A stretch of 64,000 bases of DNA from an uncultured Bdellovibrionales bacterium (GTDB lineage: Bacteria; Patescibacteriota; Minisyncoccia; Moranbacterales; UBA1568): positions 21 through 64,020 of the forward strand of contig CAYTED010000001.1 in assembly GCA_964436855.1 (NCBI GenBank), given 5' to 3'. Below the pieces are notes generated by a model. The model was given only the letters and a program-made list of their open reading frames with translations. It made no database searches and had not been told where the DNA came from. The position numbers and the translations under genes were made by a program. Of this stretch, positions 1-64,000 are shown in pieces (within the stretch, counting starts at the first letter, position 1; the number at the start of each line of letters is the position of its first letter).

Positions 1-35
1 GACACAGAGTGTCCTAATTCAGAACGGAATGAATG
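1..35. repeat. Left copy of a perfect 35-bp inverted repeat (partner at 37445-37479). It contains the internal hairpin gacacAGAgtgtc and the start codons gaATGaATG.
   Basis: The reverse complement of 37445-37479 is identical to 1-35 (gacacagagtgtcctaattcagaacggaatgaatg). The repeat may extend left of the window. Confidence 0.85.
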
Positions 36-80
36 ATACCACAATAAAGCCGTTTAACAACCCAAGCCAAGGAGATCATA

Positions 81-719
81 ATGATCCGAATCGCATTCTT
101 TACCGTCCTGGTATTCTTGAGCCAGGCAGGCCAGCAAGCAATGGCCGGGGATTTCGAATTTTCTGGCTTTATCGCGGCCAAGTCCCGATATGTATTCGGG
201 AATGCCGTCGTGGCAAACGAAAAGCCCGTCATCCAGGGCGACATCTTCGTCGCCCACAAGAAATCATGCCTGCACTTCGACCTCTGGGCATCAAAAGGCC
301 TCAGGCAAAAGAAAGGCGATGAGGTCGACTACACGACTGGCTGCTCCGGAAGTCTCGGGGGGATCGACTTCAAGGCTGACCTTGCCTACTACGACTTCAT
401 CGGGAGTAGAGATGACATTCTCACTCCCATCATCGAGCTCTACCCACGCCAAGGCTGGGTAATCGGCGGGCAACACCTCCGATTAACCCAAACAAAAGCA
501 ACCGGCAAGCAACTCTATGTCGGTTATGAAAACCCCAAGTGGGGGACGAGAATCATCTACACCGACTTTTTCGGCCGAGTAACCGTGCTTAAGGCATGGT
601 ACAACTGGCCGATCGGGAAGGATGTGACGCTCTCCCTGACAGGATTCGGCGTTCTCTCCGATCCGGACAAAACCGGAAAGGAAAACCAGGTAGTGCTCGG
701 CATTCAGTACAATTTCTGA
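81..719 (+). CDS. Secreted beta-rich protein of unknown function, possibly a beta-barrel. It has an N-terminal signal peptide and a C-terminal aromatic residue.
   Basis: An AAGGAG ribosome-binding site sits 7 nt upstream. The N-terminus MIRIAFFTVLVFLSQAGQQAMA looks like a signal peptide. The sequence shows alternating hydrophobic patterning and ends in ...GIQYNF. I recognise no family. Confidence 0.45.
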   Translation: MIRIAFFTVLVFLSQAGQQAMAGDFEFSGFIAAKSRYVFGNAVVANEKPVIQGDIFVAHKKSCLHFDLWASKGLRQKKGDEVDYTTGCSGSLGGIDFKADLAYYDFIGSRDDILTPIIELYPRQGWVIGGQHLRLTQTKATGKQLYVGYENPKWGTRIIYTDFFGRVTVLKAWYNWPIGKDVTLSLTGFGVLSDPDKTGKENQVVLGIQYNF

Positions 720-928
720 CATGTCAGCACTTCTCACGCAGTCACACACGTGTGGCTGCTTTTTTTTTACCAAATATCCTCATACAAAAAACTTCGGAAG
801 AAAACACTCCGAAGCCTTTTGTACGACGAACGTAACAGGGGAGAAGAAAAGGATCTCCGAAAAAATATCTTTCCATCTCGACAAAAACTCCTGCGCGGTT
901 GTCGAAAAGAATATTCAAAAAAATTCAA

Positions 929-1567
929 CTACTCGATCTCTCGAATCATCTCCTCCTTTGGAAATCGAACTTTCGCAAACGATGCATTCTGATCTTCAGA
1001 AGATCGATACCCGACCGGAAGCAAGACAACCGAAGAAAGACCCAAGGAGTCAAGCGAAAGAATTTCATCGAATTTTTTCGAATCAAATCCCTCCATAGGG
1101 CAAGCATCAATTTCATGCATCGCAGCAGCCATCATGGCATTCCCCAAAACGATATACGCCTGACGTGCCGCCCAATCAGCAAGCGCCTCCGGTGTTCGCC
1201 CGGCAACAAAACCCTTCATCATTCCGATATACTCTTCGATCATCGATCGATCGATACCGCGAGTTTTGATCAAATCATCGACATATTCATCCACAAATGA
1301 ATCGTCGATATTTTTCTTCACGGCAAACACGATCAGATGTGACGCATCGACAACCTGTGGCTGGTTCCAAGAATGCTCCTGAAGCTTCTGTCGAATTTCC
1401 GGATTGGTTACGACGATTGCTCGCCACGGCTGCAAACCAAACGACGTCGGCGTCAATCGCATCGCATCGAGCAATACACGCATATCATCGTCACTCACTT
1501 TCTTTGACGGATCAAACTTCTTGGTGGCATATCGCCACGCAAGTGCATCGAGAAGACTTTTCTGCAT
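929..1567 (-). CDS. Nitroreductase family protein (NAD(P)H-dependent, NfsB-like).
   Basis: The 212-aa product matches the nitroreductase fold end to end (…RLTPTSFGLQPW…, …GNAMMAAAMHEIDACPMEGF…). Confidence 0.8.
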   Translation of the reverse strand: MQKSLLDALAWRYATKKFDPSKKVSDDDMRVLLDAMRLTPTSFGLQPWRAIVVTNPEIRQKLQEHSWNQPQVVDASHLIVFAVKKNIDDSFVDEYVDDLIKTRGIDRSMIEEYIGMMKGFVAGRTPEALADWAARQAYIVLGNAMMAAAMHEIDACPMEGFDSKKFDEILSLDSLGLSSVVLLPVGYRSSEDQNASFAKVRFPKEEMIREIE

Positions 1568-1656
1568 ACAAAAATTTTTATATGATTACAGAAGCTATTA
1601 TAGTGCACTTTACTTTATTTTGTAAAGTATTATACTGTATTTAAGAAAGAAATGCT

Positions 1657-1968
1657 ATGAATAAAGCAGAAAAAGAAGGCTGCTGCCCTATAGCCAAGGC
1701 ACTCGAAATCCTCGGTGGGAAGCATACATTTCTCATCATGAGAGATCTTTTGGCTGGCCCCAAACGATACGGAGAACTTCACGCTTCGATAGGGGACATC
1801 AGCACCAAAACGCTCTCCGAACGACTTGTTTTTCTTGAAGAAGAAAAAGTTATCACCAAAAAAACTTTTCAGGAAATGCCACCGCACGTAGAATACACCC
1901 TCACAAAAAAAGGCCGTGCTCTCGGACCTATCCTTGATGACCTTCGAAAGTGGGGGGCTTCTGTCTGA
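1657..1968 (+). CDS. HxlR-family winged-helix transcriptional regulator.
   Basis: The 103-aa product has CPIAKALEILGGKHTFLIMRDL…YGEL, which is typical of the HxlR/MarR-like HTH_HxlR domain. It is divergent from the nitroreductase gene, a classic pairing. Confidence 0.75.
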   Translation: MNKAEKEGCCPIAKALEILGGKHTFLIMRDLLAGPKRYGELHASIGDISTKTLSERLVFLEEEKVITKKTFQEMPPHVEYTLTKKGRALGPILDDLRKWGASV

Positions 1969-2004
1969 TCTTATATATAATCCCGGACAAAAGCTCCGGC
2001 AACA

Positions 2005-3180
2005 CTAGAGAACCTCACCCTCACCGAGCACCCCTTCCTCTTCTCCGTAATTTCCTTTTTTGACAGAGAGAGAAGTTGTTTCCTTATCGAGCCGCTTTCC
2101 TTCTTCTTCGATTTTTTTCCGAAGAGCGAGGGGAATTTCTCCCAATTTTTTTCGAAGCAACGTGCCATCCAACTTTTGCACGGAATTCCATTCATTGATC
2201 GGCTCAAGGACTGATCGAACAATCTCCTCGTCGTACTTGTATGTTTTTCGAATGGATTTACTGATCACACCCGCTTCGCCAAAAACCCGATCCACGCCTT
2301 CTTGTTCCATATAGCCAAAGAGTGTGTCCTGAAGCTCAGCAAGTTTTTTCTTCTGTATCGCGAGATCATTTTTAATCCCAATATATTCCGTGACAGACTG
2401 CTTTACTTCTTCTGTTTCAAATTTCCGCGTCTCTGCAAATTTATGCCTCCAGAGAGGACACATTTTTTGATACCCGCACCAATCACAAAGCGGCGAAAGT
2501 GTCGGTTCAAATTTTTCTTCCTGAATATCCCGTATCACTCGCAACACTTTTTCATCGAGCCGCTTGAGATCTTCTTCTGTCCGATTTGAAGAAAGCTTCA
2601 CACCGTGTTTCAAGAAATACAGACTCACGGTAATATGCTCGAGATTTTTTCGCTCATTGGGATAGCGTTCAAGGAAAGCACGAAGATAAACAGTCAGCTG
2701 CAAATCCTCATCCACCTTTGACTGGGGTGGCATTTTTTTGGTCGTTTTGTAGTCGATAATTTCATATCCCTCGTCTGTCTTGTCAATTCGATCGATCGAT
2801 CCGGCAATGATATGTCGTCCAATCTTATCGTCTCCAATCTCCATCTGAAAACGACTCTCCAAATCAACAACATTTGCAGTCGTAATATCATTGGCATCAT
2901 AGTATCGACGAATCATTTCGACACCCTGAGAAAAGGCTGATCGTTCCTCAAGGGGGGAATCAAAGACATCCTCTCGCCATCCACGAGAAAAATGATCAAT
3001 CGCTTGCTCAAAGGTCGGCTGTAAAATCGCAGGCGTATGAATAAACTTCATGGTCGAATGAATCAGCGTTCCAAAGAGCGCTTCCTTTGACTTTGGCTCT
3101 GAAATTTTGTCGATCTCTCGATACTTGTACTTGAGCGAACAACTCTCGTACGTATCAATAGCAGAATAAGAAAGTCGCAT
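2005..3180 (-). CDS. PD-(D/E)XK nuclease family protein (RecB/Cas4-like, with a C-terminal Cys cluster).
   Basis: SIDRID…EIIDYKT is a D…(D/E)xK motif. The C-terminal CDWCGYQKMCPLW resembles the Cas4/AddB Fe-S cysteines, and an N-terminal Cys (ESCSLKY) is present. Confidence 0.65.
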   Translation of the reverse strand: MRLSYSAIDTYESCSLKYKYREIDKISEPKSKEALFGTLIHSTMKFIHTPAILQPTFEQAIDHFSRGWREDVFDSPLEERSAFSQGVEMIRRYYDANDITTANVVDLESRFQMEIGDDKIGRHIIAGSIDRIDKTDEGYEIIDYKTTKKMPPQSKVDEDLQLTVYLRAFLERYPNERKNLEHITVSLYFLKHGVKLSSNRTEEDLKRLDEKVLRVIRDIQEEKFEPTLSPLCDWCGYQKMCPLWRHKFAETRKFETEEVKQSVTEYIGIKNDLAIQKKKLAELQDTLFGYMEQEGVDRVFGEAGVISKSIRKTYKYDEEIVRSVLEPINEWNSVQKLDGTLLRKKLGEIPLALRKKIEEEGKRLDKETTSLSVKKGNYGEEEGVLGEGEVL

Positions 3181-3392
3181 AATTTTTTGAGAAAAAAGAG
3201 GGGACTACTTCAAAGATCGGAGAGTGATCCAGACTTGCATTGTAACAAAAAAGTGGCTTTTTTAATAATCAAAAATTATGGATGACCGACATACTTCTGG
3301 AAAGAATTTTCTCCAAGAAAGGGGGAAGGAAAGCCTAAAGAACAAGGATTTCAAGGAATATAATCATCAACAAAGCATCTCCTTTCCCTCTC

Positions 3393-3432
3393 TATATTAT
3401 GTCGCATAATGTAACTTATGCGACATAATATA
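3393..3432. promoter_or_regulatory. Perfect 17-bp inverted repeat with a 6-bp spacer (tatattatgtcgcataa-tgtaac-ttatgcgacataatata). This is an operator-like palindrome.
   Basis: The two arms are exact reverse complements. It lies in the 566-bp intergenic region upstream of the nuclease gene. Confidence 0.4.
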
Positions 3433-3746
3433 TTATTGAAAAGAGCTTGTAAAAGACCTTTGAAGAAAAAGTGTTCTGTATTCCCCTATTTTGTTTTTCA
3501 AAAAAATACAACGCAAGAGAATACATTTTCCGAAGTTCTTTTTTCTGAAATGGTATCTCATATACCCCTCTCTTCCCTCATATCACTCCGACCTCTCTTC
3601 TCTTCTTTTTTGAAAACAAAAAATCCCATAATCCGCGGCCGCGAGTTATAGGATAGTTCCACGAAAACAGAAAGCAAAAATCCCCCATTTTTCGTTGAAA
3701 TTATCGGGGGAGTTCTCTCGAAAAAAAGCGTCCGTCTAGTGTCCGC

Positions 3747-4418
3747 CTATACGGTTGCATTGTCAGTGCACGATCTTCGAGAAAAAAACTGTGCGACAAA
3801 AACTCTCGCTCTCTCTCCTAAAGTCGGAGTAAATTCGTGGCGCATATGAGGAAGGGACACTTCGAGCATCTTTTTCAGGTACACGATCGCAACTTCAAGA
3901 TACAGCCCTGACATAGCATGGGTTTCGATAATATTCGTATTCTTTCCTTGCGAAAGATCTCCATGTCGAAATTTCTCGAGTATGCCTTCCAGCACATCGA
4001 TAATCTGATCGTAGCGCATCTCGAAAATATCCCAACCAAAAGAAAGTGGATGACCAAGTCGATCGATCATCACTACTCCAAATGGCAATCGAGACTCACC
4101 TTTTTCATCAAAAAGGGAAAGCCTTTCCGCAGCTTGAAATGATCGACAGAGATAGAAATGAGCTGACTCAGAATACCTCACAAGGCGCGGCCGATGCTTC
4201 TTGAAATCATCAACGATGTCCTTCTCAAGACAAGCGATCATGCCTAAAAGAATATTCAGAAACCCATCTCGGTTCATCAGGGCGATTCTCCGGCCAAGCT
4301 CTCGATTGGAGAAAAAGTACAACGCACCCGGAACCTTGACCGGATGGAAGCGCAGACGATCCTGTTGTAAAGAAACCATGCGACATTCTCCTTTTACAAA
4401 TTGAGGAAATGACGACAA
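3747..4418 (-). CDS. Hypothetical protein.
   Basis: A 223-aa ORF with ordinary coding composition. I recognise no family. The true start may be an internal Met (MVSLQQ…). Confidence 0.35.
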   Translation of the reverse strand: MSSFPQFVKGECRMVSLQQDRLRFHPVKVPGALYFFSNRELGRRIALMNRDGFLNILLGMIACLEKDIVDDFKKHRPRLVRYSESAHFYLCRSFQAAERLSLFDEKGESRLPFGVVMIDRLGHPLSFGWDIFEMRYDQIIDVLEGILEKFRHGDLSQGKNTNIIETHAMSGLYLEVAIVYLKKMLEVSLPHMRHEFTPTLGERARVFVAQFFSRRSCTDNATV

Positions 4419-4538
4419 ACAATAGACACAGTAAAGCCTATTTCCAAAAAAGAGTCAAAAAAAATTAATTATATGAGAAAATAATAATACAAAAAAATAA
4501 GGGATGGAAAAATCCCGAAAAAACTTTTCGAAGAGGAC

Positions 4539-5813
4539 TTACGGTAGATAATTCTTCGGATTGACGGTCGCGCCAATTGGAATATCTTTCAAACTTGGAA
4601 CAATCTTGGACGGAACCACCTCAAACGACTTTGCAGAAAAAACAGTGAAGTGGAGATGCGGACCGGTCGAATTTCCGGTATTGCCGGATTTTGCAATAAC
4701 ATCTCCTTGCTTTACCTTATCGCCTCGTGATTTTTTTACGACACTCAAATGACCATACATCGTAACAATACCATTACCATGATCAATCGCCATCCAGCGA
4801 CCGTACGCATACCGACCATTATTACCGGTTGCTACCACTTTCCCATCCTCCGCCGCCAAAACATCACTTCCAACCGGCATCCCAAAATCAAGTCCATTAT
4901 GAAATCCGCTCTTGTATCGACCGGAACTCACTGCAAAAGATGTTTTTCCATATCCCTGTGTCAGAACTACTTTCTTTACCGGATACTCAAGAAGGCCTTT
5001 TTGAAAAGCAGGCATATCCTTCAAATTCAGCTCGCCAACTTTTCCGGATTCAAGATCTTCGATTTCACTTTCGATTTCTTCGCGTTCTTCTTCGAGCTTA
5101 TCAATCAGTTTGTCATACTTCTGCTCTTCGGCTTTTGTTTTTTCGAGCAATTGCGCCTTATTTTCCTTTGAACTCTCCAGATACTCGTTCCTATCGGCAA
5201 GTTGCAGTCGGAGTGTATCCGCTTCAATTTTCTTTTCCTTTATCACGTCATACTCCGCCACGACGGACTTTTTCAGCGACTCAAGATCGTCGATCGCCAT
5301 CTCGATCCGCTCACTCGTCTGATTCGCCGCCTCCGCGGTCGAAAGAAAAAGACTCACCTCCCCCGCCGAAAGGAAAAAGGGGAGTTCTTCTTCGAGACTG
5401 CCAACGGAATAGGAACGAAACAAGTCAAGGAGAATGTTTTTCCGTTCGCGAATCACCGCCTCTTTTTCGGCAATACGCGTTTCGAGTACTGTCATTTCCG
5501 ATTCAAGAGATGTAAGCTTCGATTCGTTTTCAGCGATATCTTGTTCAAGTTGTTTCGCCTGCGCTTCGAGTGTTGTAATTTGTACGGAAAGATTCAGACG
5601 TTGTCGCTCTTTAATATCGGAAATTTTCTGGTACGCGTTGATCTTGTCAATAATCTCCTGTAGTTGATCCTGCTTTTTCTCGAGGTCATTTGCGGCAAAA
5701 ACACGCTCCGAAATCATTGAGAGACACGGAAAAGAAAAGGCTAGAACAAGAGCGATAACGCCAAAAAAATGCAGAAAATGTTTTTCGTTTTTCTGTTCTT
5801 TTTTCATAGACAT
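4539..5813 (-). CDS. M23 family metallopeptidase with an N-terminal membrane anchor and a long coiled coil (EnvC/LytM-like murein hydrolase activator).
   Basis: The C-terminus carries the M23 motifs HNGLDFGMPVGSDVLAAEDGKV…HGNG…GNTGNSTGPHLHF. The central region has heptad-rich LEAQAKQLEQDI… repeats. Confidence 0.8.
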   Translation of the reverse strand: MSMKKEQKNEKHFLHFFGVIALVLAFSFPCLSMISERVFAANDLEKKQDQLQEIIDKINAYQKISDIKERQRLNLSVQITTLEAQAKQLEQDIAENESKLTSLESEMTVLETRIAEKEAVIRERKNILLDLFRSYSVGSLEEELPFFLSAGEVSLFLSTAEAANQTSERIEMAIDDLESLKKSVVAEYDVIKEKKIEADTLRLQLADRNEYLESSKENKAQLLEKTKAEEQKYDKLIDKLEEEREEIESEIEDLESGKVGELNLKDMPAFQKGLLEYPVKKVVLTQGYGKTSFAVSSGRYKSGFHNGLDFGMPVGSDVLAAEDGKVVATGNNGRYAYGRWMAIDHGNGIVTMYGHLSVVKKSRGDKVKQGDVIAKSGNTGNSTGPHLHFTVFSAKSFEVVPSKIVPSLKDIPIGATVNPKNYLP

Positions 5814-5859
5814 ATTGTATCATATTTTTATTTATGGCTTATATTAGCAATTTTTATAG

Positions 5860-5888
5860 TTGACTGGGAAAGGATTTTGATATATAAT
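5860..5888 (+). promoter_or_regulatory. Sigma70-type promoter: TTGACT, 17-bp spacer, TATAAT.
   Basis: The -35 element at 5860-5865 and the -10 at 5883-5888 are a near-perfect consensus. The promoter lies about 35 nt upstream of the GTG start at 5923, which has a GAAGGGTGG ribosome-binding site. Confidence 0.55.
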
Positions 5889-5922
5889 AAAAAATTGTAC
5901 TTTTCAAGAAGGGTGGTAAACT

Positions 5923-6303
5923 GTGTCGAATTTCCATCAGATGATCGCGAATATCGCCGGCTTGACGCTTGTATTGATGTTTTTGTGTCTTTTCTTCGGT
6001 GATGCCGGTGAGAAGACAAGCGGAAAACGTCAACCAGCCATCAGTATGGCGCGATGGCTTTTCGGAAAAATGTTTCCGAGCAGATTTCCGCATCATTTCT
6101 CACCGACGAGTTATGATGTCGGTCGCTGGTCGGGATACGTCGCGCTGTTCTGTATCGTCAGCCTGACCGCCATTCGTTATTTCAAAATGAACGAGTGGTG
6201 GGCAATGGGTATCGCAACCCTCGCCGTCATTGGTGTCGCTGCGATTCGGCACGCGATCCGTGTCCTCGTCATATGGATACGGATTATCCGAAGAAAAAAA
6301 TAA
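5923..6303 (+). CDS. Small integral membrane protein, hypothetical.
   Basis: The 126-aa product has 3-4 hydrophobic helices and a basic C-terminus. It uses a GTG start and has a good ribosome-binding site. Confidence 0.4.
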   Translation: MSNFHQMIANIAGLTLVLMFLCLFFGDAGEKTSGKRQPAISMARWLFGKMFPSRFPHHFSPTSYDVGRWSGYVALFCIVSLTAIRYFKMNEWWAMGIATLAVIGVAAIRHAIRVLVIWIRIIRRKK

Positions 6304-6321
6304 GCGCCGAGAAGATATAGC

Positions 6322-6350
6322 AAAAGCCCCGGGAACCCCGAGGCTTTTTT
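6322..6350. terminator. Bidirectional intrinsic terminator: stem aaaagcc/ggctttt flanked by an A-run and a T-run.
   Basis: A hairpin followed by TTTTTT lies between the convergent 5923..6303 (+) and gltX (-) genes. Confidence 0.5.
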
Positions 6351-6366
6351 CTTTCTTTGAAATTTT

Positions 6367-7854
6367 TTACGAGAGCAGTGTGATCGCCTGATCAACCCGC
6401 TTCAGACTCTCGTCGCGGCCAAGCACCCACGCACAATCAAACGGGGATGGCGATTTGTCCGCGCCAGTAAGAGCAAATCGAAGCGGCCACAAAAAATCAC
6501 CACGCTTCTCCCCCGCCGCGTCCATCAATACTTTTTCCAAAACACTTTTCTCCGCCCATTCCTCATCCGAAAGTGCTGAAAGAATATCTCGCGCACGAGT
6601 AAGCGACACCTTCGTCATCTCCGCCGTATTTTCTTTCCAATTGAGTTTCTTCGGATCATACACCGGATCGGTCGCAAAGAAAAAAAGATTCTGTTCGCCG
6701 ACATCGGAGAGTTTTGCAAGTCGTTCTCGCTCGATCATAAGCACTCGCTTAAGATACTCTTCTGTCTGCATCTCCCCTGGCGCATTCCGAATGAGATCTT
6801 TTTCCAAAAACTTTCCGTCACGCATTTTTTCATACAGTTCGTCTACCGAAAGTTTCTTGATATACTCCGCATTCATCCAATCAAGTTTCTTCAAATCAAA
6901 AACTGCTCCCGCTTTATTTACTTGTGAGAGATCAAATCGCTCGATCAATTCTTCCAAAGAAAAAATTTCCCGTGTCTCCCCCTTTCCGGGATTCCACCCG
7001 AGAAGCGCGACAAAATTCAGAAGCGCTTCCTTGAGATACCCTTTTGCGAGATAGTCTTCCACTGCGACATCCCCCTGACGCTTGGAGAGCTTCGATCTGT
7101 CGGCATTGAGGAGAAGTGGCAAGTGAGCAAATTCCGGAATATCCCATCCAAACGATTCATACAAAAGAACATGCTTTGGCGTAGAAGAGAGCCATTCTTC
7201 TCCACGAATAATATGCGTTATTTGCATGAGATGATCATCAACAACGACTGCTAAGTGATAGGTTGGAAACCCATCCGATTTTAAAAGTACCTGATCATCG
7301 ACATCACGCGTATGAAATTTCACCGTCCCGCGCACGAGATCGGTGAAACAAATTTCTCGATCATCAGGAACCGCCATTCGAACCACAAAAGACTCTCCTT
7401 GCTCAAGACGCGCCTTCACTTCATCTTCTGAAAGAGAACGGCAGTGTCGATCATATTTCGGCGCTCGCTTTACTTTCATTTGTTCTGCTCGAACAGACTC
7501 CAATCGTTCAGGCGTACAAAAACAATGATACGCTTTTTTCTTTGCAAGCAATTCATCGACGTATTTCTGATATATACAGAGTCGTTGCGACTGCGTATAC
7601 GGACCATATTCGCCCTTTTCCACTACGGCGCCATTTTTAAACAATACGCCCTCATCCGGCTGAAGACCAAGCATCGCAAGCATCCGCGCAAGATTTTCTA
7701 CCGCACCATCCACAAAACGTTTCTGGTCGGTATCCTCGATACGCAGCACAAATGCTCCATGAAATTTTTTTGCAAGCAAAAAATCCGTGAGTGCCATGCG
7801 CAAGCTTCCAACATGCATAAACCCCGTCGGCGACGGCGCAAATCGGACACGCAT
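6367..7854 (-). CDS. gltX: Glutamate--tRNA ligase.
   Basis: The N-terminus MRVRFAPSPTGFMHVGSLRMAL matches the HIGH region. KLSKRQGD is the KMSKS motif. The length and the anticodon-binding C-terminus are typical. Confidence 0.9.
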   Translation of the reverse strand: MRVRFAPSPTGFMHVGSLRMALTDFLLAKKFHGAFVLRIEDTDQKRFVDGAVENLARMLAMLGLQPDEGVLFKNGAVVEKGEYGPYTQSQRLCIYQKYVDELLAKKKAYHCFCTPERLESVRAEQMKVKRAPKYDRHCRSLSEDEVKARLEQGESFVVRMAVPDDREICFTDLVRGTVKFHTRDVDDQVLLKSDGFPTYHLAVVVDDHLMQITHIIRGEEWLSSTPKHVLLYESFGWDIPEFAHLPLLLNADRSKLSKRQGDVAVEDYLAKGYLKEALLNFVALLGWNPGKGETREIFSLEELIERFDLSQVNKAGAVFDLKKLDWMNAEYIKKLSVDELYEKMRDGKFLEKDLIRNAPGEMQTEEYLKRVLMIERERLAKLSDVGEQNLFFFATDPVYDPKKLNWKENTAEMTKVSLTRARDILSALSDEEWAEKSVLEKVLMDAAGEKRGDFLWPLRFALTGADKSPSPFDCAWVLGRDESLKRVDQAITLLS

Positions 7855-7897
7855 TGTCTGTTTCCGCTCTTCCATATCCAAATCTTTTTCCGAAAAA

Positions 7898-8641
7898 TTA
7901 TGGCTTCAGTATGGCATTTTTTAGAACTTTGAACAAGAAAATAAGTGTGGCATCAAAAATTCTCCCCATTCTTTTTGGTTGCAGCGTAAGTCGCCACAGC
8001 CATTCGAGGCCGATCATTCGCAACCATTTCGGAGCGCGTTTTTGTTTCCCGGTCAGATAATCAAATGCGCCACCAATGCCCATCGAAAGTCGCACCTCTC
8101 CCGGATTCGCCCGCAATGATTCGAGAAAATATTCCTGCTCCGGGGCACCGAAATTACAAAAAATGATATTAGATTTATGATTTACGATTTTGGAATAAGA
8201 ATCTTTATCCGAAGAATCCATAAATCTTAAATCATCAATCATAAATCCCTGACCCACTATGGCAAGATTTGGATACTTTTTTAAAACAATCGATTCCACC
8301 TCCTCATACGAACTCAATCCATCCTTTCGCACCGCAAGATATACCGAAAGATGTCGCTCGTTCGCGATACGCAATATCTCTTTCATTAAATCCGCCCCGG
8401 GAAACCGCTCGATTTTTTTCCCCTGCAACCACCCCGCAAGAACGATACCGAATCCGTCCGCGATCCGAAGATCCGCCGCCCGAAGATTCTCCCGAAACGC
8501 ATCGTCTTTCTCCGCACGAAGCAAAAACTCCGGATTCACCGTCGCAATACGATGAAACTTTTTTTCATCAAGAAACTTCCCCACATATTCGATGAGGGAG
8601 TTTCGGGACAATGTATCAATGGGAATACCAAACAACTCCAT
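7898..8641 (-). CDS. WecB/TagA/CpsF-family glycosyltransferase (N-acetylmannosaminyltransferase-like).
   Basis: The 247-aa product contains …NPEFLL…, …FCNFGAPEQEYF… and …GIGGAFDYLTG…, the characteristic Glyco_tran_WecB motifs. Confidence 0.8.
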   Translation of the reverse strand: MELFGIPIDTLSRNSLIEYVGKFLDEKKFHRIATVNPEFLLRAEKDDAFRENLRAADLRIADGFGIVLAGWLQGKKIERFPGADLMKEILRIANERHLSVYLAVRKDGLSSYEEVESIVLKKYPNLAIVGQGFMIDDLRFMDSSDKDSYSKIVNHKSNIIFCNFGAPEQEYFLESLRANPGEVRLSMGIGGAFDYLTGKQKRAPKWLRMIGLEWLWRLTLQPKRMGRIFDATLIFLFKVLKNAILKP

Positions 8642-8780
8642 ATTTTATGAAGATTAATTTTCTGGCGCGACTTTACAACCGAAAGCATGGCCTTTTTTCT
8701 GAAAAAGTTTCGGTTGTAACGTCAGCTCGACCACGCTGGAGGTCGAGCGGCGACAGAAAATTCGATCTTCGTAAAAACAT

Positions 8781-9371
8781 TTACTTCAACTCAAAATCCC
8801 CAAGCGACACATACTTTCGCTTTCCGCCCTCCGCGACACTTTCAAACAAGGTAATGTTCCCGACCGACTCCACAAGACGAACCGACTCCAAAAGATCCGG
8901 CCGTTCGGGAAGTTTCGTCCATCGTCCCCGCAACACCCGCCCAAGCGTGACATGCGGACGGAATTCCTTATATTCCGGATCAAAAGAAGCGATCGATCGT
9001 TCGAGTGCGTTCCGTAATTTCGCAAGTTCTCCGCTCGGCTCGCCCGAAAGCCACACCATCCGCGCGCCCTCCCCCGCCTCCGGCACCATTTCGATCCGAT
9101 CAAACGAAAGTTCGAACGATTCGATATCCGCCACCGCTTCACGCAATTCTTCGCACAAATGATCCAAATCCTCATCCTTCACAAGACCAAGGAACGCAAG
9201 CGTTACATGCATCATATCCGCCGACGTAAAACGAATCGGGAGATGTTTCCATTTCTCCGTTTTCGCAAGCGCTCGCTTCGCAAATGACGCCGAGAGTGGT
9301 ATTCCTACAAAAAGTCTCCGTGCATTCATATACCGAAGAATAGCTTGTTCAAAGGAAAAAATCAATTTCAA
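8781..9371 (-). CDS. thpR: RNA 2',3'-cyclic phosphodiesterase (2H phosphoesterase, ThpR/LigT family).
   Basis: It carries two H-x-T-x motifs (HVTLAF and HVTLGR) about 80 aa apart. The length is about 190 aa. Confidence 0.75.
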   Translation of the reverse strand: MKLIFSFEQAILRYMNARRLFVGIPLSASFAKRALAKTEKWKHLPIRFTSADMMHVTLAFLGLVKDEDLDHLCEELREAVADIESFELSFDRIEMVPEAGEGARMVWLSGEPSGELAKLRNALERSIASFDPEYKEFRPHVTLGRVLRGRWTKLPERPDLLESVRLVESVGNITLFESVAEGGKRKYVSLGDFELK

Positions 9372-9376
9372 GAAGA

Positions 9377-10624
9377 CTATTCGTACCGAAGCGCCTCGAT
9401 CGGGTTAAGCTTTGCCGCGCGTCGCGCTGGATACCATCCGAAAACAATGCCAATCGCCACAGATACTCCGAACGCAAGTGCGATCGACGAGAGCGACAAG
9501 GACGTCTCAATCCCCGCAAGCGACTCAAAAATGGTCGCTATGATCCATCCGACGACAATTCCGAAAAACCCTCCAACAACCGTGAGCGTGAACGCCTCGA
9601 TAAGAAATTGCGTACTGATATCGCCTCGTTTTGCCCCGATTGCTTTCCGAAGACCGATTTCGCGCGTTCGTTCCGTCACGGTCGTCAGCATCATATTCAT
9701 AATACCGATGCCTCCCACCACAAGAGAGATGCTCGCGACCGCCCCCAGGAGCAGCGTAAACGTACTCGTGATTGATGATGCGGTTTCCACAATATCGCCC
9801 TGATTGAGAATACGGAAGTCCGCTTCATCAGGATTGCCGATGCGATGCGCGGCAAGAAGAACGGATCGAATATTTTCTTCAGCCGCATCCATAACGTCCG
9901 CGGATTGCACTTTAACATTGATGAGAGAAAGCGTGTCGGACCCGGTAAGGTACTGACGTGCTGTCGAAAGCGGAACATAGATGACATCATCTTCATTTCC
10001 AAATCCCGATCCGCCTTTCGAAACCGTGACGCCAATCACGGTAAAGTCCGTCCCTCCAATACGGATTTTTCGACCAAGCGATTCACCATCTACTCCAAAA
10101 AGTTCATCACGAACATCCGGCCCGAGCACGGCAACTTTTGCAACACGTTTCTCATGGTCGTTCGTGAGAAAAACTCCTTCGGACAGGGAAGTATTTCGTA
10201 CCGTTGCATATTCGGAAACCGTTCCGGTAATCGATGTTCGTGTGTTTTTCCCGCTCGCGACAACCTGAAAATTCCGTGAAACAACCGGTACTGCAGCCGC
10301 TATTGTCGGAATCGTACGAATTGCTTCCAAGTCGGCAAATGAAAGTGTCTGTGCGGTTCCTTGTCCCTGACTCACACTCTGGCCGGGACCGCCTTGCGCT
10401 CCCGGACGAATAATAAGAAGATTCGATCCGATCGCCTGAATATTTCGTTCGATCGATACCTGCGCCCCGCTTCCGATCGCCACCATAGCGATCACCGATC
10501 CGATGCCGATGACGATACCAAGCACCGTCAAACCGGAGCGAATCTTGTTCGCCGTAAGCGAAGCGGTCGTTTCAAAGAGAATATCACTCACGAACATAGG
10601 TATTTTTCGTTTTCCGATCCTCAA
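9377..10624 (-). CDS. ABC transporter permease (MacB/FtsX family).
   Basis: It has an N-terminal TM helix, a large periplasmic MacB_PCD-like domain and a C-terminal FtsX 3-TM region. It overlaps the ATPase gene. Confidence 0.8.
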   Translation of the reverse strand: MRIGKRKIPMFVSDILFETTASLTANKIRSGLTVLGIVIGIGSVIAMVAIGSGAQVSIERNIQAIGSNLLIIRPGAQGGPGQSVSQGQGTAQTLSFADLEAIRTIPTIAAAVPVVSRNFQVVASGKNTRTSITGTVSEYATVRNTSLSEGVFLTNDHEKRVAKVAVLGPDVRDELFGVDGESLGRKIRIGGTDFTVIGVTVSKGGSGFGNEDDVIYVPLSTARQYLTGSDTLSLINVKVQSADVMDAAEENIRSVLLAAHRIGNPDEADFRILNQGDIVETASSITSTFTLLLGAVASISLVVGGIGIMNMMLTTVTERTREIGLRKAIGAKRGDISTQFLIEAFTLTVVGGFFGIVVGWIIATIFESLAGIETSLSLSSIALAFGVSVAIGIVFGWYPARRAAKLNPIEALRYE

Positions 10625-11288
10625 CGATCATCCCATCACGAATAAAAAGAATACGGTCCGCACGTTCGGCAATATCGAGTTCATGCGTAATGAGAATAAC
10701 CGTGTGCCCACGCTCCTTATTGATCCGCCGGAACGTATCAAGCACAGCATGTCCGGTTTTCGTATCAAGATTCCCCGTCGGCTCATCGGCGAGAATAAGC
10801 GACGGATCGTTCACAAGTGCCCGGGCAATGGCGACACGCTGGATTTGTCCTCCCGAAAGCTCATTCGACTTATGATACCATCGCGCCTCTTCAAGGTTGA
10901 CGGATTGCAACGCACTTCGAACTTTGTCATCCCGTTCGGATTTCGGCGTCTCGGTATACACAAGTGGAAGCATCACGTTCCGAAAGACATCCGTCCGCGG
11001 CAACAAGTTAAATGACTGAAACACAAAGCCAATTTTTCGGTTTCGGATTTCCGATAACTCGTCTTCCGAACATTTCGACACATCGCTTCCGTCAAGGATA
11101 TATCGACCATCCGTCGGCACGTCAAGTGCGCCGAGAATATGCATCAGCGTCGACTTCCCGCTTCCGGAAGGACCCATGATCGCGACAAATTCGCCATCCT
11201 GAATGATAAACGAGATATTTTGTAGCGCGAGCGTTTCATTCTTTCCGCCATGCTGATAGATTTTTCGGATATTACGACATTCGATCAT
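10584..11288 (-). CDS. ABC transporter ATP-binding protein (MacB/LolD-like).
   Basis: Walker A is GPSGSGKST. The signature motif is LSGGQIQRVAIARAL. Walker B and the H-loop follow. Confidence 0.9.
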   Translation of the reverse strand: MIECRNIRKIYQHGGKNETLALQNISFIIQDGEFVAIMGPSGSGKSTLMHILGALDVPTDGRYILDGSDVSKCSEDELSEIRNRKIGFVFQSFNLLPRTDVFRNVMLPLVYTETPKSERDDKVRSALQSVNLEEARWYHKSNELSGGQIQRVAIARALVNDPSLILADEPTGNLDTKTGHAVLDTFRRINKERGHTVILITHELDIAERADRILFIRDGMIVEDRKTKNTYVRE

Positions 11289-11311
11289 ACTGAAAGCCTC
11301 CGGAGAAAAAA

Positions 11312-12541
11312 TTAACGCCGCTGTCCGCCACTAAAACCCCGGAAATTAAAGAGGTTCGAGGATGACTGTGTCGGCGTTTGAGGCCGGACGATCCGCGTCA
11401 CAATCGTCTCACCCTCAGTAAGACCGCTTACAATCTCCGTATTCATCTCATTGGAAATTCCTGTTTCAACCGTTCGTCGCTCATACCCGGCAAGAAACGC
11501 GGAATCCTCTCCGTTTTGCCCATTGTTGTTAGTAGCTCGCTGCCCCTGGCGCCGACTACCATCCCCTGTAACATCTTCTGTCATTCCCACTCCGCCCCGA
11601 CTGCCATTCTCATTCGTAGGAACAAGCACATACGAATCGCCGTTATTCGATTGTAAAGCCGATAACGGCACCCGTACGACCGAGGATTTTTTTGCCGTCA
11701 CAATAGTAACGTTCACACTCATTCCCGGCTTCAGTACCATATCCGATGATTTCTCGAATTCAATCTCAGCATTATATGTCACAACCCCCTGCGTCACTAT
11801 TCCGATCGTATCGATCTTACTCACGGAACCGGAAAGTGCTTTTCCGCCGAATGCCTCGACGGAAATCACCGCTCCATTTCCAATCGCCACCGATGCAGCA
11901 TCCACTTCGTTCAATGGAATCTTCACATACTGTTCCGGTGTAATGACCGACGCGATCACATCATCCCGTGATACCGAATCCCCGACCTCAACGGAAAGCC
12001 CGGTTACAATGCCATCAAACGGCGCGCGGATCGTATAATCCCGAAGCGTCTCCTGCGCATCAGCGAGCGCGTTCCTTGCCTGATTGACCGCCACTTCCTG
12101 CAACTGTCGGGTCAGACGGTCGTCGATATCCCGACTCTCGGCGGCGCGCTTGGTTTGTCGCATTTTTACTTCCGCACTCTGGAGCGAAAGGAGCGCGTTT
12201 CGAACCGCCTTCTCCGCATCATCGGAATCGAGCGAAACAATAGGATCGCCTTTCCTGACCACTTGATCGTTTTTCACATATACCCAAACCACATCAATCG
12301 CGTCTCCCGCCGCCACCGACTGAAGGCTCACCTGCGAACGCGCATAGATTTGTCCTGAACCCGAAACAGAAGCGACAATATCTCCGCGTTGCACCTTGCC
12401 GGTTTCATACGTCGTTTTCTGTATTACTTCACTTCCGCTCTCCCGAGTAAAATACCAGTAGCCAAAACCGGAGAGGAGAACAAGCGAAAACAAGACTTTC
12501 TTTCGTTTCCATATCGACCCAAAAATTTCCTGAATATTCAT
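11312..12541 (-). CDS. Efflux transporter periplasmic adaptor (HlyD/MacA-like membrane fusion protein).
   Basis: It has an N-terminal TM anchor, a coiled-coil hairpin, and beta-barrel and MP domains. It is the first gene of the adaptor-ATPase-permease operon. Confidence 0.7.
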   Translation of the reverse strand: MNIQEIFGSIWKRKKVLFSLVLLSGFGYWYFTRESGSEVIQKTTYETGKVQRGDIVASVSGSGQIYARSQVSLQSVAAGDAIDVVWVYVKNDQVVRKGDPIVSLDSDDAEKAVRNALLSLQSAEVKMRQTKRAAESRDIDDRLTRQLQEVAVNQARNALADAQETLRDYTIRAPFDGIVTGLSVEVGDSVSRDDVIASVITPEQYVKIPLNEVDAASVAIGNGAVISVEAFGGKALSGSVSKIDTIGIVTQGVVTYNAEIEFEKSSDMVLKPGMSVNVTIVTAKKSSVVRVPLSALQSNNGDSYVLVPTNENGSRGGVGMTEDVTGDGSRRQGQRATNNNGQNGEDSAFLAGYERRTVETGISNEMNTEIVSGLTEGETIVTRIVRPQTPTQSSSNLFNFRGFSGGQRR

Positions 12542-12690
12542 AAAGATCTCATTTTATGAATTACGTTTCATGGTTACAAAACCAACTTAATTTTCATCCG
12601 ATATTTTTTTATATTGTAGCATTTTTCCCATTTCTCATCCAATGAAAAAACCTTGAAAAAAAGCCAAAAAAAAGTATACTTGAGGCACCT

Positions 12691-14649
12691 ATGCCGAAGA
12701 AAAGAAAAAAATTATATCTCGTCTCCGTCGCGCCGGTCGTCTCACTCCCGCTCTCTCGGGATCCATTTTTCACATACTCATCGGACATCGATATTCCAAA
12801 AGGATCGCTCGTCCGTATTCCACTCGCTTCCCGCACTGTCGATGGCATCGTACTCGAATCAAAGCCACTCGTTCACAAGCCCGCTTTTCGCGTCCGACCG
12901 ATTACCGCAATTATCGAACCGTCATTTGTCGGCGACAAAACGATTGATCTTGTCCGATATATTTCCGAAATCTATTTTTCTCCGTTCGGTATTTCCATAA
13001 AGCATGCTCTGCCAAAACGCGTGAAAGAACGAAAAAAACAGATCGAAGAAAAACCCCTCACACCTCTTCCCGCACGTACTCCTTCGGAAAAAAAGCTGCT
13101 GACCACCATCAAGAAACATCCCTCCGCCTACCTAAACCCCGCAACACCGACCGAAAAAAACACCATCTTCCTCACGCTCGCACAACACACCCTCGAAAAA
13201 AAAGAACAGATCCTCTTCCTCGTTCCGGACATTATTCTCGTTTCGGAACTCGCGCTTTTTTTTGAGCGATTTTTTCCGATCCAAAGCATCGCAACTATCG
13301 AAAGCAAGCTCGGGAATGGCGCTTATTACTCGAACTGGGAACGCATCCGCTCCGGTGAAGCGAGTATCGTCATCGGCACCAGACAAGCGCTCTTCGCGCC
13401 GTTCCGGAAACTTCGAAGTATTATCTTTGATTTCGACAGTGCCGAAGGGTACAAGCAGTGGGATATGACCCCGCGATACGACGGGAAAACGGGAGCGCAA
13501 AAACTGGCGGAACTCTGGAAGGCGCATCTGCTTCTTGTTTCGCCGATACAAACGATCGAAACCCTCTTAGAAGAAGAACGCGGCAGTATACAAAAAGTTG
13601 ACGGAGGCGCATCAAAAAGAAAAACAAATCTCATTCTCTCCGATCTCAAGCTCGAACGATACAAAAAAAACTTTTCACCCTTTTCCACTCTCGTGGTCGA
13701 ATGGCTCGGCGAGACACTGCGCCGCGGCAAGCAAGCGCTCCTCATCATCAACCGACAAGGAACAAGCATTTTTTCGATCTGTGAACGCTGTCGCGAAACT
13801 TTCCGATGTCCGAAATGCGATCGGGCGCTCGTCGGATCGAAGGATGAAACCTATCGATGTCTGCATTGCTCCTACCGAACCGACGACTTCCCAAAGTGCG
13901 GGAAATGCGGCGGACTCGCCTTTCGAAATGTCGGTTTTGGAACGGAAAAAATAGAACGTGAAGTGAAAAAACTCTTTCCTCGCGCGCACACCGCTCGCAT
14001 CGACGGACCGTCTCTTCGCGCGGAAAAAAACTTCCGTTCTTTCACAAAAAAAATTACTTCCGGTGCGATTGACATCCTTATCGGTACCGAGGCGGCCCTG
14101 TATGGTCCGCGATTGCCGAAGCCTGCTCTCATTGCTATACTTGACGCAGACAATACCCTCAAATTCCCCGATTATCGAGCCGAAGAGCGTCTTCTTCGAA
14201 GCGTCTGCACCGCAAAATGGCTCGCATCGGAAGAAAGCGGGACGGTTATTTTGCAAACATTTCATTCCGAAGAACGCCATTTCCGTATCCTCTCCGAAGG
14301 AAAAGAGGAGGAGTGGGAACAAGCCATCCTAAAGGAACGAGAGGCGTTCCACTATCCTCCCGATGGTGTTTTGGTCAAACTCGAGTATCGGGAAACAAAT
14401 CTCGAACTTCTTGAAAAGGAAACGGGAAAAGCAATGAACATACTCCGTCCATCCGAAGAAAAAGAAGTGATACGATATATCGTAAGCGACCCGATCACTC
14501 CCTTTGTCTCAAAAGTCCGCGGAAAAAACATTCAAACCATTATTCTCCGTATTCCCGGAAACACACTTCCGGAATCACTCATTGAAAAAATTATTCTCCT
14601 CTCGAAACGCGGTTGGATCGTCGACCGAAATCCTCTCTCACTGACATAA
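12691..14649 (+). CDS. priA: Primosomal protein N' (PriA) homolog with degenerate helicase motifs.
   Basis: It is collinear with PriA. The Cys-rich zinc region (CERCRETFRCPKCD…CLHCS…CGKCGG), the C-terminal domain and the GTR(S/Q)ALF motif are retained. Walker A is PATPTEKN instead of GVTGSGKT. Walker B is DFDS instead of DEEH. Motif III is VSPIQ instead of GSATP. Confidence 0.8.
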   Translation: MPKKRKKLYLVSVAPVVSLPLSRDPFFTYSSDIDIPKGSLVRIPLASRTVDGIVLESKPLVHKPAFRVRPITAIIEPSFVGDKTIDLVRYISEIYFSPFGISIKHALPKRVKERKKQIEEKPLTPLPARTPSEKKLLTTIKKHPSAYLNPATPTEKNTIFLTLAQHTLEKKEQILFLVPDIILVSELALFFERFFPIQSIATIESKLGNGAYYSNWERIRSGEASIVIGTRQALFAPFRKLRSIIFDFDSAEGYKQWDMTPRYDGKTGAQKLAELWKAHLLLVSPIQTIETLLEEERGSIQKVDGGASKRKTNLILSDLKLERYKKNFSPFSTLVVEWLGETLRRGKQALLIINRQGTSIFSICERCRETFRCPKCDRALVGSKDETYRCLHCSYRTDDFPKCGKCGGLAFRNVGFGTEKIEREVKKLFPRAHTARIDGPSLRAEKNFRSFTKKITSGAIDILIGTEAALYGPRLPKPALIAILDADNTLKFPDYRAEERLLRSVCTAKWLASEESGTVILQTFHSEERHFRILSEGKEEEWEQAILKEREAFHYPPDGVLVKLEYRETNLELLEKETGKAMNILRPSEEKEVIRYIVSDPITPFVSKVRGKNIQTIILRIPGNTLPESLIEKIILLSKRGWIVDRNPLSLT

Positions 14650-14654
14650 ATGCT

Positions 14655-15125
14655 ATGCACACCATTCTCACCGGACCGGAAAATGAAATCCTGAAGACAC
14701 CTTCTCAAAACGTCTCCGATCCCCTCTCCCCCGACATCCAAAAACTCATCCCCACAATGTTCGAGACAATGCACCGTGCGGACGGCATCGGTCTTGCCGC
14801 GCCGCAAATCGGTATTTCTCTCCGTCTCGCCGTTATCGAAATCGAGAACGAAAAACTCGTTCTGATCAATCCGAATATCGTCGCGAAATCCGCGGAAACA
14901 ATCGTTTTCGAAGAGGGATGTCTCTCGCTTCCGGGAGAATTTCTTCCCATTCTCCGATACGAAAAAGTAACGGTCGAATACACCGACGAAAAGGGAGTGG
15001 CGCAAAAACTCAAAGCATCCGGACTTCTTGCGATTGCCATTCAGCACGAACTCGACCATCTCGATGGCACTCTTATCGTCGATCGCTATCGCAACCAATC
15101 CGTAAAAGAACCGTATGCCCTTTAG
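14655..15125 (+). CDS. def: Peptide deformylase.
   Basis: The three PDF motifs GIGLAAPQIG, EGCLS and HELDHL are present. I chose the start at 14655 to avoid overlap with priA. Confidence 0.9.
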   Translation: MHTILTGPENEILKTPSQNVSDPLSPDIQKLIPTMFETMHRADGIGLAAPQIGISLRLAVIEIENEKLVLINPNIVAKSAETIVFEEGCLSLPGEFLPILRYEKVTVEYTDEKGVAQKLKASGLLAIAIQHELDHLDGTLIVDRYRNQSVKEPYAL

Positions 15126-16107
15126 CTTTACGCGAGAAAACATTTTCGACGCGCCGAAAATCCGGACGGTATTTATGGGAACACCGGAATTTTCAGAAGT
15201 GTTTCTGCAGGCGGTCATTCAGGCAAAATACAATCTCGTTGCCGTATACACACGACCAGACAAACCACAAGGTCGAGAACAAGAACTCATCGCTTCTCCG
15301 GTAAAAATTCTTGCGCTCGGCAATCACATCCCTGTAGAGCAACCGATCAAGTTCGACGAAGCGGCGATTGAAAAACTGAAATCCTACAAACCCGATCTCA
15401 TCGTCGTCGCCGCATATGGACGCATCCTTCCGCAAGCTGTACTCGACCTCCCGGGATTCGGTTGCATCAATGTCCACCCATCACTCCTCCCGAAGTATCG
15501 CGGACCAGCCCCCATCCAAAACACCCTTTTAAACGGGGAAACAACAACCGGTATCACCATTATGCTTATGGATGCCGGCATGGATACCGGGCATATCCTT
15601 TCGCAGAAAACGATTGGGATAGATCCGAAAGAAGCCGCTCCAAAACTCGAACAGAAACTTGCTCTCGAGGGTATCGAACTTCTCCTTGAAACGCTTCCGC
15701 GCTGGATCAAACGCGAACTCGAACCGACACCGCAGAAAAATGAAGACGCTACGCTCTGCGAACTTATCGAACGTGAAGACGGTCGTATTTTTTGGAACGA
15801 AAATGCGGAAACAATTTATAATAAATATCGGGCATTCGATCCTTGGCCGGGAATTTTTTCCTACTGGAAAAAATCCGGCAACTCACAGCCGCTTCGGATT
15901 AAATTTCCAAAAATAAATGTCATTAAATCCGACCCATCAATAAAACATTCCCTCGGCGAAGTTTTTGAGATCGGGGAGAAAATTGGAATCCAGACAAGCG
16001 CTGGTATTATTTGCCCGGACATGCTCCAACTTGAAGGAAAAGAACCGATCTCGCCACCGGAATTTCTCCGCGGCTACCCCAATTTTATCGGCTCTATCCT
16101 CGAATAA
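15115..16107 (+). CDS. fmt: Methionyl-tRNA formyltransferase.
   Basis: IRTVFMGTPEFS… and NVHPSLLPKYRGPAPIQ match the formyltransferase core. It overlaps def by 11 nt, the usual def-fmt operon arrangement. Confidence 0.9.
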   Translation: MPFSFTRENIFDAPKIRTVFMGTPEFSEVFLQAVIQAKYNLVAVYTRPDKPQGREQELIASPVKILALGNHIPVEQPIKFDEAAIEKLKSYKPDLIVVAAYGRILPQAVLDLPGFGCINVHPSLLPKYRGPAPIQNTLLNGETTTGITIMLMDAGMDTGHILSQKTIGIDPKEAAPKLEQKLALEGIELLLETLPRWIKRELEPTPQKNEDATLCELIEREDGRIFWNENAETIYNKYRAFDPWPGIFSYWKKSGNSQPLRIKFPKINVIKSDPSIKHSLGEVFEIGEKIGIQTSAGIICPDMLQLEGKEPISPPEFLRGYPNFIGSILE

Positions 16108-16130
16108 GCTTCACCCCATCCATTAAAAAT

Positions 16131-16943
16131 ATGCAAAACAAAAAAGATTTCATCATACTCCTCTCGATCGGCGGACTTCTCCTTTGTATCGTTATCGGAT
16201 TTTCCATAAAATACCTCTTCCTTAACACGAAAAAAAGCGCTTCTGTCGTCTCGATTGAAAATCGAAAAGAAAAAGGGTATCCGCTTTTCTCTCCCGATGC
16301 GCTTCGCCTCAAAATAAGTCGATCCGAACCGATCGAAATTATCGATCTCCGTCCGAAGAGCCTCTTCGATGAAGAGCATCTGCTTGATGCAAAACAATTC
16401 GATATCGACACGCTTCCGGGCTACGAACCGCAGGAACACGATGCGCAGGTTATCGTTGTTTCCCTTGCCGACGACGAAGAGCTCCGTATCGCCGCACACA
16501 AGATCCTAGAGAAAAAATCGTTCCCATACGCGTTTCTTGAAGGCGGAATTCCGGCATGGAAAGCGATCGGCGGCAGTACCGTTTCCTTCGGCGATATCGA
16601 TTCTTTTATCGATCGATCCAAAGTGCTCCCCATTACATCCGATGAACTCAAAAAACTCCTCGAAGATATTGATTTTCAAAACCGCTACGTCATTGTTGAT
16701 GTTCGACAAAAAAACGATTACCGCACCGGGCATATCGTAAGGGCCATCAATATTCCCCTCGCGGAGCTCGAAGCAAGGCGGCATGAAATCCCCGCCGGAA
16801 GGCAGGTAATTACCTACGGAGCAACCGACCTTGAAGGGTTCCGCGCGGCCGTTCGACTGTTTGACTTCAACTTTTTCTCCTCGCAAGCGCTCTCCGGCGG
16901 AATAAACGAATGGAAAACGAAAAAATTTCCTATCGAATCATAA
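16131..16943 (+). CDS. Membrane-anchored protein with tandem rhodanese-like domains.
   Basis: It has an N-terminal TM helix and two about 100-aa domains with rhodanese-like patterning (…VIVDVRQKNDYRTGHI…). Confidence 0.55.
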   Translation: MQNKKDFIILLSIGGLLLCIVIGFSIKYLFLNTKKSASVVSIENRKEKGYPLFSPDALRLKISRSEPIEIIDLRPKSLFDEEHLLDAKQFDIDTLPGYEPQEHDAQVIVVSLADDEELRIAAHKILEKKSFPYAFLEGGIPAWKAIGGSTVSFGDIDSFIDRSKVLPITSDELKKLLEDIDFQNRYVIVDVRQKNDYRTGHIVRAINIPLAELEARRHEIPAGRQVITYGATDLEGFRAAVRLFDFNFFSSQALSGGINEWKTKKFPIES

Positions 16944-16962
16944 ACCTCGATAGGGAGATATT

Positions 16963-17436
16963 TTACCCGCGAAATTCTTTATCGCCGTCAAATCTCGCCT
17001 GCCAGGCAAGAAAATTCGTGAAAAGATAAATCAAAAGAGAAACCAGAAGCGCCGCTTTCGCGTGTTCGACGCCGAATGACGGGTGATGCACGATGCTCAT
17101 CGTTCCAAGAAATGCCAAGAGCGGAAGTATGATGTCGAGACGAGCGTTTTCCTTTGTTTCCCGAATTCCAACAAAACGCTCAAAACGCTCCCAGAGAATC
17201 GCCAAAACAAACGTAATCGAAAACCACAGGACAAAAGGGTGCTCATAAGCTTCGGCGAAAAGCGCCGTTACACTCCCGAAAAGAAAGTGCGGTATCGACC
17301 AAAAATCAAGATACTTCCCGAATTTTTTTGAAACAAGAAAGTGCGTTTTTGTTTTTTTGTTTTGCATACGTAGAGAGAAAGAAAAGAGCCTCGGAAAGAC
17401 TCTTTTCATTATCTCCTGCTTACTGAATGACTGCAA
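16963..17436 (-). CDS. Hypothetical membrane protein.
   Basis: The ORF encodes several hydrophobic helices. I recognise no family, and the true start is uncertain. Confidence 0.3.
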   Translation of the reverse strand: MQSFSKQEIMKRVFPRLFSFSLRMQNKKTKTHFLVSKKFGKYLDFWSIPHFLFGSVTALFAEAYEHPFVLWFSITFVLAILWERFERFVGIRETKENARLDIILPLLAFLGTMSIVHHPSFGVEHAKAALLVSLLIYLFTNFLAWQARFDGDKEFRG

Positions 17437-17695
17437 GTAATTCCTTGTGACTCAAAATGACGTATTCCTCACCGTCAATCTTCACCTCCGATCCGCCATA
17501 GGGCGAATAGATCACGCGTTCACCGGACTTCACCTTGATATGCTCACTCTCCCCAATAGCGATCACCTTTCCTTGCTGTTGACGTTTTTCTCCGACACTC
17601 TCGGGAAGATAAATACCGGAATCGGTTTTTTTCTCCGGCTTATCCGGAAGCACCAAAACATTTTCCCCAAGCGGTCGAACCTTCGTTTTTTTCAT
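17420..17695 (-). CDS. groES: Co-chaperonin GroES.
   Basis: The 91-aa product MKKTKVRPLGENVLV…GGSEVKIDGEEYVIL is a full-length GroES match. No groEL follows it. Confidence 0.9.
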   Translation of the reverse strand: MKKTKVRPLGENVLVLPDKPEKKTDSGIYLPESVGEKRQQQGKVIAIGESEHIKVKSGERVIYSPYGGSEVKIDGEEYVILSHKELLAVIQ

Positions 17696-17729
17696 ACGGA
17701 AAAATACTACGAATTACACTGCGTCTCTC

Positions 17730-17758
17730 ATTATAGAAACCGTTAGCACTCGTGTCAA
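17730..17758 (-). promoter_or_regulatory. Sigma70 consensus promoter for groES (TTGACA, 17-bp spacer, TATAAT on the minus strand).
   Basis: The reverse complement of 17753-17758 is TTGACA and the reverse complement of 17730-17735 is TATAAT. The promoter overlaps the CIRCE element. Confidence 0.55.
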
Positions 17759-17769
17759 GAGAATGCTAA
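17743..17769. promoter_or_regulatory. CIRCE-like inverted repeat (HrcA operator): TTAGCACTC-N9-GAATGCTAA.
   Basis: It matches the CIRCE consensus TTAGCACTC-N9-GAGTGCTAA with one mismatch and lies directly upstream of groES. Confidence 0.6.
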
Positions 17770-18020
17770 CGATGAATGTTCGGCGGATTGGCAAGCAAAT
17801 GCTCTATTTCAGAAAGCGCCTCCTCCTCATGATTTTGGAATCGAAACCGCTCAAGAAGGTCGGGTCGTTCGGAAAAAATTCTCTCTACTTCCTCCCCGAA
17901 AAGAACCCGGTACCGTTCCCGATCACTTCGCTCCATCGATTCCGACGGCGAACGATAATATCGCTTCGAAAGACAATCGAGTATGCGTTCCTTTATATGA
18001 TGAGTCAATTCTCCCTCCAT
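17766..18020 (-). CDS. Small hypothetical protein.
   Basis: An 84-aa acidic ORF lying between ctpA and groES on the same strand. I recognise no family. Confidence 0.3.
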   Translation of the reverse strand: MEGELTHHIKERILDCLSKRYYRSPSESMERSDRERYRVLFGEEVERIFSERPDLLERFRFQNHEEEALSEIEHLLANPPNIHR

Positions 18021-18047
18021 AAATATGTGAGTGGGTAGAGTAGTATA

Positions 18048-19334
18048 TCACCTTTTTGCTCCCTGCAAAATCTCCACCGCTCGATCAAGCTGCGGATCGC
18101 GTTTTGCCGCAATATCTTCACGCGTGATTTCCACTTTCACTTCCGGCGCAATTCCGACTTCGTTGATTTGATTTCCTTTCGGCGTCAACCATCGAGCGAC
18201 AGTAATCTTCACCTTGGTTGTTTTGGAAGCAGGCATCAGTTCCTGCACCGACCCCTTCCCAAACGATGTCTCGCCAAGAAGCGTCACTTCGTCACCGCGA
18301 TTGTCATTGAGCGCTCCCGCAAGAATTTCCGACGCACTCGCGCTACCCTCATTGAGAAGAATAACAATCGGAATATTCTGAAATTCTCCCGCTCCGTCCG
18401 TCCGCAATTCCTTACGATCCTTCCGTGCGTTTTCCTCGATAACCGCAACGGAGTTTTTCGGCAAGAACCACCCTGCCATATCGATCGCCGACTCAAGCAG
18501 TCCGCCGGGATTGCTCCGTAAATCGATAATAATTCCCTTCGGTTTTTGTTCAAGCATCGCCTTCGCCGCCAAACGAAATTCTTTCATCGTATCATCGCCA
18601 AATCGACTCACGCGGAGATAGGCGATACCACTCCCCTTCGCTTCATATCGCACACTCTTTACATTGATGGTATCGCGAACCACCTTCACGTCCCTCATTT
18701 CCTCTTCTCCTTCTCGGAAAATCGTGAGTGTCACTTCGGTTCCTTTTTTCCCTCGGATTTTTTTCACGGCGGCATCGAGCGATACGCCGTCGGTTGACTC
18801 CCCGTTTATTTTCAAGACACGATCTCCGGAAAGCAGCCCCGCTTTCTCCGCGGGCATCCCCTCAAGTGGCGCAATAATCGTCAGTACCTTATCTTTCATT
18901 CCCATTTCCGCGCCGATACCCTCAAAACTCCCCGAAATTTCTTCTTCAAACTCTTTTGTTTCTTCGGGATCAAAAAATGTCGTATACGGATCGCCAGATG
19001 CGGAAAGCATGCCATTGATCGCGCCATACAGAAGTTTCCGTGCATCAAGCGAATCGCGATCGACATATTTCTCCTTCAAAAGATCCCATACTTTCCAAAA
19101 AAGACCGAAATCAAGCTTCGTATCAGCACTTTCCTTATTTACAATATCCGTTTTTCGAACATCGAGAAATTCCGATTCCCCGCGCGACTCTCTCCCGCCG
19201 CGATCATACCCAAGCGAATACGCGCCAAAAAGCAACACCGCAAGCGCAAGCAAAAACAAAAATTCCCGCAGAAATGTTCGTCGTTCCCGCATGACCGTTT
19301 TTTTCTCTTCCATTGTTTCTTGTTCTGTTTCCAT
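18048..19334 (-). CDS. ctpA: S41 family C-terminal processing peptidase (CtpA/tail-specific protease) with a PDZ domain.
   Basis: It has an N-terminal TM helix, a PDZ domain (…GDRVLKINGEST…) and the S41 catalytic region (…GSASASEILAGAL…, …TLLGETSFGKGSVQ…). Confidence 0.85.
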   Translation of the reverse strand: METEQETMEEKKTVMRERRTFLREFLFLLALAVLLFGAYSLGYDRGGRESRGESEFLDVRKTDIVNKESADTKLDFGLFWKVWDLLKEKYVDRDSLDARKLLYGAINGMLSASGDPYTTFFDPEETKEFEEEISGSFEGIGAEMGMKDKVLTIIAPLEGMPAEKAGLLSGDRVLKINGESTDGVSLDAAVKKIRGKKGTEVTLTIFREGEEEMRDVKVVRDTINVKSVRYEAKGSGIAYLRVSRFGDDTMKEFRLAAKAMLEQKPKGIIIDLRSNPGGLLESAIDMAGWFLPKNSVAVIEENARKDRKELRTDGAGEFQNIPIVILLNEGSASASEILAGALNDNRGDEVTLLGETSFGKGSVQELMPASKTTKVKITVARWLTPKGNQINEVGIAPEVKVEITREDIAAKRDPQLDRAVEILQGAKR

Positions 19335-19453
19335 AATTTTTTACACTCTCAAATATATTTTGAAATTCGAAATCGGAAAAATTTTTCTCTTTTTTTTCCT
19401 TGGCGAGATAAAACGACAAGAAAAATATTTTCGATTTCAAACCTTAAAAAAAA

Positions 19454-20266
19454 TTATCTTTCTCGCCTCGGCAAAGGCTTTCCGAAATACTTCGCGAAAT
19501 ATTTGATCGCGCTCCCGATATGAATCCATGTGAGCCGATTAAAGAAAAGTCCAAGAAGCCCTCCCCCCGCACTTCCCTTGCCGTGGTAATGATACACCAT
19601 CGCCTGCGGGAGATGCATCACTTTCCATCCCTTCTCCCAAAACCGCCGACACCAGTCCACATCTTCCATATACATAAAAAAGCGCGTATCCATTTTCCCC
19701 ACTTCTTCATACGCCTTCCGTCTCACAAACATCGCCGATCCCATAATCCAATCCACCGCGCAAGGTTCTTTCCGATCATAATCCTTCATCTGAAACCAAT
19801 CGAGATGCTTTTTCCCGAACGGAAACCACCCAAGCGGCGTTCGACGATAAAGAATCGTCATTGGTTGATAAAAATGAAATGTTGAAAACTGTTCGCTTCC
19901 ATTAAAATTAATCTGTTTCCCGCCCGCGATCCCGACATCGGAATGTTTCTCGAAATATGCAAGAAACGCCGGGATGGTTTCTTTCGTGAGGACAATATCG
20001 TGATTGATGAGGAAAAAATACTCCTCCCCGCGTGCCTCCTCGAGCGTTTTATTCACAAGTCGCACACATCCAACGTTTTTCTCAAACGGAAAAAATCGCA
20101 CCGATGGAAAATCCTGCATCACAAGTCTCGTCGATTCTTCGGTGGCACTGTCCGCCACGAGCACTTCGTACTCGATTCCCGAAACGTTTTTTTCGATCGA
20201 TTCAAGACAAAGCCGAAGCAACTCCGGATTTTTGTAACTATTAATGGCGATAGAAAGCTTCGGCAC
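19454..20266 (-). CDS. Glycosyltransferase family 2.
   Basis: The product shows the GT-A fold pattern: LSIAINSYKNPE…, a DxD region (NHDIVL) and the C-terminal …MYMEDVDWCRRF…. Confidence 0.8.
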   Translation of the reverse strand: MPKLSIAINSYKNPELLRLCLESIEKNVSGIEYEVLVADSATEESTRLVMQDFPSVRFFPFEKNVGCVRLVNKTLEEARGEEYFFLINHDIVLTKETIPAFLAYFEKHSDVGIAGGKQINFNGSEQFSTFHFYQPMTILYRRTPLGWFPFGKKHLDWFQMKDYDRKEPCAVDWIMGSAMFVRRKAYEEVGKMDTRFFMYMEDVDWCRRFWEKGWKVMHLPQAMVYHYHGKGSAGGGLLGLFFNRLTWIHIGSAIKYFAKYFGKPLPRRER

Positions 20267-20436
20267 AAGATATTCATTAATACAAGGACAATCCGAACTG
20301 TTTTCCGGCGCGAGTTTGATCTCGAAAGCATGGTCTTCTTCGACACACTTATCGAAGAAGTTTCGAGATCAACCTCAGTGCGGTCCCGCTAGAGACCGTG
20401 CGGCGACGAACAACAGTTCGGATTGAAACGAAAACC

Positions 20437-21660
20437 CTACGGCAATTTCGCAAACATCTCCCGAATCTTGTCGTAATTGTCGCCAGCCGGGAGAAGGATA
20501 TATCCCGTTTCTTTCGTTGTCTCCGGATGATAGAGAAGTCCCTCTTCCGTCGTATCAAGCACTCGTGAGGTCGGCGCGACATCACCCATTTTCTGATACA
20601 AATCGAAAAGACGCTTCATCTCCCACCCCTCAAGATTCGTAAGCACGTTATTTCCAAGTCCATTGAGAAGTCCGTTGATTTTCTCGAAATCCGAAAGCGT
20701 TCCGATCGAGAGCGCCTTCTTCTTGACGGCTTCAATAACTTGCTGCTGCCGTTTCGCGCGATCGAAATCACTCGATCCATATCGCGCTCGCGCAAAACAA
20801 AGCGCTTGCTCACCATTCAATTGGGAATCTCCGGCAGGAAGCGATACTTTTCCGTTACACTCCAAATCTTCCGGATTCACTTTCGCATAGCAAAGCGGGT
20901 ATCGCTTTGGATTCAGATAGTACGTTCCGTTTTTCCGGCGAATTCGTTTTTCTTCGTAATTTCCCGAGGGAATGGTATACCGAACCCCATCGCAACGCTG
21001 CTCCAAGCCTCGAAACTGGAGATTTTCCGAAAATGGCTGATCAAGAGTAACGGTAATCCCTCCAACCGCATCGACAATTTCTTTAAATCCCTCAAAATTA
21101 ATCGCGACCGAGTACGGGATATTTTGCCCCGTAATCTCACTGACGATTGTTCGCATATCTTCCATACCCCCTCCGCCATGCGATCGATTCTCTCCCTCCG
21201 CATACACGGCATTAATTTTTGCTTGCCAATCCTTATTCGGAATCTTCACATAAAAATCCCGCGGAATGGAAACGAGCGACGCCTTGGCGGTATCCCCTTC
21301 GATCGCGTCATTCTTCGGATGAATCGAGAGGACCATAATTGTATCCGCAAGAAGTCCTCCTCCCGTTACGTGTTCCCCGCGCATCCCGAGAAGAAGAATA
21401 TTGATCCGCCCCTCGTCTTCACCGGAAAGTTTCTTTTCCACACCCGGAAGCGTCTTTACGATATTTTTCAAAAACCCGTCTTTGCCAACGGAAATTTTTC
21501 CGATCGTCGCGCCGGCTTTCAAAAAAACAATTCCGCCGACAATCAAAATAACCACGAATATTCCAACCGCGATATGCCACCATCGGAAACGACGTTTTTT
21601 TTCAAAAGTAAACGAAGATGATCCGCCCGACGATGCATCTTTTTTTCCAAATAAAGACAT
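20437..21660 (-). CDS. LytR-CpsA-Psr (LCP) family protein.
   Basis: It has an N-terminal TM helix and the LCP core INILLLGMRGEH…ADTIMVLSIHPK…SLVSIPRDFYVKIP. I chose the internal Met start at 21660 to avoid a 100-nt overlap. Confidence 0.8.
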   Translation of the reverse strand: MSLFGKKDASSGGSSSFTFEKKRRFRWWHIAVGIFVVILIVGGIVFLKAGATIGKISVGKDGFLKNIVKTLPGVEKKLSGEDEGRINILLLGMRGEHVTGGGLLADTIMVLSIHPKNDAIEGDTAKASLVSIPRDFYVKIPNKDWQAKINAVYAEGENRSHGGGGMEDMRTIVSEITGQNIPYSVAINFEGFKEIVDAVGGITVTLDQPFSENLQFRGLEQRCDGVRYTIPSGNYEEKRIRRKNGTYYLNPKRYPLCYAKVNPEDLECNGKVSLPAGDSQLNGEQALCFARARYGSSDFDRAKRQQQVIEAVKKKALSIGTLSDFEKINGLLNGLGNNVLTNLEGWEMKRLFDLYQKMGDVAPTSRVLDTTEEGLLYHPETTKETGYILLPAGDNYDKIREMFAKLP

Positions 21661-21677
21661 GATGTATTCTTCACTGT

Positions 21678-22814
21678 TTAGTTCTCGACAAACAAAGAAA
21701 GAAGCGTTTTCGCGCTTTCCTTCCACGAGAAAGAAGAGAGCGTCCGAGATCCGTCCGCAAGCGCTCTTTCCCGCCATTGGTCGTCAATGGAAGCATTGTA
21801 CAATATTTCCGCCGCACCGGCAATGCCGTGTGGATTGAAAAAAACCGCTGCAGAAGAAGCGATTTCCCGAAACGGCGGGATGTCCGAACAAGCAACCGGC
21901 ACCCCTTGCGATAGCGCCTCAAGAATCGGAATGCCAAACCCTTCGTAGAGCGACGGAAATACGAAGAGGCGTGCGCCAGCATAGAGCGCCGGAAGATCAG
22001 CACTCTCGATAAATCCCGGAAAAATCACCCGCCCGCCGATACTGGTTTCTTTGATTGCCCGATCGATTCCCATATCGAAATGATGCGCTTTCCGATTCCC
22101 GACAAGCACCAGCGAATACCCTGCGCTCGGAAGTTTCGATTGCGCGAATGCTCGAATGAGAAACGGGATATTTTTTCGCGGTTGGAGCGTCCCGACCGAA
22201 AGAAGATATTTCTCCGGCAGATGGTATTTCTTTTTCACACGAATAACATCTTCCGGCATCGCTTTCTGCAAAAATTCATCGCCGATTGCATTGTAGAGAA
22301 CACCCACTTTCTCCGGACTGACACCGTAATATTTGACAATCTCCGCTTGAGTAAATTTCGATGTTGCAAGCACTCGATATGACCGACAAATCGACCGCGG
22401 AATAAGAAGCGCAAGAAACAGTCGGTCCTTCCACCCGATTAACTGCGGAAACGCGCGAAACGACACATCGTGAATATGCGTAAATATCTTCGTCCGTTTT
22501 GGTGTAAAAAACGGAATAATGTACTGCGTATGAAAAACATCAATCTGATTGTTCCAAAAATATCTCGGAAGCGTCCAAAAATTCCACGTGTAACGATTCC
22601 TTGTCGGCAAAGAAATCAATTGAATATTCTCCTTTCCGGCAAGCTGGAGCCGACGAGAAATCTGCGAGAGACGCTCCACATTCGTCTCATCGGTAAGAAG
22701 AAAATAATGATTCTCTCGATCAAGCATAACGAGCTCCCGCGTGAGATGAAAGAAAACCATCTCATCCCCCGTGCGTTGTTTTCCGAGCAATCGAATGTCA
22801 ATGGCGATGTTCAT
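21678..22814 (-). CDS. Glycosyltransferase family 4 (GT-B).
   Basis: The C-terminus carries the GT4 signature FPSLYEGFGIPILEALSQGVPV. Confidence 0.8.
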   Translation of the reverse strand: MNIAIDIRLLGKQRTGDEMVFFHLTRELVMLDRENHYFLLTDETNVERLSQISRRLQLAGKENIQLISLPTRNRYTWNFWTLPRYFWNNQIDVFHTQYIIPFFTPKRTKIFTHIHDVSFRAFPQLIGWKDRLFLALLIPRSICRSYRVLATSKFTQAEIVKYYGVSPEKVGVLYNAIGDEFLQKAMPEDVIRVKKKYHLPEKYLLSVGTLQPRKNIPFLIRAFAQSKLPSAGYSLVLVGNRKAHHFDMGIDRAIKETSIGGRVIFPGFIESADLPALYAGARLFVFPSLYEGFGIPILEALSQGVPVACSDIPPFREIASSAAVFFNPHGIAGAAEILYNASIDDQWRERALADGSRTLSSFSWKESAKTLLSLFVEN

Positions 22815-22838
22815 AATGAGAGAAACAATAACGAAAAA

Positions 22839-24479
22839 TCAAATATCTTTTTTCACCAACCACGGAAGGGAGAGAAAAACCCAGAGCGAGCCGAGGAGGA
22901 GGCCAGCATTGAAGAGGTTGAACACCGTGATCGCGACCCATGCGCCGGAAAGTCCAATCCAGAGACTCTCATCCGGAGCCGATTGATTCAATCTCTTCAA
23001 AAACACCCCCTCGACACACACTCGATATCCAAATGCGAACCAAAAAATAACAAGGAGAAGAAACCCGAATACTCCGGCACCAAGCCAAGCCTCAAGAAAC
23101 ATATTGCTCGAATTGAGCCCAGCGCCACGCTCATCATTACCAAAATATCGACTCGAATTCCCCCAACCGATCCCAACAATCGCATGCTCTGAAAGGAGGG
23201 TAAACGTTTTCCTATAAATTTCTTTTCGAAGAGAAATATTCGGATCAACCCGATACGCTTCAGTTACAACGTGTCCACTCATTTGCTCTGATGCAATGTC
23301 CTCAAGATTGATATGACGGCACCCACGCTCCACTAAACGCGCTGAATCAACCGCTTCATGAGACGAAAATGTCTGCGCCGAAAGACACGACACCGTAATT
23401 TTTTGCAATCCCGATCCAATACTTTTCCCCCGATCAAACAAGTGAAACGATGAAAGAGAACTCCCAATAACAATACAAAGAGCCGCCAAAAACAACCCGA
23501 AAAGAAAGAGCTTCCCGGAGAGCATCCGCCGCGAGACGCCCCACTCTCTCTGCATCAACGCCCGAAACGCGCCAAATCGCACCGCTGAAAGAAGCACCAC
23601 CATCGCGATCCCAAGAAACGCCGCGAGCCACGCGCTCCGACTCACCGAGAGAAGCAGCACAAGGAAAAGAAGTACGAGAAATACGCTCATCTCGATACCC
23701 TTTCGCTTTGGAAAGTTCTCCGCGAAAAAAAGCGGAAATAGAAATGCCGAAGCAAATGCTGCTACTGCTGCTACAAATCCCCCGAGCCAATCTGCCTCGG
23801 GAAAAGTTCCGTTTGGTCGCCCTGTCATCACCTCAAATGCAGGGAGTCCATGCTTCATCCGAACACTCTGCCATACGGCATACAAGAGAACAAGAATCGT
23901 CGAAAGAATAAAGAAACGACCGGCAATACGTATATCATCGTATGTTTTAAAAAATGTTCGCCCCAAAAAAAAGAGAAAAACAAAAGAGAGAACAATAACC
24001 GATTGCTTTACGGCTCCAGAAAAAAGTCCCACCTCCGGAAGAAACGGCAACACAAGCAATCCAGTAGCCGCAAAAAAAAGAAAAACGCCATCGATCCACT
24101 GAAACGAAAAAAGTTTCCAAGGCGTTCGCTTGGTCAATATTCGAACAAGAACTGCCGCACCAAGAATCACCGCCAAAAACTGATATGGCCGAAGATTAAA
24201 ACCAAGCTCTACCGGCGCCACATTCACCAGTTCAAGCGGAAGCACACCAACAAGCAAACCGAATACCCATCCGGGTCGATAGAGCGCCACCAAAAACAAA
24301 AGCACTCCAAAAAAAAGAAAATCACCAAGTCGAAATGGAAGCACTCCCTTATTTGAAAGCACAAGAAGCGCCGAAACCACAACGACATTCAAAACAAGGA
24401 GCATCCACAAAGGGCTCATCCGAAACGAATCAACTCGTTCTCGCAATTCCGAAACAAACATACGTATTTCTTTTTTCAT
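22839..24479 (-). CDS. Polytopic membrane protein with an O-antigen-ligase/Wzy_C-like region.
   Basis: It has at least 10 TM helices and a large periplasmic loop. A Wzy_C-like segment (…VGIGWGNSS…NMFLEAWLGAGVFG) is present. I chose the internal Met start. Confidence 0.5.
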   Translation of the reverse strand: MKKEIRMFVSELRERVDSFRMSPLWMLLVLNVVVVSALLVLSNKGVLPFRLGDFLFFGVLLFLVALYRPGWVFGLLVGVLPLELVNVAPVELGFNLRPYQFLAVILGAAVLVRILTKRTPWKLFSFQWIDGVFLFFAATGLLVLPFLPEVGLFSGAVKQSVIVLSFVFLFFLGRTFFKTYDDIRIAGRFFILSTILVLLYAVWQSVRMKHGLPAFEVMTGRPNGTFPEADWLGGFVAAVAAFASAFLFPLFFAENFPKRKGIEMSVFLVLLFLVLLLSVSRSAWLAAFLGIAMVVLLSAVRFGAFRALMQREWGVSRRMLSGKLFLFGLFLAALCIVIGSSLSSFHLFDRGKSIGSGLQKITVSCLSAQTFSSHEAVDSARLVERGCRHINLEDIASEQMSGHVVTEAYRVDPNISLRKEIYRKTFTLLSEHAIVGIGWGNSSRYFGNDERGAGLNSSNMFLEAWLGAGVFGFLLLVIFWFAFGYRVCVEGVFLKRLNQSAPDESLWIGLSGAWVAITVFNLFNAGLLLGSLWVFLSLPWLVKKDI

Positions 24480-24487
24480 ATCCGATA

Positions 24488-25669
24488 CTATGCTAACACT
24501 CGCCGCACAAAAATATTCCATGAAAACTGTTTCACGTGTTCCATTCCTTTTCGAGCAAGCTCATCGCGAAGCACGGCATCATCCAAGAGACGCCCCATCG
24601 CTTCAGTCATTTCTCCGGAGTGCAACGGATCAACAAAGAGCGCGGCATCTCCGCAAACTTCAGGAAGAGAACTTGATCGCGAGGCGATAACCGGTACTCC
24701 CTGCGACATGGATTCAATTGGTGGAAGCCCGAATCCTTCATACAAAGACGGATACACAAACATCAGCGCTCCGCGATACAGCGCCGGCAATGCTTCCTCC
24801 GGTACGAACCCGGTCAACACGACATCGCGCGCCAAATCATACTTCCGTATCAATCCTTCAATATCTGTGGCAAGTGGATTCTTTTTTGAATGAATTTTCC
24901 CAGAAAGAAGCAGTTTCGGCGTATCAATTCCCCGACGTGATCGCGTCGCCTTCAACATCGCATACGCATCAAGCACCATGCGAGCATTCTTCCTCGCCTC
25001 AAATCCCCCGCCATGATAGATATATCCCGGATCGACCTGATACTTCCGCAGTACTTGATCGCGGTATTCATCCGAACACACCGAATCGAACACGGCCGAT
25101 ATCCCCGGATACGCAACCGTTATTTTCGATTCGCCGATGTGAAGCTCCCGCATAATATCCTGCTTTGTATATTCCGACACGGCTACCAAATGCGAAGCGG
25201 AAGCGATCCCCCGCTCCACCAATCGCCAGTGCCATCGTCTCGTCCACTTGTCCAGATATTCTGGAAAAAATCTCGGAATGATATCGTGCACGACCATGAT
25301 ATGCCATACCTTGGAATCGGCACGAAAACGCGTTCCACTCTGATACAGACTCACAAACATATCGCATCCATCCCGACGCGCCTCAATCGCAAGTTGCCGC
25401 TCCCAGAGTGCTCTTCGAATCACATCATCGCGCTTCCAATACTTCGGAAGAAATGTCCGCACCCGAAAACGATCAGGGAGAGATACCTCTGTCGGCTCTT
25501 CGGTATACAGAATGAACTCGGCTTCCTGAAGTCCACCAAAAAATTGCCAGCTCTTCGCCGCGCCGCAAGAAATCGCCGGATCAGAAAGATGATGAAGAAA
25601 AGAAGCGGTAACCTGACCGATTCCCGTCCCCGGTTTCCGCAAAAATGACGCATCAATACCGATTTTCAT
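24488..25669 (-). CDS. Glycosyltransferase family 4.
   Basis: The product carries VYPSLYEGFGLPPIESMSQGVPVIAS and an E-x7-E-like motif. Confidence 0.8.
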   Translation of the reverse strand: MKIGIDASFLRKPGTGIGQVTASFLHHLSDPAISCGAAKSWQFFGGLQEAEFILYTEEPTEVSLPDRFRVRTFLPKYWKRDDVIRRALWERQLAIEARRDGCDMFVSLYQSGTRFRADSKVWHIMVVHDIIPRFFPEYLDKWTRRWHWRLVERGIASASHLVAVSEYTKQDIMRELHIGESKITVAYPGISAVFDSVCSDEYRDQVLRKYQVDPGYIYHGGGFEARKNARMVLDAYAMLKATRSRRGIDTPKLLLSGKIHSKKNPLATDIEGLIRKYDLARDVVLTGFVPEEALPALYRGALMFVYPSLYEGFGLPPIESMSQGVPVIASRSSSLPEVCGDAALFVDPLHSGEMTEAMGRLLDDAVLRDELARKGMEHVKQFSWNIFVRRVLA

Positions 25670-25747
25670 AGTAAGAACATTGTATCAAGAAACGGTAAAT
25701 GAGAAAAAGAAATCTAAACAAAGCTTCGCTTGCAGTCGCATTATATT

Positions 25748-25785
25748 CTCCCCCCCCCCTCTAAGGGGAGGATTAAGGAGGGGTC
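25748..25785. repeat. Solo copy of the G/C-rich palindromic repeat family (B1-type): ctccccccccccTCTAAGGGGAGGATTAAGGAGGGGtc.
   Basis: It shares AAGGGGAGGAT-N-AGGAGGGGT with the copies at 38170-38216 and 39567-39603. Confidence 0.6.
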
Positions 25786-26658
25786 TTGTTTTTCTTCCTC
25801 GTCCGTAAGTGGAGCTTTGATACAGATGCGAGATGAAGTGAAGCGTTGCTGACAATGTCTGTAAGCAGGAAGTGAAACGGCAAACGGACATTGAGCGAAA
25901 CAAATCCGCATCTTTCAAAGCGAAACGCAGGACAAGAGTTTACTTTGCATACTTTCTTTTGCGATCAAAAGAAAGTATAAGAAAAAATAACCATAATAAA
26001 AAACGCTTACGGTCTCCAGTAACACTGGGGGAATTCCGTAAGCGTTGTGTTGTGCGCAAACAGGCATGGCGTGGCTGCGTCCTCGTCGATGAGCGCGACG
26101 CCGATAGCCTGGCGCGGGATTTCTCCCGTGCCCGCTGCGCGGTTGCGATTATACCACAAAAAGAGAAAAATGTGGTCGGCGAGAAGAAGTGAGTACTACG
26201 AGCATCGCAGGAAGCATCCCTCCTTATGCGCTCTCTCACCCCTCGTTCGCCGATTGAAACGTGTCGTGATAACGTACCACCCCTACCACGACCGTAGGTA
26301 TCCGACGCTCCCTATCTTACACGGGAGGCCGGACGGTTAAGAGGTTCATGGACGCGCCGGAGCCGCTGTGGCCGCCGCCGATGCCGACGCCCCTTGGTTT
26401 TCTCCTTGAGATCGCCACCACGTCGGTAGCTTCTTTACCCCGAAATATTCCGGACAAAAAAGCTACCCGCGTGGCGCACCAAAAAAGAGTGCTTCGCTTC
26501 AAACTTCACAATCGCAATCATTCAAAGAACATTAAGGATATTCTTAACAGAATTCCCCTCATCCGTCAAATTTTGGAACTTCAGTATAAATTTATATTAT
26601 AACAAATAAATCAAATATTGTCAATACCAATCACACAATGTCTATTTTTATGGCTTAT

Positions 26659-27204
26659 TCAAGGTAAAATAACGGATCGAGTCGTATCGTACGCCCAGTG
26701 AAGAAGCGCTTGCCTCTGTCGTGGGCGGCACAACATATCCCCCGACCGACAATGCTTCGCAATTTGCGCCAAATGCCGCCGCATCATTTTCCATCGTTTG
26801 ATCTGCCGCGCATCTTCTTCCGGCAATCGCCGTCCCAGAAAATATCGGCAGTACCACTGAAACCACCCGCGCGGATCATTGGAAAAAATCCATCCTTTTC
26901 GTCTCCATTCCGAAAGCGATTGACTGGCATCCACCCGAAAATAATTGAGTGACGGATCTTTTTTCGATGGAGAAAGTTTTGCTTGCAGAAACCATTCTTT
27001 CGGAAATTCTCCCCGACAATCCGTCAGATATTTTCCTCCAAACACACCAAGCGCGAGCATCTCTTTCGGCGTGAGATCGGGACGGAATTCCGGATCAAAC
27101 TCTTTCCCCATTGGCGCAGAGAGTTCATACCGATAGTTTTGCTGCATTCGATCGTTTACCGTGACCACTGTACGTTGTTGCATACGGTTATTCCCCCTCA
27201 ACAA
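26659..27204 (-). CDS. Conserved hypothetical protein (DUF; motif GWFQWYCRYFLGRR).
   Basis: The 181-aa product shows conserved-looking motifs. It overlaps the upstream HD-domain gene by 17 nt, so the two are likely an operon. Confidence 0.4.
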   Translation of the reverse strand: MLRGNNRMQQRTVVTVNDRMQQNYRYELSAPMGKEFDPEFRPDLTPKEMLALGVFGGKYLTDCRGEFPKEWFLQAKLSPSKKDPSLNYFRVDASQSLSEWRRKGWIFSNDPRGWFQWYCRYFLGRRLPEEDARQIKRWKMMRRHLAQIAKHCRSGDMLCRPRQRQALLHWAYDTTRSVILP

Positions 27205-27781
27205 TCAATCGCACTTGATCAAGCGCCTTCTTGAGTTCCCTAAGAAGCGGGTGCTCGAGTCGATCGCAAAGCACCGCATATACCGATTCATAGAACCAAA
27301 GCATCTCTTCTTTCCCGGCGCGAAAATGCCTCCAGAGCGCGTCTCCATCCGACGCATGTCCCGAGACAAGCGAGTGCATATTGTGAATTTTGTCCGCCGC
27401 CGCAATAAGAAGCCCTTCGCGCGAATCATTCTTCAGGTTTTCGATATACCGCTTCTTGCGTTCCTTCCAATGATTCTTTTTCGAAAAAATTCGCCATCGT
27501 TCCGTCGGATCTCGATCTTCCGTCACTTCGCGAACGATCCGATACACGTTTTCTCCGAATTCTTCTTTCATCTTTTCGGCGCCATACCTCGGCACATCTT
27601 CCAAAACGTCGTGCAAAAGCGCGGCACAGATCAAATCCTCGTCGTTTTCGTAATGCGCAAGAAGAAACGCCACCGCAAACGGGTGCACAATATACGGCGA
27701 TCCGCTCAACCGACGTTTCTGTTCGCGATGAAGTTCGGCCGACCGAACAATCGCTCTTTCGATTTTTGATGTGAGTTGCAT
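27188..27781 (-). CDS. HD-domain protein resembling the (p)ppGpp hydrolase domain of RelA/SpoT (small alarmone hydrolase-like).
   Basis: HPFAVA…AALLHDVLEDV is the HD motif, and the roughly 195-aa length is right. No synthetase or TGS/ACT domains are present. Confidence 0.7.
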   Translation of the reverse strand: MQLTSKIERAIVRSAELHREQKRRLSGSPYIVHPFAVAFLLAHYENDEDLICAALLHDVLEDVPRYGAEKMKEEFGENVYRIVREVTEDRDPTERWRIFSKKNHWKERKKRYIENLKNDSREGLLIAAADKIHNMHSLVSGHASDGDALWRHFRAGKEEMLWFYESVYAVLCDRLEHPLLRELKKALDQVRLIVEGE

Positions 27782-27856
27782 ACCCTGCTCCCTCTTAGTA
27801 TTTTCGGCTTTTTTCGGCTATAATGTCCAGAGGTATTCTAATATCAATGAAACACT

Positions 27857-29134
27857 ATGTCCAAGAAAACAGTTGTGGTCGTCGGGCTCGGATACGTTGG
27901 TTTGCCACTTGCGGTTCGGTCGGTTGAACGCGGATACTCCGTTATCGGATTCGATACGAACGAAGAAAAAATTTCGCTCCTCAAAAAAAAGAAGAGTCCT
28001 ATCGAAGATCTCTACCTCGAAGAGCATATTCCGAAATTTCCTTTCGAAGCGACCACTGATCCGAAAAAATTAAAACAGGCGGACATTGTCCTTATCTGCG
28101 TACCGACCCCTGTCGATGAAATGTTCTATCCCGACCTCGAGCCGGTCATTTCGGCGTCGGAACGTATCGCGAAACACCTGAAAAAAGGCGCGCTTGTCGT
28201 CCTTGAATCAACCGTGAATCCCGGTGTTTCCGAAGAAATCATTCGGCCGATTTTTGAAAAACACGGACACGTCGTCGGAACAGATGTATTCCTCGCGCAC
28301 TGTCCCGAGCGCATTAATCCGGGCGACGAGAAATGGAATGTCACGAATATCCCTCGCGTCGTCGGTTCTTTTGATAAAAAAGGACTTTCTTTGGCTCTCG
28401 AATTCTATCGCTCTATCGTCGATGGCGAAATCCGCCCAATGAAATCCATCCGCGAAGCCGAAGCGGTGAAAATCGTCGAAAATTCCTTCCGCGATATCAA
28501 TATCGCCTTCGTCAACGAACTTGCAAAGTCATTCGATGTCCTCGGTATCGACGTGAAAGACGTCATTCAGGGCGCCGCCACAAAGCCGTTCTCTTTTATG
28601 CCTCATTATCCGTCTTGCGGCGTGGGCGGCCACTGCATTCCGGTTGATCCGTATTATCTGATCGAACGCGCCAAACAATCGGGATTTGATCATAAATTTC
28701 TGAAGATCGCCCGAGAGATCAATAACTCTATGCCGGCTCACACGGTCGAACTCCTGCAAGACGAACTGAATGCGATTAAACTCCCCTTAAACGGAACGCG
28801 CATCGGCGTCCTCGGACTTGCTTACAAGGCGAATGTCGACGACCTTCGTGAGTCGCCCGCCGAAAAAATCATCGAACACCTCGAAAAACACGGCGCGAAA
28901 GTCGAGACGTTCGATCCGCATATTCTTCGACTTTCCACAACCAAATCTCTCGACGCAATCCTCGCAAAATCGGATGCACTCGTCCTTGCCACCGATCATC
29001 GCGAATTCAAAGAACGCCTCACTCCCGCCCTCCTCAAAAAATTCCGAATTCGTGTTATCGTAGATGGGAAGAACTGCCTCGACAAAAAGGCATTCCTTGC
29101 GACAAAGATTCGGTATAAGGGAATCGGGAGATAA
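27857..29134 (+). CDS. Nucleotide-sugar 6-dehydrogenase (UDP-glucose/UDP-ManNAc dehydrogenase family).
   Basis: The Rossmann motif VVVVGLGYVGLPLA and the catalytic Cys region (…AHCPERINPGD…) are present. The length is 425 aa. Confidence 0.85.
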   Translation: MSKKTVVVVGLGYVGLPLAVRSVERGYSVIGFDTNEEKISLLKKKKSPIEDLYLEEHIPKFPFEATTDPKKLKQADIVLICVPTPVDEMFYPDLEPVISASERIAKHLKKGALVVLESTVNPGVSEEIIRPIFEKHGHVVGTDVFLAHCPERINPGDEKWNVTNIPRVVGSFDKKGLSLALEFYRSIVDGEIRPMKSIREAEAVKIVENSFRDINIAFVNELAKSFDVLGIDVKDVIQGAATKPFSFMPHYPSCGVGGHCIPVDPYYLIERAKQSGFDHKFLKIAREINNSMPAHTVELLQDELNAIKLPLNGTRIGVLGLAYKANVDDLRESPAEKIIEHLEKHGAKVETFDPHILRLSTTKSLDAILAKSDALVLATDHREFKERLTPALLKKFRIRVIVDGKNCLDKKAFLATKIRYKGIGR

Positions 29135-29174
29135 GCCGCACGACAGGGAAATTTTGTTTCCTACTCCATATTCT

Positions 29175-29417
29175 ATGTTCGATCTCATCCGTTTTATCAT
29201 CTGGCTTGCGGGAGTCGCCGTGGTGGGGTATTTTCTCGCCGGATTTTTCGGATACGAAATCAATATCGACTATTTCAAAGAGCAAAAGTCAACCTGCGAA
29301 GAACACCTCCGACAGTGCCGAAAAGACCTCATTCAGTCTGGTGTCGACGGCGTCAAGGAAAAATGCGATTGGAAATGCGTCGATCCGAAGCTTCTTATTC
29401 GGAAGAGTCAAGAATAA
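29175..29417 (+). CDS. Small single-TM protein with a Cys-rich tail, hypothetical.
   Basis: The 80-aa product has one TM helix and 6 Cys in its C-terminus. It sits inside the sugar cluster. Confidence 0.3.
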   Translation: MFDLIRFIIWLAGVAVVGYFLAGFFGYEINIDYFKEQKSTCEEHLRQCRKDLIQSGVDGVKEKCDWKCVDPKLLIRKSQE

Positions 29418-29461
29418 AGAATTATGAATCAATCGACCATACGCCGTATGCTAAAATAATT

Positions 29462-29493
29462 CTGCATTTCTTGATTCCTGATTCTTAATTCTT
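29462..29493. repeat. Tandem heptamer-like repeats (tTGATTC x4) directly upstream of the GT2 start.
   Basis: The sequence is ttcttgattc-ctgattc-ttaattc-ttgattc. Confidence 0.5.
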
Positions 29494-29506
29494 GATTCAT
29501 CAACAT

Positions 29507-30457
29507 ATGAAACTCATCGTCAATATCCCGGCTTACAATGAAGAAGAAAAAATCGGCGAGACCATCAGACGAATTCCGCGATCATTTCCGGGAATCTCGG
29601 AAGTGTTGGTACAGGTAATCGACGATGGCTCGAAAGACCGGACGGTCGATGTTTCAAAAAACGCCGGCGCGGATTTCGTGTACCAAAACGGCATAAACCG
29701 CGGTATTGGAAAAACATTCCGACACGCTGTCGAACGCTCTCTCGAAAACGGCGCGGACATTATGGTCAATATCGATGCCGACGGGCAATTCAATCCGAAC
29801 GATATCGAAAAACTCATTCGCCCGATCCTCGAGCACAAGGTCGATATGGTCAGCGCCGATCGATTCACCGAATCAAGCGCGGAAAATATCCCGTGGATAA
29901 AAAATATTCTCAATCGTTTCGCCGCGCGGATCATCGGCGGATTCTTGAATACCGCTATCCCCGATCTCACCTGTGGCTTCCGCGCCTACAGCCGCGAAAC
30001 CCTGCTCCGTCTCAATCTCCCCGGCGATTTCACCTACACGCAAGAAGTCATTATCGACGCACTCGGAAAAAACCTGAAACTTTCTTTTATCCCGGTCAGC
30101 GTGACTTACTTTGCCGATCGGAAATCCCGCGTCGTCAAAAGTATCTTCGGATACTTGAACAATAGTTTCCGCATTATCCTGAAAGCCGTTCGCGATGTCC
30201 GCCCGATGAAATTCTTCGGCATCCCGGGGCTCGTCCTTATTTTTCTCTCGCTTGTTCTCTTTGCTTTCTTCCTCGGAAACTATTTCACTGACTTCAAAAT
30301 AACCCCGTACCGGAATTACCTTCTCTTTTCCGGCGGATTTTTCTTGATCGGACTTCAATTCTTCGTCTTCGCTCTTATGGCTGATATGATTAAAACCAAC
30401 CGTCGCCTGACCGAAGATCAGATGTATTTGTTTAAAAAGGAGAAATACAAAAAATAA
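29507..30457 (+). CDS. GT2 polyprenyl-phosphate sugar synthase (Dpm1/GtrB/ArnC-like) with a C-terminal membrane anchor.
   Basis: It contains VNIPAYNEE…VIDDGSKDRT…NIDADGQ and two C-terminal TM helices. Confidence 0.8.
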   Translation: MKLIVNIPAYNEEEKIGETIRRIPRSFPGISEVLVQVIDDGSKDRTVDVSKNAGADFVYQNGINRGIGKTFRHAVERSLENGADIMVNIDADGQFNPNDIEKLIRPILEHKVDMVSADRFTESSAENIPWIKNILNRFAARIIGGFLNTAIPDLTCGFRAYSRETLLRLNLPGDFTYTQEVIIDALGKNLKLSFIPVSVTYFADRKSRVVKSIFGYLNNSFRIILKAVRDVRPMKFFGIPGLVLIFLSLVLFAFFLGNYFTDFKITPYRNYLLFSGGFFLIGLQFFVFALMADMIKTNRRLTEDQMYLFKKEKYKK

Positions 30458-30466
30458 ATCTAAAAT

Positions 30467-30568
30467 TACAATTTCCAAATAAACTCCAAATCTCAATGTT
30501 TGAAATCCAAAACTTTTGATTTGTAAGTTTTGATTTAATTATTGTAATTGATTTGGGATTTGTAATTT
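30467..30568. repeat. AT-rich imperfect palindrome with an AAATC-rich left arm and a GATTT-rich right arm.
   Basis: aattacaatttccaaat… pairs with …atttgggatttgtaatt. It lies between the GT2 stop and the GT4 start. Confidence 0.45.
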
Positions 30569-30589
30569 TGAATTTGGTGCTTTAAATCT

Positions 30590-31681
30590 ATGCGAATTTT
30601 ATTCATATCAAGAGCGTACCCCCCAATAATAGGTGGGATCGAAAATCAAAACGCCGCGCTCACAAAATGGCTTGCCAAAGTGGACGGTGTTGAAATAGAA
30701 ACCATAGCAAATACGAGGGGCAAGAAATTTCTCCCGATCTTTTTTCCGAAAGCGTTTTTTCTTGCGCTCTTTCAGTTGCGCAAACACGATATCATTCTGC
30801 TTGGCGACGGCGTCATTGCGGTAATCGGCTGTTTTCTTCGTCTCTTCACCCGAAAACCGGTTGTCTCCGTTCTTCACGGACTCGATATCACCTACGATTT
30901 AAAACTCTATCAACTCCTCTGGGTGAAATGTTTCCTCCGACTTCTCTCCGGGTACATCGCCGTCTCGCGTCATACGAAAGACACCGCGATCGCACACGGT
31001 CTCCGGGAAGAAAAAATTCGCGTCGTCCCTAACGGCGTGGAAGATCCAGCCGAGCCACCAATTCAGTATCGCCGGGAAGACCTTGCTCTGTACCTTAAAG
31101 AAAATCTTACTGACAAAAAAGTTCTCGTAACAATCGGTCGAATCGTTCGACGAAAAGGCGTCGCGTGGTTTGTGGAGCGTGTCCTCCCGAAGCTCCCGGG
31201 CAATATTCTCTACCTCGTCGCAGGATCGGGATCGGGAAAAGAGAAACAGCATATTCTTGATGCCGCTACGCGAGCGAATGTCTCGCAGAAACTCCGGCTT
31301 CTCGGTTCCGTTCCGAATGAAATCAAAATTATGCTCCACCGAACAGGCGATCTTTTTATCCAACCAAATATTCTCGTCCCGGGTGATCGCGAAGGTTTCG
31401 GCATCGCCGTGATCGAAGCATCGCTCGCCGGACTTCCCGTTATCGCTTCGCAACTTGAGGGACTCGAAGACGCGGTGATCGACAAAGAAACCGGATTTTT
31501 CGCCGAACCCGGCAATCCGGAGAGTTTCGTCGCCGCTATTCTTCCGCTTCTTGAAAATAGTGTCGCGCGAAATATGTTTTCCGAAAAAGCGAAAACCGTC
31601 ACGCGGGAACGATTCCACTGGAACTCCGTTTCCAAAACCTTCGCCGCCGCTCTCGAAAGTTTTCTGCCGAAGAAATCATAA
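30590..31681 (+). CDS. Glycosyltransferase family 4.
   Basis: The product carries GDREGFGIAVIEASLAGLPVIAS and the N-terminal GG-rich UDP-sugar binding region. Confidence 0.8.
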   Translation: MRILFISRAYPPIIGGIENQNAALTKWLAKVDGVEIETIANTRGKKFLPIFFPKAFFLALFQLRKHDIILLGDGVIAVIGCFLRLFTRKPVVSVLHGLDITYDLKLYQLLWVKCFLRLLSGYIAVSRHTKDTAIAHGLREEKIRVVPNGVEDPAEPPIQYRREDLALYLKENLTDKKVLVTIGRIVRRKGVAWFVERVLPKLPGNILYLVAGSGSGKEKQHILDAATRANVSQKLRLLGSVPNEIKIMLHRTGDLFIQPNILVPGDREGFGIAVIEASLAGLPVIASQLEGLEDAVIDKETGFFAEPGNPESFVAAILPLLENSVARNMFSEKAKTVTRERFHWNSVSKTFAAALESFLPKKS

Positions 31682-31760
31682 ATATATTTCCCCCCTCTCG
31701 CCGCCCCGATCGAAACCGAAGTATCTCCATCAAATAATCGCCATAGGAACATCACATATC

Positions 31761-33740
31761 ATGACCGAATTTTTCTTCGATGCCACCTTTTTTCTTCTCG
31801 CAACCGGAGTACTCCTTTTTCTCCCGGGATGGTTTCTTATAAAACTCTTTTGCAAAAACGTTTCTTTGAACCACTGGGAATTTCTTACGCTTTCGTTTGG
31901 AATAAGCGTCGGTGTGCTTGATTTTCTCCTGATCGCGATCGGGACATTCGGTGTTCGCTACTCCGTTCACTCCATCACACTCTCCCTGTTTACGTTCGGC
32001 ATAACTGTGTTTGTCGTACAAAAAATATTCTCCGCGATTCGAAAAAATCCGAAAATGGAAAAAAATGGGCAATCTTCGCCCGTACTTCACTCGAAAAAAG
32101 AACGATTTTTGTTTCTTCTCATTCTTTTCCTCTCGATATTCGTAAAAACGATCTACCTTTCGGATGCTGCATTCCCGACTGCGACCGATCTCGGCCACCA
32201 TATGTTCTGGGCGAAGAAAATCGCCGAAACCGGCATATTCCCGGCATACGAAAAGCAAGAACTCACAGAAAATCCCGATGGATCGGTAACCCTTTCACCG
32301 TCCGAACCGATCGCCGACTTTATTATCGGTGAACATCTCCCCTTCGCTGCCATCGCGATATTTTCCGGAAACGATTTCGTCTCGGCATTTCCGGTATCAC
32401 TTCTGTTTATCGTTCATATTCTTGCACTCCTCGCCATCTTTGCGCTCGCACTACGAATCGGTGAAGATATGCACGCGCTTTTTTCATCCAATATATTTAC
32501 CCCCGGAAGATTCGCGCTCGTTATCCTCTTTCTCTCCGGCCCTCTCTACTCCCTCGCCTCCCCGCAAGCGAAATTCGTTTCAGGTGGCGTCGTCGGAAAT
32601 ACTTTCGGAAATTTTTTCATCCCGCTCATCCTCCTCATCTTCCTCCGTGCAATCCGCGAAAAAAATCCACCACTTCTCGCGATCGGATTTTTCCTCATCT
32701 TTACCCTTGCCTACACCCATCACCTCTCAACACTCGTTCTTCTCTTTATTCTCGTCGCAGTCGGTATAACGCTTCTCATTTCCCAGCGACGCCAATTGAG
32801 AAAATTTTTTCTTGATCTCTGGAACACACTCCGTCATCCCGCGCCAATAACAATCGCGATCCTGTGTATCGCCTTCTTCTTCCTCATTGCCGTCCCAACC
32901 TACCTCGAAACGAAAGGCTCGATCGATACCGCGATCGGCACTCCCACCAAACCAACCCGCACCGGACTTTCCTTTACCCAAATCGTCTTTTCAAATGGAG
33001 AGGCTCGCGTTGCGCTCGGTGCGACCGGACTTCTCTTGACGACATTTCTCCTTTTTCGCAAAAACACCGTCTCGCTCGCGCTTCTCTTCGGATGGGGCGG
33101 CATCCTTCTCCTTATGTCGCTGCGGCCGGATCTTGTGTTTCTCGATATCCCCTCCAATCGGATCGGATCATACGCGCTCTTCCCACTTTCCTTCCTCTCC
33201 GGGATCACCCTCTTCGCTCTTCTTTCTTTGTTTCGCGAGCGTTTCGGAGAAAAATTCGTCGCGACCTTTCCTCACACTCTCCTTCTCGCTTCACTTTTTC
33301 TTGTCTTTGTTTTTTCAACCGGAAGCGGTTCGTTCGACAACGGTCAAACCCTCCTCGGAAAACCGAAGGCAGAAGAAGCGGTTGAAACGTTTACCGCAAG
33401 CGCCTATCTCGCAAAACACTCTGAAGACAAAGATCTCATCCTGAAAGATCACAATTACCTCACTGCCGATACCTGGATGAAACTTTTTTTTCTTCGTGAT
33501 TACAACTTCCCGCTCTCTCGGTCTTATTTCGGTCGCTACGAAACTCCCGGACGCGAACAATGCACACTCCAAATGATCTCTATCCCAAATACAGCCGAAG
33601 GAAAACGCTGTTTCGAGACATCGGGAGTCAATATTATTGTCGTGCACCCGCTCTACGATCGCTCCCAATTCGAAAAATCAAACAATTTCTCCCGCATCTA
33701 CTCATCAAACGATATCCATATTTATGAAAAAAGTTTTTGA
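31761..33740 (+). CDS. Large polytopic membrane protein, putatively a GT-C-type glycosyltransferase.
   Basis: It has about 12-14 TM helices and a C-terminal soluble domain. I chose the internal ATG at 31761, after the GT4 stop. Confidence 0.4.
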   Translation: MTEFFFDATFFLLATGVLLFLPGWFLIKLFCKNVSLNHWEFLTLSFGISVGVLDFLLIAIGTFGVRYSVHSITLSLFTFGITVFVVQKIFSAIRKNPKMEKNGQSSPVLHSKKERFLFLLILFLSIFVKTIYLSDAAFPTATDLGHHMFWAKKIAETGIFPAYEKQELTENPDGSVTLSPSEPIADFIIGEHLPFAAIAIFSGNDFVSAFPVSLLFIVHILALLAIFALALRIGEDMHALFSSNIFTPGRFALVILFLSGPLYSLASPQAKFVSGGVVGNTFGNFFIPLILLIFLRAIREKNPPLLAIGFFLIFTLAYTHHLSTLVLLFILVAVGITLLISQRRQLRKFFLDLWNTLRHPAPITIAILCIAFFFLIAVPTYLETKGSIDTAIGTPTKPTRTGLSFTQIVFSNGEARVALGATGLLLTTFLLFRKNTVSLALLFGWGGILLLMSLRPDLVFLDIPSNRIGSYALFPLSFLSGITLFALLSLFRERFGEKFVATFPHTLLLASLFLVFVFSTGSGSFDNGQTLLGKPKAEEAVETFTASAYLAKHSEDKDLILKDHNYLTADTWMKLFFLRDYNFPLSRSYFGRYETPGREQCTLQMISIPNTAEGKRCFETSGVNIIVVHPLYDRSQFEKSNNFSRIYSSNDIHIYEKSF

Positions 33741-34101
33741 AATCCTGATTTCCGACACCGGAACCATCCTTATTTCCCTTGTGTGCGGAGCGATATCGGT
33801 ATACGCGCTTTTTTTCATCGTCGGGACGGAGCTTGATCCAAATCGTAACAAAAACTGGTGGTCGCTCGCATTTGAAAGTCGCTCGCTTGAAACAAACAAT
33901 TTTATCATCGAAAATCATTCCGATTCCGATATGTTCCGATACGAAGTCATCACCGATGGGAAAACCGTGGCCGCGGATACGCTTCATATTGCAAACGGGG
34001 AAGAGAAAACAATCTCAATCGATACGACAGACGCAAAAACAATCGAGATTACCGCAACCGATCACACCGGAAAAAAACAAAGTATTTATCGAAAAAAATA
34101 A
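33724..34101 (+). CDS. Small N-terminally anchored protein, hypothetical.
   Basis: The 125-aa product has one TM helix followed by a beta-rich domain. Confidence 0.3.
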   Translation: MKKVFEILISDTGTILISLVCGAISVYALFFIVGTELDPNRNKNWWSLAFESRSLETNNFIIENHSDSDMFRYEVITDGKTVAADTLHIANGEEKTISIDTTDAKTIEITATDHTGKKQSIYRKK

Positions 34102-34110
34102 CAGAAAAAT

Positions 34111-35244
34111 ATGCCCGACCACACCGGAAAAAAAATCCTCCTCGCGACACGCGCGCTTGTTCCTCCGTGGGACGAGGCCTCCAAAAACTTCGCCTACTTT
34201 CTCGCGAAATCGCTTACCAAACACCACACGACTATTCTCACTACGCCTACGTGGCTCCCCGATCTCCCGGCCAATGTCACGCAGTTCCCCTGCTACACGA
34301 AGAGCGAGCTTGATTTCCTCGAAAAAATCCGCCTCCTGCGCGCGCTTCGAAATCTTCGCGGAAAATTCGATATCACACACTACCTCTTCACGCCAACCCG
34401 AAAAAACACTTCCCTCATCAACTTCTTTAGCCGTCCAACCCGTGGAAAAACCATTCAAACCGTCGCCACGCTTCGTGAAGATCTTTATAACCCAAAACAA
34501 TTGAAAGAACTCCTCTTCGCCGATCGGATCGTCGTCTATTCCGATCATTCAAAACATCGCCTCGAAAAAATCGGGTTCAATAATGTCTCACGCATTTATC
34601 CGGGTGTTGATTTGTCGTTTTATCAGCCGCAATCAAAAAGTGCCGATACTCTCTCGCACTTCAATCTTTCAAAAGATGATTTTATCGTGTCTTACAATGG
34701 CGAATACGCGCGTTTGGGCGCAACCGATATGCTTGCCGATTGGCTCATTGAACACTACACCAATCACCCTGATTCAAATATGAAATTTGTTTTCGCTCTC
34801 CGCGTAAAAAAGCACGAGGATGATCGCATTAAAAAAGAAGAAATCACTCAACGCTTCGAGCAAGCAGGGATTTTGAAGCACATCCGCTTTACCGATACCT
34901 ATGCCGATATGCCAAAACTCTACAATCTTGCCGACGTGATTCTTTTTCCCGTAAATGATATGCGCGGAAAGTTTGATATACCACTCGTTGTCATCGAAGC
35001 GTATGCCTGCGGAAAACCCGTTATTCTCTCCGATCTCCCTATCTTTTCTGAATTTTCAAATCCGGATATCTGTGTTAGCATTCCGCGAGGTGATACCCGG
35101 TCGCTTACCGAAAAATTGGCTTATTTAAAAGAAAATATGCAAGAACGCGAGCGGCTCGGCCGAAACGCGCGCGCTTTCGTGGAACAACATTTCGACCTCA
35201 AAAAAACCGTCAGCGAATACGAAGCCCTCTACACTTCCCTTTAA
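34111..35244 (+). CDS. Glycosyltransferase family 4.
   Basis: The product carries …FPVNDMRGKFDIPLVVIEAYACGKPVILSD…. Confidence 0.8.
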   Translation: MPDHTGKKILLATRALVPPWDEASKNFAYFLAKSLTKHHTTILTTPTWLPDLPANVTQFPCYTKSELDFLEKIRLLRALRNLRGKFDITHYLFTPTRKNTSLINFFSRPTRGKTIQTVATLREDLYNPKQLKELLFADRIVVYSDHSKHRLEKIGFNNVSRIYPGVDLSFYQPQSKSADTLSHFNLSKDDFIVSYNGEYARLGATDMLADWLIEHYTNHPDSNMKFVFALRVKKHEDDRIKKEEITQRFEQAGILKHIRFTDTYADMPKLYNLADVILFPVNDMRGKFDIPLVVIEAYACGKPVILSDLPIFSEFSNPDICVSIPRGDTRSLTEKLAYLKENMQERERLGRNARAFVEQHFDLKKTVSEYEALYTSL

Positions 35245-35335
35245 TTTCTAATTTCGAATTCTGAATTTCGATTGAATTTTTAATCATTAAATTTTGAAAC
35301 ATTGATTCGAAATTCGAAACTCGGAATTCAAAATT
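35243..35335. repeat. AT-rich spacer full of TTCGAA/GAATTC-containing short repeats (aatttcgaat, cgaaattcgaaa).
   Basis: It contains several direct and inverted copies of (a)aatttcgaa(t). Confidence 0.4.
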
Positions 35336-35349
35336 ATTCCCACACCATT

Positions 35350-36855
35350 ATGAATCATTTCCAGTTCAATAAAATTTCAGATTATAAGTCCGAGCTCAAA
35401 ACAGAAAAGATGAAAGTCCCGATTGTTTTTCATGTTCAAGACGAGCTTCTCCCAAATGAATCCACCCTTCTCCAACTTGAAAGTGTCGCCAGCAATCAAG
35501 AAGTATTTCATCACATCGCCGCGATGGCTGATGTTCACTCGAAGCCCGGACGAAAAAACGCCACCGGAACCACGGTCGTTTCCGAAAAATACATTCTCCC
35601 GCAACTCAACGACTCCGATCCTGCGTGCGGAATGCGTCTCGTGAAGACCAATCTCAACGAAAACAATATCTCAAAAGCTGATCTCGAGAAACTCTTCGAA
35701 GCACTTGTTCCGAAAGTTCCCACCAAGGCATATATTGGAACCTACCTTCCATTCCGCATCATCGTCGACATTTGCAGACTTGGAATTCAACCCCTCATCG
35801 ATCACCTCGGCATCAAGACAAAATACGAAAAAGAAAACTCCCTCGATCGCGGAAACTTTTTCGACCAAGCTCCATCATCAAAGGATATTCAAAACATCAT
35901 TCCTCCACTCTTCCTCTTCTTCGCACAATTCCGATCAGGCATTCTCGGTGCCGCCGGCAACCACTTTCTCGATCTTATGAAGGTAACTGGCATCGAGGAC
36001 GAAGAAACAGCGCAAAAACTCGGCATAAAAAACGGCGATTACGTTTTTATGATTCATTGCGGATCCGGAATCCTCGGTCAATACACGATGTATATGTACA
36101 CCGCCAAGAAACGCGAACACATTTCCACGGCCATCCTTATGAATATCGGTCGCTTCTTCTGGAACACACCATTCAAGAAAACCGTAAATCGTATCGCACA
36201 AAAAATCCGCGAGTCCGATTTCGGAAAAAAAGAACCCCTCATCGCATTTGACGGAAATGACGAGGACGGAAGACTCTATATGGAAGCGCGCAAAGCCTGC
36301 TCCAATTTCGCCCACGCAAACCGAGCCGTCATCGCGCACAATGTCGCCGCCACCGCCAAGGAAGTCCTCGGTCGCGATATCCAAATGGAACTCCTCTACG
36401 ACATGCCACACATCCTCGTCTCACAGGAAGAACACTTTGGAAAAAATGTTTGGGTACACCGCAATGGCACGAGCCGTGCCTATGGTCCATCGAAAATGTC
36501 TGATCACCCTCTCTTTCGCGAAACCGGGGAACCGGCATTCATCCCAACCTCGATGAGTACCGAGGCCTACCTCTGCGTCGGTACGGATGACAACGATTCC
36601 AGCTTCTTCTCCTGCAATCACGGCGCCGGAAAGTCCGCCAAAAAAACAGAAGATATTATTCCTGAAAACAAACAAGAGCTCGACAAAAAACTCCAGTCGA
36701 AAGGCGTGAAGCTCTATAATGGTCGCTCAAGCAAGGTCATCGAACAGGACTCCTCGCATTACAAGCGCTCGGACGATGTCATCGCCAGCGTGAAAGAAAA
36801 CCACATCGTCAAACCCGTCGCCAAAATGCAACCCGTCGCGATTATTATGTACTAG
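35350..36855 (+). CDS. rtcB: RtcB-family RNA ligase (divergent).
   Basis: MKVPIVFHVQDELL aligns with the archaeal MRVPGRVYADEVLL. HIAAMADVHSKPG aligns with HIAVMPDVHLGKG. CGMRL aligns with CGM. The C-terminal NHGAGK is the NHAGAGR-like motif. Confidence 0.7.
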   Translation: MNHFQFNKISDYKSELKTEKMKVPIVFHVQDELLPNESTLLQLESVASNQEVFHHIAAMADVHSKPGRKNATGTTVVSEKYILPQLNDSDPACGMRLVKTNLNENNISKADLEKLFEALVPKVPTKAYIGTYLPFRIIVDICRLGIQPLIDHLGIKTKYEKENSLDRGNFFDQAPSSKDIQNIIPPLFLFFAQFRSGILGAAGNHFLDLMKVTGIEDEETAQKLGIKNGDYVFMIHCGSGILGQYTMYMYTAKKREHISTAILMNIGRFFWNTPFKKTVNRIAQKIRESDFGKKEPLIAFDGNDEDGRLYMEARKACSNFAHANRAVIAHNVAATAKEVLGRDIQMELLYDMPHILVSQEEHFGKNVWVHRNGTSRAYGPSKMSDHPLFRETGEPAFIPTSMSTEAYLCVGTDDNDSSFFSCNHGAGKSAKKTEDIIPENKQELDKKLQSKGVKLYNGRSSKVIEQDSSHYKRSDDVIASVKENHIVKPVAKMQPVAIIMY

Positions 36856-36905
36856 TGTCAGCTAACAATCAGCAAACAACAGTAAACAAAAGAGATAAAA
36901 AAAGG

Positions 36906-36938
36906 CCGCTTCGTCATATTGACCAAAGCGGTTTTTTT
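36906..36938. terminator. Bidirectional intrinsic terminator (ccgctt…aagcgg plus TTTTTTT, preceded by AAAAAAA).
   Basis: It lies between the convergent rtcB and the 36965..37447 ORF. Confidence 0.55.
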
Positions 36939-36964
36939 GTTAATCCAAGCTGAACCCAAGCGAC

Positions 36965-37447
36965 TCACTCGAGGCCGAGGAAGATGCGCATCATCTCGGG
37001 CGAAAGCGTGCCTTTGCTTTTTTCTGCAAGCTCAAGAAGCGCACTGAGTTGCCCTTCGTTCAGAGGACGTTGAGCGGTCTCTTCGCTCAAAAAAAACTCA
37101 ATGACCGGTCGATACCTACGATCAAGCAGCAAGGGCGCCAGCGAATGATAATCGCTCTGCGCGCCAAGCAGGAATTTTCTTAAACTGGCCACTTGATTGG
37201 GATGTGGAATATTCTTCCCACCCGTCCAGCGATCAATCGTTGCCCGACTTGCAATATCTGAACGAACAACATCCATCTTGGTTTTTCCAGCAGCCTCAAT
37301 AACTGCCGACAGCAACCGACCCATCTCTTTTTTCTGCGCAGGGTCAGTACGAGCTAAATCCACCGCTCGCTTAAACTGCTCAAACGCTTCTTTCGCGTCC
37401 ATTGCTATCTCCTCATAAAAGCTGTTATTGGGAAAAAACCGTCGCAT
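36965..37447 (-). CDS. Hypothetical protein, possibly with an HTH. Its start codon lies inside the right copy of the 35-bp inverted repeat.
   Basis: A 160-aa ORF with no family recognised. The ATG at 37447 is the second ATG of the repeat. Confidence 0.3.
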   Translation of the reverse strand: MRRFFPNNSFYEEIAMDAKEAFEQFKRAVDLARTDPAQKKEMGRLLSAVIEAAGKTKMDVVRSDIASRATIDRWTGGKNIPHPNQVASLRKFLLGAQSDYHSLAPLLLDRRYRPVIEFFLSEETAQRPLNEGQLSALLELAEKSKGTLSPEMMRIFLGLE

Positions 37448-37479
37448 TCATTCCGTTCTGAATTAGGACACTCTGTGTC
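37445..37479. repeat. Right copy of the perfect 35-bp inverted repeat (partner at 1-35).
   Basis: Verified as an exact reverse complement of 1-35. Confidence 0.85.
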
Positions 37480-37512
37480 AGAGTGCCAGTAAAGAATAAT
37501 ATAACGGATTTA

Positions 37513-38898
37513 CTATTCCGTCAATGGCTTTCGAGAAACAAGGGCTAAAAGGAGAAAGAAAAACAGAAGCCCGAAATGCGAAGTCCACAGCCAATGATCA
37601 AGAAGAAGACTCGGGATGATCGCAATAAGAATTGCGGATTGATGATTTTTGATTTTTCCCTCCAATAGGGCGGGCAGGGATTTTAGAATAGGAAGTAGAG
37701 CAGACACAAGAAATCCTATAAGCAACATGAGTCCAACAATCCCCAGCTCCGACCAAACAAGAAGAAAGACATTGTGTGTCGGTTGAATACTCCATACCGG
37801 ACGATCCGGTTCCTGCTTAATGATCTCTGCCGTGAAATTCCCCGCACCAACTCCAATCAAAGAATGTTCACCAATCAACGTTCGTGCATCCTGAAGCGAT
37901 ACAACGCGCTCTGAGACCGACCCTTCACGTTCGATTGTCGCTCTGTCAAAACGAGGAAAGATCTGTTCATGAAGTATAATACCGAACACGGCGACTGCTA
38001 CGCTCAATGTTCCAAATATCTGGTATAAGGTAAATGATTTTTGATCTTTGATTTTTGATTTTTGATAGACGATCATTCCGATTCCCATCACCACTCCGAA
38101 CCATGCCACCCGTGAAAATGTCAGAATGAGACCAAGGAGGATAATTATTGTACCCACTAAAAAAAGTACACCTCCTCCCCTTTCCAAGGGGAGGATCGAG
38201 GAGGGGTTGTGATCCTCTTTCAAAACCTCCCCCTGCCCCCTCCCTAGAAAGGAGGGGTGGAGAGAGAGAAACCCCATGACCAACACCAAAATCATTCCAA
38301 GAAACCCTCCCAAAATATTCGGATGCGGAAAGGTCCCATACGCACGCAACCATCGCTCATGATCAATTTTCAGAACAGATGTTCCTGCCTGTGACACCTC
38401 ATGCATACTCATGCCAAGAAGCGAAGAGCTGATGGATTGTTGCGAGACAAATTGCATGATGCCAATCCCGCTCTGTATCACGCCAGCAGCAAGTAAAACA
38501 AACACGACTTTCTTCATATCAATCTCCATCCCTCGCACCACAAAAAACAATCCCCCAGCAAAGAGTAATTTCACAAAAAAATACAAAGCGAGCATCTGAT
38601 CCCCTGCCCAGAAAATTGATGCCCCAGTCCATACTATGAAAAGCAATAACATCAATGTTGTCATTCCGACCGAGTCTCCGAGTGGAGGAATCTTGATTCC
38701 AGATTCTTGATTCCAGATTCTTTCTTTTATTGTACGAAATAATACTAAGGCAAATATCAGCAATAAAAGTATATCGGTACCATATAAAGCGACAACTCCA
38801 TACTCCCACTTCACTCCCCCAATGAAAGGCTCACGTAAAAAATACACCGTCTGAATCGGAAGGAGAAAGAGAAAAAAAAGAAAGAATTTATCCAACAT
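37513..38898 (-). CDS. O-antigen ligase/polymerase (Wzy_C) family membrane protein carrying an in-frame roughly 98-bp palindromic-repeat insertion.
   Basis: It has at least 10 TM helices. The Wzy_C motif …IGVGAGNF…PTHNVFLLVWSELGIVG is present. The ORF stays intact through the repeat (…LGRGQGEVLKEDHNPSSILPLERGGGVLF…). Confidence 0.65.
   Translation of the reverse strand: MLDKFFLFFLFLLPIQTVYFLREPFIGGVKWEYGVVALYGTDILLLLIFALVLFRTIKERIWNQESGIKIPPLGDSVGMTTLMLLLFIVWTGASIFWAGDQMLALYFFVKLLFAGGLFFVVRGMEIDMKKVVFVLLAAGVIQSGIGIMQFVSQQSISSSLLGMSMHEVSQAGTSVLKIDHERWLRAYGTFPHPNILGGFLGMILVLVMGFLSLHPSFLGRGQGEVLKEDHNPSSILPLERGGGVLFLVGTIIILLGLILTFSRVAWFGVVMGIGMIVYQKSKIKDQKSFTLYQIFGTLSVAVAVFGIILHEQIFPRFDRATIEREGSVSERVVSLQDARTLIGEHSLIGVGAGNFTAEIIKQEPDRPVWSIQPTHNVFLLVWSELGIVGLMLLIGFLVSALLPILKSLPALLEGKIKNHQSAILIAIIPSLLLDHWLWTSHFGLLFFFLLLALVSRKPLTE
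38037..38064. repeat. Heptanucleotide tandem repeat (GATTTTT x4, one variant) inside the ligase coding sequence.
   Basis: The sequence is tgattttt-gatcttt-gattttt-gattttt. Confidence 0.6.
38168..38265. mobile_element. ORF-less derivative of the palindromic element, with B1 and B2 halves adjacent, inserted in-frame in the ligase gene.
   Basis: B1 is cctcccctt-tcc-aaggggagg, a 9-bp stem, followed by gatcgaggagggg. B2 is acctccccctgccccctccctagaaaggaggggtggag. The two halves match the termini that flank the DUF559 gene. Confidence 0.65.
38690..38722. repeat. 14-bp tandem repeat (agattcttgattcc, about 2.5 copies) inside the ligase coding sequence.
   Basis: The sequence is ggaatcttgattcc-agattcttgattcc-agattc. 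Confidence 0.55.
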
Positions 38899-38970
38899 AA
38901 AACACCCGAATTATACCCAAAAAAGGCATTAAATGCTATCATTTCGCTATACGAATTTTGATTTATCGCC

Positions 38971-39567
38971 ATGCAATTCATCACCTTTTCGGGAGTCGAC
39001 GGAAGCGGAAAATCCACCCAACTCGAACTCCTGCAAAACAAACTCGAACAAGAAGGAAAGAAAGTCGCCTATTTTCACGCGATTGAGTTTTCGCTTGCAA
39101 ATAAACTCTCAAGAAATAAAAAGGTTGGAGATCAAGGAACTGGAAAATCAGTAACATCTGCATCTTTCCCTAGTATTTTATTGCGAAAAATCTTTCTCAT
39201 CATCGACCTCATCCGATTCCGGTTCTATTTCGCCAAACTACAAAAAGAGAATTACGATTATCTCCTTTCTGATCGATATTTCTTCGACACCGTCATCAAC
39301 ATTGAGTACCTACAAAAAAAGAATCTTTCTTTCATATTCAATATTCTTTATTCAATATTCTTTATTCATCCTCAAAAAGCTTTCTCCTTCGACGCCAATA
39401 CCGAAGCCATCATGTCCCGCGACCGAACACCCGAGCAAGGTATCGAATACCTCCGCGCGAAACAAGAACTCTTCAAACAGAAAATCAAGAATTGGAATAT
39501 GATCGAAATCAATGCGAACAGAGACAAAGAAAGTATTTTTCAAGAAATAAAAAATCTCGCAAGCTAG
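38971..39567 (+). CDS. tmk: Thymidylate kinase-like P-loop nucleotide kinase (divergent).
   Basis: The N-terminal FITFSGVDGSGKSTQ is the classic dTMP kinase P-loop. A DRY-like LSDRYFFDT motif is present. The gene contains an internal 14-bp tandem duplication at 39321-39365. Confidence 0.55.
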   Translation: MQFITFSGVDGSGKSTQLELLQNKLEQEGKKVAYFHAIEFSLANKLSRNKKVGDQGTGKSVTSASFPSILLRKIFLIIDLIRFRFYFAKLQKENYDYLLSDRYFFDTVINIEYLQKKNLSFIFNILYSIFFIHPQKAFSFDANTEAIMSRDRTPEQGIEYLRAKQELFKQKIKNWNMIEINANRDKESIFQEIKNLAS

Positions 39568-40004
39568 CCCCCCTCCCCTTTCCAAGGGGAGGGCAGGGAG
39601 AGGTATAAAAATGTATACCTTCAACCACATATCAACAATAGGCGCACGAAAAAATCTGCGAAAAAAATCAACACCTCAGGAAATAATTCTCTGGTCAAGA
39701 CTCAGAAAAAAAGCTCTTGGGTATAGATTTCGCAGACAACATGCCATGGGATCATATATTGTCGACTTCTGCTGCACAGAGAAGAAAATCATCATAGAAA
39801 TCGATGTATGGCAACACAAAGAAAATACCTCTTACGACTCAGATCGAACCACATACGTTCAAAACTTCGGCTACACAGTACTGCGCTTCTGGAATAATGA
39901 TATCAATGATAATCTGATAGGGGTCATCATGAAGATTGAAGAACATCTGAAGTAAACCGATACCTCCCCCTGCCCCCTCCTTGGCAAGGAGGGGTGAAGA
40001 TACC
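39567..40004 (+). mobile_element. Putative small mobile element: a B1-type palindromic terminus, a DUF559 endonuclease ORF, then a B2-type terminus.
   Basis: Terminus C (39567-39603) and terminus D (39962-40004) correspond to the two halves of the 38168-38265 repeat. The ORF fills the gap exactly. GGAGAGG in the C terminus serves as its ribosome-binding site. Confidence 0.55.
39611..39955 (+). CDS. DUF559 endonuclease-domain protein (Vsr/PD-(D/E)XK-like).
   Basis: The 114-aa product …ARKNLRKKSTPQEIILWSRLR…YRFRRQHAMGSYIVDFCC…IIIEIDVWQH… matches the DUF559 pattern. Confidence 0.7.
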   Translation: MYTFNHISTIGARKNLRKKSTPQEIILWSRLRKKALGYRFRRQHAMGSYIVDFCCTEKKIIIEIDVWQHKENTSYDSDRTTYVQNFGYTVLRFWNNDINDNLIGVIMKIEEHLK

Positions 40005-40016
40005 ACCACAACACCT

Positions 40017-41495
40017 ATGAAAAAATTCTCCTCGGCACTCATCTGGCTCACGATGTCGGAAATCATCTTCAATATCGCCGGATACATCATCCATTCCTCG
40101 GTCGGTCGCATCCTTGGTCCGGCGGATTACGGTCGATTTAGTATTATTGTAACGCTTACGACGATGGTCATTATCCTCATCGGGAATGGCATCCCGACCG
40201 CCATGTCCAAATACCTCGCTGAAATATTCGAAAGCGCACCTGAAAAAATTACAGGCATCAAACACAAAGCCATGCGTCTTCAGGCCATGCTCATGCTCGG
40301 AGTGACAGCTCTTTTCTTTTTCTCATCTCCACTTCTTGCCTGGGCACTTCACGATGCCACGCTCACCCCTCTCTTTCAGCTCTCAAGCCTCATCATCCCG
40401 TCCTTCGCCGTTGCATCGTTTTACTTCTACTACTACACCGGCCTTCATTTCTTTCGCCTTCAAGCCTTCCTCAAGACCATGCGCGCCCTTGGTCGCATCA
40501 TCTTCATCATTTCCTTTGCATACTTCTTCGGCGTACAAGGAGCAGTCTCCGGGTACATCGCCGCGCCACTGTTTGTTTTCGCTATCGCTCTCCTGTGCGA
40601 CACCTTCATCACGCACAAATATTTCCCGGCAACCAAGCAAGCAAAAAATCAAACCGTCGATTTTTCAGGGAAAACTCTCCTCGCCTATGCCTGGCCGCTT
40701 ACTCTCTTTCTTCTTTTTTATGAATTCATCCTCACACTCGATCTCTATTTCGTAAAAAGTCTCCTCCAAAGCGATTATCTGACCGGCATCTACAATGCCG
40801 CCATTACAGTTGGTCGTATCCCCTACTATCTCTTTTATGCACTCACTATCATACTCCTCCCCGCAATCTCCAAGACAACTGCCGAGCGAAACACCGAAGA
40901 AACCGAAAGCCTCGTAAACAAATCTCTCCGCCTCATGACCCTTCTTCTTTTTCCGATTATTACGCTCATGATCGCCTATTCCACACAAATCCTCAATCTT
41001 TTTTATGGCGCAAAATATCTCGATGCCGCAGCGCCGATGAACATCTTCACCATCGGCGTCGGATTTCTTACCGTTTTTTATGTCCTCTCTTTTGCCCTCA
41101 ATGGCGCGAATCTCGTAAAGATACCGATGAAACTTTCCTTTTTCGGTTTTCTTGGCATGATCATCCTCAATTTCCTTCTCATTCCGAAATACGAGCTCAT
41201 TGGCGCCGCCCTTTCAACAACGATTACCTCTCTTGTCCTTATGATTGCAATCCTCATTGCAACCGAGAAACACTTCAGCGTAAAGCTTCCCATCAAAACC
41301 ATCGTCCTCTCACTTATAAGCGCAGTTATTATTACAGCTCTTGCAAAATTCCTTCCCTATGGAATGATATCGTTCATTGTTTCCGGGACAGCGCTCTTCA
41401 TCCTTTACTTCATCCTCCTGAAGCTTTTCGGCGAACTAAAGCCATCCGACTGGGCTCCGTTTTCCAAACTCTTCAGAAAAAAATCCACCTCTTAG
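40017..41495 (+). CDS. Polysaccharide/oligosaccharide flippase (MOP superfamily, Wzx-like).
   Basis: The product is about 490 aa with 12-14 TM helices and typical Polysacc_synt architecture. I set the start after the D repeat. Confidence 0.7.
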   Translation: MKKFSSALIWLTMSEIIFNIAGYIIHSSVGRILGPADYGRFSIIVTLTTMVIILIGNGIPTAMSKYLAEIFESAPEKITGIKHKAMRLQAMLMLGVTALFFFSSPLLAWALHDATLTPLFQLSSLIIPSFAVASFYFYYYTGLHFFRLQAFLKTMRALGRIIFIISFAYFFGVQGAVSGYIAAPLFVFAIALLCDTFITHKYFPATKQAKNQTVDFSGKTLLAYAWPLTLFLLFYEFILTLDLYFVKSLLQSDYLTGIYNAAITVGRIPYYLFYALTIILLPAISKTTAERNTEETESLVNKSLRLMTLLLFPIITLMIAYSTQILNLFYGAKYLDAAAPMNIFTIGVGFLTVFYVLSFALNGANLVKIPMKLSFFGFLGMIILNFLLIPKYELIGAALSTTITSLVLMIAILIATEKHFSVKLPIKTIVLSLISAVIITALAKFLPYGMISFIVSGTALFILYFILLKLFGELKPSDWAPFSKLFRKKSTS

Positions 41496-41676
41496 AGCCT
41501 GTTGGAAAAGTCTCTTTCGTCGCGAAATTCCAGTTTTTTGAGCGAAAAAGATGAAGAGCGAGGAAGGCTATCAAGTCGATAACCTGACGAGCTGTGAATC
41601 TTTTGCAGCCAAAAAACTGGAATTGCAGCAGAATACGGACTTTTTCAACAGGCTCTTAGAACCTCTTGACTATTTC
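41494..41676. repeat. Roughly 180-bp imperfect palindrome with nested arms (agagcctgttggaaaagtc…gactttttcaacaggctct; aaattccagtttttt…aaaaaactggaatt).
   Basis: The arms are reverse complementary with few mismatches. It starts at the flippase stop codon. Confidence 0.55.
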
Positions 41677-41744
41677 TTCACAGCACTCACAAAAAAGAGT
41701 AGTCTGACATCAACGTTCCCGACGACCCTTACAAGGAGGTCTTT

Positions 41745-42128
41745 ATGAGCGCGTTCTTTCCGGCGTATGCGCAGCAAATGTTCCTCGCTGCGGCATACAC
41801 CCCGGTGCTTTTCTGTGTCGTTCCGACACTCGATGGCATCGCAATCTTCTGGCACACTATTGCGAAAACCTTCGAAAAAGAAGATGATCTGTCAATCGAC
41901 CCGTACCTCCTCGCCGCAAACCTGATCCAATACTGGATTGCAGCGAAAAACTTTCCCGAGGCTCCGATAGCACAAACACCGTGCTTGTCGTACGAGAGAG
42001 ATTGCGGGAAAGCCACTCGGAAACTCCTCACGGATCGTCCGTATCTCCTAAAATACTGGGAGACAGATCCGGTGCAAGTAATGAATGAAATCCAACGCCT
42101 TTTGGGACGACAATGTCCCTGTGTCTAA
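41745..42128 (+). CDS. Hypothetical protein.
   Basis: A 127-aa ORF with no recognised family. A terminator follows it. Confidence 0.3.
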   Translation: MSAFFPAYAQQMFLAAAYTPVLFCVVPTLDGIAIFWHTIAKTFEKEDDLSIDPYLLAANLIQYWIAAKNFPEAPIAQTPCLSYERDCGKATRKLLTDRPYLLKYWETDPVQVMNEIQRLLGRQCPCV

Positions 42129-42153
42129 CAACGAAAGATACAAAGACACAAAC

Positions 42154-42182
42154 CCTGTCCGCGCACAGGGCTTCTTTTTGTC
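42154..42182. terminator. Bidirectional intrinsic terminator (ccctgt-ccgcgc-acaggg plus a T-run).
   Basis: A hairpin plus U-tract lies between convergent genes. Confidence 0.5.
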
Positions 42183-42197
42183 ATAATATTGAATTCT

Positions 42198-43724
42198 TCA
42201 CACTCCCCACCGATACACAAACATCGCGCCGCGGACACTCTCATTACTCACACGCGTAAGATTTTTTTCAAAATATGTTTTCAAATCTTTCGAGATATAA
42301 TCGCTCATATCATTATCCGACAAAATAACCCATCCGGTCGGATGCACCTCTTGAATCAAAAGAAACTCATTCACCGTCATTCGGTGTCGATCGATCTCAT
42401 CGCCCAAATCAAACACCCTCACCTTCGCGCCGGAGAAATAATAATTTCGGAAATTTCGCGTGATCAGCGCATCCGTCGGCAATTGCTCTTTCTTCAAAAA
42501 AGTAAATACCTTTCGATAATTCGGATTACTTCCCGACGATGTCTCGTGGTAAGTATTATTCTCCTCGAAAAAATACCCGTAATTCGGCAGAAGAAGAAGC
42601 AGTGCCGCAAGCGCCGCCAGCATCCCTCGCTTCCCCCATTCCGGAAATTTTTCTCGTACCACATTCCACAGACGATACATCCCGACCGCGGCAAGCATCA
42701 TACCGAATGACTGCGCAAAGAAAATATACTGCGGCCCGGCATTCCGCCGGAAAAACCAAATCGCAAGCGCGAGCGGTACGAGAAACGACACTGAAAGATA
42801 CAAAGCAGCTGAAAATCGTTTCTCTCGAAACAGAGCAATCATTCCCAAAACAATCATCCCAACGCCAAAAAGCGGATGCCAGAAATCCCGCAGCATATAT
42901 CCGACATACGAATAGTGATCGTCAAAAAATATGAGTCCCGCCGTGAACGATTGAACAAATTTCGGCGCAATAAAAGAGAACACGCCCGCACCGATTATGC
43001 CAAGCGCGAGAAAACCGAAATATTTATTTTTCCATCGGTGCTCCGCTCGATACACAGAAAAACCAGCAAGAAAAAGATATACCGCACAAGAAAAAACGAT
43101 CACGGCTGTTAATTGGTGGGTCGCAAGCGAAAGAATACCCAAAAAAAGCGCTGGAACAATACAATACCCATTCACACCAACTTTCTCCCAAAGCATTCGG
43201 AGAAGCATATTTTTTCCCCGATACGCGTATTCAAGAAGAAGATATACAGTAGTCGCTAATGCAAGATATACCGGAAAAAACATCGCATACATTCGAATAT
43301 GCCGGTCGAACTCTATACCAGACACACTCACCGCAAAGAGAAATGCCGCGAATAATCCAATTTCCTTTTTCCCAGTAAAAACCAGAGTTGCCCAAAAAAG
43401 AACCAACAACGAAACTGTTCCCCAAAGGACGCTCATTGCTCGCGCTGTCGTTTCGGTTGGCGGAAAAAAACGAAAGAGTTGCGCCACCTGCCACTTGTAC
43501 ACATTCGCTCTCTCGTCCCGCGCCTCGTTTACATTCACTTCACTCGGCTTCCCGTAATTAAAGTCCCATGCTCTCCATTCGCCCGTCTTAAAGTACCCGT
43601 ATGAAGAATTCACATCAAGAAATTCATCCGACACAAACGAATTGTTCCCAAGGTCATATCCTCGCAAACCCATTCCCAAAACGACAATACCCGCCAATAC
43701 CCACCACGTTTTTTTCCAGCTCAT
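42198..43724 (-). CDS. GT-C fold membrane glycosyltransferase (GT39/83-like, ArnT/PMT family).
   Basis: It has an N-terminal TM helix, an early periplasmic loop with a DE-containing motif (…SFVSDEFLD…), 11 or more TM helices and a C-terminal periplasmic domain. Confidence 0.6.
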   Translation of the reverse strand: MSWKKTWWVLAGIVVLGMGLRGYDLGNNSFVSDEFLDVNSSYGYFKTGEWRAWDFNYGKPSEVNVNEARDERANVYKWQVAQLFRFFPPTETTARAMSVLWGTVSLLVLFWATLVFTGKKEIGLFAAFLFAVSVSGIEFDRHIRMYAMFFPVYLALATTVYLLLEYAYRGKNMLLRMLWEKVGVNGYCIVPALFLGILSLATHQLTAVIVFSCAVYLFLAGFSVYRAEHRWKNKYFGFLALGIIGAGVFSFIAPKFVQSFTAGLIFFDDHYSYVGYMLRDFWHPLFGVGMIVLGMIALFREKRFSAALYLSVSFLVPLALAIWFFRRNAGPQYIFFAQSFGMMLAAVGMYRLWNVVREKFPEWGKRGMLAALAALLLLLPNYGYFFEENNTYHETSSGSNPNYRKVFTFLKKEQLPTDALITRNFRNYYFSGAKVRVFDLGDEIDRHRMTVNEFLLIQEVHPTGWVILSDNDMSDYISKDLKTYFEKNLTRVSNESVRGAMFVYRWGV

Positions 43725-43743
43725 AGCTTTTCAATTCATCAAC

Positions 43744-45510
43744 TTATTCGCTCTCATCTTCCGTTTGTGCGCCCTGTCGGAGGAAAAACTCCCTCCACGT
43801 GTAACGAGGATTCTTGTCATTTGAATCGGTTCCCGGAATATTTGGTCCAAATATCTGTCGCTCCGGAATATCTAGATCTTTCTTCGGCGAAAATTCTATG
43901 ACCACCAATGTCCCAAACTTTACTTCGCGGACCATATCGTAGGTCGCAAGGTATTTCTTGATTGCATCGTTATGATCCGACTTGGTCCGAATAATAAGAT
44001 AATAGAGCCCTTCGCGATACACCCCGCTCAATCCGAGCACATCATTTTCCAATCCCCGTCGTTCGAGAAGATATTTGAGCGCGCGCCTGTGCTGCGGTTC
44101 CGAATACATATATATCGGGTATCCGCCCATACGCTTTGATTCAGATTCCATAAAATCAAGAATCTGATTTTGTTGTTCAAGCGTCACCCGAATCCGTTCC
44201 TTGAGAATCCGATCCGGGACATTCCGTACCGATTTCACTCCGGCGTGAGCGAGTTCGTCAAATCGGTGCGACAAAAACCAAAGATTTCCAAAAATAAGCA
44301 AACATACGAGTACGATACCAAGCCGATACCCCACATTCCCGCGCCGCATCGTATGCCGAAGCGACTCCACAAAAAGCCCGAGCAGAAGAAACGGGAGCGG
44401 CGCCACCAAAAGAAAAAACCTTGGTGCAATCGACGTCGCAATCGGAAGAAAGAGAAGGAAAGACACCGAGAACCACAAACCGCAGAGAAGAAGCGCGTCC
44501 GATTGTTTCCGAGACTCCGATCCGCGAACATACTTCCACGCACCGTACACAATCGCACACACTACGCCACACATAAGAAAAACGGTTGGAATCGTTCCGC
44601 GCTTGCACCCGCTATCGCAAACAAACGCCAGTTCATCACCAATCACACGTTGCCACTCCGGAAATGCCCCACCCTCATATCCCGAAAGCACCACAAGATA
44701 CCCGAGAGCATTCTCGCTTATATTTTTATATCCTTTATAGAAAATCGAATGCTCACTCTCGCTTTTTTTCGTTACCGCCTTCAGAAACTCCTCCGCATTT
44801 CGCCCGCCGGTCGCGATATCGTTCAGGATAACGGGAGTATAGAGAAAAATCACCATTCCAATGGCCGAAACCCACCCTTTCCAAGAAATTCTCGGCCGAC
44901 GAAAAAGAAGAAAAGCGCCCGCAATAACTGGCAGCGCGACAAAGGCGAGAAAATGCAACTGTGTTGCGAGAGTAAGCCCGAATGCGGAAACCGAAAGCCA
45001 GAACCCTTTTTTCATTTCTTCCCGATCAACCGCGCGGAGAAGCGCATACATCCCGAGAAGAACGAAAAATGGAATCGGGTTCGGATTCCACGCGAACCGA
45101 CCGTAGAGCACAAGAAAGGTCGACGACGCAAAAAGAAGCGTGAGTACCACAGAAGGTTTATCCGAAAATAATCGTCGGGCAAACAGAAAAAAAATCGGAA
45201 TCGACGCGACAGACAAGAGCATGACAATCACAGCGATTCCCGACGGTGTCGCCCCAAAGAGAAGTGCGCTCACGTATTGGAAATAATAAAACACCGGACC
45301 GAGTCGAAGCGGTGTCCCTCCCGCCTTTGGACCCTGAAGAGGGAGATCGAAGAAATCGCCATTCACTGCGCGATCGATCACTCGCGCATCCCGCGCCTGA
45401 TCAAGCTCAAAATGCAGCCAATCCGAAAAATGATAGACTCGAAGCAAAAAACCGAATATTGTAATAGCGGCTATCAGCAAAACAACCTGCTTCCGAGAGA
45501 GCGAAGCCAT
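43744..45510 (-). CDS. GT-C fold membrane glycosyltransferase (ArnT/PMT-like).
   Basis: The architecture is the same as the neighbouring gene. The first loop carries …HFELDQARD…. Confidence 0.6.
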   Translation of the reverse strand: MASLSRKQVVLLIAAITIFGFLLRVYHFSDWLHFELDQARDARVIDRAVNGDFFDLPLQGPKAGGTPLRLGPVFYYFQYVSALLFGATPSGIAVIVMLLSVASIPIFFLFARRLFSDKPSVVLTLLFASSTFLVLYGRFAWNPNPIPFFVLLGMYALLRAVDREEMKKGFWLSVSAFGLTLATQLHFLAFVALPVIAGAFLLFRRPRISWKGWVSAIGMVIFLYTPVILNDIATGGRNAEEFLKAVTKKSESEHSIFYKGYKNISENALGYLVVLSGYEGGAFPEWQRVIGDELAFVCDSGCKRGTIPTVFLMCGVVCAIVYGAWKYVRGSESRKQSDALLLCGLWFSVSFLLFLPIATSIAPRFFLLVAPLPFLLLGLFVESLRHTMRRGNVGYRLGIVLVCLLIFGNLWFLSHRFDELAHAGVKSVRNVPDRILKERIRVTLEQQNQILDFMESESKRMGGYPIYMYSEPQHRRALKYLLERRGLENDVLGLSGVYREGLYYLIIRTKSDHNDAIKKYLATYDMVREVKFGTLVVIEFSPKKDLDIPERQIFGPNIPGTDSNDKNPRYTWREFFLRQGAQTEDESE

Positions 45511-45605
45511 AATTCCCTTTTTCTTCTTTTTACGCTAAAATAAGCTCACAAAGATATTTTCTCTAATCAGTATACGACCTCTCGCACCGAGAGGCAATAA
45601 GAGTT

Positions 45606-47903
45606 ATGGATATATCACGCCGATGGTTTTCAACATATGAAGGTCGATTCTTCTCCGCCCTCTCGATTGCTTTAGCGTTTGTATCGCTTTTTTTTATCGC
45701 CAAACAAGTCAAGACATTTCTCTTCCTTCGAATCGATGGGGGAAATGATCCCTACTATTTCCTTTTTCTTGTTTTCGACACCTTATTCCTCGCCGGTGTC
45801 GGGTATCTTTGGAAAAAAGCTTCTTTAAAAACTTGGCTCGAAATTTTTCTCCTCGTATTTCTTCCCAGCGAAATTATCCTCTCTTACGGACTGACGCAAT
45901 CATCGGAATTTCACTACATATTCGATATTGCGACCGGTCTCTATGCAATCATTCTCGCATTTTTTCTGGTCCGTCTTTTTTACGAAAAAAAACGTCACTC
46001 CGAAGAACTGAAAACCGAGGGACTCTCTCCAAAAGAATGGTTCCGATCCCAAGGGTTTTTTGCTCTTCTGTTTGTTCTTGCTCTCACCATCAACTTTCTT
46101 GCATTTGCTCTCAAGGATTTTACAAAATTCGCAGCCGTCGATGAACCGCTCTGGTTCGGCCGAATTCCCCATTACTGGCACAATATTGAGGATCGTGACT
46201 GGAAAGGAACCAATATTAGCGACAAACCGGGTATCACTATTGCGCTCACCGCCGGAGCCGGCCTCTGGTTTGAAACCCCAAGCGCGTATCGATCGATTCA
46301 CGCTTCAAGCGAACTCATCCGAACGGAAAAACAAGCCGAGATTGAAAGTCTTTACTTTACCTTTCGACTTCCGGTTATCCTTTTTGCAACCCTGCTTCTT
46401 CCGCTCTTTTACTTTTTCCTTGAACGACTTACCGGTCGAACAAAAGCCCTTTTCGCTTACGCGTTTATCGGGCTGTCTCCGCCACTCGTCGGTATGATCA
46501 AAATCATCAATCCGGATTCATATCTCTGGATATTTGCACCGCTCTCTATTCTCGCCTATCTCCTCTACCAGAAATCAAACCGTTTCCGTTACCTTATCGC
46601 CGCCGGCATACTCTTTGGACTCGCGCTCCTTACCAAATATGTCGCCAATATCGTACTCGTCTTTCTCTTTGGACTTGTATTTCTCGAATATATTTTTCTT
46701 CCAAAAGAAAGTCGCCCCGAATTTCCGATATACCTCAAACGATCTCTCACTTCTCTCTTTGTCTTCATGACAATAGCTCTTTCGCTTTTCTGGATTCTTT
46801 TCCCGGCAGTTTGGGTCAAAACAAAAAAACTCTTCACAGCGACACTGTTCTCCGAAGCCTTCGAGAGTACCGCCCCGATTTTCGTCATTCTTCTTGCGAT
46901 TATTCTTCTCGACCAGTGGCTCAATCGCTCCCGAGGAGTCGCGTTTCTCATTGCGCTTTTTGACCGATGGAAAGATTGGATTGTCCGTATTATCGCGCTT
47001 CTCTTCGCTGCGTCCGTTCTTTTCGTGATCTGGAACTCCTTTTCCGGTATGAGTGTCTATAATTTTGAGACCCTCCTCGCCTCGCCAAAGACCATTTCCA
47101 CTCGAAGCGACTTTATCGGAATTTTCCTCACGAATTTCTACCCGCTCATATTCGGCCTGACCCCGCTCACCCTCATCTTTCTTGTCGGCGCTTCACTCTT
47201 CCTCTTCTGTAAACCATCGCTCGAGAAATTATCACACCGGCTTCTCTTCTTCTCTCTTCTCTTTATCCTCCTCTATTACTTTGGCGCCACCATTAACAGT
47301 GTCGGCATGATTGTGCGATATCAGATTATGCTCTTCCCGCTTGCCGCCATTGGATCCGGTATATTTGCAAGTATCGTTTTCTTGTTTCTCAAAGAAAAAA
47401 TTTCCTTTCCATTTGAAAAAAAGTTGTTTTTCCCTCTTGTTCTTGTGGTGCTTTTCGGTATCGGAATGGTCTCGCTTGTACAAAATCCGTTTCCGCTCTC
47501 GTATGCGTCTTCAGTTCTTCCAAACCGCTATCACACCGATGTAAAAGATATGGGACCGGGTTCCTATGAGGCGGCAATGTATCTCAACTCCCTGCCCGAT
47601 GCGGAAAATCTGCTCATTTGGACGGACAAAGACGGCGTGTGTCGATTCTTTGTCGGACGCTGCAAACGAAGTTTCAATTTCACCAATTTGAAAAAAGAGG
47701 GCCTCGATTATATTGTCGTTTCTTCCGCACGGAAAAACCGGACAACAAGTTTCGTAAAAAGAGAAGTCGATCGAATGAAGCCCGACATTATTCGTTTTGA
47801 CACCTATTACGATCGCACCGATCCGGACTACGAACTCAAAATAAACGGCCGCGACTCACACTTTGTCAAAGTCTTCAAGTGGTCAGAAGAAACACCGAAG
47901 TAA
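45606..47903 (+). CDS. GT-C-like polytopic membrane glycosyltransferase (paralog A).
   Basis: …AAVDEPLWFGR…DKPGITIALTAG… and a conserved C-terminal domain are shared with 47903..49810. Confidence 0.55.
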   Translation: MDISRRWFSTYEGRFFSALSIALAFVSLFFIAKQVKTFLFLRIDGGNDPYYFLFLVFDTLFLAGVGYLWKKASLKTWLEIFLLVFLPSEIILSYGLTQSSEFHYIFDIATGLYAIILAFFLVRLFYEKKRHSEELKTEGLSPKEWFRSQGFFALLFVLALTINFLAFALKDFTKFAAVDEPLWFGRIPHYWHNIEDRDWKGTNISDKPGITIALTAGAGLWFETPSAYRSIHASSELIRTEKQAEIESLYFTFRLPVILFATLLLPLFYFFLERLTGRTKALFAYAFIGLSPPLVGMIKIINPDSYLWIFAPLSILAYLLYQKSNRFRYLIAAGILFGLALLTKYVANIVLVFLFGLVFLEYIFLPKESRPEFPIYLKRSLTSLFVFMTIALSLFWILFPAVWVKTKKLFTATLFSEAFESTAPIFVILLAIILLDQWLNRSRGVAFLIALFDRWKDWIVRIIALLFAASVLFVIWNSFSGMSVYNFETLLASPKTISTRSDFIGIFLTNFYPLIFGLTPLTLIFLVGASLFLFCKPSLEKLSHRLLFFSLLFILLYYFGATINSVGMIVRYQIMLFPLAAIGSGIFASIVFLFLKEKISFPFEKKLFFPLVLVVLFGIGMVSLVQNPFPLSYASSVLPNRYHTDVKDMGPGSYEAAMYLNSLPDAENLLIWTDKDGVCRFFVGRCKRSFNFTNLKKEGLDYIVVSSARKNRTTSFVKREVDRMKPDIIRFDTYYDRTDPDYELKINGRDSHFVKVFKWSEETPK

Positions 47904-49810
47904 TGCCCTCTCTTATTGATCGATATTCACTCTCCTTCCTCACGCTCGGAATCGCTCTCTTTTTCGGTTTCGGATTGTTTCATTTGGGAAAATTCGAGAC
48001 AGTCGATGAACACTTCTGGAAATACGACCGAATCGGCGATTACTTTTCCGGATGGAAACAAGGATTAAAGGAAGGAAAATGGAAAAAAACTCGCATCAAT
48101 GACAAACCGGGAATCACAATTGCCCTCACATCCGGAATAGGACTTTTAGTCGAACCGGATCCGGAATCGCACCGTATTCGTGACCCGAAGCAAACGAGTG
48201 ATGACTTCTACACTCTGTACGACACACGCCGGACCGAACGCCTGAATATTGCATTGCGACTCCCTATTCTTATTATCAATACACTCCTTCTTATTCTTTT
48301 TTTCTTCCTCGGAAAACGATACTTCGCGAGATCGGACACAGCTCTTTTTGCGACGCTTTTTCTCACGCTTTCGCCAATCATCGTTGGAATATCGCAAATA
48401 ATCAATCCCGACGCTCTCCTCTGGTCGCTTGGCGGAAACGCGCTTCTTGCATTTCTCATTTTCCTCAAAGAAAACTCTTTCCGTTTTGCCCTCCTCTCGG
48501 GAATATTGTTTGGATTCGTCATCCTTACCAAATACACGGGAAATATCCTCCTTCCAAGTTTTTTCCTCCTCGGAATACTCTCTCTCTTTGTCCGATATGA
48601 AACAGAATACTGCGATACCGAAATATTCCGAAAAACCGTGAAAAGAATTTTTTTTGGTCTTGGTATCGTGTTCCTCTCCGGTATCGTGATCTTCTTGATG
48701 TTTCTCCCCGCCGCCATCGAAAATACAAAATATCTTTTCTCCGGAACACTCGATTCACCGGCGTTTCGAGCAGTTCGACTTCCTTTTTTCGGACTTCTTC
48801 TCCTGATCGCCGTCGATCTCTTCGCCTTCCGATCAAGATACCTTCACAAACTTCTTCGATTTCTCTCATCGAAAAAATTGCTTCTCTTTGGAATAATTGC
48901 CGCCATTCCGCTTTCCTTTTTTCTTCTCTCTCTGGCAAATATATATGGTAAGGAATTCCTCTTCCCGATCGACAATATCCGGGAGATGTCGGTCGAGGAA
49001 GATACTCTTGCCTTTCCAGACTTCGCCAATAACCCCCTTCCAATATTTCTTATAAAAGCAATGACGGTTCAGTTTTCGATGTTTGTCTTCAGCCTCCCAA
49101 CACTCTCGTTTCTTCTTTTCATCGGACTCCTCCTGTGGATGATCCGATTCGGAAAAAACACGGATCCGGACTTTGCGCTCATTTTCCTTTTTGTATCGCT
49201 CTTTCTCCCGCTCTATATGGCAGGAGGACTCGCAAGCGATGTCCTTGTCAATCCGCGCTATTCCATACTCCTCTATCCTTTTCTTGCGCTCGCATTTGGC
49301 GCATTCGTCTCTCTCCTTTCCGAGAGAGTACATAAATACACACCTTCGATTCGAGCGCTTTTTTTCGGATCGGTTATTCTTCTCTTTGGATTTTTTTCAC
49401 TCTTCTCTTCAAAACCCTTTTATCTCAATTTCGAAAATGCGCTGCTTCCAAAACAGCTCACTTTCGCGGATGCCTGGGGGTACGGTGCCTACGAAGCGGC
49501 AGCCTATCTCAACAACCTCCCGAATCCCGAAACGATCGAGATTTGGACGGATCGCTCTGGCATTTGTCAATTTATCAAGGGGAAATGCCACCGCGATCAC
49601 GAGATTGACCCGAATCATCCCCCGGATTACTTTGTCTTTTCCCGCCGCGGATCACTCCGACATCCGTTTGAATGGGACGAACGAAAAGGTGCGCCGAAAC
49701 ACCCGACAATGTACTATTACGAACAAGTCAAAACAAATCCCGCATGGAAACTCGAGATCAATGATCGGCCGAGCAACTTCATCGTGATCGTCAAATCGGA
49801 AGAAGAATAG
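47903..49810 (+). CDS. GT-C-like polytopic membrane glycosyltransferase (tandem paralog B).
   Basis: …ETVDEHFWKYDR…DKPGITIALTSG… and the C-terminal …EIWTDRSGICQFIKGKC… match paralog A. Its start overlaps the preceding stop (TAATG). Confidence 0.55.
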   Translation: MPSLIDRYSLSFLTLGIALFFGFGLFHLGKFETVDEHFWKYDRIGDYFSGWKQGLKEGKWKKTRINDKPGITIALTSGIGLLVEPDPESHRIRDPKQTSDDFYTLYDTRRTERLNIALRLPILIINTLLLILFFFLGKRYFARSDTALFATLFLTLSPIIVGISQIINPDALLWSLGGNALLAFLIFLKENSFRFALLSGILFGFVILTKYTGNILLPSFFLLGILSLFVRYETEYCDTEIFRKTVKRIFFGLGIVFLSGIVIFLMFLPAAIENTKYLFSGTLDSPAFRAVRLPFFGLLLLIAVDLFAFRSRYLHKLLRFLSSKKLLLFGIIAAIPLSFFLLSLANIYGKEFLFPIDNIREMSVEEDTLAFPDFANNPLPIFLIKAMTVQFSMFVFSLPTLSFLLFIGLLLWMIRFGKNTDPDFALIFLFVSLFLPLYMAGGLASDVLVNPRYSILLYPFLALAFGAFVSLLSERVHKYTPSIRALFFGSVILLFGFFSLFSSKPFYLNFENALLPKQLTFADAWGYGAYEAAAYLNNLPNPETIEIWTDRSGICQFIKGKCHRDHEIDPNHPPDYFVFSRRGSLRHPFEWDERKGAPKHPTMYYYEQVKTNPAWKLEINDRPSNFIVIVKSEEE

Positions 49811-49827
49811 CTTATATAAGCATTAAA

Positions 49828-49860
49828 ACAGCGGAGAGACCACTGTTTTTTTATTTTTTT
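49828..49860. terminator. Intrinsic terminator (acagcgg-agaga-ccactgt plus T14) between convergent genes.
   Basis: The hairpin is followed by a long T-run. Confidence 0.55.
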
Positions 49861-50780
49861 CCCTCACGCAAATATTGAGGAAGCGCGATAAACGAAATGA
49901 GCATTTGGAGAAATCGAGAAAGAATTGCGATTGCGACGGCTGAATCCGGCGCGACACCGACGAGTGGAAAAAATGTGAAGTACGCCCACTCCTTTATACC
50001 GATATTATTAATCGAGAGCGGCACGCTCGAAATAATCGTAACGATAAAAATAACCGAGAGATACGGAAAGAATGCAATGTCCTTGCCAATCGCAAGAAAG
50101 AGCGCGTAATTCGAGAGTGCGATCCCGACGAACGCAAAGAGCGCCGAGTAGAGACTCGCTTTCGTCCAAATCCCCTTCTTTGTGAACCCGATCACCTCTT
50201 CGATCAGTCGACGAATTGCAAATGGCGCAAAGGCAAGCAATCGATGAAACCATGGTTGAAAATACGCGTACGTCACAAACAAATCCCCAAGCAAGAAAAG
50301 GAACAAACCAAGGAGCGCCCCCTGAACGGCAATATTGTCCGAAAAATATCTCCACAACGATACCGAAAAAAGAAGCGCGAGAATCGCCGTTGTCCAAAGC
50401 CCGATAAATCGATCAAAAACAACCGTAGAAAGCGAGGCTGCCTTCGCGTCGGTCTTCCGCGCAAGCCACAATCCTCGATACGCATCGCCGCCGATCGTCG
50501 ATGGAAGAAAATTATTGATAAACGCCCCGGTCAGATACGTAAAAAACCCTTCTTTCAAAGAAAAGGTGAGATCCGGGTGCTTATGCACGGCAATCACCTG
50601 CCACTTCCGTGCGGAAAGAATATTTCCCGAAAGCTGCAGTATCACATAAAAAAGAAGAAAGAAAAAAGAAACTCCCTGCAATTCGGAAAGTACGACCGAC
50701 CAATTCACTTTCTCGATGAGCCACAGCACAAGCCCTGCTCCAATCGTAATTTTGAGAAGAAAAAAAAGTTTCTTTTTCAT
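49851..50780 (-). CDS. Flippase-like / lysylphosphatidylglycerol-synthase-TM-region (UPF0104) membrane protein.
   Basis: The product has about 8 TM helices. …FINNFLPSTIGGDAYRGLWL… is typical of the LPG_synthase_TM family. Confidence 0.6.
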   Translation of the reverse strand: MKKKLFFLLKITIGAGLVLWLIEKVNWSVVLSELQGVSFFFLLFYVILQLSGNILSARKWQVIAVHKHPDLTFSLKEGFFTYLTGAFINNFLPSTIGGDAYRGLWLARKTDAKAASLSTVVFDRFIGLWTTAILALLFSVSLWRYFSDNIAVQGALLGLFLFLLGDLFVTYAYFQPWFHRLLAFAPFAIRRLIEEVIGFTKKGIWTKASLYSALFAFVGIALSNYALFLAIGKDIAFFPYLSVIFIVTIISSVPLSINNIGIKEWAYFTFFPLVGVAPDSAVAIAILSRFLQMLISFIALPQYLREGKK

Positions 50781-50785
50781 GCTTT

Positions 50786-51946
50786 TTATTTGAAAAGATC
50801 TTTTGCTTTCCGATATTGTTCGATATACCGCTCCGCAACATTCCTCCAACTCATTGATTCCGCTTTTATGCGACTCGCCTCGGCAAGAGAGCGGCAGAGA
50901 GCGGAATCATTCACGAGTCGCTCCAGTTTTTCCGCGATATCAACTGTTGATTTCATTTGAATTTCAAAGCCGTTTTTCCCCTCGAGAAGCACTTCGTCCG
51001 ACCCGCCGGTACGCGTTACAAGAAGCGGGAGTCCTGCCGCTGCCGCCTCAAGCATCGCATTACTCATTCCTTCGTTCATCGACGGAAGAATGAAGGCATC
51101 CGCTTTGGCATACCACTTTGAAAGTTCCTCGTGCGGAACACGTCCGATAAACTTCACCTGATTGGAAATACCGTGTTCTTTTGCAAGCGCTTCCAGTGAT
51201 TCTCGTTCGTGTCCATCACCGATAAGCAACGCTTCGACATTCGAAATATTCTTTTCTTTTTTAAGCGTCGCGAGCGCGGCGATAAGATACCGCAACCCCT
51301 TTCTCGGCGTCAGTCGCGAAGTTGAAATCACCCGAAATATTCCATCCGTACTCCCCGTACTCGGCGTGAATTCCGCGATATCGATTCCGTTCGGAATGAT
51401 ATCCATGCGCTGTTTCGGATTCGTCTGTTCGGCGAGCCGCTTGAGTCCCGCGCTTGCAGAGATCACCGCCGCCGCATCCTTCCAGATTCTCCGAATCGCC
51501 GGCTTGAGCGCATGATAAAGAAAAGAAAAACGCTCGCTAAATCCGGGGACATCCGCCCCGCGAAGCGAGACAATATACGGCACACGATACTTCTTGGAAA
51601 GCCGCATCGCCATATATCCGCACGGTACGGAAAAAAAAGCATGCACGAGATCAAACTTCTCTTTTCGAAGAAGCTCATTTGATTTTTTATAACCCTCCCA
51701 CGTATAAAAAAGCAAATCCTTTACAGATTGAAAGTGAAGATTTTTTTCATTCTTCCCGATAGGAACCGAATGAACAACTACCCTTCCGCCAATGCATTCA
51801 TCGTGAAATCCCGCATCAACCGACGAGGTGATGAGGTGCACTTCAAGATCGGGAATTTTCGTGTATTCACGCAAGAGATACTGCGTCGCATTTCCCGCTC
51901 CGCCCCCAAGCGGCGGATATTCGTAATTCAAAAAGAGGATTTTCAT
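50786..51946 (-). CDS. Glycosyltransferase family 4.
   Basis: The N-terminus is KILFLNYEYPPLGGGAGNA and the C-terminus carries the GT4 EX7E region. Confidence 0.8.
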   Translation of the reverse strand: MKILFLNYEYPPLGGGAGNATQYLLREYTKIPDLEVHLITSSVDAGFHDECIGGRVVVHSVPIGKNEKNLHFQSVKDLLFYTWEGYKKSNELLRKEKFDLVHAFFSVPCGYMAMRLSKKYRVPYIVSLRGADVPGFSERFSFLYHALKPAIRRIWKDAAAVISASAGLKRLAEQTNPKQRMDIIPNGIDIAEFTPSTGSTDGIFRVISTSRLTPRKGLRYLIAALATLKKEKNISNVEALLIGDGHERESLEALAKEHGISNQVKFIGRVPHEELSKWYAKADAFILPSMNEGMSNAMLEAAAAGLPLLVTRTGGSDEVLLEGKNGFEIQMKSTVDIAEKLERLVNDSALCRSLAEASRIKAESMSWRNVAERYIEQYRKAKDLFK

Positions 51947-51969
51947 AGTTTTAAGCCATTTCAAGGATA

Positions 51970-51998
51970 TTGACAAACATCAGAATACGCTCTATACT
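51970..51998 (+). promoter_or_regulatory. Consensus sigma70 promoter: TTGACA, 17-bp spacer, TATACT.
   Basis: The -35 element is at 51970-51975 and the -10 at 51993-51998. No plus-strand gene lies downstream. Confidence 0.45.
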
Positions 51999-52002
51999 CT
52001 AT

Positions 52003-52056
52003 GTATAAATGGGCTTCGGCCTCCGAGACCCCGCCTTACGGTGGGGTCGTTTTTTT
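52003..52056 (+). ncRNA. Candidate roughly 55-nt small RNA: two hairpins (ggc-UUCG-gcc; gaccccgcc-uuac-ggugggguc) followed by U7.
   Basis: A promoter and an intrinsic terminator bracket a short non-coding segment that is convergent with the 3' end of the mazF-like gene. Confidence 0.35.
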
Positions 52057-52447
52057 ATACAGATACCGATTTCACTGCTTGCTGTATCTTCTCAAAATCG
52101 CCTTCCGATATCATACCAAGTTTTCGCAAAAGCCGCTTACTACTCAAGACACGGATTTGCGAAAGAACAAGATAATATTCTTTGTCACGCCTCGTAATTT
52201 TATAGAAAAACTTTCCCTTTTTCGGTCGACTTGTTTGCGGCACCGAAAGAAAAAGGTATTTGTTGAATTTTTTCAAGATAAGAATCGGTCGCTCGTAATT
52301 ATCGTTCTTCCCATCTTGTTCAAATCCGATATTGACACCAAGCGCACACCACCAGAGTTCCCGCTCATAAAAATACGGGATATGTTCATCCGGAATGTCA
52401 TTCAAAAACTCCTTCTTTTTACACCAACCCAAAAAATCTTTTCCCAT
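52055..52447 (-). CDS. MazF/PemK-family endoribonuclease toxin-like protein (orphan).
   Basis: It aligns with B. subtilis EndoA/MazF. GFEQDGK…ERPILIL matches GSEQGG-RPVLVI. SVPQTS matches AAITAQ. VLSQIRVLSSKRLLRKLG matches LLEQIRTIDKQRL. Confidence 0.65.
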   Translation of the reverse strand: MGKDFLGWCKKKEFLNDIPDEHIPYFYERELWWCALGVNIGFEQDGKNDNYERPILILKKFNKYLFLSVPQTSRPKKGKFFYKITRRDKEYYLVLSQIRVLSSKRLLRKLGMISEGDFEKIQQAVKSVSV

Positions 52448-52451
52448 AATT

Positions 52452-55400
52452 TTAATAATACACCTTCACGTTCCCCTTCTCCGTCGTAAGTCCCGGAATA
52501 ATCATTCCGGAAATCTTCTTCCGAACGGGACGACGATCCGTGTTATCATCACCCTCATCGGATAAATCTCTCGGTTTCTCCATTATGACAGTTTGATGTT
52601 TCTTTGGAAGGTAGTGCGATTCAAGCTTCACTGTATCGGTTCGGATATGCGAGGCAAAGAGCGCATATTCGTTTGTGTCTTGCCGGAGACGGAGTATCCA
52701 TTTGTAATCGAGGGTTGTTTTCGGAAGATTCGCCGAAACACCATCGTACGCGATCGATTTGAACTCGATCGAAATCCGACCGAAACGATCTCTTTCCTTT
52801 TCAAAAGAAAGTTCGGTTCGATGACCAGCTGCATCGGTAAGAGTAACGGTCTTTATTTCTTTTTGCTTCTCCTTGTCATTCCGAGCAAGTCTTCGAGTTG
52901 AGGAATCTCTAAATTGAGGTCCCTCGACTTCGCTCGGGATGACAGAATCCATCATCACTACTGAAACAGATTGACTGAAAGCATCCATTCCGACGATATC
53001 AAGTTTCTGTACTTCGGGATTGAAAGAAATTTTTGCTTCAGGGGCGGTCTTGTCAATCTTGATTGTTTGGATCTTCACTTCTTCCTTGTTTCCCATTTGG
53101 TCGGTCGAGAAATACTGAATAGTCGCAATCCCTTCTTGAGAAAGAACAAACGGATCGGTATATATCCTCCATGTCGTACCACTATCAAATGAGTATTCTG
53201 TCTTTTGAATACCGGTTCCATTTTCATTGTCAGCTGCGGAAAGCGCGATCGAAACATCACTCGTATACCAACCATTTGCGCCTTCCGTTCCGGAGAGAGA
53301 AAGCGTTGTGACTGGAGGAATAGTATCAGTCTCCCCTCCTCCGGTAACCGTATCGCCTTCAATCGCAATCGCTTGTTCTTCTTCTGCCAAGAGAGTGGCC
53401 GTTCCTCGGAGAGTCGCCGTCGATTCTTTCGCTTCGCCCATATCCGGATCTTCGGTAATCTTCGTCGCTTCAATACGATAGTTACCCTCTCCCGTTCCTT
53501 GGGTCAAGATCTTGTATTCGCCATCTTCCGGATTCGGAATGGTGATGAATTCGTTTTTAGTCTGATAACCGGTATAGAAAGCGCCTTCAATTTCGTTGAT
53601 GATGTCTCCTGTTTTGAAGTTCTTTCCGATCCGTTTTCCGGAAGGGGAAACGACTTGAATGTCAATGGGAGAGAAAACCTTAATCAAGAAAATGTTCGGC
53701 ACATTTACTTCTATGATTTCTTTGCATTCTGATCGACCTGACAATTCGTGGAACACGAGACATCGCGCCCTACTCGGCAGCTCGGTATGTTCAGCATCGA
53801 GAATTTCTTCCTTATCTGAAGGAAGAGCTTCAGCACTTGAGAGAGGGACGGTGCCATCTCCGGAAGAAAAAGAGAATCCATTTTCAGGATTATCGGAATA
53901 AAAATCAAGAGGCATTCCATTCTCCCACTTACCCAACTTAGAAGTATGGATGAGCTTTATTTTTTCAATTGATTTTTGAATCGACTGTTTGCCAATAACA
54001 CTCAAACTTCTTACGCCGTTAAGCGCATTAACATTCATTGTTAAATTTTCCAAAAACTCATTCCTCGAATAATTCTCCGGGTACGATCGCATTGTTTCAC
54101 TTCCAAGATCAAACAAATAATCATAATCCGGAAGCAGTTGTTTTACCGAAAACACAGCTCCACGAATATATTCATACAGACTCGAGTATCCCGAGTGTTC
54201 CGCTTCAATCGTAAAGTGATGCTTGAGGACACTGTCGAGCAAATCTGTCCCAAACTCTCCTCCCTCCCACATTAAGTAAGCTTTTGGCGCACCCCGATGC
54301 GGCGTACCGAGCGTTACGAGCTGATCAACATCACTCTGATACGCATCGCCTTCGATATATTCCCTTGCTACCAACCCGCCCATCGAATGTGCGGCAATAT
54401 CGACCTTTTCCGATCCGGTTTCATTTTTGATGTCCGTGATTTTTTGTTTCAAATCATTCGCCGTATCGCGATTGTCCCGTTTCCAATCGTAAGGAAAGAG
54501 AAAGAGGTTCCTCCCTTCTTCATAGCCGTTTTTCTTGAGTGATGCGACAAGATCGTCGTAAATATGAAGAATCGGATCAAGCACCCATTCTCCGTTGTCA
54601 TTCTTTTCCGAGCCAAGAATCCCGGGAACGATGATGAGCGGATCGGCCAAGAGATCATTTTGTCGGAAACCGGAGTATGCGACCGTTCCCGAGACTTTTT
54701 TCCCTTCACCAAAATGACCATAGTCATTCGATACATCTCCCCGCGGACCGGTGATATCGCCGTAATAATTATTGCGAAGCGAGACGATCGGTTCGCAAAC
54801 TGCTCCTTCCGGACAGCTTCCATCTCCAATCGAAACCGCTTCGTTCGCCTGACGGTAGAAATCCTCGGTATTTCCGATCGGGATATTGTTGTCGCTTCGC
54901 TTGTACGGAATATAGTACGAAAAATTCGAGTTAATGATAGAAAGAGTATCCGCTCCCTCACCCCACCGGTATGGGTATTCCGCGCGAATGTCGGAAGAGA
55001 GACTCCCCTGGAAAAGGGAATTCTCAATCCGAAGCCGCCCTTCGAAAAAATGAAGGGTCGGGAGTCCGGGAGTCGTTCCGAAATCACCTCCGGCTTCTTC
55101 ATTCTCTTTCCCGCCGTCAAGGAAGTGAACGTGTCGGAAAAGAGATGGGTCATTTTCGACGCTCCCTTGGAAAAAAACTTGGTAGTGCGCGGTTTCGTCT
55201 TTCGGAGCGAACACAATCGGATTCGTTTCCGTTCCGTTTGCAAGTACCCGCCCACCCTGAATCTGGAAGAGTCCGTATCCGCCAAAAGAATCGGAAAGGG
55301 TGATATGGACGCCTTCTTCGATCGTAAGTGTCGCACCGGATACGATCACTGGCTTGTCGAAAGAAAGTTCCGAGTCTTTGATCCAGACAGTATCCTCGAC

Positions 55401-55502
55401 AATGGAGATAACACTTTCGTCTTCGGGAACTTCCTGCGCGAAGACGACTGTGGGACAAAGTAAAACAGGAACCGAAAGAATTCGGAAGAGATTACTTCGC
55501 AT
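52452..55502 (-). CDS. 1016-aa secreted multidomain protein: signal peptide, beta-helix-like N-terminus, alpha/beta-hydrolase (lipase/esterase, GxSxG = AHSMGG), and C-terminal Ig-like/OmpL47-type barrel domains.
   Basis: The signal peptide is MRSNLFRILSVPVLLCPTVVFA. The lipase elbow is IAAHSMGGLVAREY. The C-terminal domain is TTLSLSGTEGANGWYTSDVSIALSA…TEYSFDSGTTW…. Confidence 0.6.
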   Translation of the reverse strand: MRSNLFRILSVPVLLCPTVVFAQEVPEDESVISIVEDTVWIKDSELSFDKPVIVSGATLTIEEGVHITLSDSFGGYGLFQIQGGRVLANGTETNPIVFAPKDETAHYQVFFQGSVENDPSLFRHVHFLDGGKENEEAGGDFGTTPGLPTLHFFEGRLRIENSLFQGSLSSDIRAEYPYRWGEGADTLSIINSNFSYYIPYKRSDNNIPIGNTEDFYRQANEAVSIGDGSCPEGAVCEPIVSLRNNYYGDITGPRGDVSNDYGHFGEGKKVSGTVAYSGFRQNDLLADPLIIVPGILGSEKNDNGEWVLDPILHIYDDLVASLKKNGYEEGRNLFLFPYDWKRDNRDTANDLKQKITDIKNETGSEKVDIAAHSMGGLVAREYIEGDAYQSDVDQLVTLGTPHRGAPKAYLMWEGGEFGTDLLDSVLKHHFTIEAEHSGYSSLYEYIRGAVFSVKQLLPDYDYLFDLGSETMRSYPENYSRNEFLENLTMNVNALNGVRSLSVIGKQSIQKSIEKIKLIHTSKLGKWENGMPLDFYSDNPENGFSFSSGDGTVPLSSAEALPSDKEEILDAEHTELPSRARCLVFHELSGRSECKEIIEVNVPNIFLIKVFSPIDIQVVSPSGKRIGKNFKTGDIINEIEGAFYTGYQTKNEFITIPNPEDGEYKILTQGTGEGNYRIEATKITEDPDMGEAKESTATLRGTATLLAEEEQAIAIEGDTVTGGGETDTIPPVTTLSLSGTEGANGWYTSDVSIALSAADNENGTGIQKTEYSFDSGTTWRIYTDPFVLSQEGIATIQYFSTDQMGNKEEVKIQTIKIDKTAPEAKISFNPEVQKLDIVGMDAFSQSVSVVMMDSVIPSEVEGPQFRDSSTRRLARNDKEKQKEIKTVTLTDAAGHRTELSFEKERDRFGRISIEFKSIAYDGVSANLPKTTLDYKWILRLRQDTNEYALFASHIRTDTVKLESHYLPKKHQTVIMEKPRDLSDEGDDNTDRRPVRKKISGMIIPGLTTEKGNVKVYY

Positions 55503-55776
55503 ATTTGTTTCGGAAAAAATTTACAAGGAGTGAAGCGAGAAGAACGAGGTTGAGAAGTGGCCAAATAGTAACAACAAAAGAAACAAACCATTTTAAGTCA
55601 TAAAAAGAATAAAATAGAGATCGTCTATCAAAATAAAAAATCACATTCGCAAAAAAAGAAAGGACAAGCGTGCCGAGAAGATATTTTTTCTTCACGAGGA
55701 GCGCGATTCCGATACAAAGAGGGATGAGATAGAACATGAACATAATCGTAAAATTGTCCGCTGTACTTCCAAACAT
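55492..55776 (-). CDS. Small membrane protein, hypothetical.
   Basis: The 94-aa product has 3 TM helices. It overlaps the start of the giant secreted-protein gene. Confidence 0.3.
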   Translation of the reverse strand: MFGSTADNFTIMFMFYLIPLCIGIALLVKKKYLLGTLVLSFFANVIFYFDRRSLFYSFYDLKWFVSFVVTIWPLLNLVLLASLLVNFFRNKYAK

Positions 55777-55852
55777 AATTTTTCTTTTTACAATTTATCC
55801 CCTTCTACTCTACCACAAAAAACCGCCTCGGTTTCCCGAAGCGGTCGATCGT

Positions 55853-57160
55853 TTACACTCCGATTCCATGATACGTGAAGCCTTCTTTTTCCGCTTCTTT
55901 TCGTTCGAAAATATTGCGGCCATCGATAATGACACGCTCCTTCATACGCGAAGCGAGTTCCGGATACTCTGCGGTCCGAAATTCATCCCATTCTGTGCAC
56001 ACAACAAGCGCATCAACCCCGTCCACTGCCTCATAAGAATTTGTGCAATACTGGACTCGTTTATCAGGGAAAACTCCCTTGAAGTTCTCCTCCGCAACAG
56101 GATCGAATGCGCGAACCTTTGCCCCGGCCTTCAAAAGTTCTCCAATCACATACTGCGCCGGCGCCTCGCGCACATCGTCGGTTCGCGGTTTAAACGAAAG
56201 TCCCCAAATTCCAATTGTTTTTCCCTTCAAATTTTTAAAATGTTTCTTGAGTATTCCAATCGGACGAAGTTTTTGTTTATCATTGACCTCATCCGCCGCA
56301 CGAATAATCGAAAAATCAAAGTCATATTCCTTGCCGGTTTGCATAAGCGCCTGCACATCCTTTGGAAAACACGAGCCACCATATCCAATACCCGCATAGA
56401 GAAAACGCGACCCGATTCTCGTATCCGCCCCCATACCCTTTGCCACCTCTTTGATATTCGCACCCGCGAGTTCGCAGAAATTCGCCATCTCGTTTGCGAA
56501 GGTAATTTTCACAGCAAGAAACGCATTCGAGGCATATTTGATAAGTTCAGCCGAACGGATATCCGTCACTATCACCGGTCGCCCTGCGCGAGCAATTGGC
56601 CGATAGATTTTTTCCATGATTTCCTTGGCACGCTCGGTCGCAACCCCGACAACCACGCGATCAGGATTGAGAAAATCCTTAATCGCAGCCCCTTCGCGAA
56701 GAAATTCCGGATTGGAAACAATATCAAATTCATATTTTCCCTTGGACGCGTGCGTCACAATATCCCGAACTCTATCCGCCGTACCAACCGGAACCGTTGA
56801 TTTGTTCACGAGAATTTTATATCCATTCAAATTTTTCCCAAACGCCTCCGCAACCGCATGCACATACTGCATATCCGCTTGCCCTGTCTTCTTGTCTTCC
56901 GGCGTCCCAACAGCACTGAATACGACTTCGGCGGATTTTATGGCCTCGGAAATAGACGACATAAATGAAAGGCGATCTTCCTTGACATTTTTCTCTACCA
57001 ACTCCTCAAGCCCGAGTTCGTAAATCGGCATGATGCCTTTTTTCAATTTTGCAATTTTCTTCTTATCAATATCGGCACACACCACCGTATGCCCCAGTTC
57101 TGCCATACATGCTCCCGTCACCAATCCAACATATCCCGTACCGATAAAAGCTAATTTCAT
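55853..57160 (-). CDS. ugd: UDP-glucose 6-dehydrogenase.
   Basis: It begins MKLAFIGTGYVGLVTGACMAELGH… and carries the catalytic Cys region and a UDPG_MGDP_dh C-terminal domain. Confidence 0.85.
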   Translation of the reverse strand: MKLAFIGTGYVGLVTGACMAELGHTVVCADIDKKKIAKLKKGIMPIYELGLEELVEKNVKEDRLSFMSSISEAIKSAEVVFSAVGTPEDKKTGQADMQYVHAVAEAFGKNLNGYKILVNKSTVPVGTADRVRDIVTHASKGKYEFDIVSNPEFLREGAAIKDFLNPDRVVVGVATERAKEIMEKIYRPIARAGRPVIVTDIRSAELIKYASNAFLAVKITFANEMANFCELAGANIKEVAKGMGADTRIGSRFLYAGIGYGGSCFPKDVQALMQTGKEYDFDFSIIRAADEVNDKQKLRPIGILKKHFKNLKGKTIGIWGLSFKPRTDDVREAPAQYVIGELLKAGAKVRAFDPVAEENFKGVFPDKRVQYCTNSYEAVDGVDALVVCTEWDEFRTAEYPELASRMKERVIIDGRNIFERKEAEKEGFTYHGIGV

Positions 57161-57236
57161 ATTTTCATAAAGCACGAAACATAGAGCACAAAACAAGCAC
57201 GAACTGTTCTATACCGTAGTCCCATGTTGTATTTAA

Positions 57237-58175
57237 TTATTGTATCCTCATTTCTCGGACGCTATAATTCATCCGTCGATGCATCTTGTAATAATTTCGC
57301 ATCACCATATCCGCAAGTAAGCCGGAAATAAAGAGCTGAAGCCCTACCAGCACGAAAAAGACACCGATAAGCGGCCAAATACGATCGGCAATCGAGGCTC
57401 CAAAAAACATTTTTTCTACAAACATCCACGCTAAAATCGCAACGCCGGTCATCGAAAGACACAATCCGGCTCCCCCAAACAAGTGAATAGGTCGATACGA
57501 ATACTTCCGCCAGAACCAAATCGATATCATATCGACAAACCCTTTGAGCGCGCGCTTCCAGTTATATTTCGTCTTCCCGTGCAGTCTCGGATAATGAGAA
57601 ACTTTCACTTCAGTCACACGAAAACCCTCCAACTGAAGAAGGGCCGGGATAAAACGATGCATCTCGCCAAAAAGATCGAGATCTTCAAAACATTCCTTGC
57701 GATACGCCTTCAGGCTGCACCCGGAATCATGAATACCGTCTTTTACGAGAATGAGGCGTAAAATATTCGCACCCCGCGAAAAGAAACGCTTCATAAAAGA
57801 ATCTTTCCGCTTCCAACGCCACCCGGCAACCACATCATACCCTTCATCAATCTTTGCAAGAAGAAGCGGGATATCGTTTGGATCATTTTGAAGGTCGCCG
57901 TCAATCGTAACTATAATATCACCCGATGAAGCCTTGATACCGGCATCAAACGCCGCAGTCTGACCAAAATTTCTCCGAAATATAACCAGCTTGAGCGGCG
58001 ATAAGCCGCGACACAATTCAAGCGTCTTATCTTTTGACCCGTCATCAACAAAGACAATTTCAAACGGCTTTTCAATTTTTTGCAAACTCGCAAGAATTCG
58101 ACGATACAATTCCTGCACATTCCCCTCTTCATTATATAAGGGAACAACAACCGACAAATACGGTTTTCCTTCCAT
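57237..58175 (-). CDS. GT2 polyprenyl-phosphate glycosyltransferase (GtrB/ArnC/Dpm1-like) with C-terminal TM helices.
   Basis: It contains LSVVVPLYNEEGN…VFVDDGSKDKT…TIDGDLQNDP and two C-terminal TM helices. Confidence 0.8.
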   Translation of the reverse strand: MEGKPYLSVVVPLYNEEGNVQELYRRILASLQKIEKPFEIVFVDDGSKDKTLELCRGLSPLKLVIFRRNFGQTAAFDAGIKASSGDIIVTIDGDLQNDPNDIPLLLAKIDEGYDVVAGWRWKRKDSFMKRFFSRGANILRLILVKDGIHDSGCSLKAYRKECFEDLDLFGEMHRFIPALLQLEGFRVTEVKVSHYPRLHGKTKYNWKRALKGFVDMISIWFWRKYSYRPIHLFGGAGLCLSMTGVAILAWMFVEKMFFGASIADRIWPLIGVFFVLVGLQLFISGLLADMVMRNYYKMHRRMNYSVREMRIQ

Positions 58176-58380
58176 ACGATAGTTTTAGATGGTTTGTACC
58201 CCTATTTTATCCCAGAAGAAATGGCTTGGCAAACCCTTTTCAAAAAGTTCCCAGACTTGAAAAAACTCGGTATACTGGATGAGAGATAGAAGTATGGAGG
58301 TGAGAAGGCGACCATGCCACATCCCTTCGGGAAGTATAGTGGACAAAAATCAGGGGGGATGTAAGATTTTGTTTTGAGCT

Positions 58381-59142
58381 TTGAGTTTTTTATCTATGCC
58401 CCCCGCCCTCCACAACGAACTGTCCGTTATTATTCCCTGCTACAAAGAAGCCGAAGTCATTCGGAAGAATATTCTCACGGTTTTCGACTATCTCAAGGGA
58501 AAATTCAGTCGCTTTGAAATAATTGTTATTACCGATGGCAGCCCAGACGATACCTTGAATATCGTGAAAATCTTGAAGGAAGAGCGAAAAGATATCCCGC
58601 TTCGGATTTTTTCATTTGAGAAAAATCACGGAAAAGGTGCTGCCGTACGTGCCGGTATCCTGAAAAGTAAATACGATCCGGTTATGTTCATCGATGCCGA
58701 TCTCACCATCCCGATCGACGAACTTGATTCGTTTCTTCAAGCACTCGAAAGCGCCGACATCGCCATTGCCTCACGCCTCGTTTCCGGATCACGATTCGAA
58801 GAACCCTCGCCATGGTACCGCGTCCTTACGGCACGCGGATTTCACCTCCTTCAAATTTTCATTCTCGGAAACTTTGAATTTTCCGATACCCAGTGCGGAT
58901 TCAAAGTGTTTCGCCGATCGGCCGCGCTCAATCTCTTTGGTCGATCTCGCGTTAATCGTTTTGCTTTCGATACGGAAATCCTGTTTCTCGCAAAAAAACA
59001 AAACTATCGCATTACCATTCTTCCCGTTCGAATCGAAAAAGACCCTCGAAACACCAATGTCCGAGTATTTCGCGACTCTATCAATATGTTCGGCGCGCTC
59101 CTCAAAATCCGATTGAATCAATTCTTCAAACGATACCGATAA
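58381..59142 (+). CDS. Glycosyltransferase family 2 (soluble Dpm1-like).
   Basis: It contains LSVIIPCYKEAEV…ITDGSPDDT…FIDADLTIP. Confidence 0.75.
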   Translation: MSFLSMPPALHNELSVIIPCYKEAEVIRKNILTVFDYLKGKFSRFEIIVITDGSPDDTLNIVKILKEERKDIPLRIFSFEKNHGKGAAVRAGILKSKYDPVMFIDADLTIPIDELDSFLQALESADIAIASRLVSGSRFEEPSPWYRVLTARGFHLLQIFILGNFEFSDTQCGFKVFRRSAALNLFGRSRVNRFAFDTEILFLAKKQNYRITILPVRIEKDPRNTNVRVFRDSINMFGALLKIRLNQFFKRYR

Positions 59143-59206
59143 AACAAGAAGCATGCACTCTGAAAGAACCTTTTTCCCAACCCGCCGAAACATCGAAAAT
59201 ACCTCT

Positions 59207-59908
59207 ATGAAAGAAATATCATCGCCACCCCGAAATATTTGGATCGTTGTACCGGCGTATAACGAAGAAAAGGTCATCGCATCCGTGATTCATGAAATTC
59301 GATCGGCAGGATATTCAAATATCATTGTTGTTGATGATGGCAGTCAGGACCACACTTATAACAAAACTAAAGAAATAACTGGCATCGTGGCACTTCGCCA
59401 TGCTATCAATCGTGGTAAGGGCGCCGCCACCAAAACCGGTATCGAAGCCGCCAAACAAAAAGGAGCTGAAATTATCGTCACTATGGATGGTGACGGTCAG
59501 CACGACCCGCGTGATATCAAGAACCTCATTCATCCGATTCGTGAACACGAATACGATGTGGTGCTTGGTTCACGTCTCATCAACTGCAAAGGAATGCCCT
59601 GGTACAAGATTCTTCACAACAGAATCGGGAATATTCTTGTTTGGTATATCTATGGTCTCTATGTCACTGATAGTCAATCCGGTTTCCGCGCCTATTCACA
59701 TCATGCCACTGAAGTCATAAACACCAAGACTGATCGCTATGAGTACGACAGCGAAGTTATTCGCGAAATCTATCTCTATAAACTAAAATACAAAGAAATA
59801 GCAATTGCCGTCCGTTACACCGACTATTCAATGAGTAAACTTCACAAACAAAATCTTGTAAACGGCATTAAAACTCTCTATCGGATGATCTGGCGCCTGA
59901 TTCACTAA
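59207..59908 (+). CDS. Glycosyltransferase family 2 (Dpm1-like).
   Basis: It contains IWIVVPAYNEEKV…VVDDGSQDHT…TMDGDGQHDP. Confidence 0.8.
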   Translation: MKEISSPPRNIWIVVPAYNEEKVIASVIHEIRSAGYSNIIVVDDGSQDHTYNKTKEITGIVALRHAINRGKGAATKTGIEAAKQKGAEIIVTMDGDGQHDPRDIKNLIHPIREHEYDVVLGSRLINCKGMPWYKILHNRIGNILVWYIYGLYVTDSQSGFRAYSHHATEVINTKTDRYEYDSEVIREIYLYKLKYKEIAIAVRYTDYSMSKLHKQNLVNGIKTLYRMIWRLIH

Positions 59909-59936
59909 AATATCTAATATCCATTATCCCAATTAT

Positions 59937-60287
59937 ATGGAACTCAAACTCTATCAAATCGTCATTGCGGTGATCGCTCTCTTTATGGTCTATCAGGGCG
60001 GAAAAAATTATTTTTGCAAACAAAGCGGCCAAACTTTTCTCAAATTCTTCGTCCGACTCCTTGTCTGGGGCGGCATGGCTTCAGTCGTTCTTTTTCCAAG
60101 TCTCACCAACCTCGCAGCAAAGGTTATCGGAATAGAAGACAACGTAAACGCCGTTATCCTCACTGGATTCATCCTCGTCTTTTTAATGATCTTCAAACTC
60201 CTCTCTGCCATCGAACGCCTCGAACAGCAACTCACTTCACTGACACGAAAGGAAGCGCTCGAAGAAATTTCGGACAAGAATCAGTAA
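59937..60287 (+). CDS. Small two-TM membrane protein (DUF2304-like, often found next to GtrB-type GT2 genes).
   Basis: The 116-aa product has two hydrophobic helices and an amphipathic tail. Confidence 0.35.
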   Translation: MELKLYQIVIAVIALFMVYQGGKNYFCKQSGQTFLKFFVRLLVWGGMASVVLFPSLTNLAAKVIGIEDNVNAVILTGFILVFLMIFKLLSAIERLEQQLTSLTRKEALEEISDKNQ

Positions 60288-60298
60288 CCATCGCTTTC

Positions 60299-62416
60299 AT
60301 GACACGATTTGGAAGAACCTTCTGGATTAATATTCTTTTCTTTGGTGTGTACGCTGTGCTCACCTTTTTTCAATCGCTTTACGATCATTCTTTTTTGAGA
60401 ATTTCCGCATCAGTCATTACCCTCATTGTTATTTTTCCACTCACTGGACTTAATGCAACACTGCTTCTTGAGAAAATCTCTCATCAAAAATTCACTAATT
60501 CAGAAAGATTGAGTATTGCTACCATTTTCTCATTTTTAGTTTTACCCATTTTTATAACAATAGAATCAGCTCATTTTAACACTCTCTCACCAACAACCCC
60601 CCTTATAAATTCCCTCGCTATCTTTCTTCTTACCATTCTATTTTCCCCACTTTCCCTCGAAAGCACACAACCCGAACATATTCCAAAAACCCTTTTTTGG
60701 TCTTTTGGTATCGCTTTTTTCCTCTACTTTTTTCTCATTTTTTTCACTGTCACCGCTTATTATCCCCTTCCGGATAGCGATCCTTATTACTGGGCACCAA
60801 AAATTCAGACGGAGGTAGATACCCATTCCCTTCCCGCGCTCCATATTCATCGCCCCCTTCTCTCCTCACTTACTTATATGTTCCACGCTACAGCCAATGT
60901 AGACTTTTATGCTTTTTTCAAATATGTTCTTCCTTTTTTCTTCATGCTCACTATCATCCCCGCCTTTCTTGTTGCTCGGCATTTCCCTAATCAATTGCAG
61001 CAACTTGCGATACTTTTCATTCCCCTTGGAAGTGCCTCCTTTATCACATACTCTCTCCTCCCTATCCCTCAAGCTACTCTCAATCTCTCTCTTGTTTTTT
61101 TTGTATATCTTCTTCTCTATTCTTGGTTAGAAAAAAAATTATTTTTTTATTTTCTCGCCGGTTTCGTATCCTTCGCTACTTTGTTGTATCACGAAGCAGC
61201 TTTCTTAATTTTCTTGGTATGGCTCACGATAACAATCATCCGATATCGAGACGGGCTTCTCAATACAATTCGAAAAAACATCCTCTCTTCTATACTTATT
61301 GTTATCATCTTTCTCTATAACCTTCCCCTCCTACAATATGTCTACGGATTCCTTGCAAATTGGTTAAAGCGCCTCAATGAACTGATTACCATTAGTAGCT
61401 CCCTAAACCTCACCTTCCCCCTCCATTATGTCAATATTGATGGCAACAATGTAGGATGGGAAACACTCTCGGGTATATTCAAATACTATGCATTCTATGT
61501 CGGACCAACGACTGGATTCGTTCTCTGTATCTCTCTCATCCTTTTTATATTCCCAGCAGCCAGAACACAGCTTTGGGAACATATCCGTAAGAACCAATCC
61601 ATCACTCCTCTTGCAGGTACATTCCTGCTCTTCTTTACTCTTGCAGAAATTCTGCCTCGATTTTTGAATATCGCATTCCTTCCGGAACGATCGTGGGGAT
61701 TCGCGGGACTCTTTCTTATCGGCCTCCTTCCTCTCATTTTCCGCATTCTTCCATCACGACAAAACTTCATTGCCATAATCCTCATTGCTGCATACTTGAT
61801 AAATGCGGGTGCCTTTCTCTATATTAACTCGCTCAAAAAAAATACTATTCCATCTTCTCATATCACTGCAATGGAATGGGTCAAAAACAACCTTCCAAAA
61901 AACGCCATCATTCTGGCTTATGGAAACCGTGGCATGATACAGCTTCATACCCAAACCGAAACAATAGATATTACCAATCCAAAATTCTACTCCGACATAT
62001 CTGTTTTTGATTCTTTTATAAATTCAGTAAAATTGGAAATATCTGATATCGATACAATACAGGCAAACTATCTCGCAACAACTTCATTGGCCATTGAAAC
62101 CATCAAAAAAACCCCTCCTGAAAATAGAAACGAGCTTCTTAATACACTTGATATAATCAGCACTGAATCAATATTTTTCGAAAATAAGCTCCGGTATTCC
62201 CAAAAAAACAAACACGATATTCCCGAGGAAAAACCACTTTTTATTTACTACACTCGTCCAAACAACAACACCCTCTATTCCGATCGACCATACTCCAGAA
62301 AAAAATCTGATGAATTAGTGATACCTATCTTCGATACCTATCCAGATCGGTTTCAAAGAGTTTACAGTGCCGCAGACAATGAAATAATTGTCTGGAAATT
62401 TATCACAAAAAAATAA
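60299..62416 (+). CDS. 705-aa polytopic membrane protein, possibly a GT-C-type transferase, with AT-rich, atypical composition.
   Basis: It has at least 14 TM helices and a C-terminal soluble domain. It is markedly more AT-rich than its neighbours. I placed the start at the ATG at 60299, after the upstream stop. Confidence 0.4.
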   Translation: MTRFGRTFWINILFFGVYAVLTFFQSLYDHSFLRISASVITLIVIFPLTGLNATLLLEKISHQKFTNSERLSIATIFSFLVLPIFITIESAHFNTLSPTTPLINSLAIFLLTILFSPLSLESTQPEHIPKTLFWSFGIAFFLYFFLIFFTVTAYYPLPDSDPYYWAPKIQTEVDTHSLPALHIHRPLLSSLTYMFHATANVDFYAFFKYVLPFFFMLTIIPAFLVARHFPNQLQQLAILFIPLGSASFITYSLLPIPQATLNLSLVFFVYLLLYSWLEKKLFFYFLAGFVSFATLLYHEAAFLIFLVWLTITIIRYRDGLLNTIRKNILSSILIVIIFLYNLPLLQYVYGFLANWLKRLNELITISSSLNLTFPLHYVNIDGNNVGWETLSGIFKYYAFYVGPTTGFVLCISLILFIFPAARTQLWEHIRKNQSITPLAGTFLLFFTLAEILPRFLNIAFLPERSWGFAGLFLIGLLPLIFRILPSRQNFIAIILIAAYLINAGAFLYINSLKKNTIPSSHITAMEWVKNNLPKNAIILAYGNRGMIQLHTQTETIDITNPKFYSDISVFDSFINSVKLEISDIDTIQANYLATTSLAIETIKKTPPENRNELLNTLDIISTESIFFENKLRYSQKNKHDIPEEKPLFIYYTRPNNNTLYSDRPYSRKKSDELVIPIFDTYPDRFQRVYSAADNEIIVWKFITKK

Positions 62417-62422
62417 CTTTTT

Positions 62423-63586
62423 ATGAAAATCATCATCTTCTCTCCATTCTATCCGCCACATATCGGCGGACTCGAATCACACAGCGACGAATTCAACAAG
62501 CACCTCGCGGCACGTGGAGCCGAAATAACCGTCTTCACCCCACGACTTCCGAAAGATGCTCCGGAAAACGAAATTCGCTACAAGAGTGTCCGCATCGTCC
62601 GCTTTCCCGCTTGGGAATTGTTTCACAACTATCCCCTACCTGCGTACTGGCCATTCTGGTGGAGTTTTGATTTCTTCCGACTCTTCCGGAAACTCCTCCG
62701 AGAAAAACCGGATCTTGTCATTTCGCGAACCCGATTTTTCGCTCCATCGCTCCTTGCGGTTTTCTACGCACGGCTCAAGCACATTCCACTCGTCCATATC
62801 GAACACGGCTCTGATTTCGCGAAATTTAACGGTACCCTCAAAACCAAACTCGGTGAACTCTACGATTGGATCTTCGGACGCTTCGTTCTGCGATCAGCCG
62901 ATCTTGTTATCGGAAATTCGGAAGCTTCGGCTCATTTTGTACGAACACTTTCCGGGCGGACTGACTGTAAAATCATCTATCGCGGTGTGGAAACGGAAAA
63001 AATTTCAAACATTTTTCCTGACACAGCTTTTTCAAAAAACAAAATTCATATCACCTACCTCGGACGCCTCATCGATGGGAAGGGTGTAATTGATCTTCTC
63101 CAAGCCCTCACGAAACTCAACCTCAATACCTTCCACTGTCATATTATCGGCAACGGTCCAGAACTCAAACGATTGCAAACCTTCGCGCAAGAACATCACC
63201 TTGAAGACAATCTCACCTTCCACGGACACCAATCCTTCGAAAACGCAATTGCACTTCTCAAGGCAAGCGATATCATTGTCAATCCAAGCTACACCGAAGG
63301 ACTCCCTACTTCAATCACTGAAGCTGCTCTTTGCAAAAAAGCCATCATCGCCACGAATGTCGGCGGTACACCCGAAATAATTTCAGGAATTCATGATGGC
63401 TATCTTATCGAACCAAAAAACACTAGCCAGCTGATAAAAGCATTGACCGACCTTATCGAACATCCTGAAAAAAGGCTCCTCTTCGGACAAAACGCCTACC
63501 AAAGCGTAAAGGCTAAATTCGATTGGAATGAGTCCGCAAAAAAATACCTTGCTGTTTTCCAAGAACTCCTCGACAATAGAAAGTGA
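62423..63586 (+). CDS. Glycosyltransferase family 4.
   Basis: The product carries VNPSYTEGLPTSITEAALCKKAIIATNVGG. Confidence 0.8.
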   Translation: MKIIIFSPFYPPHIGGLESHSDEFNKHLAARGAEITVFTPRLPKDAPENEIRYKSVRIVRFPAWELFHNYPLPAYWPFWWSFDFFRLFRKLLREKPDLVISRTRFFAPSLLAVFYARLKHIPLVHIEHGSDFAKFNGTLKTKLGELYDWIFGRFVLRSADLVIGNSEASAHFVRTLSGRTDCKIIYRGVETEKISNIFPDTAFSKNKIHITYLGRLIDGKGVIDLLQALTKLNLNTFHCHIIGNGPELKRLQTFAQEHHLEDNLTFHGHQSFENAIALLKASDIIVNPSYTEGLPTSITEAALCKKAIIATNVGGTPEIISGIHDGYLIEPKNTSQLIKALTDLIEHPEKRLLFGQNAYQSVKAKFDWNESAKKYLAVFQELLDNRK

Positions 63587-63674
63587 CACTCTTAGTGTCA
63601 TCCTGAGCGAGTCTGCGAGTCGAAGGATCTCAGTTTGGTCATTGGATTTTGATTATTGGTTATTGATTTATCGT

Positions 63675-64000
63675 ATGTGTGGCATCGCCGGAAAAATATC
63701 CTTCTCATCACAAAACGTCTCGATTCAAGCAATCGAAACGATGAATAATGCCATCAAACACCGCGGTCCCGACGATGGCGGCGTATATATTTCTCCCGAT
63801 CAAAAAGTCGGCCTCGGGCATCGTCGACTCTCGATCATCGATCTCTCCCCCCTCGGGCACCAACCGATGCGATACCTTGATCGGTATGAAATCGTTTTCA
63901 ATGGTGAGATCTACAACTTTCAGGAAAAGCGAGCACTTCTCGAGAAAGAAGGATACACCTTCGCATCCCACTCCGATACCGAGGTCATTCTCGCACTCTA
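63675..64000 (+). CDS. asnB: Asparagine synthase (glutamine-hydrolysing) AsnB-like amidotransferase. Only the N-terminus is in the window; the gene continues past the window end.
   Basis: MCGIAGKISF…HRGPDDGGVY…GLGHRRLSIIDLS… is the class-II GATase N-terminal nucleophile Cys2 domain. Confidence 0.7.
   Translation, partial: MCGIAGKISFSSQNVSIQAIETMNNAIKHRGPDDGGVYISPDQKVGLGHRRLSIIDLSPLGHQPMRYLDRYEIVFNGEIYNFQEKRALLEKEGYTFASHSDTEVILAL

Follow-up and report, generated by a model that had tools for sequence, protein, structure and literature searches.

A DUF559 gene nested between inverted BoxC/PIT/TM repeats: a recurrent bacterial cassette and a candidate enzyme for triplex-type repeats

Introduction

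BoxC/PIT/TM repeats have been known since 1992, occur in hundreds of genomes and are tied to local genome instability. To our knowledge, neither their origin, nor a spreading mechanism, nor an associated protein has been reported. RAYT belongs to the HUH/Y1 transposases, and its substrates are REP hairpins in single-stranded form that contain a GTAG motif. Rickettsia palindromic elements (RPEs) are short palindromic repeats that are inserted in frame in protein genes and translated, and we know of no nuclease gene associated with them. The nuclease-fold family DUF559 is very widely distributed and strongly conserved, has a member in E. coli and is represented by a solved structure; we know neither of a function for this family nor of a report of nuclease activity or TM binding for any of its proteins.

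The BoxC/PIT/TM class is treated in Bergler 1992, Hoyne and Maher 2000 and Holder et al. 2015 (PMC4666352). It is known from E. coli, cyanobacteria and others, and the 2015 paper defines a TM by three blocks, a pyrimidine arm, a complementary purine arm and a mirror G-rich third strand, connected by short loops. Intrastrand triplex formation has been observed in vitro for TMECO single strands only, and purine-motif triplexes do not form in RNA (PMC4666352). K-12 carries 23 catalogued TMs, five E. coli loci are paired, and the TM loci of this species are rearrangement hotspots, while a mobility gene near the repeats was never found in the 2015 survey (Holder et al.; PMC4666352). Work cited in PMC4666352 describes promoter and terminator activity of PIT/BoxC in E. 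coli as absent. Vsr-fold nucleases related to DUF559 include known homing endonucleases, the EDxHD family with I-Bth0305I (PMC3384342). In the freely accessible literature that was searched, DUF559, COG2852, PF04480, ycjD or Vsr-like proteins are nowhere linked to BoxC, PIT, triplex motifs, MITEs or REP-type repeats.

Here we describe a DUF559 gene that is nested in a pair of inverted TMs in the window, which is the whole stretch of 64,000 nucleotides that was analysed.

Results

Architecture of the cassette

An insert of 449 bp (39568–40016, plus strand) separates the tmk stop codon (39565–39567) from the flippase ATG (40017). It contains a left TM unit (39568–39603, plus strand), a DUF559 ORF of 345 bp (39611–39955, plus strand) and a right TM unit (39963–39994, minus strand) that is inverted with respect to the left one. 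The pyrimidine arm (39571–39580), loop (39581–39583) and purine arm (39584–39593) of the left unit form the hairpin CCCTCCCCTT/TCC/AAGGGGAGGG (39571–39593), which folds with −12.6 kcal/mol (z −2.7) and is connected through a linker (39594–39595) to the mirror G-rich third strand GGGAGAGG (39596–39603). This third strand is oriented toward the ORF with 6/7 triads compatible, and is found at Shine–Dalgarno distance, 7 nt 5′ of the DUF559 ATG. The right unit consists of the third-strand complement CCTCCCCC (39963–39970), a linker (39971–39972) and a hairpin (39974–39994); on the minus strand its third strand is likewise oriented toward the ORF, with 7/7 triads compatible. The spacing agrees with the original prediction, with GGAGAGG 7 nt before the ORF and the ORF end 6 nt before the right end. 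The element was also thought to fill the tmk–flippase gap. It touches the tmk stop codon on one side, whereas on the other 22 nt (39995–40016) remain between the right hairpin and the flippase ATG.

All three TM blocks with their short loops are present, and the cassette ends are not novel termini but members of an established class, the BoxC/PIT/TM intrastrand-triplex repeats (PMC4666352). The stems of the window TMs, CCCTCCCCTT/AAGGGGAGGG and CCCCTCCTT/AAGGAGGGG, differ from the TMECO consensus CCCTCNCCC-N3-6-GGGNGAGGG-N3-GGGNGAGGG, which does occur in some related loci and in E. coli. The window TMs share the class with TMECO and represent a different subfamily. Just four perfect homopyrimidine/homopurine hairpins exist in the 64 kb window, those of the cassette ends and of the ORF-less pair described below, and all four have an inward third strand within 7 nt with 6–7/7 compatible triads. 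A third-strand test over the sampled loci returned 119 hairpin-strand instances against five in random control regions, and the ratio of mirror to direct third strands is 112:47. Besides those of the window, inverted pairs are present at loci L012, L043, L044, L057 and L071.

The DUF559 gene is the sole ORF of the cassette, which encodes no transposase (DDE, HUH, serine or tyrosine recombinase) and has no other Pfam, NCBIfam or PADLOC match. PADLOC gave no defence-system match and PHROGs gave weak matches alone. Neither in the window nor in the three paralogues of genome UBA12141 are the ends bordered by a direct repeat that could be a target-site duplication. No promoters or terminators were found in 38900–40200; in particular, the cassette hairpins have no T-tract terminators and no separate promoter was found within the cassette.

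Two other accounts of the region were discarded. A chimeric window is ruled out by its uniform composition and by rtcB–wzy–tmk synteny that extends into the related locus L001. As to an RNA family, there is no Rfam match at gathering score, and a permissive scan yields only sub-threshold matches to miRNA-like hairpins on the ORF-less pair.

The DUF559 protein

The 114-amino-acid product matches Pfam DUF559 (PF04480) with an E-value of 5.1e-35 and 120.1 bits (cut-off 20.6) over profile positions 8–108 of 109, in line with the original family assignment. The residues that are invariant in 42 relatives, D52, E63, D65, Q68, H69 and R92-F-W, are all retained, and the near-invariant G66 is replaced by V. 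Profile matches were obtained to PDB entry 3hrl (E 4.8e-32, with an alignment that spans the conserved Vsr-type active-site block), to NCBIfam PRK09767 (E 2.3e-26) and to PDB entry 3r3p, which is I-Bth0305I (E 0.0046). From its sequence, the protein is a Vsr-like predicted hydrolytic nuclease. The GC content of the ORF is 0.38, compared with 0.46 for the window. No biochemical characterisation of the window protein or of YcjD was found in the literature searched.

An ORF-less TM pair and a solitary unit in the window

Exact k-mers of the cassette ends recur in an ORF-less inverted TM pair of 89 bp (38171–38259). The 21-mer CCTCCCCTTTCCAAGGGGAGG and the 19-mer ACCTCCCCCTGCCCCCTCC are each found exactly at both places (chance expectation in 100 shuffles ∼0), and the right halves of the two copies are 90% identical over 39 nt (family D16). 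The arrangement originally described is confirmed: the DUF559 ORF is enclosed by G/C-rich ends, each of which corresponds to one half of an ORF-less repeat. A low-complexity artefact is ruled out by these exact matches together with an oriented, structured pattern that recurs in other genomes. The left unit of the pair comprises a hairpin (38173–38195) and the third strand GGAGGGGTT (38200–38208), and the right unit comprises 38224–38233 and a hairpin (38237–38257). The central spacer, previously given as about 8 nt, measures about 16–18 nt (38207/38209–38224). Three hairpins are predicted for the pair by ViennaRNA, which models hairpins only. The inner strands of both ends are complementary; in the ORF-less copy they pair as its central stem, the apical loop of which corresponds to the position of the DUF559 ORF in the full cassette.

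This pair is not intergenic. It is carried in frame by a Wzy_C/O-antigen-ligase-like ORF (37513–38898, minus strand) and is translated as ...LHPSFLGRGQGEVLKEDHNPSSILPLERGGGV... in a wzy loop that is variable among orthologues. The window demonstrates that triplex-type repeats can ride in frame in an essential-type membrane protein gene of a reduced Patescibacteria genome.

A third copy is a degenerate solitary intergenic TM unit (25748–25790, plus strand; families D13 and D14). Its purine arm GGGGAGG and third strand GGAGGGGT are intact, and of its pyrimidine arm only a run of C is left.

Recurrence of the cassette in other genomes

Loci were sampled either via DUF559 (79 related genes) or via one hairpin (80 metagenome loci). 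Of the 79 related DUF559 genes, 56 have a perfect homopurine/homopyrimidine hairpin in the 110 nt before them and 39 have one in the 110 nt after them, compared with ∼0.5% of random windows. Alignment of the upstream flank to the reverse-complemented downstream flank beats 20 random controls at 52 of the 79 loci. The third strands point inward rather than outward in a ratio of 33:11 on the left and 24:2 on the right, and the gene is centred between them at median distances of 32 and 26.5 nt from the hairpins. The 123 flanking hairpins comprise 40 distinct stem sequences, all of them complementary.

When loci are instead chosen by the 21-mer hairpin alone, DUF559 is the only ORF family that recurs in at least four of the 80 metagenome loci, and all nine DUF559 ORFs in these loci have a TM-derived peptide at one end. 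Eight of 88 occurrences of the hairpin adjoin a DUF559 gene, TM units being far more numerous than these genes. Most TM copies are solitary units, some form tandem arrays, and these are not two-ended. ORF-less TMs reach 100% identity over 45 nt to the cassette ends of the same genome. The same 21-mer hairpin flanks DUF559 proteins that are just 36–45% identical to that of the window, and a co-evolving specificity is therefore not indicated. The combination of an end, a DUF559 ORF and an inverted end is thus a self-contained cassette, which is met repeatedly, in many bacteria and in varied contexts.

Insertion, paralogues and constraint

The original prediction called for a comparison of related tmk–flippase regions. 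In the close relatives L204 and L206, whose flippases are 84% and 78% identical to that of the window, the DUF559 gene is absent and the tmk and flippase genes overlap (ATGA), so that the 449 bp in the window represent an insert; the cassette was inserted between tmk and the flippase gene. The two genes are 20 nt apart in L210. A DUF559 gene is present at this site in the window, L001, L017 and L024, and other relatives have a DUF6886-like gene, a 75-aa ORF or a ∼195 bp hairpin element at the same junction.

Paralogues of the cassette occupy other contexts in other genomes. In genome UBA12141 the ORFs of L018 and L032 are 92% identical in unrelated flanks, and the homology begins at the outer edge of the left TM. 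Filled and ORF-less copies share sub-terminal similarity in L012 and in L116/L092: the filled L116 and the ORF-less L092, L084, L101 and L145 have an inner stem in common (ttgccgtcct...aggatggcaaa) and differ in the apical ∼33 nt, a pattern that fits insertion and replacement equally well and gives no clean insertion boundary.

Between the window and L001 synonymous sites are saturated (pS 0.78), yet the TMs are 91–95% identical; the cassette ends are conserved far beyond neutral expectation. Cassettes at one site across species have dN/dS values of 0.05–0.26, which corresponds to strong purifying selection. L017 and L024 have lost their TMs and also carry substitutions of E63, Q68 and H69, which are invariant elsewhere. 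The dN/dS of this TM-less gene is 0.06, a value compatible with a host function that is independent of mobility.

The ycjD locus of E. coli

The sole DUF559 gene of E. coli K-12 is ycjD. Its stop codon is overlapped by a degenerate TM and is 168 bp from TMECO No. 9 of Holder et al. (1,351,239–1,351,204); on the upstream side there is no TM and a different hairpin is seen instead. ycjD is missing from 38% of 5426 E. coli genomes. Judging from the places per record, these genomes appear to keep TM-like copies, which suggests that TM persistence needs no ycjD. The locus was rejected as a test of filled versus empty sites: genomes without ycjD have the eef efflux operon in that interval, a replacement and not an excision.

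Discussion

We propose that this is a TM-ended DUF559 cassette and that the DUF559 protein is the cognate nuclease in a homing-like, recombination-dependent spread of TMs, a model that we give about an even chance of being correct. The protein would recognise or cut TM DNA, probably in an extruded or single-stranded state, and the break would be repaired by copying from another TM-bearing copy. Such copying would spread or homogenise TM units and may occasionally place the gene in the loop at the centre of paired TMs, along a homing-like, recombination-dependent route as opposed to cut-and-paste transposition. One or a few long-lived, vertically kept enzyme genes nested in the repeat of their genome would then coexist with many ORF-less repeats, as in REPIN/RAYT. 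The inner G-rich strand in the window probably doubles as a ribosome-binding site. The model draws on the fit of the ends to the TM rule, the association of gene and repeat found from either side, the TMs at ycjD, the empty tmk–flippase junction, the UBA12141 paralogues, the conservation of the TMs, the joint decay in L017 and L024 and the ORF-less TMs that match cassette ends in the same genome. Against it speak the excess of TM units over DUF559 genes, the apparent persistence of TMs in E. coli genomes without ycjD, the hairpin shared by divergent DUF559 proteins, the lack of target-site duplications and the residence of cassettes at one site across species under purifying selection.

The same termini could be those of an autonomous cut-and-paste transposon, as originally suggested, with DUF559 as the transposase acting on terminal inverted repeats and the 89 bp ORF-less pair as a MITE-like deletion derivative. 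Terminal inverted repeats are indeed common to ORF-bearing and ORF-less copies, filled and ORF-less copies resemble each other sub-terminally in L012 and in L116 versus L092, and relatives show an empty tmk–flippase site. From that proposal the recurrent cassette, the ORF-less versions in the same genomes and the finding that paralogues are homologous only from the outer border of the end repeat inward all survive. The transposition step fits poorly: strand-transfer chemistry is not known for a Vsr-fold hydrolase of 114 aa, target duplications are lacking in the window and in the three UBA12141 paralogues, and the cassettes are long-term vertical residents. Two-ended transposition cannot make the solitary units and tandem arrays that account for most copies, and the centres of ORF-less copies are not simple ORF deletions. 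With eight of 88 hairpins beside DUF559 and most copies solitary, the label of deletion derivative of an autonomous element is unsupported, and we regard a transposon of this kind as improbable.

An ordinary host nuclease for repair or structure processing is a less remote alternative that we still judge unlikely. The TM pairs would be fragile and recombination-prone, mobility would be independent of the protein, and the gene would have arrived at TMs through trapping or exchange of small genes or through a useful linkage for resolving TM-stalled forks. The status of E. coli TM loci as rearrangement hotspots (PMC4666352) agrees with this, as do the several alternative inserts at the tmk–flippase junction of relatives, the strong purifying selection with vertical persistence of the gene even when TM-less (L017 and L024) and the apparent persistence of TMs without ycjD that is inferred from places per record. 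A site that traps genes passively would be expected to capture many families, yet DUF559 is the sole recurrent neighbour; the geometry is fixed, with the gene centred between inward third strands, and paralogues travel together with their TMs. Least probable, and in our opinion very unlikely, is a purely cis-regulatory role, in which the repeats are insulators or a translational switch that keeps a potentially toxic nuclease low, the inner G-rich strand being the Shine–Dalgarno sequence that pairs with the C-rich strand downstream and the ORF-less copies being unrelated uses of the motif. The position of GGAGAGG, the complementary inner strands with their central stem in the ORF-less copy and the failure to find a separate promoter inside the cassette suit such a switch. 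The hairpins are without T-tract terminators, however, PIT/BoxC has neither promoter nor terminator activity in E. coli according to work cited in PMC4666352, and ORF-less pairs, solitary units, the in-frame wzy copy and paralogues that share their ends are left unexplained.

The proposed homing-like spread can be extended, more tentatively, to DUF559 in general. YcjD and its relatives would possibly be the missing enzyme of BoxC/PIT/TM in a bacteria-wide system resembling REPIN/RAYT, where a Vsr-fold nuclease would recognise G/C-rich DNA able to form triplexes or hairpins and would drive the spread and homogenisation of TMs and the local genome instability reported for them, while its gene rides in the central loop of the repeat pair. 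The pairing of DUF559 with the repeat across bacteria gives BoxC and the triplex repeats their first candidate enzyme. A specific physical link between DUF559 and TMs would give each a testable role, and such a link is directly testable in E. coli K-12 via ycjD. If true, it would constitute a second repeat–enzyme partnership of the REP/RAYT type based on unrelated chemistry.

Comparison with known systems

The closest analogy would be REPIN/RAYT with a Vsr-fold nuclease, and it appears closer than an IS/MITE pair because of the vertical residence under strong purifying selection. As in REP/REPIN–RAYT, the enzyme gene in the window is flanked by inverted copies of a short palindromic repeat of the genome, ORF-less singlets and doublets are numerous, the enzyme gene is a long-term, vertically inherited resident of a single locus and repeats within a genome are kept alike. 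The window protein is, however, a predicted hydrolytic nuclease of Vsr fold and not a Y1/HUH (IS200/IS605-like) transposase, and its repeat is a homopurine/homopyrimidine triplex-type motif. RPEs resemble the ORF-less pair inside wzy in being in frame and translated, but belong to an unrelated sequence family, with which no nuclease gene is known to be associated.

YcjD and the N. gonorrhoeae protein of PDB entry 3hrl are of the same family as the window protein, and ycjD also ends in a degenerate TM; it differs in that the upstream TM is absent and the alternative allele is the eef efflux operon rather than an empty site. BoxC/PIT/TMECO repeats and the window TMs have an identical three-block layout, are G/C-rich within an AT-richer genome, are highly conserved and widespread, and occur as solitary units and close inverted pairs. 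Unlike TMECO, the window stems (CCTCCCCTT/AAGGGGAGG) depart from the CCCTCNCCC...GGGNGAGGG consensus; one copy is embedded in a coding ORF, although TMECO copies are reported to be intergenic without exception, and a DUF559 gene is nested in the pair, whereas Holder et al. reported no mobility gene.

The assertion that DUF559 proteins had not been described as the nuclease of a mobile element holds for the TM-flanked cassette and is too broad beyond it, related Vsr-fold homing endonucleases being known (PMC3384342). EDxHD enzymes such as I-Bth0305I share with the cassette a Vsr-type catalytic fold and a free-standing or nested selfish nuclease gene with presence or absence at a fixed site (PMC3384342). 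Those enzymes are found within group I introns or inteins and carry a DNA-binding domain in addition, whereas the window protein consists of the bare domain (114 aa), resembles YcjD and 3hrl far more closely, and is repeat-nested rather than intron-nested.

Structure of the cassette

The thymidylate kinase gene tmk (38971–39567, Pfam Thymidylate_kin) and the ATG (40017) of the flippase gene, which is of the Polysacc_synt/MurJ type, are separated in the window by a 449-bp insert. The latter contains a left G/C-rich unit (39568–39603), 7 nt, a 345-bp ORF (39611–39955) that matches the Pfam DUF559 profile (E 5.1e-35), 6 nt and a second G/C-rich unit (39963–39994), with 22 nt to the end of the insert. 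Each of the units corresponds to one half of an ORF-less repeat (38171–38259): one exact 21-mer and one exact 19-mer are shared, where shuffled sequences gave none, and identity between the right halves is 90% over 39 nt. The originally described match of the ends to this repeat and the DUF559 ORF are thereby confirmed. The halves of the ORF-less copy are separated by 16–18 nt and not by about 8 nt as claimed and, as a further correction, this copy sits within a Wzy_C ORF (37513–38898, minus strand) and is translated in frame. The Wzy_C loop that holds it differs between orthologues. A third copy, a degenerate single unit, is found at 25748–25790. There are just four perfect homopyrimidine/homopurine hairpins in the whole 64 kb over which the source genome is covered here, and these are the hairpins of the cassette and of the ORF-less repeat.

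The cassette ends are triplex motifs

Each end consists of a hairpin with an all-pyrimidine 5' arm and an all-purine 3' arm, followed after a linker of 2–5 nt by a G-rich strand that mirrors the purine arm (for example AAGGGGAGG then GGAGGGGTT). This third strand is on the ORF-facing side at both ends, which are therefore inverted repeats of each other. The order pyrimidine arm, loop, purine arm, short loop and mirror G strand is the definition of the G/C-rich class II intrastrand triplex motifs (PMC4666352), named BoxC in E. coli in 1992, PIT elements in 2000 and TM or TMECO by Holder et al. in 2015 (PMC4666352). The cassette ends are TM repeats and thus belong to a known repeat class. In a test of the triplex-motif rule, a triad-compatible third strand was present at all four window hairpins and in 119 hairpin-strand instances in related loci, compared with five in random control regions, and mirror symmetry outnumbered direct repetition by 112 to 47. 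The window stems do not match the narrower TMECO consensus, which places them in a different subfamily of the same class.

E. coli MG1655 carries 23 TM copies over 18 loci, with two inverted units at five loci, and cyanobacteria, Neisseria and others are very rich in related motifs; single-stranded TM DNA forms a stable triplex in vitro, and TM loci show an excess of local rearrangement (PMC4666352). A fold with three hairpins is obtained for either strand of the ORF-less copy (−22.8 and −25 kcal/mol). The middle stem is built from the two inner strands, and the site of the apical loop of this stem is where the ORF is located in the full cassette.

The DUF559 protein

The 114-amino-acid product retains all residues that are invariant in 42 relatives, including D52, E63, D65, Q68 and H69. 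The sole change at a near-invariant position is G66, which is Val in the window protein. The nearest solved structure is that of an N. gonorrhoeae 'endonuclease-like protein' (3hrl, E 4.8e-32), and a weak match is obtained to the Vsr-like homing endonuclease I-Bth0305I (3r3p, E 0.0046). The NCBIfam model of E. coli YcjD is matched with an E of 2.3e-26 and Vsr is matched weakly, while a PADLOC search with the window protein gave no match. EDxHD is an accepted homing-endonuclease family of Vsr-fold nucleases (PMC3384342; PMC3424549).

Association of DUF559 genes with TMs

A scan of species-representative genomes produced 80 loci with relatives of the ORF, of which 79 were usable; almost all are from Patescibacteria, mostly Moranbacteria. 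In 52 of the 79, the alignment of the 90 nt upstream of the gene with the reverse-complemented downstream 90 nt surpasses those of all 20 random pairs from the same locus. A perfect homopyrimidine/homopurine hairpin is present within 110 nt upstream in 56 loci and downstream in 39, against a background of about 0.5% of random 110-nt windows. Third strands directed towards the gene outnumber the others by 33 to 11 on the left side and by 24 to 2 on the right side. The median distance between hairpin and gene is 32 nt on the start-codon side and 26.5 nt on the stop-codon side. The 123 flanking hairpins comprise 40 different stem sequences: the stem sequence changes without loss of its complementarity or strand asymmetry. 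The GC content of the ORFs is lower than that of the surrounding DNA (median 0.33 versus 0.41). The arrangement is inside out in four Nomurabacteria loci (L049, L071, L078 and L040, about 3920–4380), where the C-rich strand of the upstream unit is directed away from the gene. The loop of the downstream hairpin contains the stop codon, and the G-rich strand of this hairpin is also directed away.

At least 120 metagenome stretches of very varied base composition contain an exact copy of the window's 21-mer hairpin. Among the matches listed (80 loci), it is mostly solitary with a third strand on one side; inverted pairs with a central stem are also seen, as is a single tandem array. In the latter (L141, 3452–3624) the period is 76 bp and every unit comprises the 21-mer hairpin and GTTAGGGTGGGGT, so that TM units also occur as minisatellite-like arrays. 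A DUF559 ORF adjoins only eight of 88 hairpin occurrences in these listed loci, with the third strand towards the gene in all seven checked for orientation. DUF559 is the sole family among the ORFs within 400 nt of the hairpin that is found in more than three independent loci, again among the matches listed. All nine DUF559 ORFs of these loci carry a TM-derived peptide at an end. Their proteins are just 36–45% identical to the window protein, and the hairpin sequence is thus not bound to one protein subfamily. As loci were reached either via the DUF559 gene or via one hairpin, these counts are those of two samples rather than of a census.

The tmk–flippase junction and mobility

The order wzy–tmk–DUF559–flippase is common to the window and three loci of DUF559 relatives (L001, L017 and L024). 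The cassette was originally predicted to be mobile, and comparison of this region across closer relatives of the flippase does reveal loci without the insert: in L204 (flippase 84% identical) and L206 (78%) tmk overlaps the flippase gene by ATGA. The two genes are 20 nt apart in L210. The junction is occupied by a DUF6886-like gene in L203, by a 75-residue ORF in L205 and by a long-hairpin element of about 195 bp in L207, L208 and L209. The overlap is most simply the ancestral state, which means that the window carries an insertion at a hotspot junction.

The long-hairpin element (L207, 2291–2487, the same in L208; L209, 2300–2490) is MITE-like with AT-rich inverted ends and has opposite orientations in L207 and L209; it corresponds to no Rfam family and gives only sub-threshold miRNA-like matches. 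The window itself contains a 171-nt imperfect palindrome from the flippase stop codon onward (41490–41660; 83-nt arms, 72% complementary, 5 nt between), which does not align with the element of L207 and L209.

UBA12141 has three DUF559 paralogues in unrelated contexts. In two of them (L018 and L032) the ORFs are 92% identical and the outer edge of the left TM is exactly where homology starts. L032 is a rearranged cassette: a complete left unit and a right unit are both upstream of the ORF (3900–4000), which reads through the right unit (132 amino acids), and no unit is present downstream. Long residence is indicated as well: many species pairs share a cassette at the same site (L028/L034, L013/L015, L049/L071/L040 and L005/L008), and dN/dS for the DUF559 ORF is 0.05–0.26. 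A comparison of the window with L001 shows saturation at synonymous sites (pS 0.78), yet the TMs are still 91–95% identical, indicating that the ends are either constrained or homogenised by conversion. L017 and L024 have no TMs left and carry other residues in place of E63, Q68 and H69; purifying selection on these ORFs continues (dN/dS 0.06).

The ycjD locus of E. coli

The DUF559 gene of E. coli K-12 is ycjD. The first BoxC report was a paper on envM, another name of fabI, and fabI adjoins ycjD. The 3' end of ycjD falls within a degenerate TM (…CCCTCTCCCTGA…), and CCCTCGCCCCTCTGGGGAGAGGGTTAGGGTGAGGGG, 168 bp past its stop codon, is TMECO no. 9 in Table 1 of Holder (PMC4666352). Downstream of ycjD there is a duplicate of its own 3' end: the last ∼40 nt (ggagacggtgctggagaatattc...ctgaaccg) recur ∼60 nt past the stop codon (L081, 3300–3420), between the degenerate stop-codon TM and TMECO no. 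9. The duplicate appears to be a relic of a second DUF559 3' end. Of 5426 complete E. coli genomes, 3378 have ycjD. In those without it the sapF–fabI interval is occupied by the eef efflux operon, and several additional matches to the TM part of the query (by places per record) suggest that TMs can persist without the gene.

Further repeats in the window

The arms of a perfect inverted repeat of 35 nt, GACACAGAGTGTCCTAATTCAGAACGGAATGAATG and its reverse complement, are located at 1–35, exactly from the first base of the window, and at 37445–37479, 37.4 kb further on and immediately upstream of wzy. Composition is uniform across it and synteny with L001 is unbroken. It could reflect an invertible segment, an assembly edge or a window start that fell there by chance. 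Another family of short repeats, TTGTCATTCCGA...CGAG...GAGGAATCT, has three window copies (38658–38693 inside wzy, 52873–52908 and 63595–63630), at least one of them in frame within a coding gene; a related copy is located at another position in the orthologous wzy (L001, 1925–1980). Short tandem duplications occur in coding sequence at 38036–38066, 38690–38720 and 39331–39374, being of the gatttttgat and cttgattccagattc types in wzy and of a 14-nt unit, attctttattcaat, in tmk. The corresponding place in the wzy of L001 has similar, non-identical tandem runs.

Discussion

The cassette is a discrete and recurrent unit that is sometimes duplicated and inserted, and DUF559 is paired with TMs not only in Patescibacteria but also in diverse environmental bacteria and E. 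coli. Judging from the sequences, the DUF559 nuclease may act on TM DNA, and repair of the break from another copy would then spread or homogenise TMs and occasionally also the gene.

The originally predicted autonomous element with a MITE-like derivative finds partial support in the evidence for insertion or duplication. A classical transposon/MITE pair is less likely, however, as solitary units predominate, target duplication is absent, the protein has no known strand-transfer chemistry and the cassettes are long-term residents. A purely passive association would agree with TMs being more numerous than DUF559 genes and appearing to persist without them, but does not sit easily with the fixed geometry or with DUF559 as the sole recurrent neighbour among the matches listed. 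For a DUF559 nuclease putatively acting on TMs, the closest functional analogy is REPIN/RAYT, from which the present pairing differs in combining a hydrolytic Vsr-fold nuclease with triplex-type repeats.

Follow-up and report, generated by a model that had tools for sequence, protein, structure and literature searches.

Comparative sequence analysis points, on balance, to a MazF-like gene and a convergent RNA gene of ~52 nt as the two halves of one mobile toxin-antitoxin-like cassette of ~0.5 kb, specific to the Patescibacteria (CPR) and very common there. The small RNA (sRNA) is probably the antidote of the MazF-like toxin. A sequence-only reading of the 64-kb stretch of DNA analyzed here (the window) had described the MazF-like gene as an orphan tied to a giant secreted hydrolase. 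The orphan label had to be dropped, as the convergent sRNA gene partners mazF: the sRNA or a ~90-nt variant occupies the same position at no fewer than 96 of 100 evaluable MazF-like genes from Patescibacteria metagenomes.

The MazF-like gene is located between a giant surface protein gene and a glycosyltransferase gene, with all three on the minus strand. The features of this part of the window are as follows.

50786–51946, minus strand: GT4 glycosyltransferase, host gene downstream of mazF and outside the cassette, start ATG at 51946
51965–52451, no strand assigned: approximate extent of the putative inserted cassette (mazF plus sRNA), from comparison with the empty site in L102
52055–52447, minus strand: mazF-like gene, 130 aa, ATG at 52447 and TAA at 52057–52055, from the ORF call, Pfam, alignment and AlphaFold model
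52448–52454, minus strand: junction of giant gene and mazF, with the TAA at 52454–52452 and a 4-nt spacer AATT at 52451–52448 preceding the mazF ATG
52452–55502, minus strand: giant host gene outside the cassette, encoding a secreted protein of 1016 aa that combines an LCAT/PGAP1-like alpha/beta hydrolase with an OmpL47-type barrel domain

These coordinates agree with the earlier placement of the mazF start 4 nt past the giant-gene stop on the same strand, and the GT4 ATG at 51946 yields the 108 bp given for the gap beyond mazF. An alternative longer GT4 start, TTG at 51976, appears in the ORF listing; the ATG is preferred because alignment with the orthologous locus L102 supports it. As had been claimed, mazF seems to have no separate promoter: no sigma70-like site was recognizable in a consensus scan of the minus strand over ~580 nt 5' of its ATG. 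The distance to the co-directional upstream gene is at most 30 nt in 33 of 75 family members. We infer from its position that mazF is transcribed by read-through from the upstream gene and translationally coupled to it.

The 130-aa ORF encodes a homologue of MazF-fold endoribonucleases with predicted RNase activity and toxicity. It matches Pfam PemK_toxin (PF02452) over residues 30–128 at E = 3.3e-10 and 40.6 bits, above the curated cut-off of 23.1, and the same domain is found in all but one of the 120 homologues listed. The family profile matches B. subtilis EndoA/YdcE in the PDB (E = 8e-5). An AlphaFold (AF2) model with a pLDDT of 88 has as its nearest Foldseek structures the MazF proteins of S. 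aureus, M. tuberculosis and B. subtilis (E about 1e-7), and the best 50 PDB matches are all MazF, PemK (MoxT) or YdcE with target-length-normalized TM-scores of 0.65–0.78. The model thus has the SH3-like beta-barrel of the MazF/Kid fold, and both profile and fold searches bear out the MazF/PemK assignment of the sequence-only reading. In the family alignment R53-P54 is invariant and a P70-x-T/S motif is conserved. R53 and T72/S73 align with R25, at the end of the beta1-beta2 loop, and T48 of B. subtilis EndoA (MazF), which we take to be its catalytic arginine and threonine; by alignment, a catalytic Arg and Thr/Ser are retained. This MazF-like clade is further distinguished by an N-terminal helix (residues 5–16) with invariant W8 and K12 and by an unusually conserved beta1-beta2 loop. 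At E ≤ 1e-10 the family comprises 1,930 clusters at 50% identity. A PADLOC search returned no match, leaving a defense role of the locus undocumented.

No protein antitoxin accompanies the gene, in line with the earlier claim that no antitoxin ORF is present. Profile searches for MazE, PemI, AbrB and RHH families gave no match among 50 ORFs of 25–140 aa within 50000–54500, a region extending ~2 kb around mazF, among 21 small non-overlapping ORFs of the whole window or, for antitoxin families, among the upstream neighbors at 34 other loci.

What does accompany mazF is an RNA gene directly downstream on the opposite strand, whose terminator U-run shares 2 nt with the mazF stop codon.

51970–51998, plus strand: sRNA promoter, with −35 box TTGACA at 51970–51975, a 17-nt spacer and −10 box TATACT at 51993–51998, from the consensus scan and alignment of loci
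52005–52056, plus strand: convergent sRNA of ~52 nt, from the covariance model match, the fold and the promoter-predicted start
52011–52022, plus strand: hairpin 1, GGGC-UUCG-GCCU, from the predicted fold and covariation
52021–52027, plus strand: linker CUCCGAG, near-invariant in 70 distinct type-1 RNAs
52027–52056, plus strand: hairpin 2, an intrinsic terminator by predicted fold, with a 9-bp stem (52027–52035/52040–52048) followed by G and U7

The promoter matches 11 of 12 consensus positions and is the best-scoring site in the region; an alignment of 16 loci shows no variation in TTGAC of the −35 box or in TA...T of the −10 box. From the 5' start predicted by the position of the −10 box, the RNA reads AUAAAUG, hairpin 1, the CUCCGAG linker, hairpin 2, G and U7. 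Its predicted fold has a free energy of −24 kcal/mol (z = −3.2) and leaves CCGA of the linker unpaired, and one G.U pair of hairpin 2 would become an A.C mismatch if the mazF strand were the folded one. A covariance model built from 20 homologous loci (R1) matches 52005–52055 with 55.2 bits (E = 6e-17) as its only match in the window, while an Rfam search returned no family.

The sRNA belongs to a structured RNA family that recurs at the 3' end of MazF-like genes. The covariance model finds an opposite-strand RNA there at 85 of 101 such genes in 96 sources, and in about 60 of these 85 cases the modeled RNA 3' end falls between −4 and +8 nt from the mazF stop codon. A ~90-nt variant with three hairpins is present at 11 further genes and divergent forms at three, and the single evaluable gene without an RNA encodes a fusion protein. 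As a specificity control, no match above 28 bits appeared in 769 kb of unrelated sequence that had been preselected for the 16-mer core. Almost every locus has a near-consensus promoter before the RNA. Each position of the CUCCGAG linker is 90–97% conserved across the 70 distinct type-1 RNAs, making it a candidate protein-recognition element, and at the middle pair of hairpin 1, 43 sequences have G-C and 22 have C-G. Unlike the linker and hairpin 1, the promoter spacers and the stems of hairpin 2 are randomized across loci. In the alignment, itself fitted to the model, pairing holds in 91.2% of cells compared with 70.3% in shuffles and about 50% in slid controls, and 188 cells are changed on both sides compared with 63 in shuffles; for hairpin 2, any conserved terminator should show such covariation. 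The stems contain 36 G.U pairs and 17 A.C pairs, an excess that favors the sRNA strand as the folded one. The RNA type tracks the toxin phylogeny, which is no proof of interaction because co-inheritance is expected for any linked adjacent pair. Type-2 variants lack the CCGAG linker and overlap the MazF ORF by 31–38 nt, features no less compatible with an antisense mechanism than with direct binding.

Comparison with related loci indicates that mazF and the sRNA move together and independently of their host genes. In the closest relative (L102), which shares the operon and whose giant protein is 79% identical, the giant gene is followed directly by GT4 without mazF or sRNA, with 29 nt between the giant stop and the GT4 ATG; mazF and the sRNA therefore represent an inserted cassette. 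Its GC content (0.41 in 51965–52451) is below that of the flanks (0.44–0.50). At L004, where the giant orthologue is 47% identical, the MazF gene lies two genes away after an ABC-2 permease. Tightly coupled upstream genes at 34 loci belong to unrelated housekeeping families, those found elsewhere including RpoC, PheS, MreB, PilB, UvrB, DprA, restriction-modification, ABC, GT4 and also wzm, and at L058 a large surface protein is again located upstream. Tandem copies of the cassette occur, MNT/HepT and NYN genes are found among its neighbors, and sRNA-only copies exist (L058, L104) while toxin-only copies are essentially absent, an asymmetry typical of selfish addiction modules and not of a housekeeping ribonucleoprotein. 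The giant-mazF pair is thus not conserved, and the linkage of mazF to a surface enzyme appears incidental, mazF and the sRNA together making up a ~0.5-kb mobile cassette that is found widely among Patescibacteria.

The giant protein itself is common in Moranbacteria and other Patescibacteria. Of the domain mix ascribed to it, the hydrolase core and the OmpL47-type domain were recovered: LCAT, PGAP1 and Lipase_2 alpha/beta hydrolase families match residues 288–478, the protein has a GHSMGG motif, and the OmpL47-type barrel domain matches residues 746–816 (E = 7e-17). The N-terminal beta-helix is supported indirectly, with no match in a Pfam search, faint Beta_helix_4 matches in orthologues and a run of short strands at residues 30–280 of the AF2 model, and the signal peptide was judged by eye.

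The favored mechanism is an RNA-neutralized RNase. The toxin would be expressed by read-through and translational coupling from its host gene, here the surface lipase-like gene, and the constitutively made sRNA would serve as its antitoxin, most plausibly by binding the RNase directly as a pseudo-substrate, as in type III systems. Direct binding is favored because the linker and hairpin 1 remain conserved even though identity between the toxins drops to about 45%, a conservation beyond the need of a purely cis-antisense RNA. Antisense pairing with read-through mRNA is nevertheless unavoidable and may add to control: a consensus scan shows no promoter-like site for GT4, whose mRNA must therefore run through the antisense of the sRNA gene. 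Of the three options raised by the sequence-only reading, comparative evidence thus favors control by the convergent sRNA. A domesticated MazF-fold RNase is unlikely because the cassette is present or absent between close relatives and sometimes tandem, and because its RNA partner is obligatory. The third option, contact-dependent delivery, finds no support at L102, L004 and the 34 loci with other neighbors, and nor does any other functional link with the hydrolase such as designed co-expression.

Purely cis-antisense control by the same cassette is an unlikely but serious reading, in which the sRNA pairs with read-through mRNA without any RNA-protein contact and cleavage of the duplex, for example by RNase III, creates a new 3' end from which degradation of the mazF message proceeds. 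The genes are convergent and their 3' ends overlap, by 2 nt in the window and by 31–38 nt for type-2 RNAs, an architecture shared with the Gram-positive type I pairs Fst/RNAII, TxpA/RatA and BsrG/SR4. On the mazF strand the hairpin is not followed by a terminator U-run, and GT4 has no promoter-like site in front of it; the mRNA must therefore carry a perfect ~50-nt complement of the sRNA. Such a mechanism needs no conserved primary sequence, however, and CUCCGAG and the UUCG hairpin 1 are 90–97% conserved among loci whose toxins are only ~45% identical. The conserved part of the RNA faces non-coding DNA, and the loop of hairpin 1 is UUCG, a tetraloop that makes a poor kissing loop. Nor is there extra complementarity to the toxin translation start, with cognate pairing at −17.5 and non-cognate pairing at −17.3 kcal/mol (p = 0.30). 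Less probable still, and rather doubtful, is a ribonucleoprotein outside any toxin-antitoxin context, with the RNA as substrate, guide or cofactor of the MazF-like protein or the pair regulating its own operon. Obligatory pairing and a conserved RNA motif would suit it, a dedicated RNA ligand is suggested by the N-terminal helix and the unusually conserved beta1-beta2 loop, and the toxicity of the ORF is a prediction. Variable presence between close relatives, insertion behind unrelated housekeeping genes, tandem copies, MNT/HepT and NYN neighbors, sRNA remnants unmatched by toxin-only copies and the retained catalytic Arg and Thr all argue against it.

Two further readings carry little weight. 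A protein antitoxin encoded elsewhere in the genome, comparable to MrpC, with the sRNA as an unrelated regulator or insulating terminator, is very improbable: solo toxins with trans-acting partners are documented and our inspection covers 64 kb of this genome, but no antitoxin family was detected in the small ORFs of the window or at the 34 upstream neighbors elsewhere, and a near-universal, position-fixed sRNA would be left unexplained. We find it scarcely credible that the RNase is a co-exported or contact-dependent effector of the secreted hydrolase. The 4-nt gap on the same strand and the large surface protein upstream at L058 fit this idea, but the closest orthologous locus entirely lacks the MazF gene, the L004 copy is two genes removed and the other upstream partners are cytoplasmic housekeeping genes. 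Moreover, mazF is a separate ORF without fusion to a delivery domain, inspection by eye showed no signal peptide, the small ORFs screened include none of immunity type behind mazF and the pair is not conserved, which does not correspond to polymorphic or contact-dependent (CDI, Rhs) systems.

An sRNA antitoxin would mean that MazF, the textbook type II toxin, also has a widespread RNA-controlled form, blurring the type I/II/III classification, and would account in concrete terms for one large group among the 'solo toxins' noted in comparative genomic work since 2009. The RNA itself represents a new structured family outside Rfam, for which there are more than 90 examples that clearly covary. 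A compact selfish cassette in essential operons (rpoC, pheST, mreB, wzm/wzt) would reside in hosts with minimal genomes and few known defense systems, and the combination of a host-driven toxin with a self-promoted antidote suggests a testable coupling of cell fate to host-operon expression. For annotation, labels such as 'type II toxin-antitoxin system PemK/MazF family toxin' are misleading for these proteins.

It is an evenly balanced proposal that the cassettes form an undescribed toxin-antitoxin class between types I and III, in which a MazF-fold RNase is neutralized by a single-copy convergent structured sRNA of ~50–90 nt, the promoter-less toxin depending on host-operon expression and the RNA on its own consensus promoter; with about 1,900 protein clusters (50% identity) it would rank among the most abundant mobile cassettes of Patescibacteria and account for a large set of 'solo' MazF annotations. 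The literature searched contained no description of a mazF gene with a convergent sRNA. With type II MazEF, PemIK and Kid-Kis systems the cassette shares the PemK_toxin family, the MazF structures (S. aureus, M. tuberculosis, B. subtilis, E. coli) and aligned catalytic residues. In contrast to these, no adjacent co-transcribed protein antitoxin is found and a convergent downstream sRNA gene replaces the MazE/PemI-type gene; the toxin has no autoregulated promoter of its own, relying on host operons, and carries the extra N-terminal helix and unusually conserved beta1-beta2 loop. Type III systems (ToxIN, CptIN, TenpIN) similarly combine an endoribonuclease toxin with a small structured RNA, here a candidate antitoxin, and ToxN, with a fold like that of Kid/MazF, is inhibited through direct binding of its RNA. 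Type III antitoxins are same-strand tandem repeats upstream, with a terminator before the toxin, and are processed by the toxin, whereas no tandem repeats were found in 51000–56000 and a single RNA copy, convergent with the toxin gene and equipped with a promoter and a terminator of its own, lies downstream here. At E ≤ 0.1 the toxin matches PemK_toxin alone, not the ToxN/AbiQ, CptN or TenpN families, and its listed structural neighbors are MazF proteins, not ToxN. Type I pairs such as Fst/RNAII of pAD1 par and TxpA/RatA and BsrG/SR4 of B. subtilis resemble the cassette in their convergent genes with adjoining or overlapping 3' ends, strong constitutive antitoxin-RNA promoter and potential duplex at the toxin mRNA 3' end. 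Their toxins are small hydrophobic peptides (under about 60 aa) instead of a 130-aa soluble MazF-fold RNase, complementarity to the mazF ORF is 2 nt here and complete only with mRNA read-through, which is likely, and conservation of the RNA exceeds antisense need. The solitary MazF-mx of Myxococcus xanthus likewise has no adjacent mazE and is controlled by MrpC as a surrogate antitoxin; it is a single domesticated gene under a distant transcription factor, whereas the Patescibacteria mazF belongs to a mobile cassette that occurs in multiple copies and includes a linked RNA partner.

The MazF-like gene lies between the gene for a giant secreted hydrolase and a GT4 glycosyltransferase gene, and the 108 bp past its stop codon are not empty on the plus strand, where a promoter and a terminator delimit a predicted convergent small RNA (sRNA) gene. 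The features are as follows.

52452-55502, minus strand: secreted hydrolase ORF, 1016 aa, stop codon TAA at 52454-52452
52055-52447, minus strand: MazF-like ORF, 130 aa, ATG at 52447 and end at 52055, opening 4 bases (AATT) after the hydrolase stop codon
51946: ATG start of the GT4 glycosyltransferase gene, 108 bp beyond the MazF-like stop codon
51970-51998, plus strand: sRNA promoter, TTGACA, 17 nt, TATACT, 11/12 matches, the best promoter match of the region
52027-52048, plus strand: stem of the sRNA intrinsic terminator, 9 bp and G+C-rich, followed by G and seven U, the best of the region
52005-52056, plus strand: predicted sRNA of about 52 nt, two hairpins joined by CUCCGAG

The 4-nt gap on the same strand and the 108-bp distance to the GT4 gene are as a sequence-only reading had described them, the latter being counted to the ATG at 51946, a start backed over that of a longer TTG ORF by alignment with the orthologous locus. 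The same reading had denied the MazF-like gene a separate promoter, and no sigma70-like site was found upstream of the ORF. Its account of the hydrolase holds for the alpha/beta hydrolase core, which carries a GHSMGG motif and belongs to the LCAT/PGAP1/Lipase_2 families of Pfam, and for the OmpL47-type barrel domain; the proposed N-terminal beta-helix is tentative, its signs being faint Beta_helix_4 matches among the orthologues and consecutive short strands in the structural model. A 94-aa hydrophobic ORF without a Pfam family (55492-55776, minus strand) shares 11 nt with the beginning of the hydrolase gene. In three comparison loci (L102, L103 and L104) an ORF of 90-123 aa is found at the corresponding place upstream of the hydrolase orthologue. 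The small protein is likely to be a conserved membrane partner of the hydrolase.

The 130-aa protein is a member of the MazF/PemK family, as had been proposed. It matches Pfam PemK_toxin with E = 3.3e-10 and 40.6 bits (cut-off 23.1), the profile of its family matches B. subtilis EndoA/YdcE in the PDB (E = 8e-5), and alignment places R53 and T72/S73 opposite the catalytic Arg and Thr. The best structural neighbors of its AlphaFold model (pLDDT 88) are the MazF proteins of S. aureus, M. tuberculosis, B. subtilis and E. coli, with no ToxN among the structural matches listed. The protein further possesses a clade-specific N-terminal helix with invariant W8 and K12 and a highly conserved beta1-beta2 loop. 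No Pfam antitoxin family is present in the 50 small ORFs within about 2 kb of the gene or in 21 small ORFs elsewhere in the window, so the gene is indeed an orphan at the protein level. Neither protein was matched by PADLOC.

The predicted sRNA corresponds to a convergent sRNA candidate that had been listed separately from the MazF-like gene. It folds with -24 kcal/mol (z = -3.2), and its U-run overlaps the MazF-like stop codon by 2 nt. The sRNA belongs to no described Rfam family: the whole window yielded no match at gathering thresholds, a search of 51900-52500 at E<=10 returned nothing beyond chance matches below threshold, nse_sRNA and PyrR for example, and the pemK motif was not among the matches of either search. 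A mechanically called 62-aa ORF (52009-52197, plus strand) that opens at the AUG of the sRNA and runs antisense through the MazF-like gene was rejected as an sRNA-encoded protein because this AUG is not conserved (AAACGG, AGUGG and AUUGCC variants) and the terminator cuts the frame.

The sRNA accompanies the MazF-like gene almost throughout its family. Close homologues of the protein number in the hundreds and come almost exclusively from Patescibacteria (Moranbacteria, Nomurabacteria, Paceibacterota, Saccharibacteria and others), and a profile search at E<=1e-10 gave 1,930 clusters at 50% identity. We compared 11 genome loci, 80 metagenome loci and several contigs encoding the closest homologues. 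One cassette contig (L012, CAZHVT010000002.1) is labelled as an uncultured Gammaproteobacteria MAG, all others being Patescibacteria; it may have been misbinned or may mark a rare transfer beyond the phylum. Visual inspection showed the sRNA element downstream of the MazF-like gene in each locus viewed. A covariance model built from 20 of these loci matches 85 of 101 MazF-like genes, placing the RNA at their 3' end on the opposite strand, and in about 60 of these cases the modelled RNA ends -4 to +8 nt from the stop codon. Among the 16 genes that the model did not match, 11 have a variant RNA (type 2), three have divergent RNAs, one is at a contig end and one (L031) has no RNA. Type-2 RNAs are about 90 nt long, form three hairpins and are clearly related to the two-hairpin form, with hairpin 1 and UCG in the order 5'-ACAAAYGGC-UUCG-GCCUCG, second hairpin, A-rich CAGAAAA-CAAAAA stretch, terminator. 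Their long terminator hairpin is embedded in the final 31-38 nt of the toxin ORF. By regular expression, inspection and one MAFFT alignment they were assigned at L040, L044, L047, L058, L060, L072, L073, L079, L080, L083, L095 and L097, and they are mainly confined to one clade of the toxin tree. At L031 (2260-3139) the MazF-like domain continues in frame into a C-terminal extension, of which at least 190 aa are encoded before the contig ends; this fusion gene is followed by no sRNA and is the only evaluable homologue lacking one. Five homologous proteins (P0038, P0049, P0052, P0094 and P0109) end in '...GSSEAEATN', which is the translated sRNA antisense (CTCGGAGGCCGAAGCC), and these ORFs read through into the RNA gene either as a real overlap or through a stop missed in gene calling.

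Sequence and structure of the RNA are both conserved. In the sRNA alignment 91.2% of cells are paired, compared with 70.3% after shuffling and about 50% in slid controls, and changes on both sides of a pair occupy 188 cells versus 63 expected, values that include a terminator stem, which would covary anyway, in an alignment fitted to the covariance model. In hairpin 1, 43 sequences have G-C as the middle pair and 22 have C-G. There are 36 G.U pairs against 17 A.C pairs, which points to folding of the plus-strand transcript. Even where the toxins share only about 45% identity, hairpin 1, the linker CUCCGAG (90-97% per position) and both promoter boxes (-35 and -10) are retained. The spacer between the boxes and the sequence of the hairpin 2 stem vary. 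The model is specific, giving a single match in the 64-kb window (E = 6e-17) and nothing above 28 bits in unrelated viral DNA, 769 kb in all, that had been selected beforehand for containing the 16-mer core. Among viral contigs of IMG/VR the protein profile found one locus, and the 16-mer RNA core gave 120 matches, about the chance number estimated by hand, none of them confirmed by the model above 28 bits. The cassette formed by the MazF-like gene and its sRNA, about 0.5 kb, is not notably phage-borne in IMG/VR.

Comparison of loci indicates that this pair is a compact mobile cassette that moves as a unit. In L102, the closest relative of the window locus, the hydrolase is 79% identical and the order of GT2, UDP-glucose dehydrogenase, 94-aa ORF, hydrolase and GT4 genes is that of the window; the GT4 start lies 29 nt past the hydrolase stop codon, and neither a MazF-like sequence nor an RNA-model match is present. 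Since the flanks align base for base, about 490 bp of the window (roughly 51965-52451) represent an insertion, and its GC content of 0.41 is the lowest in the neighborhood. In L004 the hydrolase orthologue is 47% identical and the cassette lies two genes downstream, past an ABC-2 permease. Of 96 loci, 75 have an upstream gene on the same strand, and in 33 of the 75 the gap is at most 30 nt. The 34 closest upstream neighbors are unrelated housekeeping genes without any antitoxin family among them; upstream neighbors include RNA polymerase beta', PheS, MreB, a PilB-type ATPase, UvrB and DprA as well as type I restriction-modification subunits, ABC transporters and GT4. Tandem cassettes occur at L001, L074 and L100. 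A full sRNA gene without an adjacent toxin is found at L058 and L104, whereas virtually no MazF-like gene lacks the RNA.

The 4-nt coupling to the hydrolase thus appears to be the cassette's route of expression rather than a partnership, given the empty L102 site, the separation in L004 and the unrelated upstream genes. The same comparisons lend no support to a functional tie with the hydrolase or to the contact-dependent toxin delivery that the sequence-only reading had suggested: the gene pair is not conserved as neighbors in L102 or L004. Nor do they favor a domesticated orphan RNase, the actual feature being the mobile cassette. A third suggestion, control by the convergent sRNA candidate, is supported by the comparison of loci.

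Several loci show further features of note. A 124-aa 23S_rRNA_IVP/bAvd-family gene lies between the GT2 and UDP-glucose dehydrogenase genes of L102 (2894-3268), where the window has just a 40-nt spacer (57196-57237). The operon thus has a second small insertion polymorphism, and glycan operons of this kind seem prone to gathering small cassettes. L001 (1577-3420) carries its second, tandem cassette and an MNT/HepT pair between wzm and wzt, and NYN-domain genes follow the cassette in L004 (5537-6405, with an unannotated 86-aa ORF) and L016 (3463-4032). These regions resemble small islets of toxin-antitoxin or defence genes within operons for polysaccharide export. The sRNA copies without a MazF-like gene directly upstream (L104, 4551-4603, and L058, 3906-3959, both minus strand) score fully at about 51-53 bits. 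The former follows a Bro-N-like gene and has its own TTGACT/TATAAT promoter; the latter directly follows the stop codon of a gene for a 1278-aa surface protein and closely precedes another MazF cassette. Deletion of a toxin gene may have left these copies behind, or they may be orphan antitoxin RNAs.

Judged from sequence comparison, the MazF-like gene and the sRNA rather likely form a toxin-antitoxin-like module with the RNA as antitoxin, whichever way it acts. Transcription of and coupling to the host gene would express the cassette wherever it is inserted, here via the secreted hydrolase gene, and the strongly promoted convergent sRNA would counteract the MazF-fold protein. The sRNA may bind the toxin directly, as in type III ToxI-ToxN, perhaps with an antisense contribution. 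It is also possible that it acts by antisense, as do the convergent type I pairs of Gram-positive bacteria. The convergent geometry and the 31-38 nt overlap of type-2 RNAs with the ORF are consistent with this, and because no separate promoter serves the GT4 gene downstream, the operon mRNA must carry a perfect complement of the sRNA. A cis-antisense RNA, however, would not need the sequence conservation seen in the linker and hairpin 1, and pairing in trans with the cognate MazF translation start is no better than with non-cognate partners. We therefore favor direct binding, which is further suggested by the location of the conserved sRNA part opposite non-coding DNA and by the clade-specific helix and conserved loop of the toxin, while the data do not decide between the two modes.

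The cassette fits none of the established types. It shares its toxin family with type II MazEF but has no protein antitoxin; unlike type III systems it has neither an upstream repeat array, no tandem repeats having been found, nor a ToxN-family toxin; and its toxin is no small peptide as in type I. In its working it would come closest to a cross between types I and III. The existence of solo MazF genes is a long-standing observation, an RNA antitoxin has been proposed in general terms, and one studied solo MazF, that of M. xanthus, uses a distant protein, in contrast to the linked convergent sRNA seen here. Searches of PMC open-access articles and bioRxiv found no account of a MazF-family toxin accompanied by a conserved convergent sRNA. 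The cassette family is large and its RNA is new to Rfam, and it joins a known toxin fold to a new kind of partner in a new layout.
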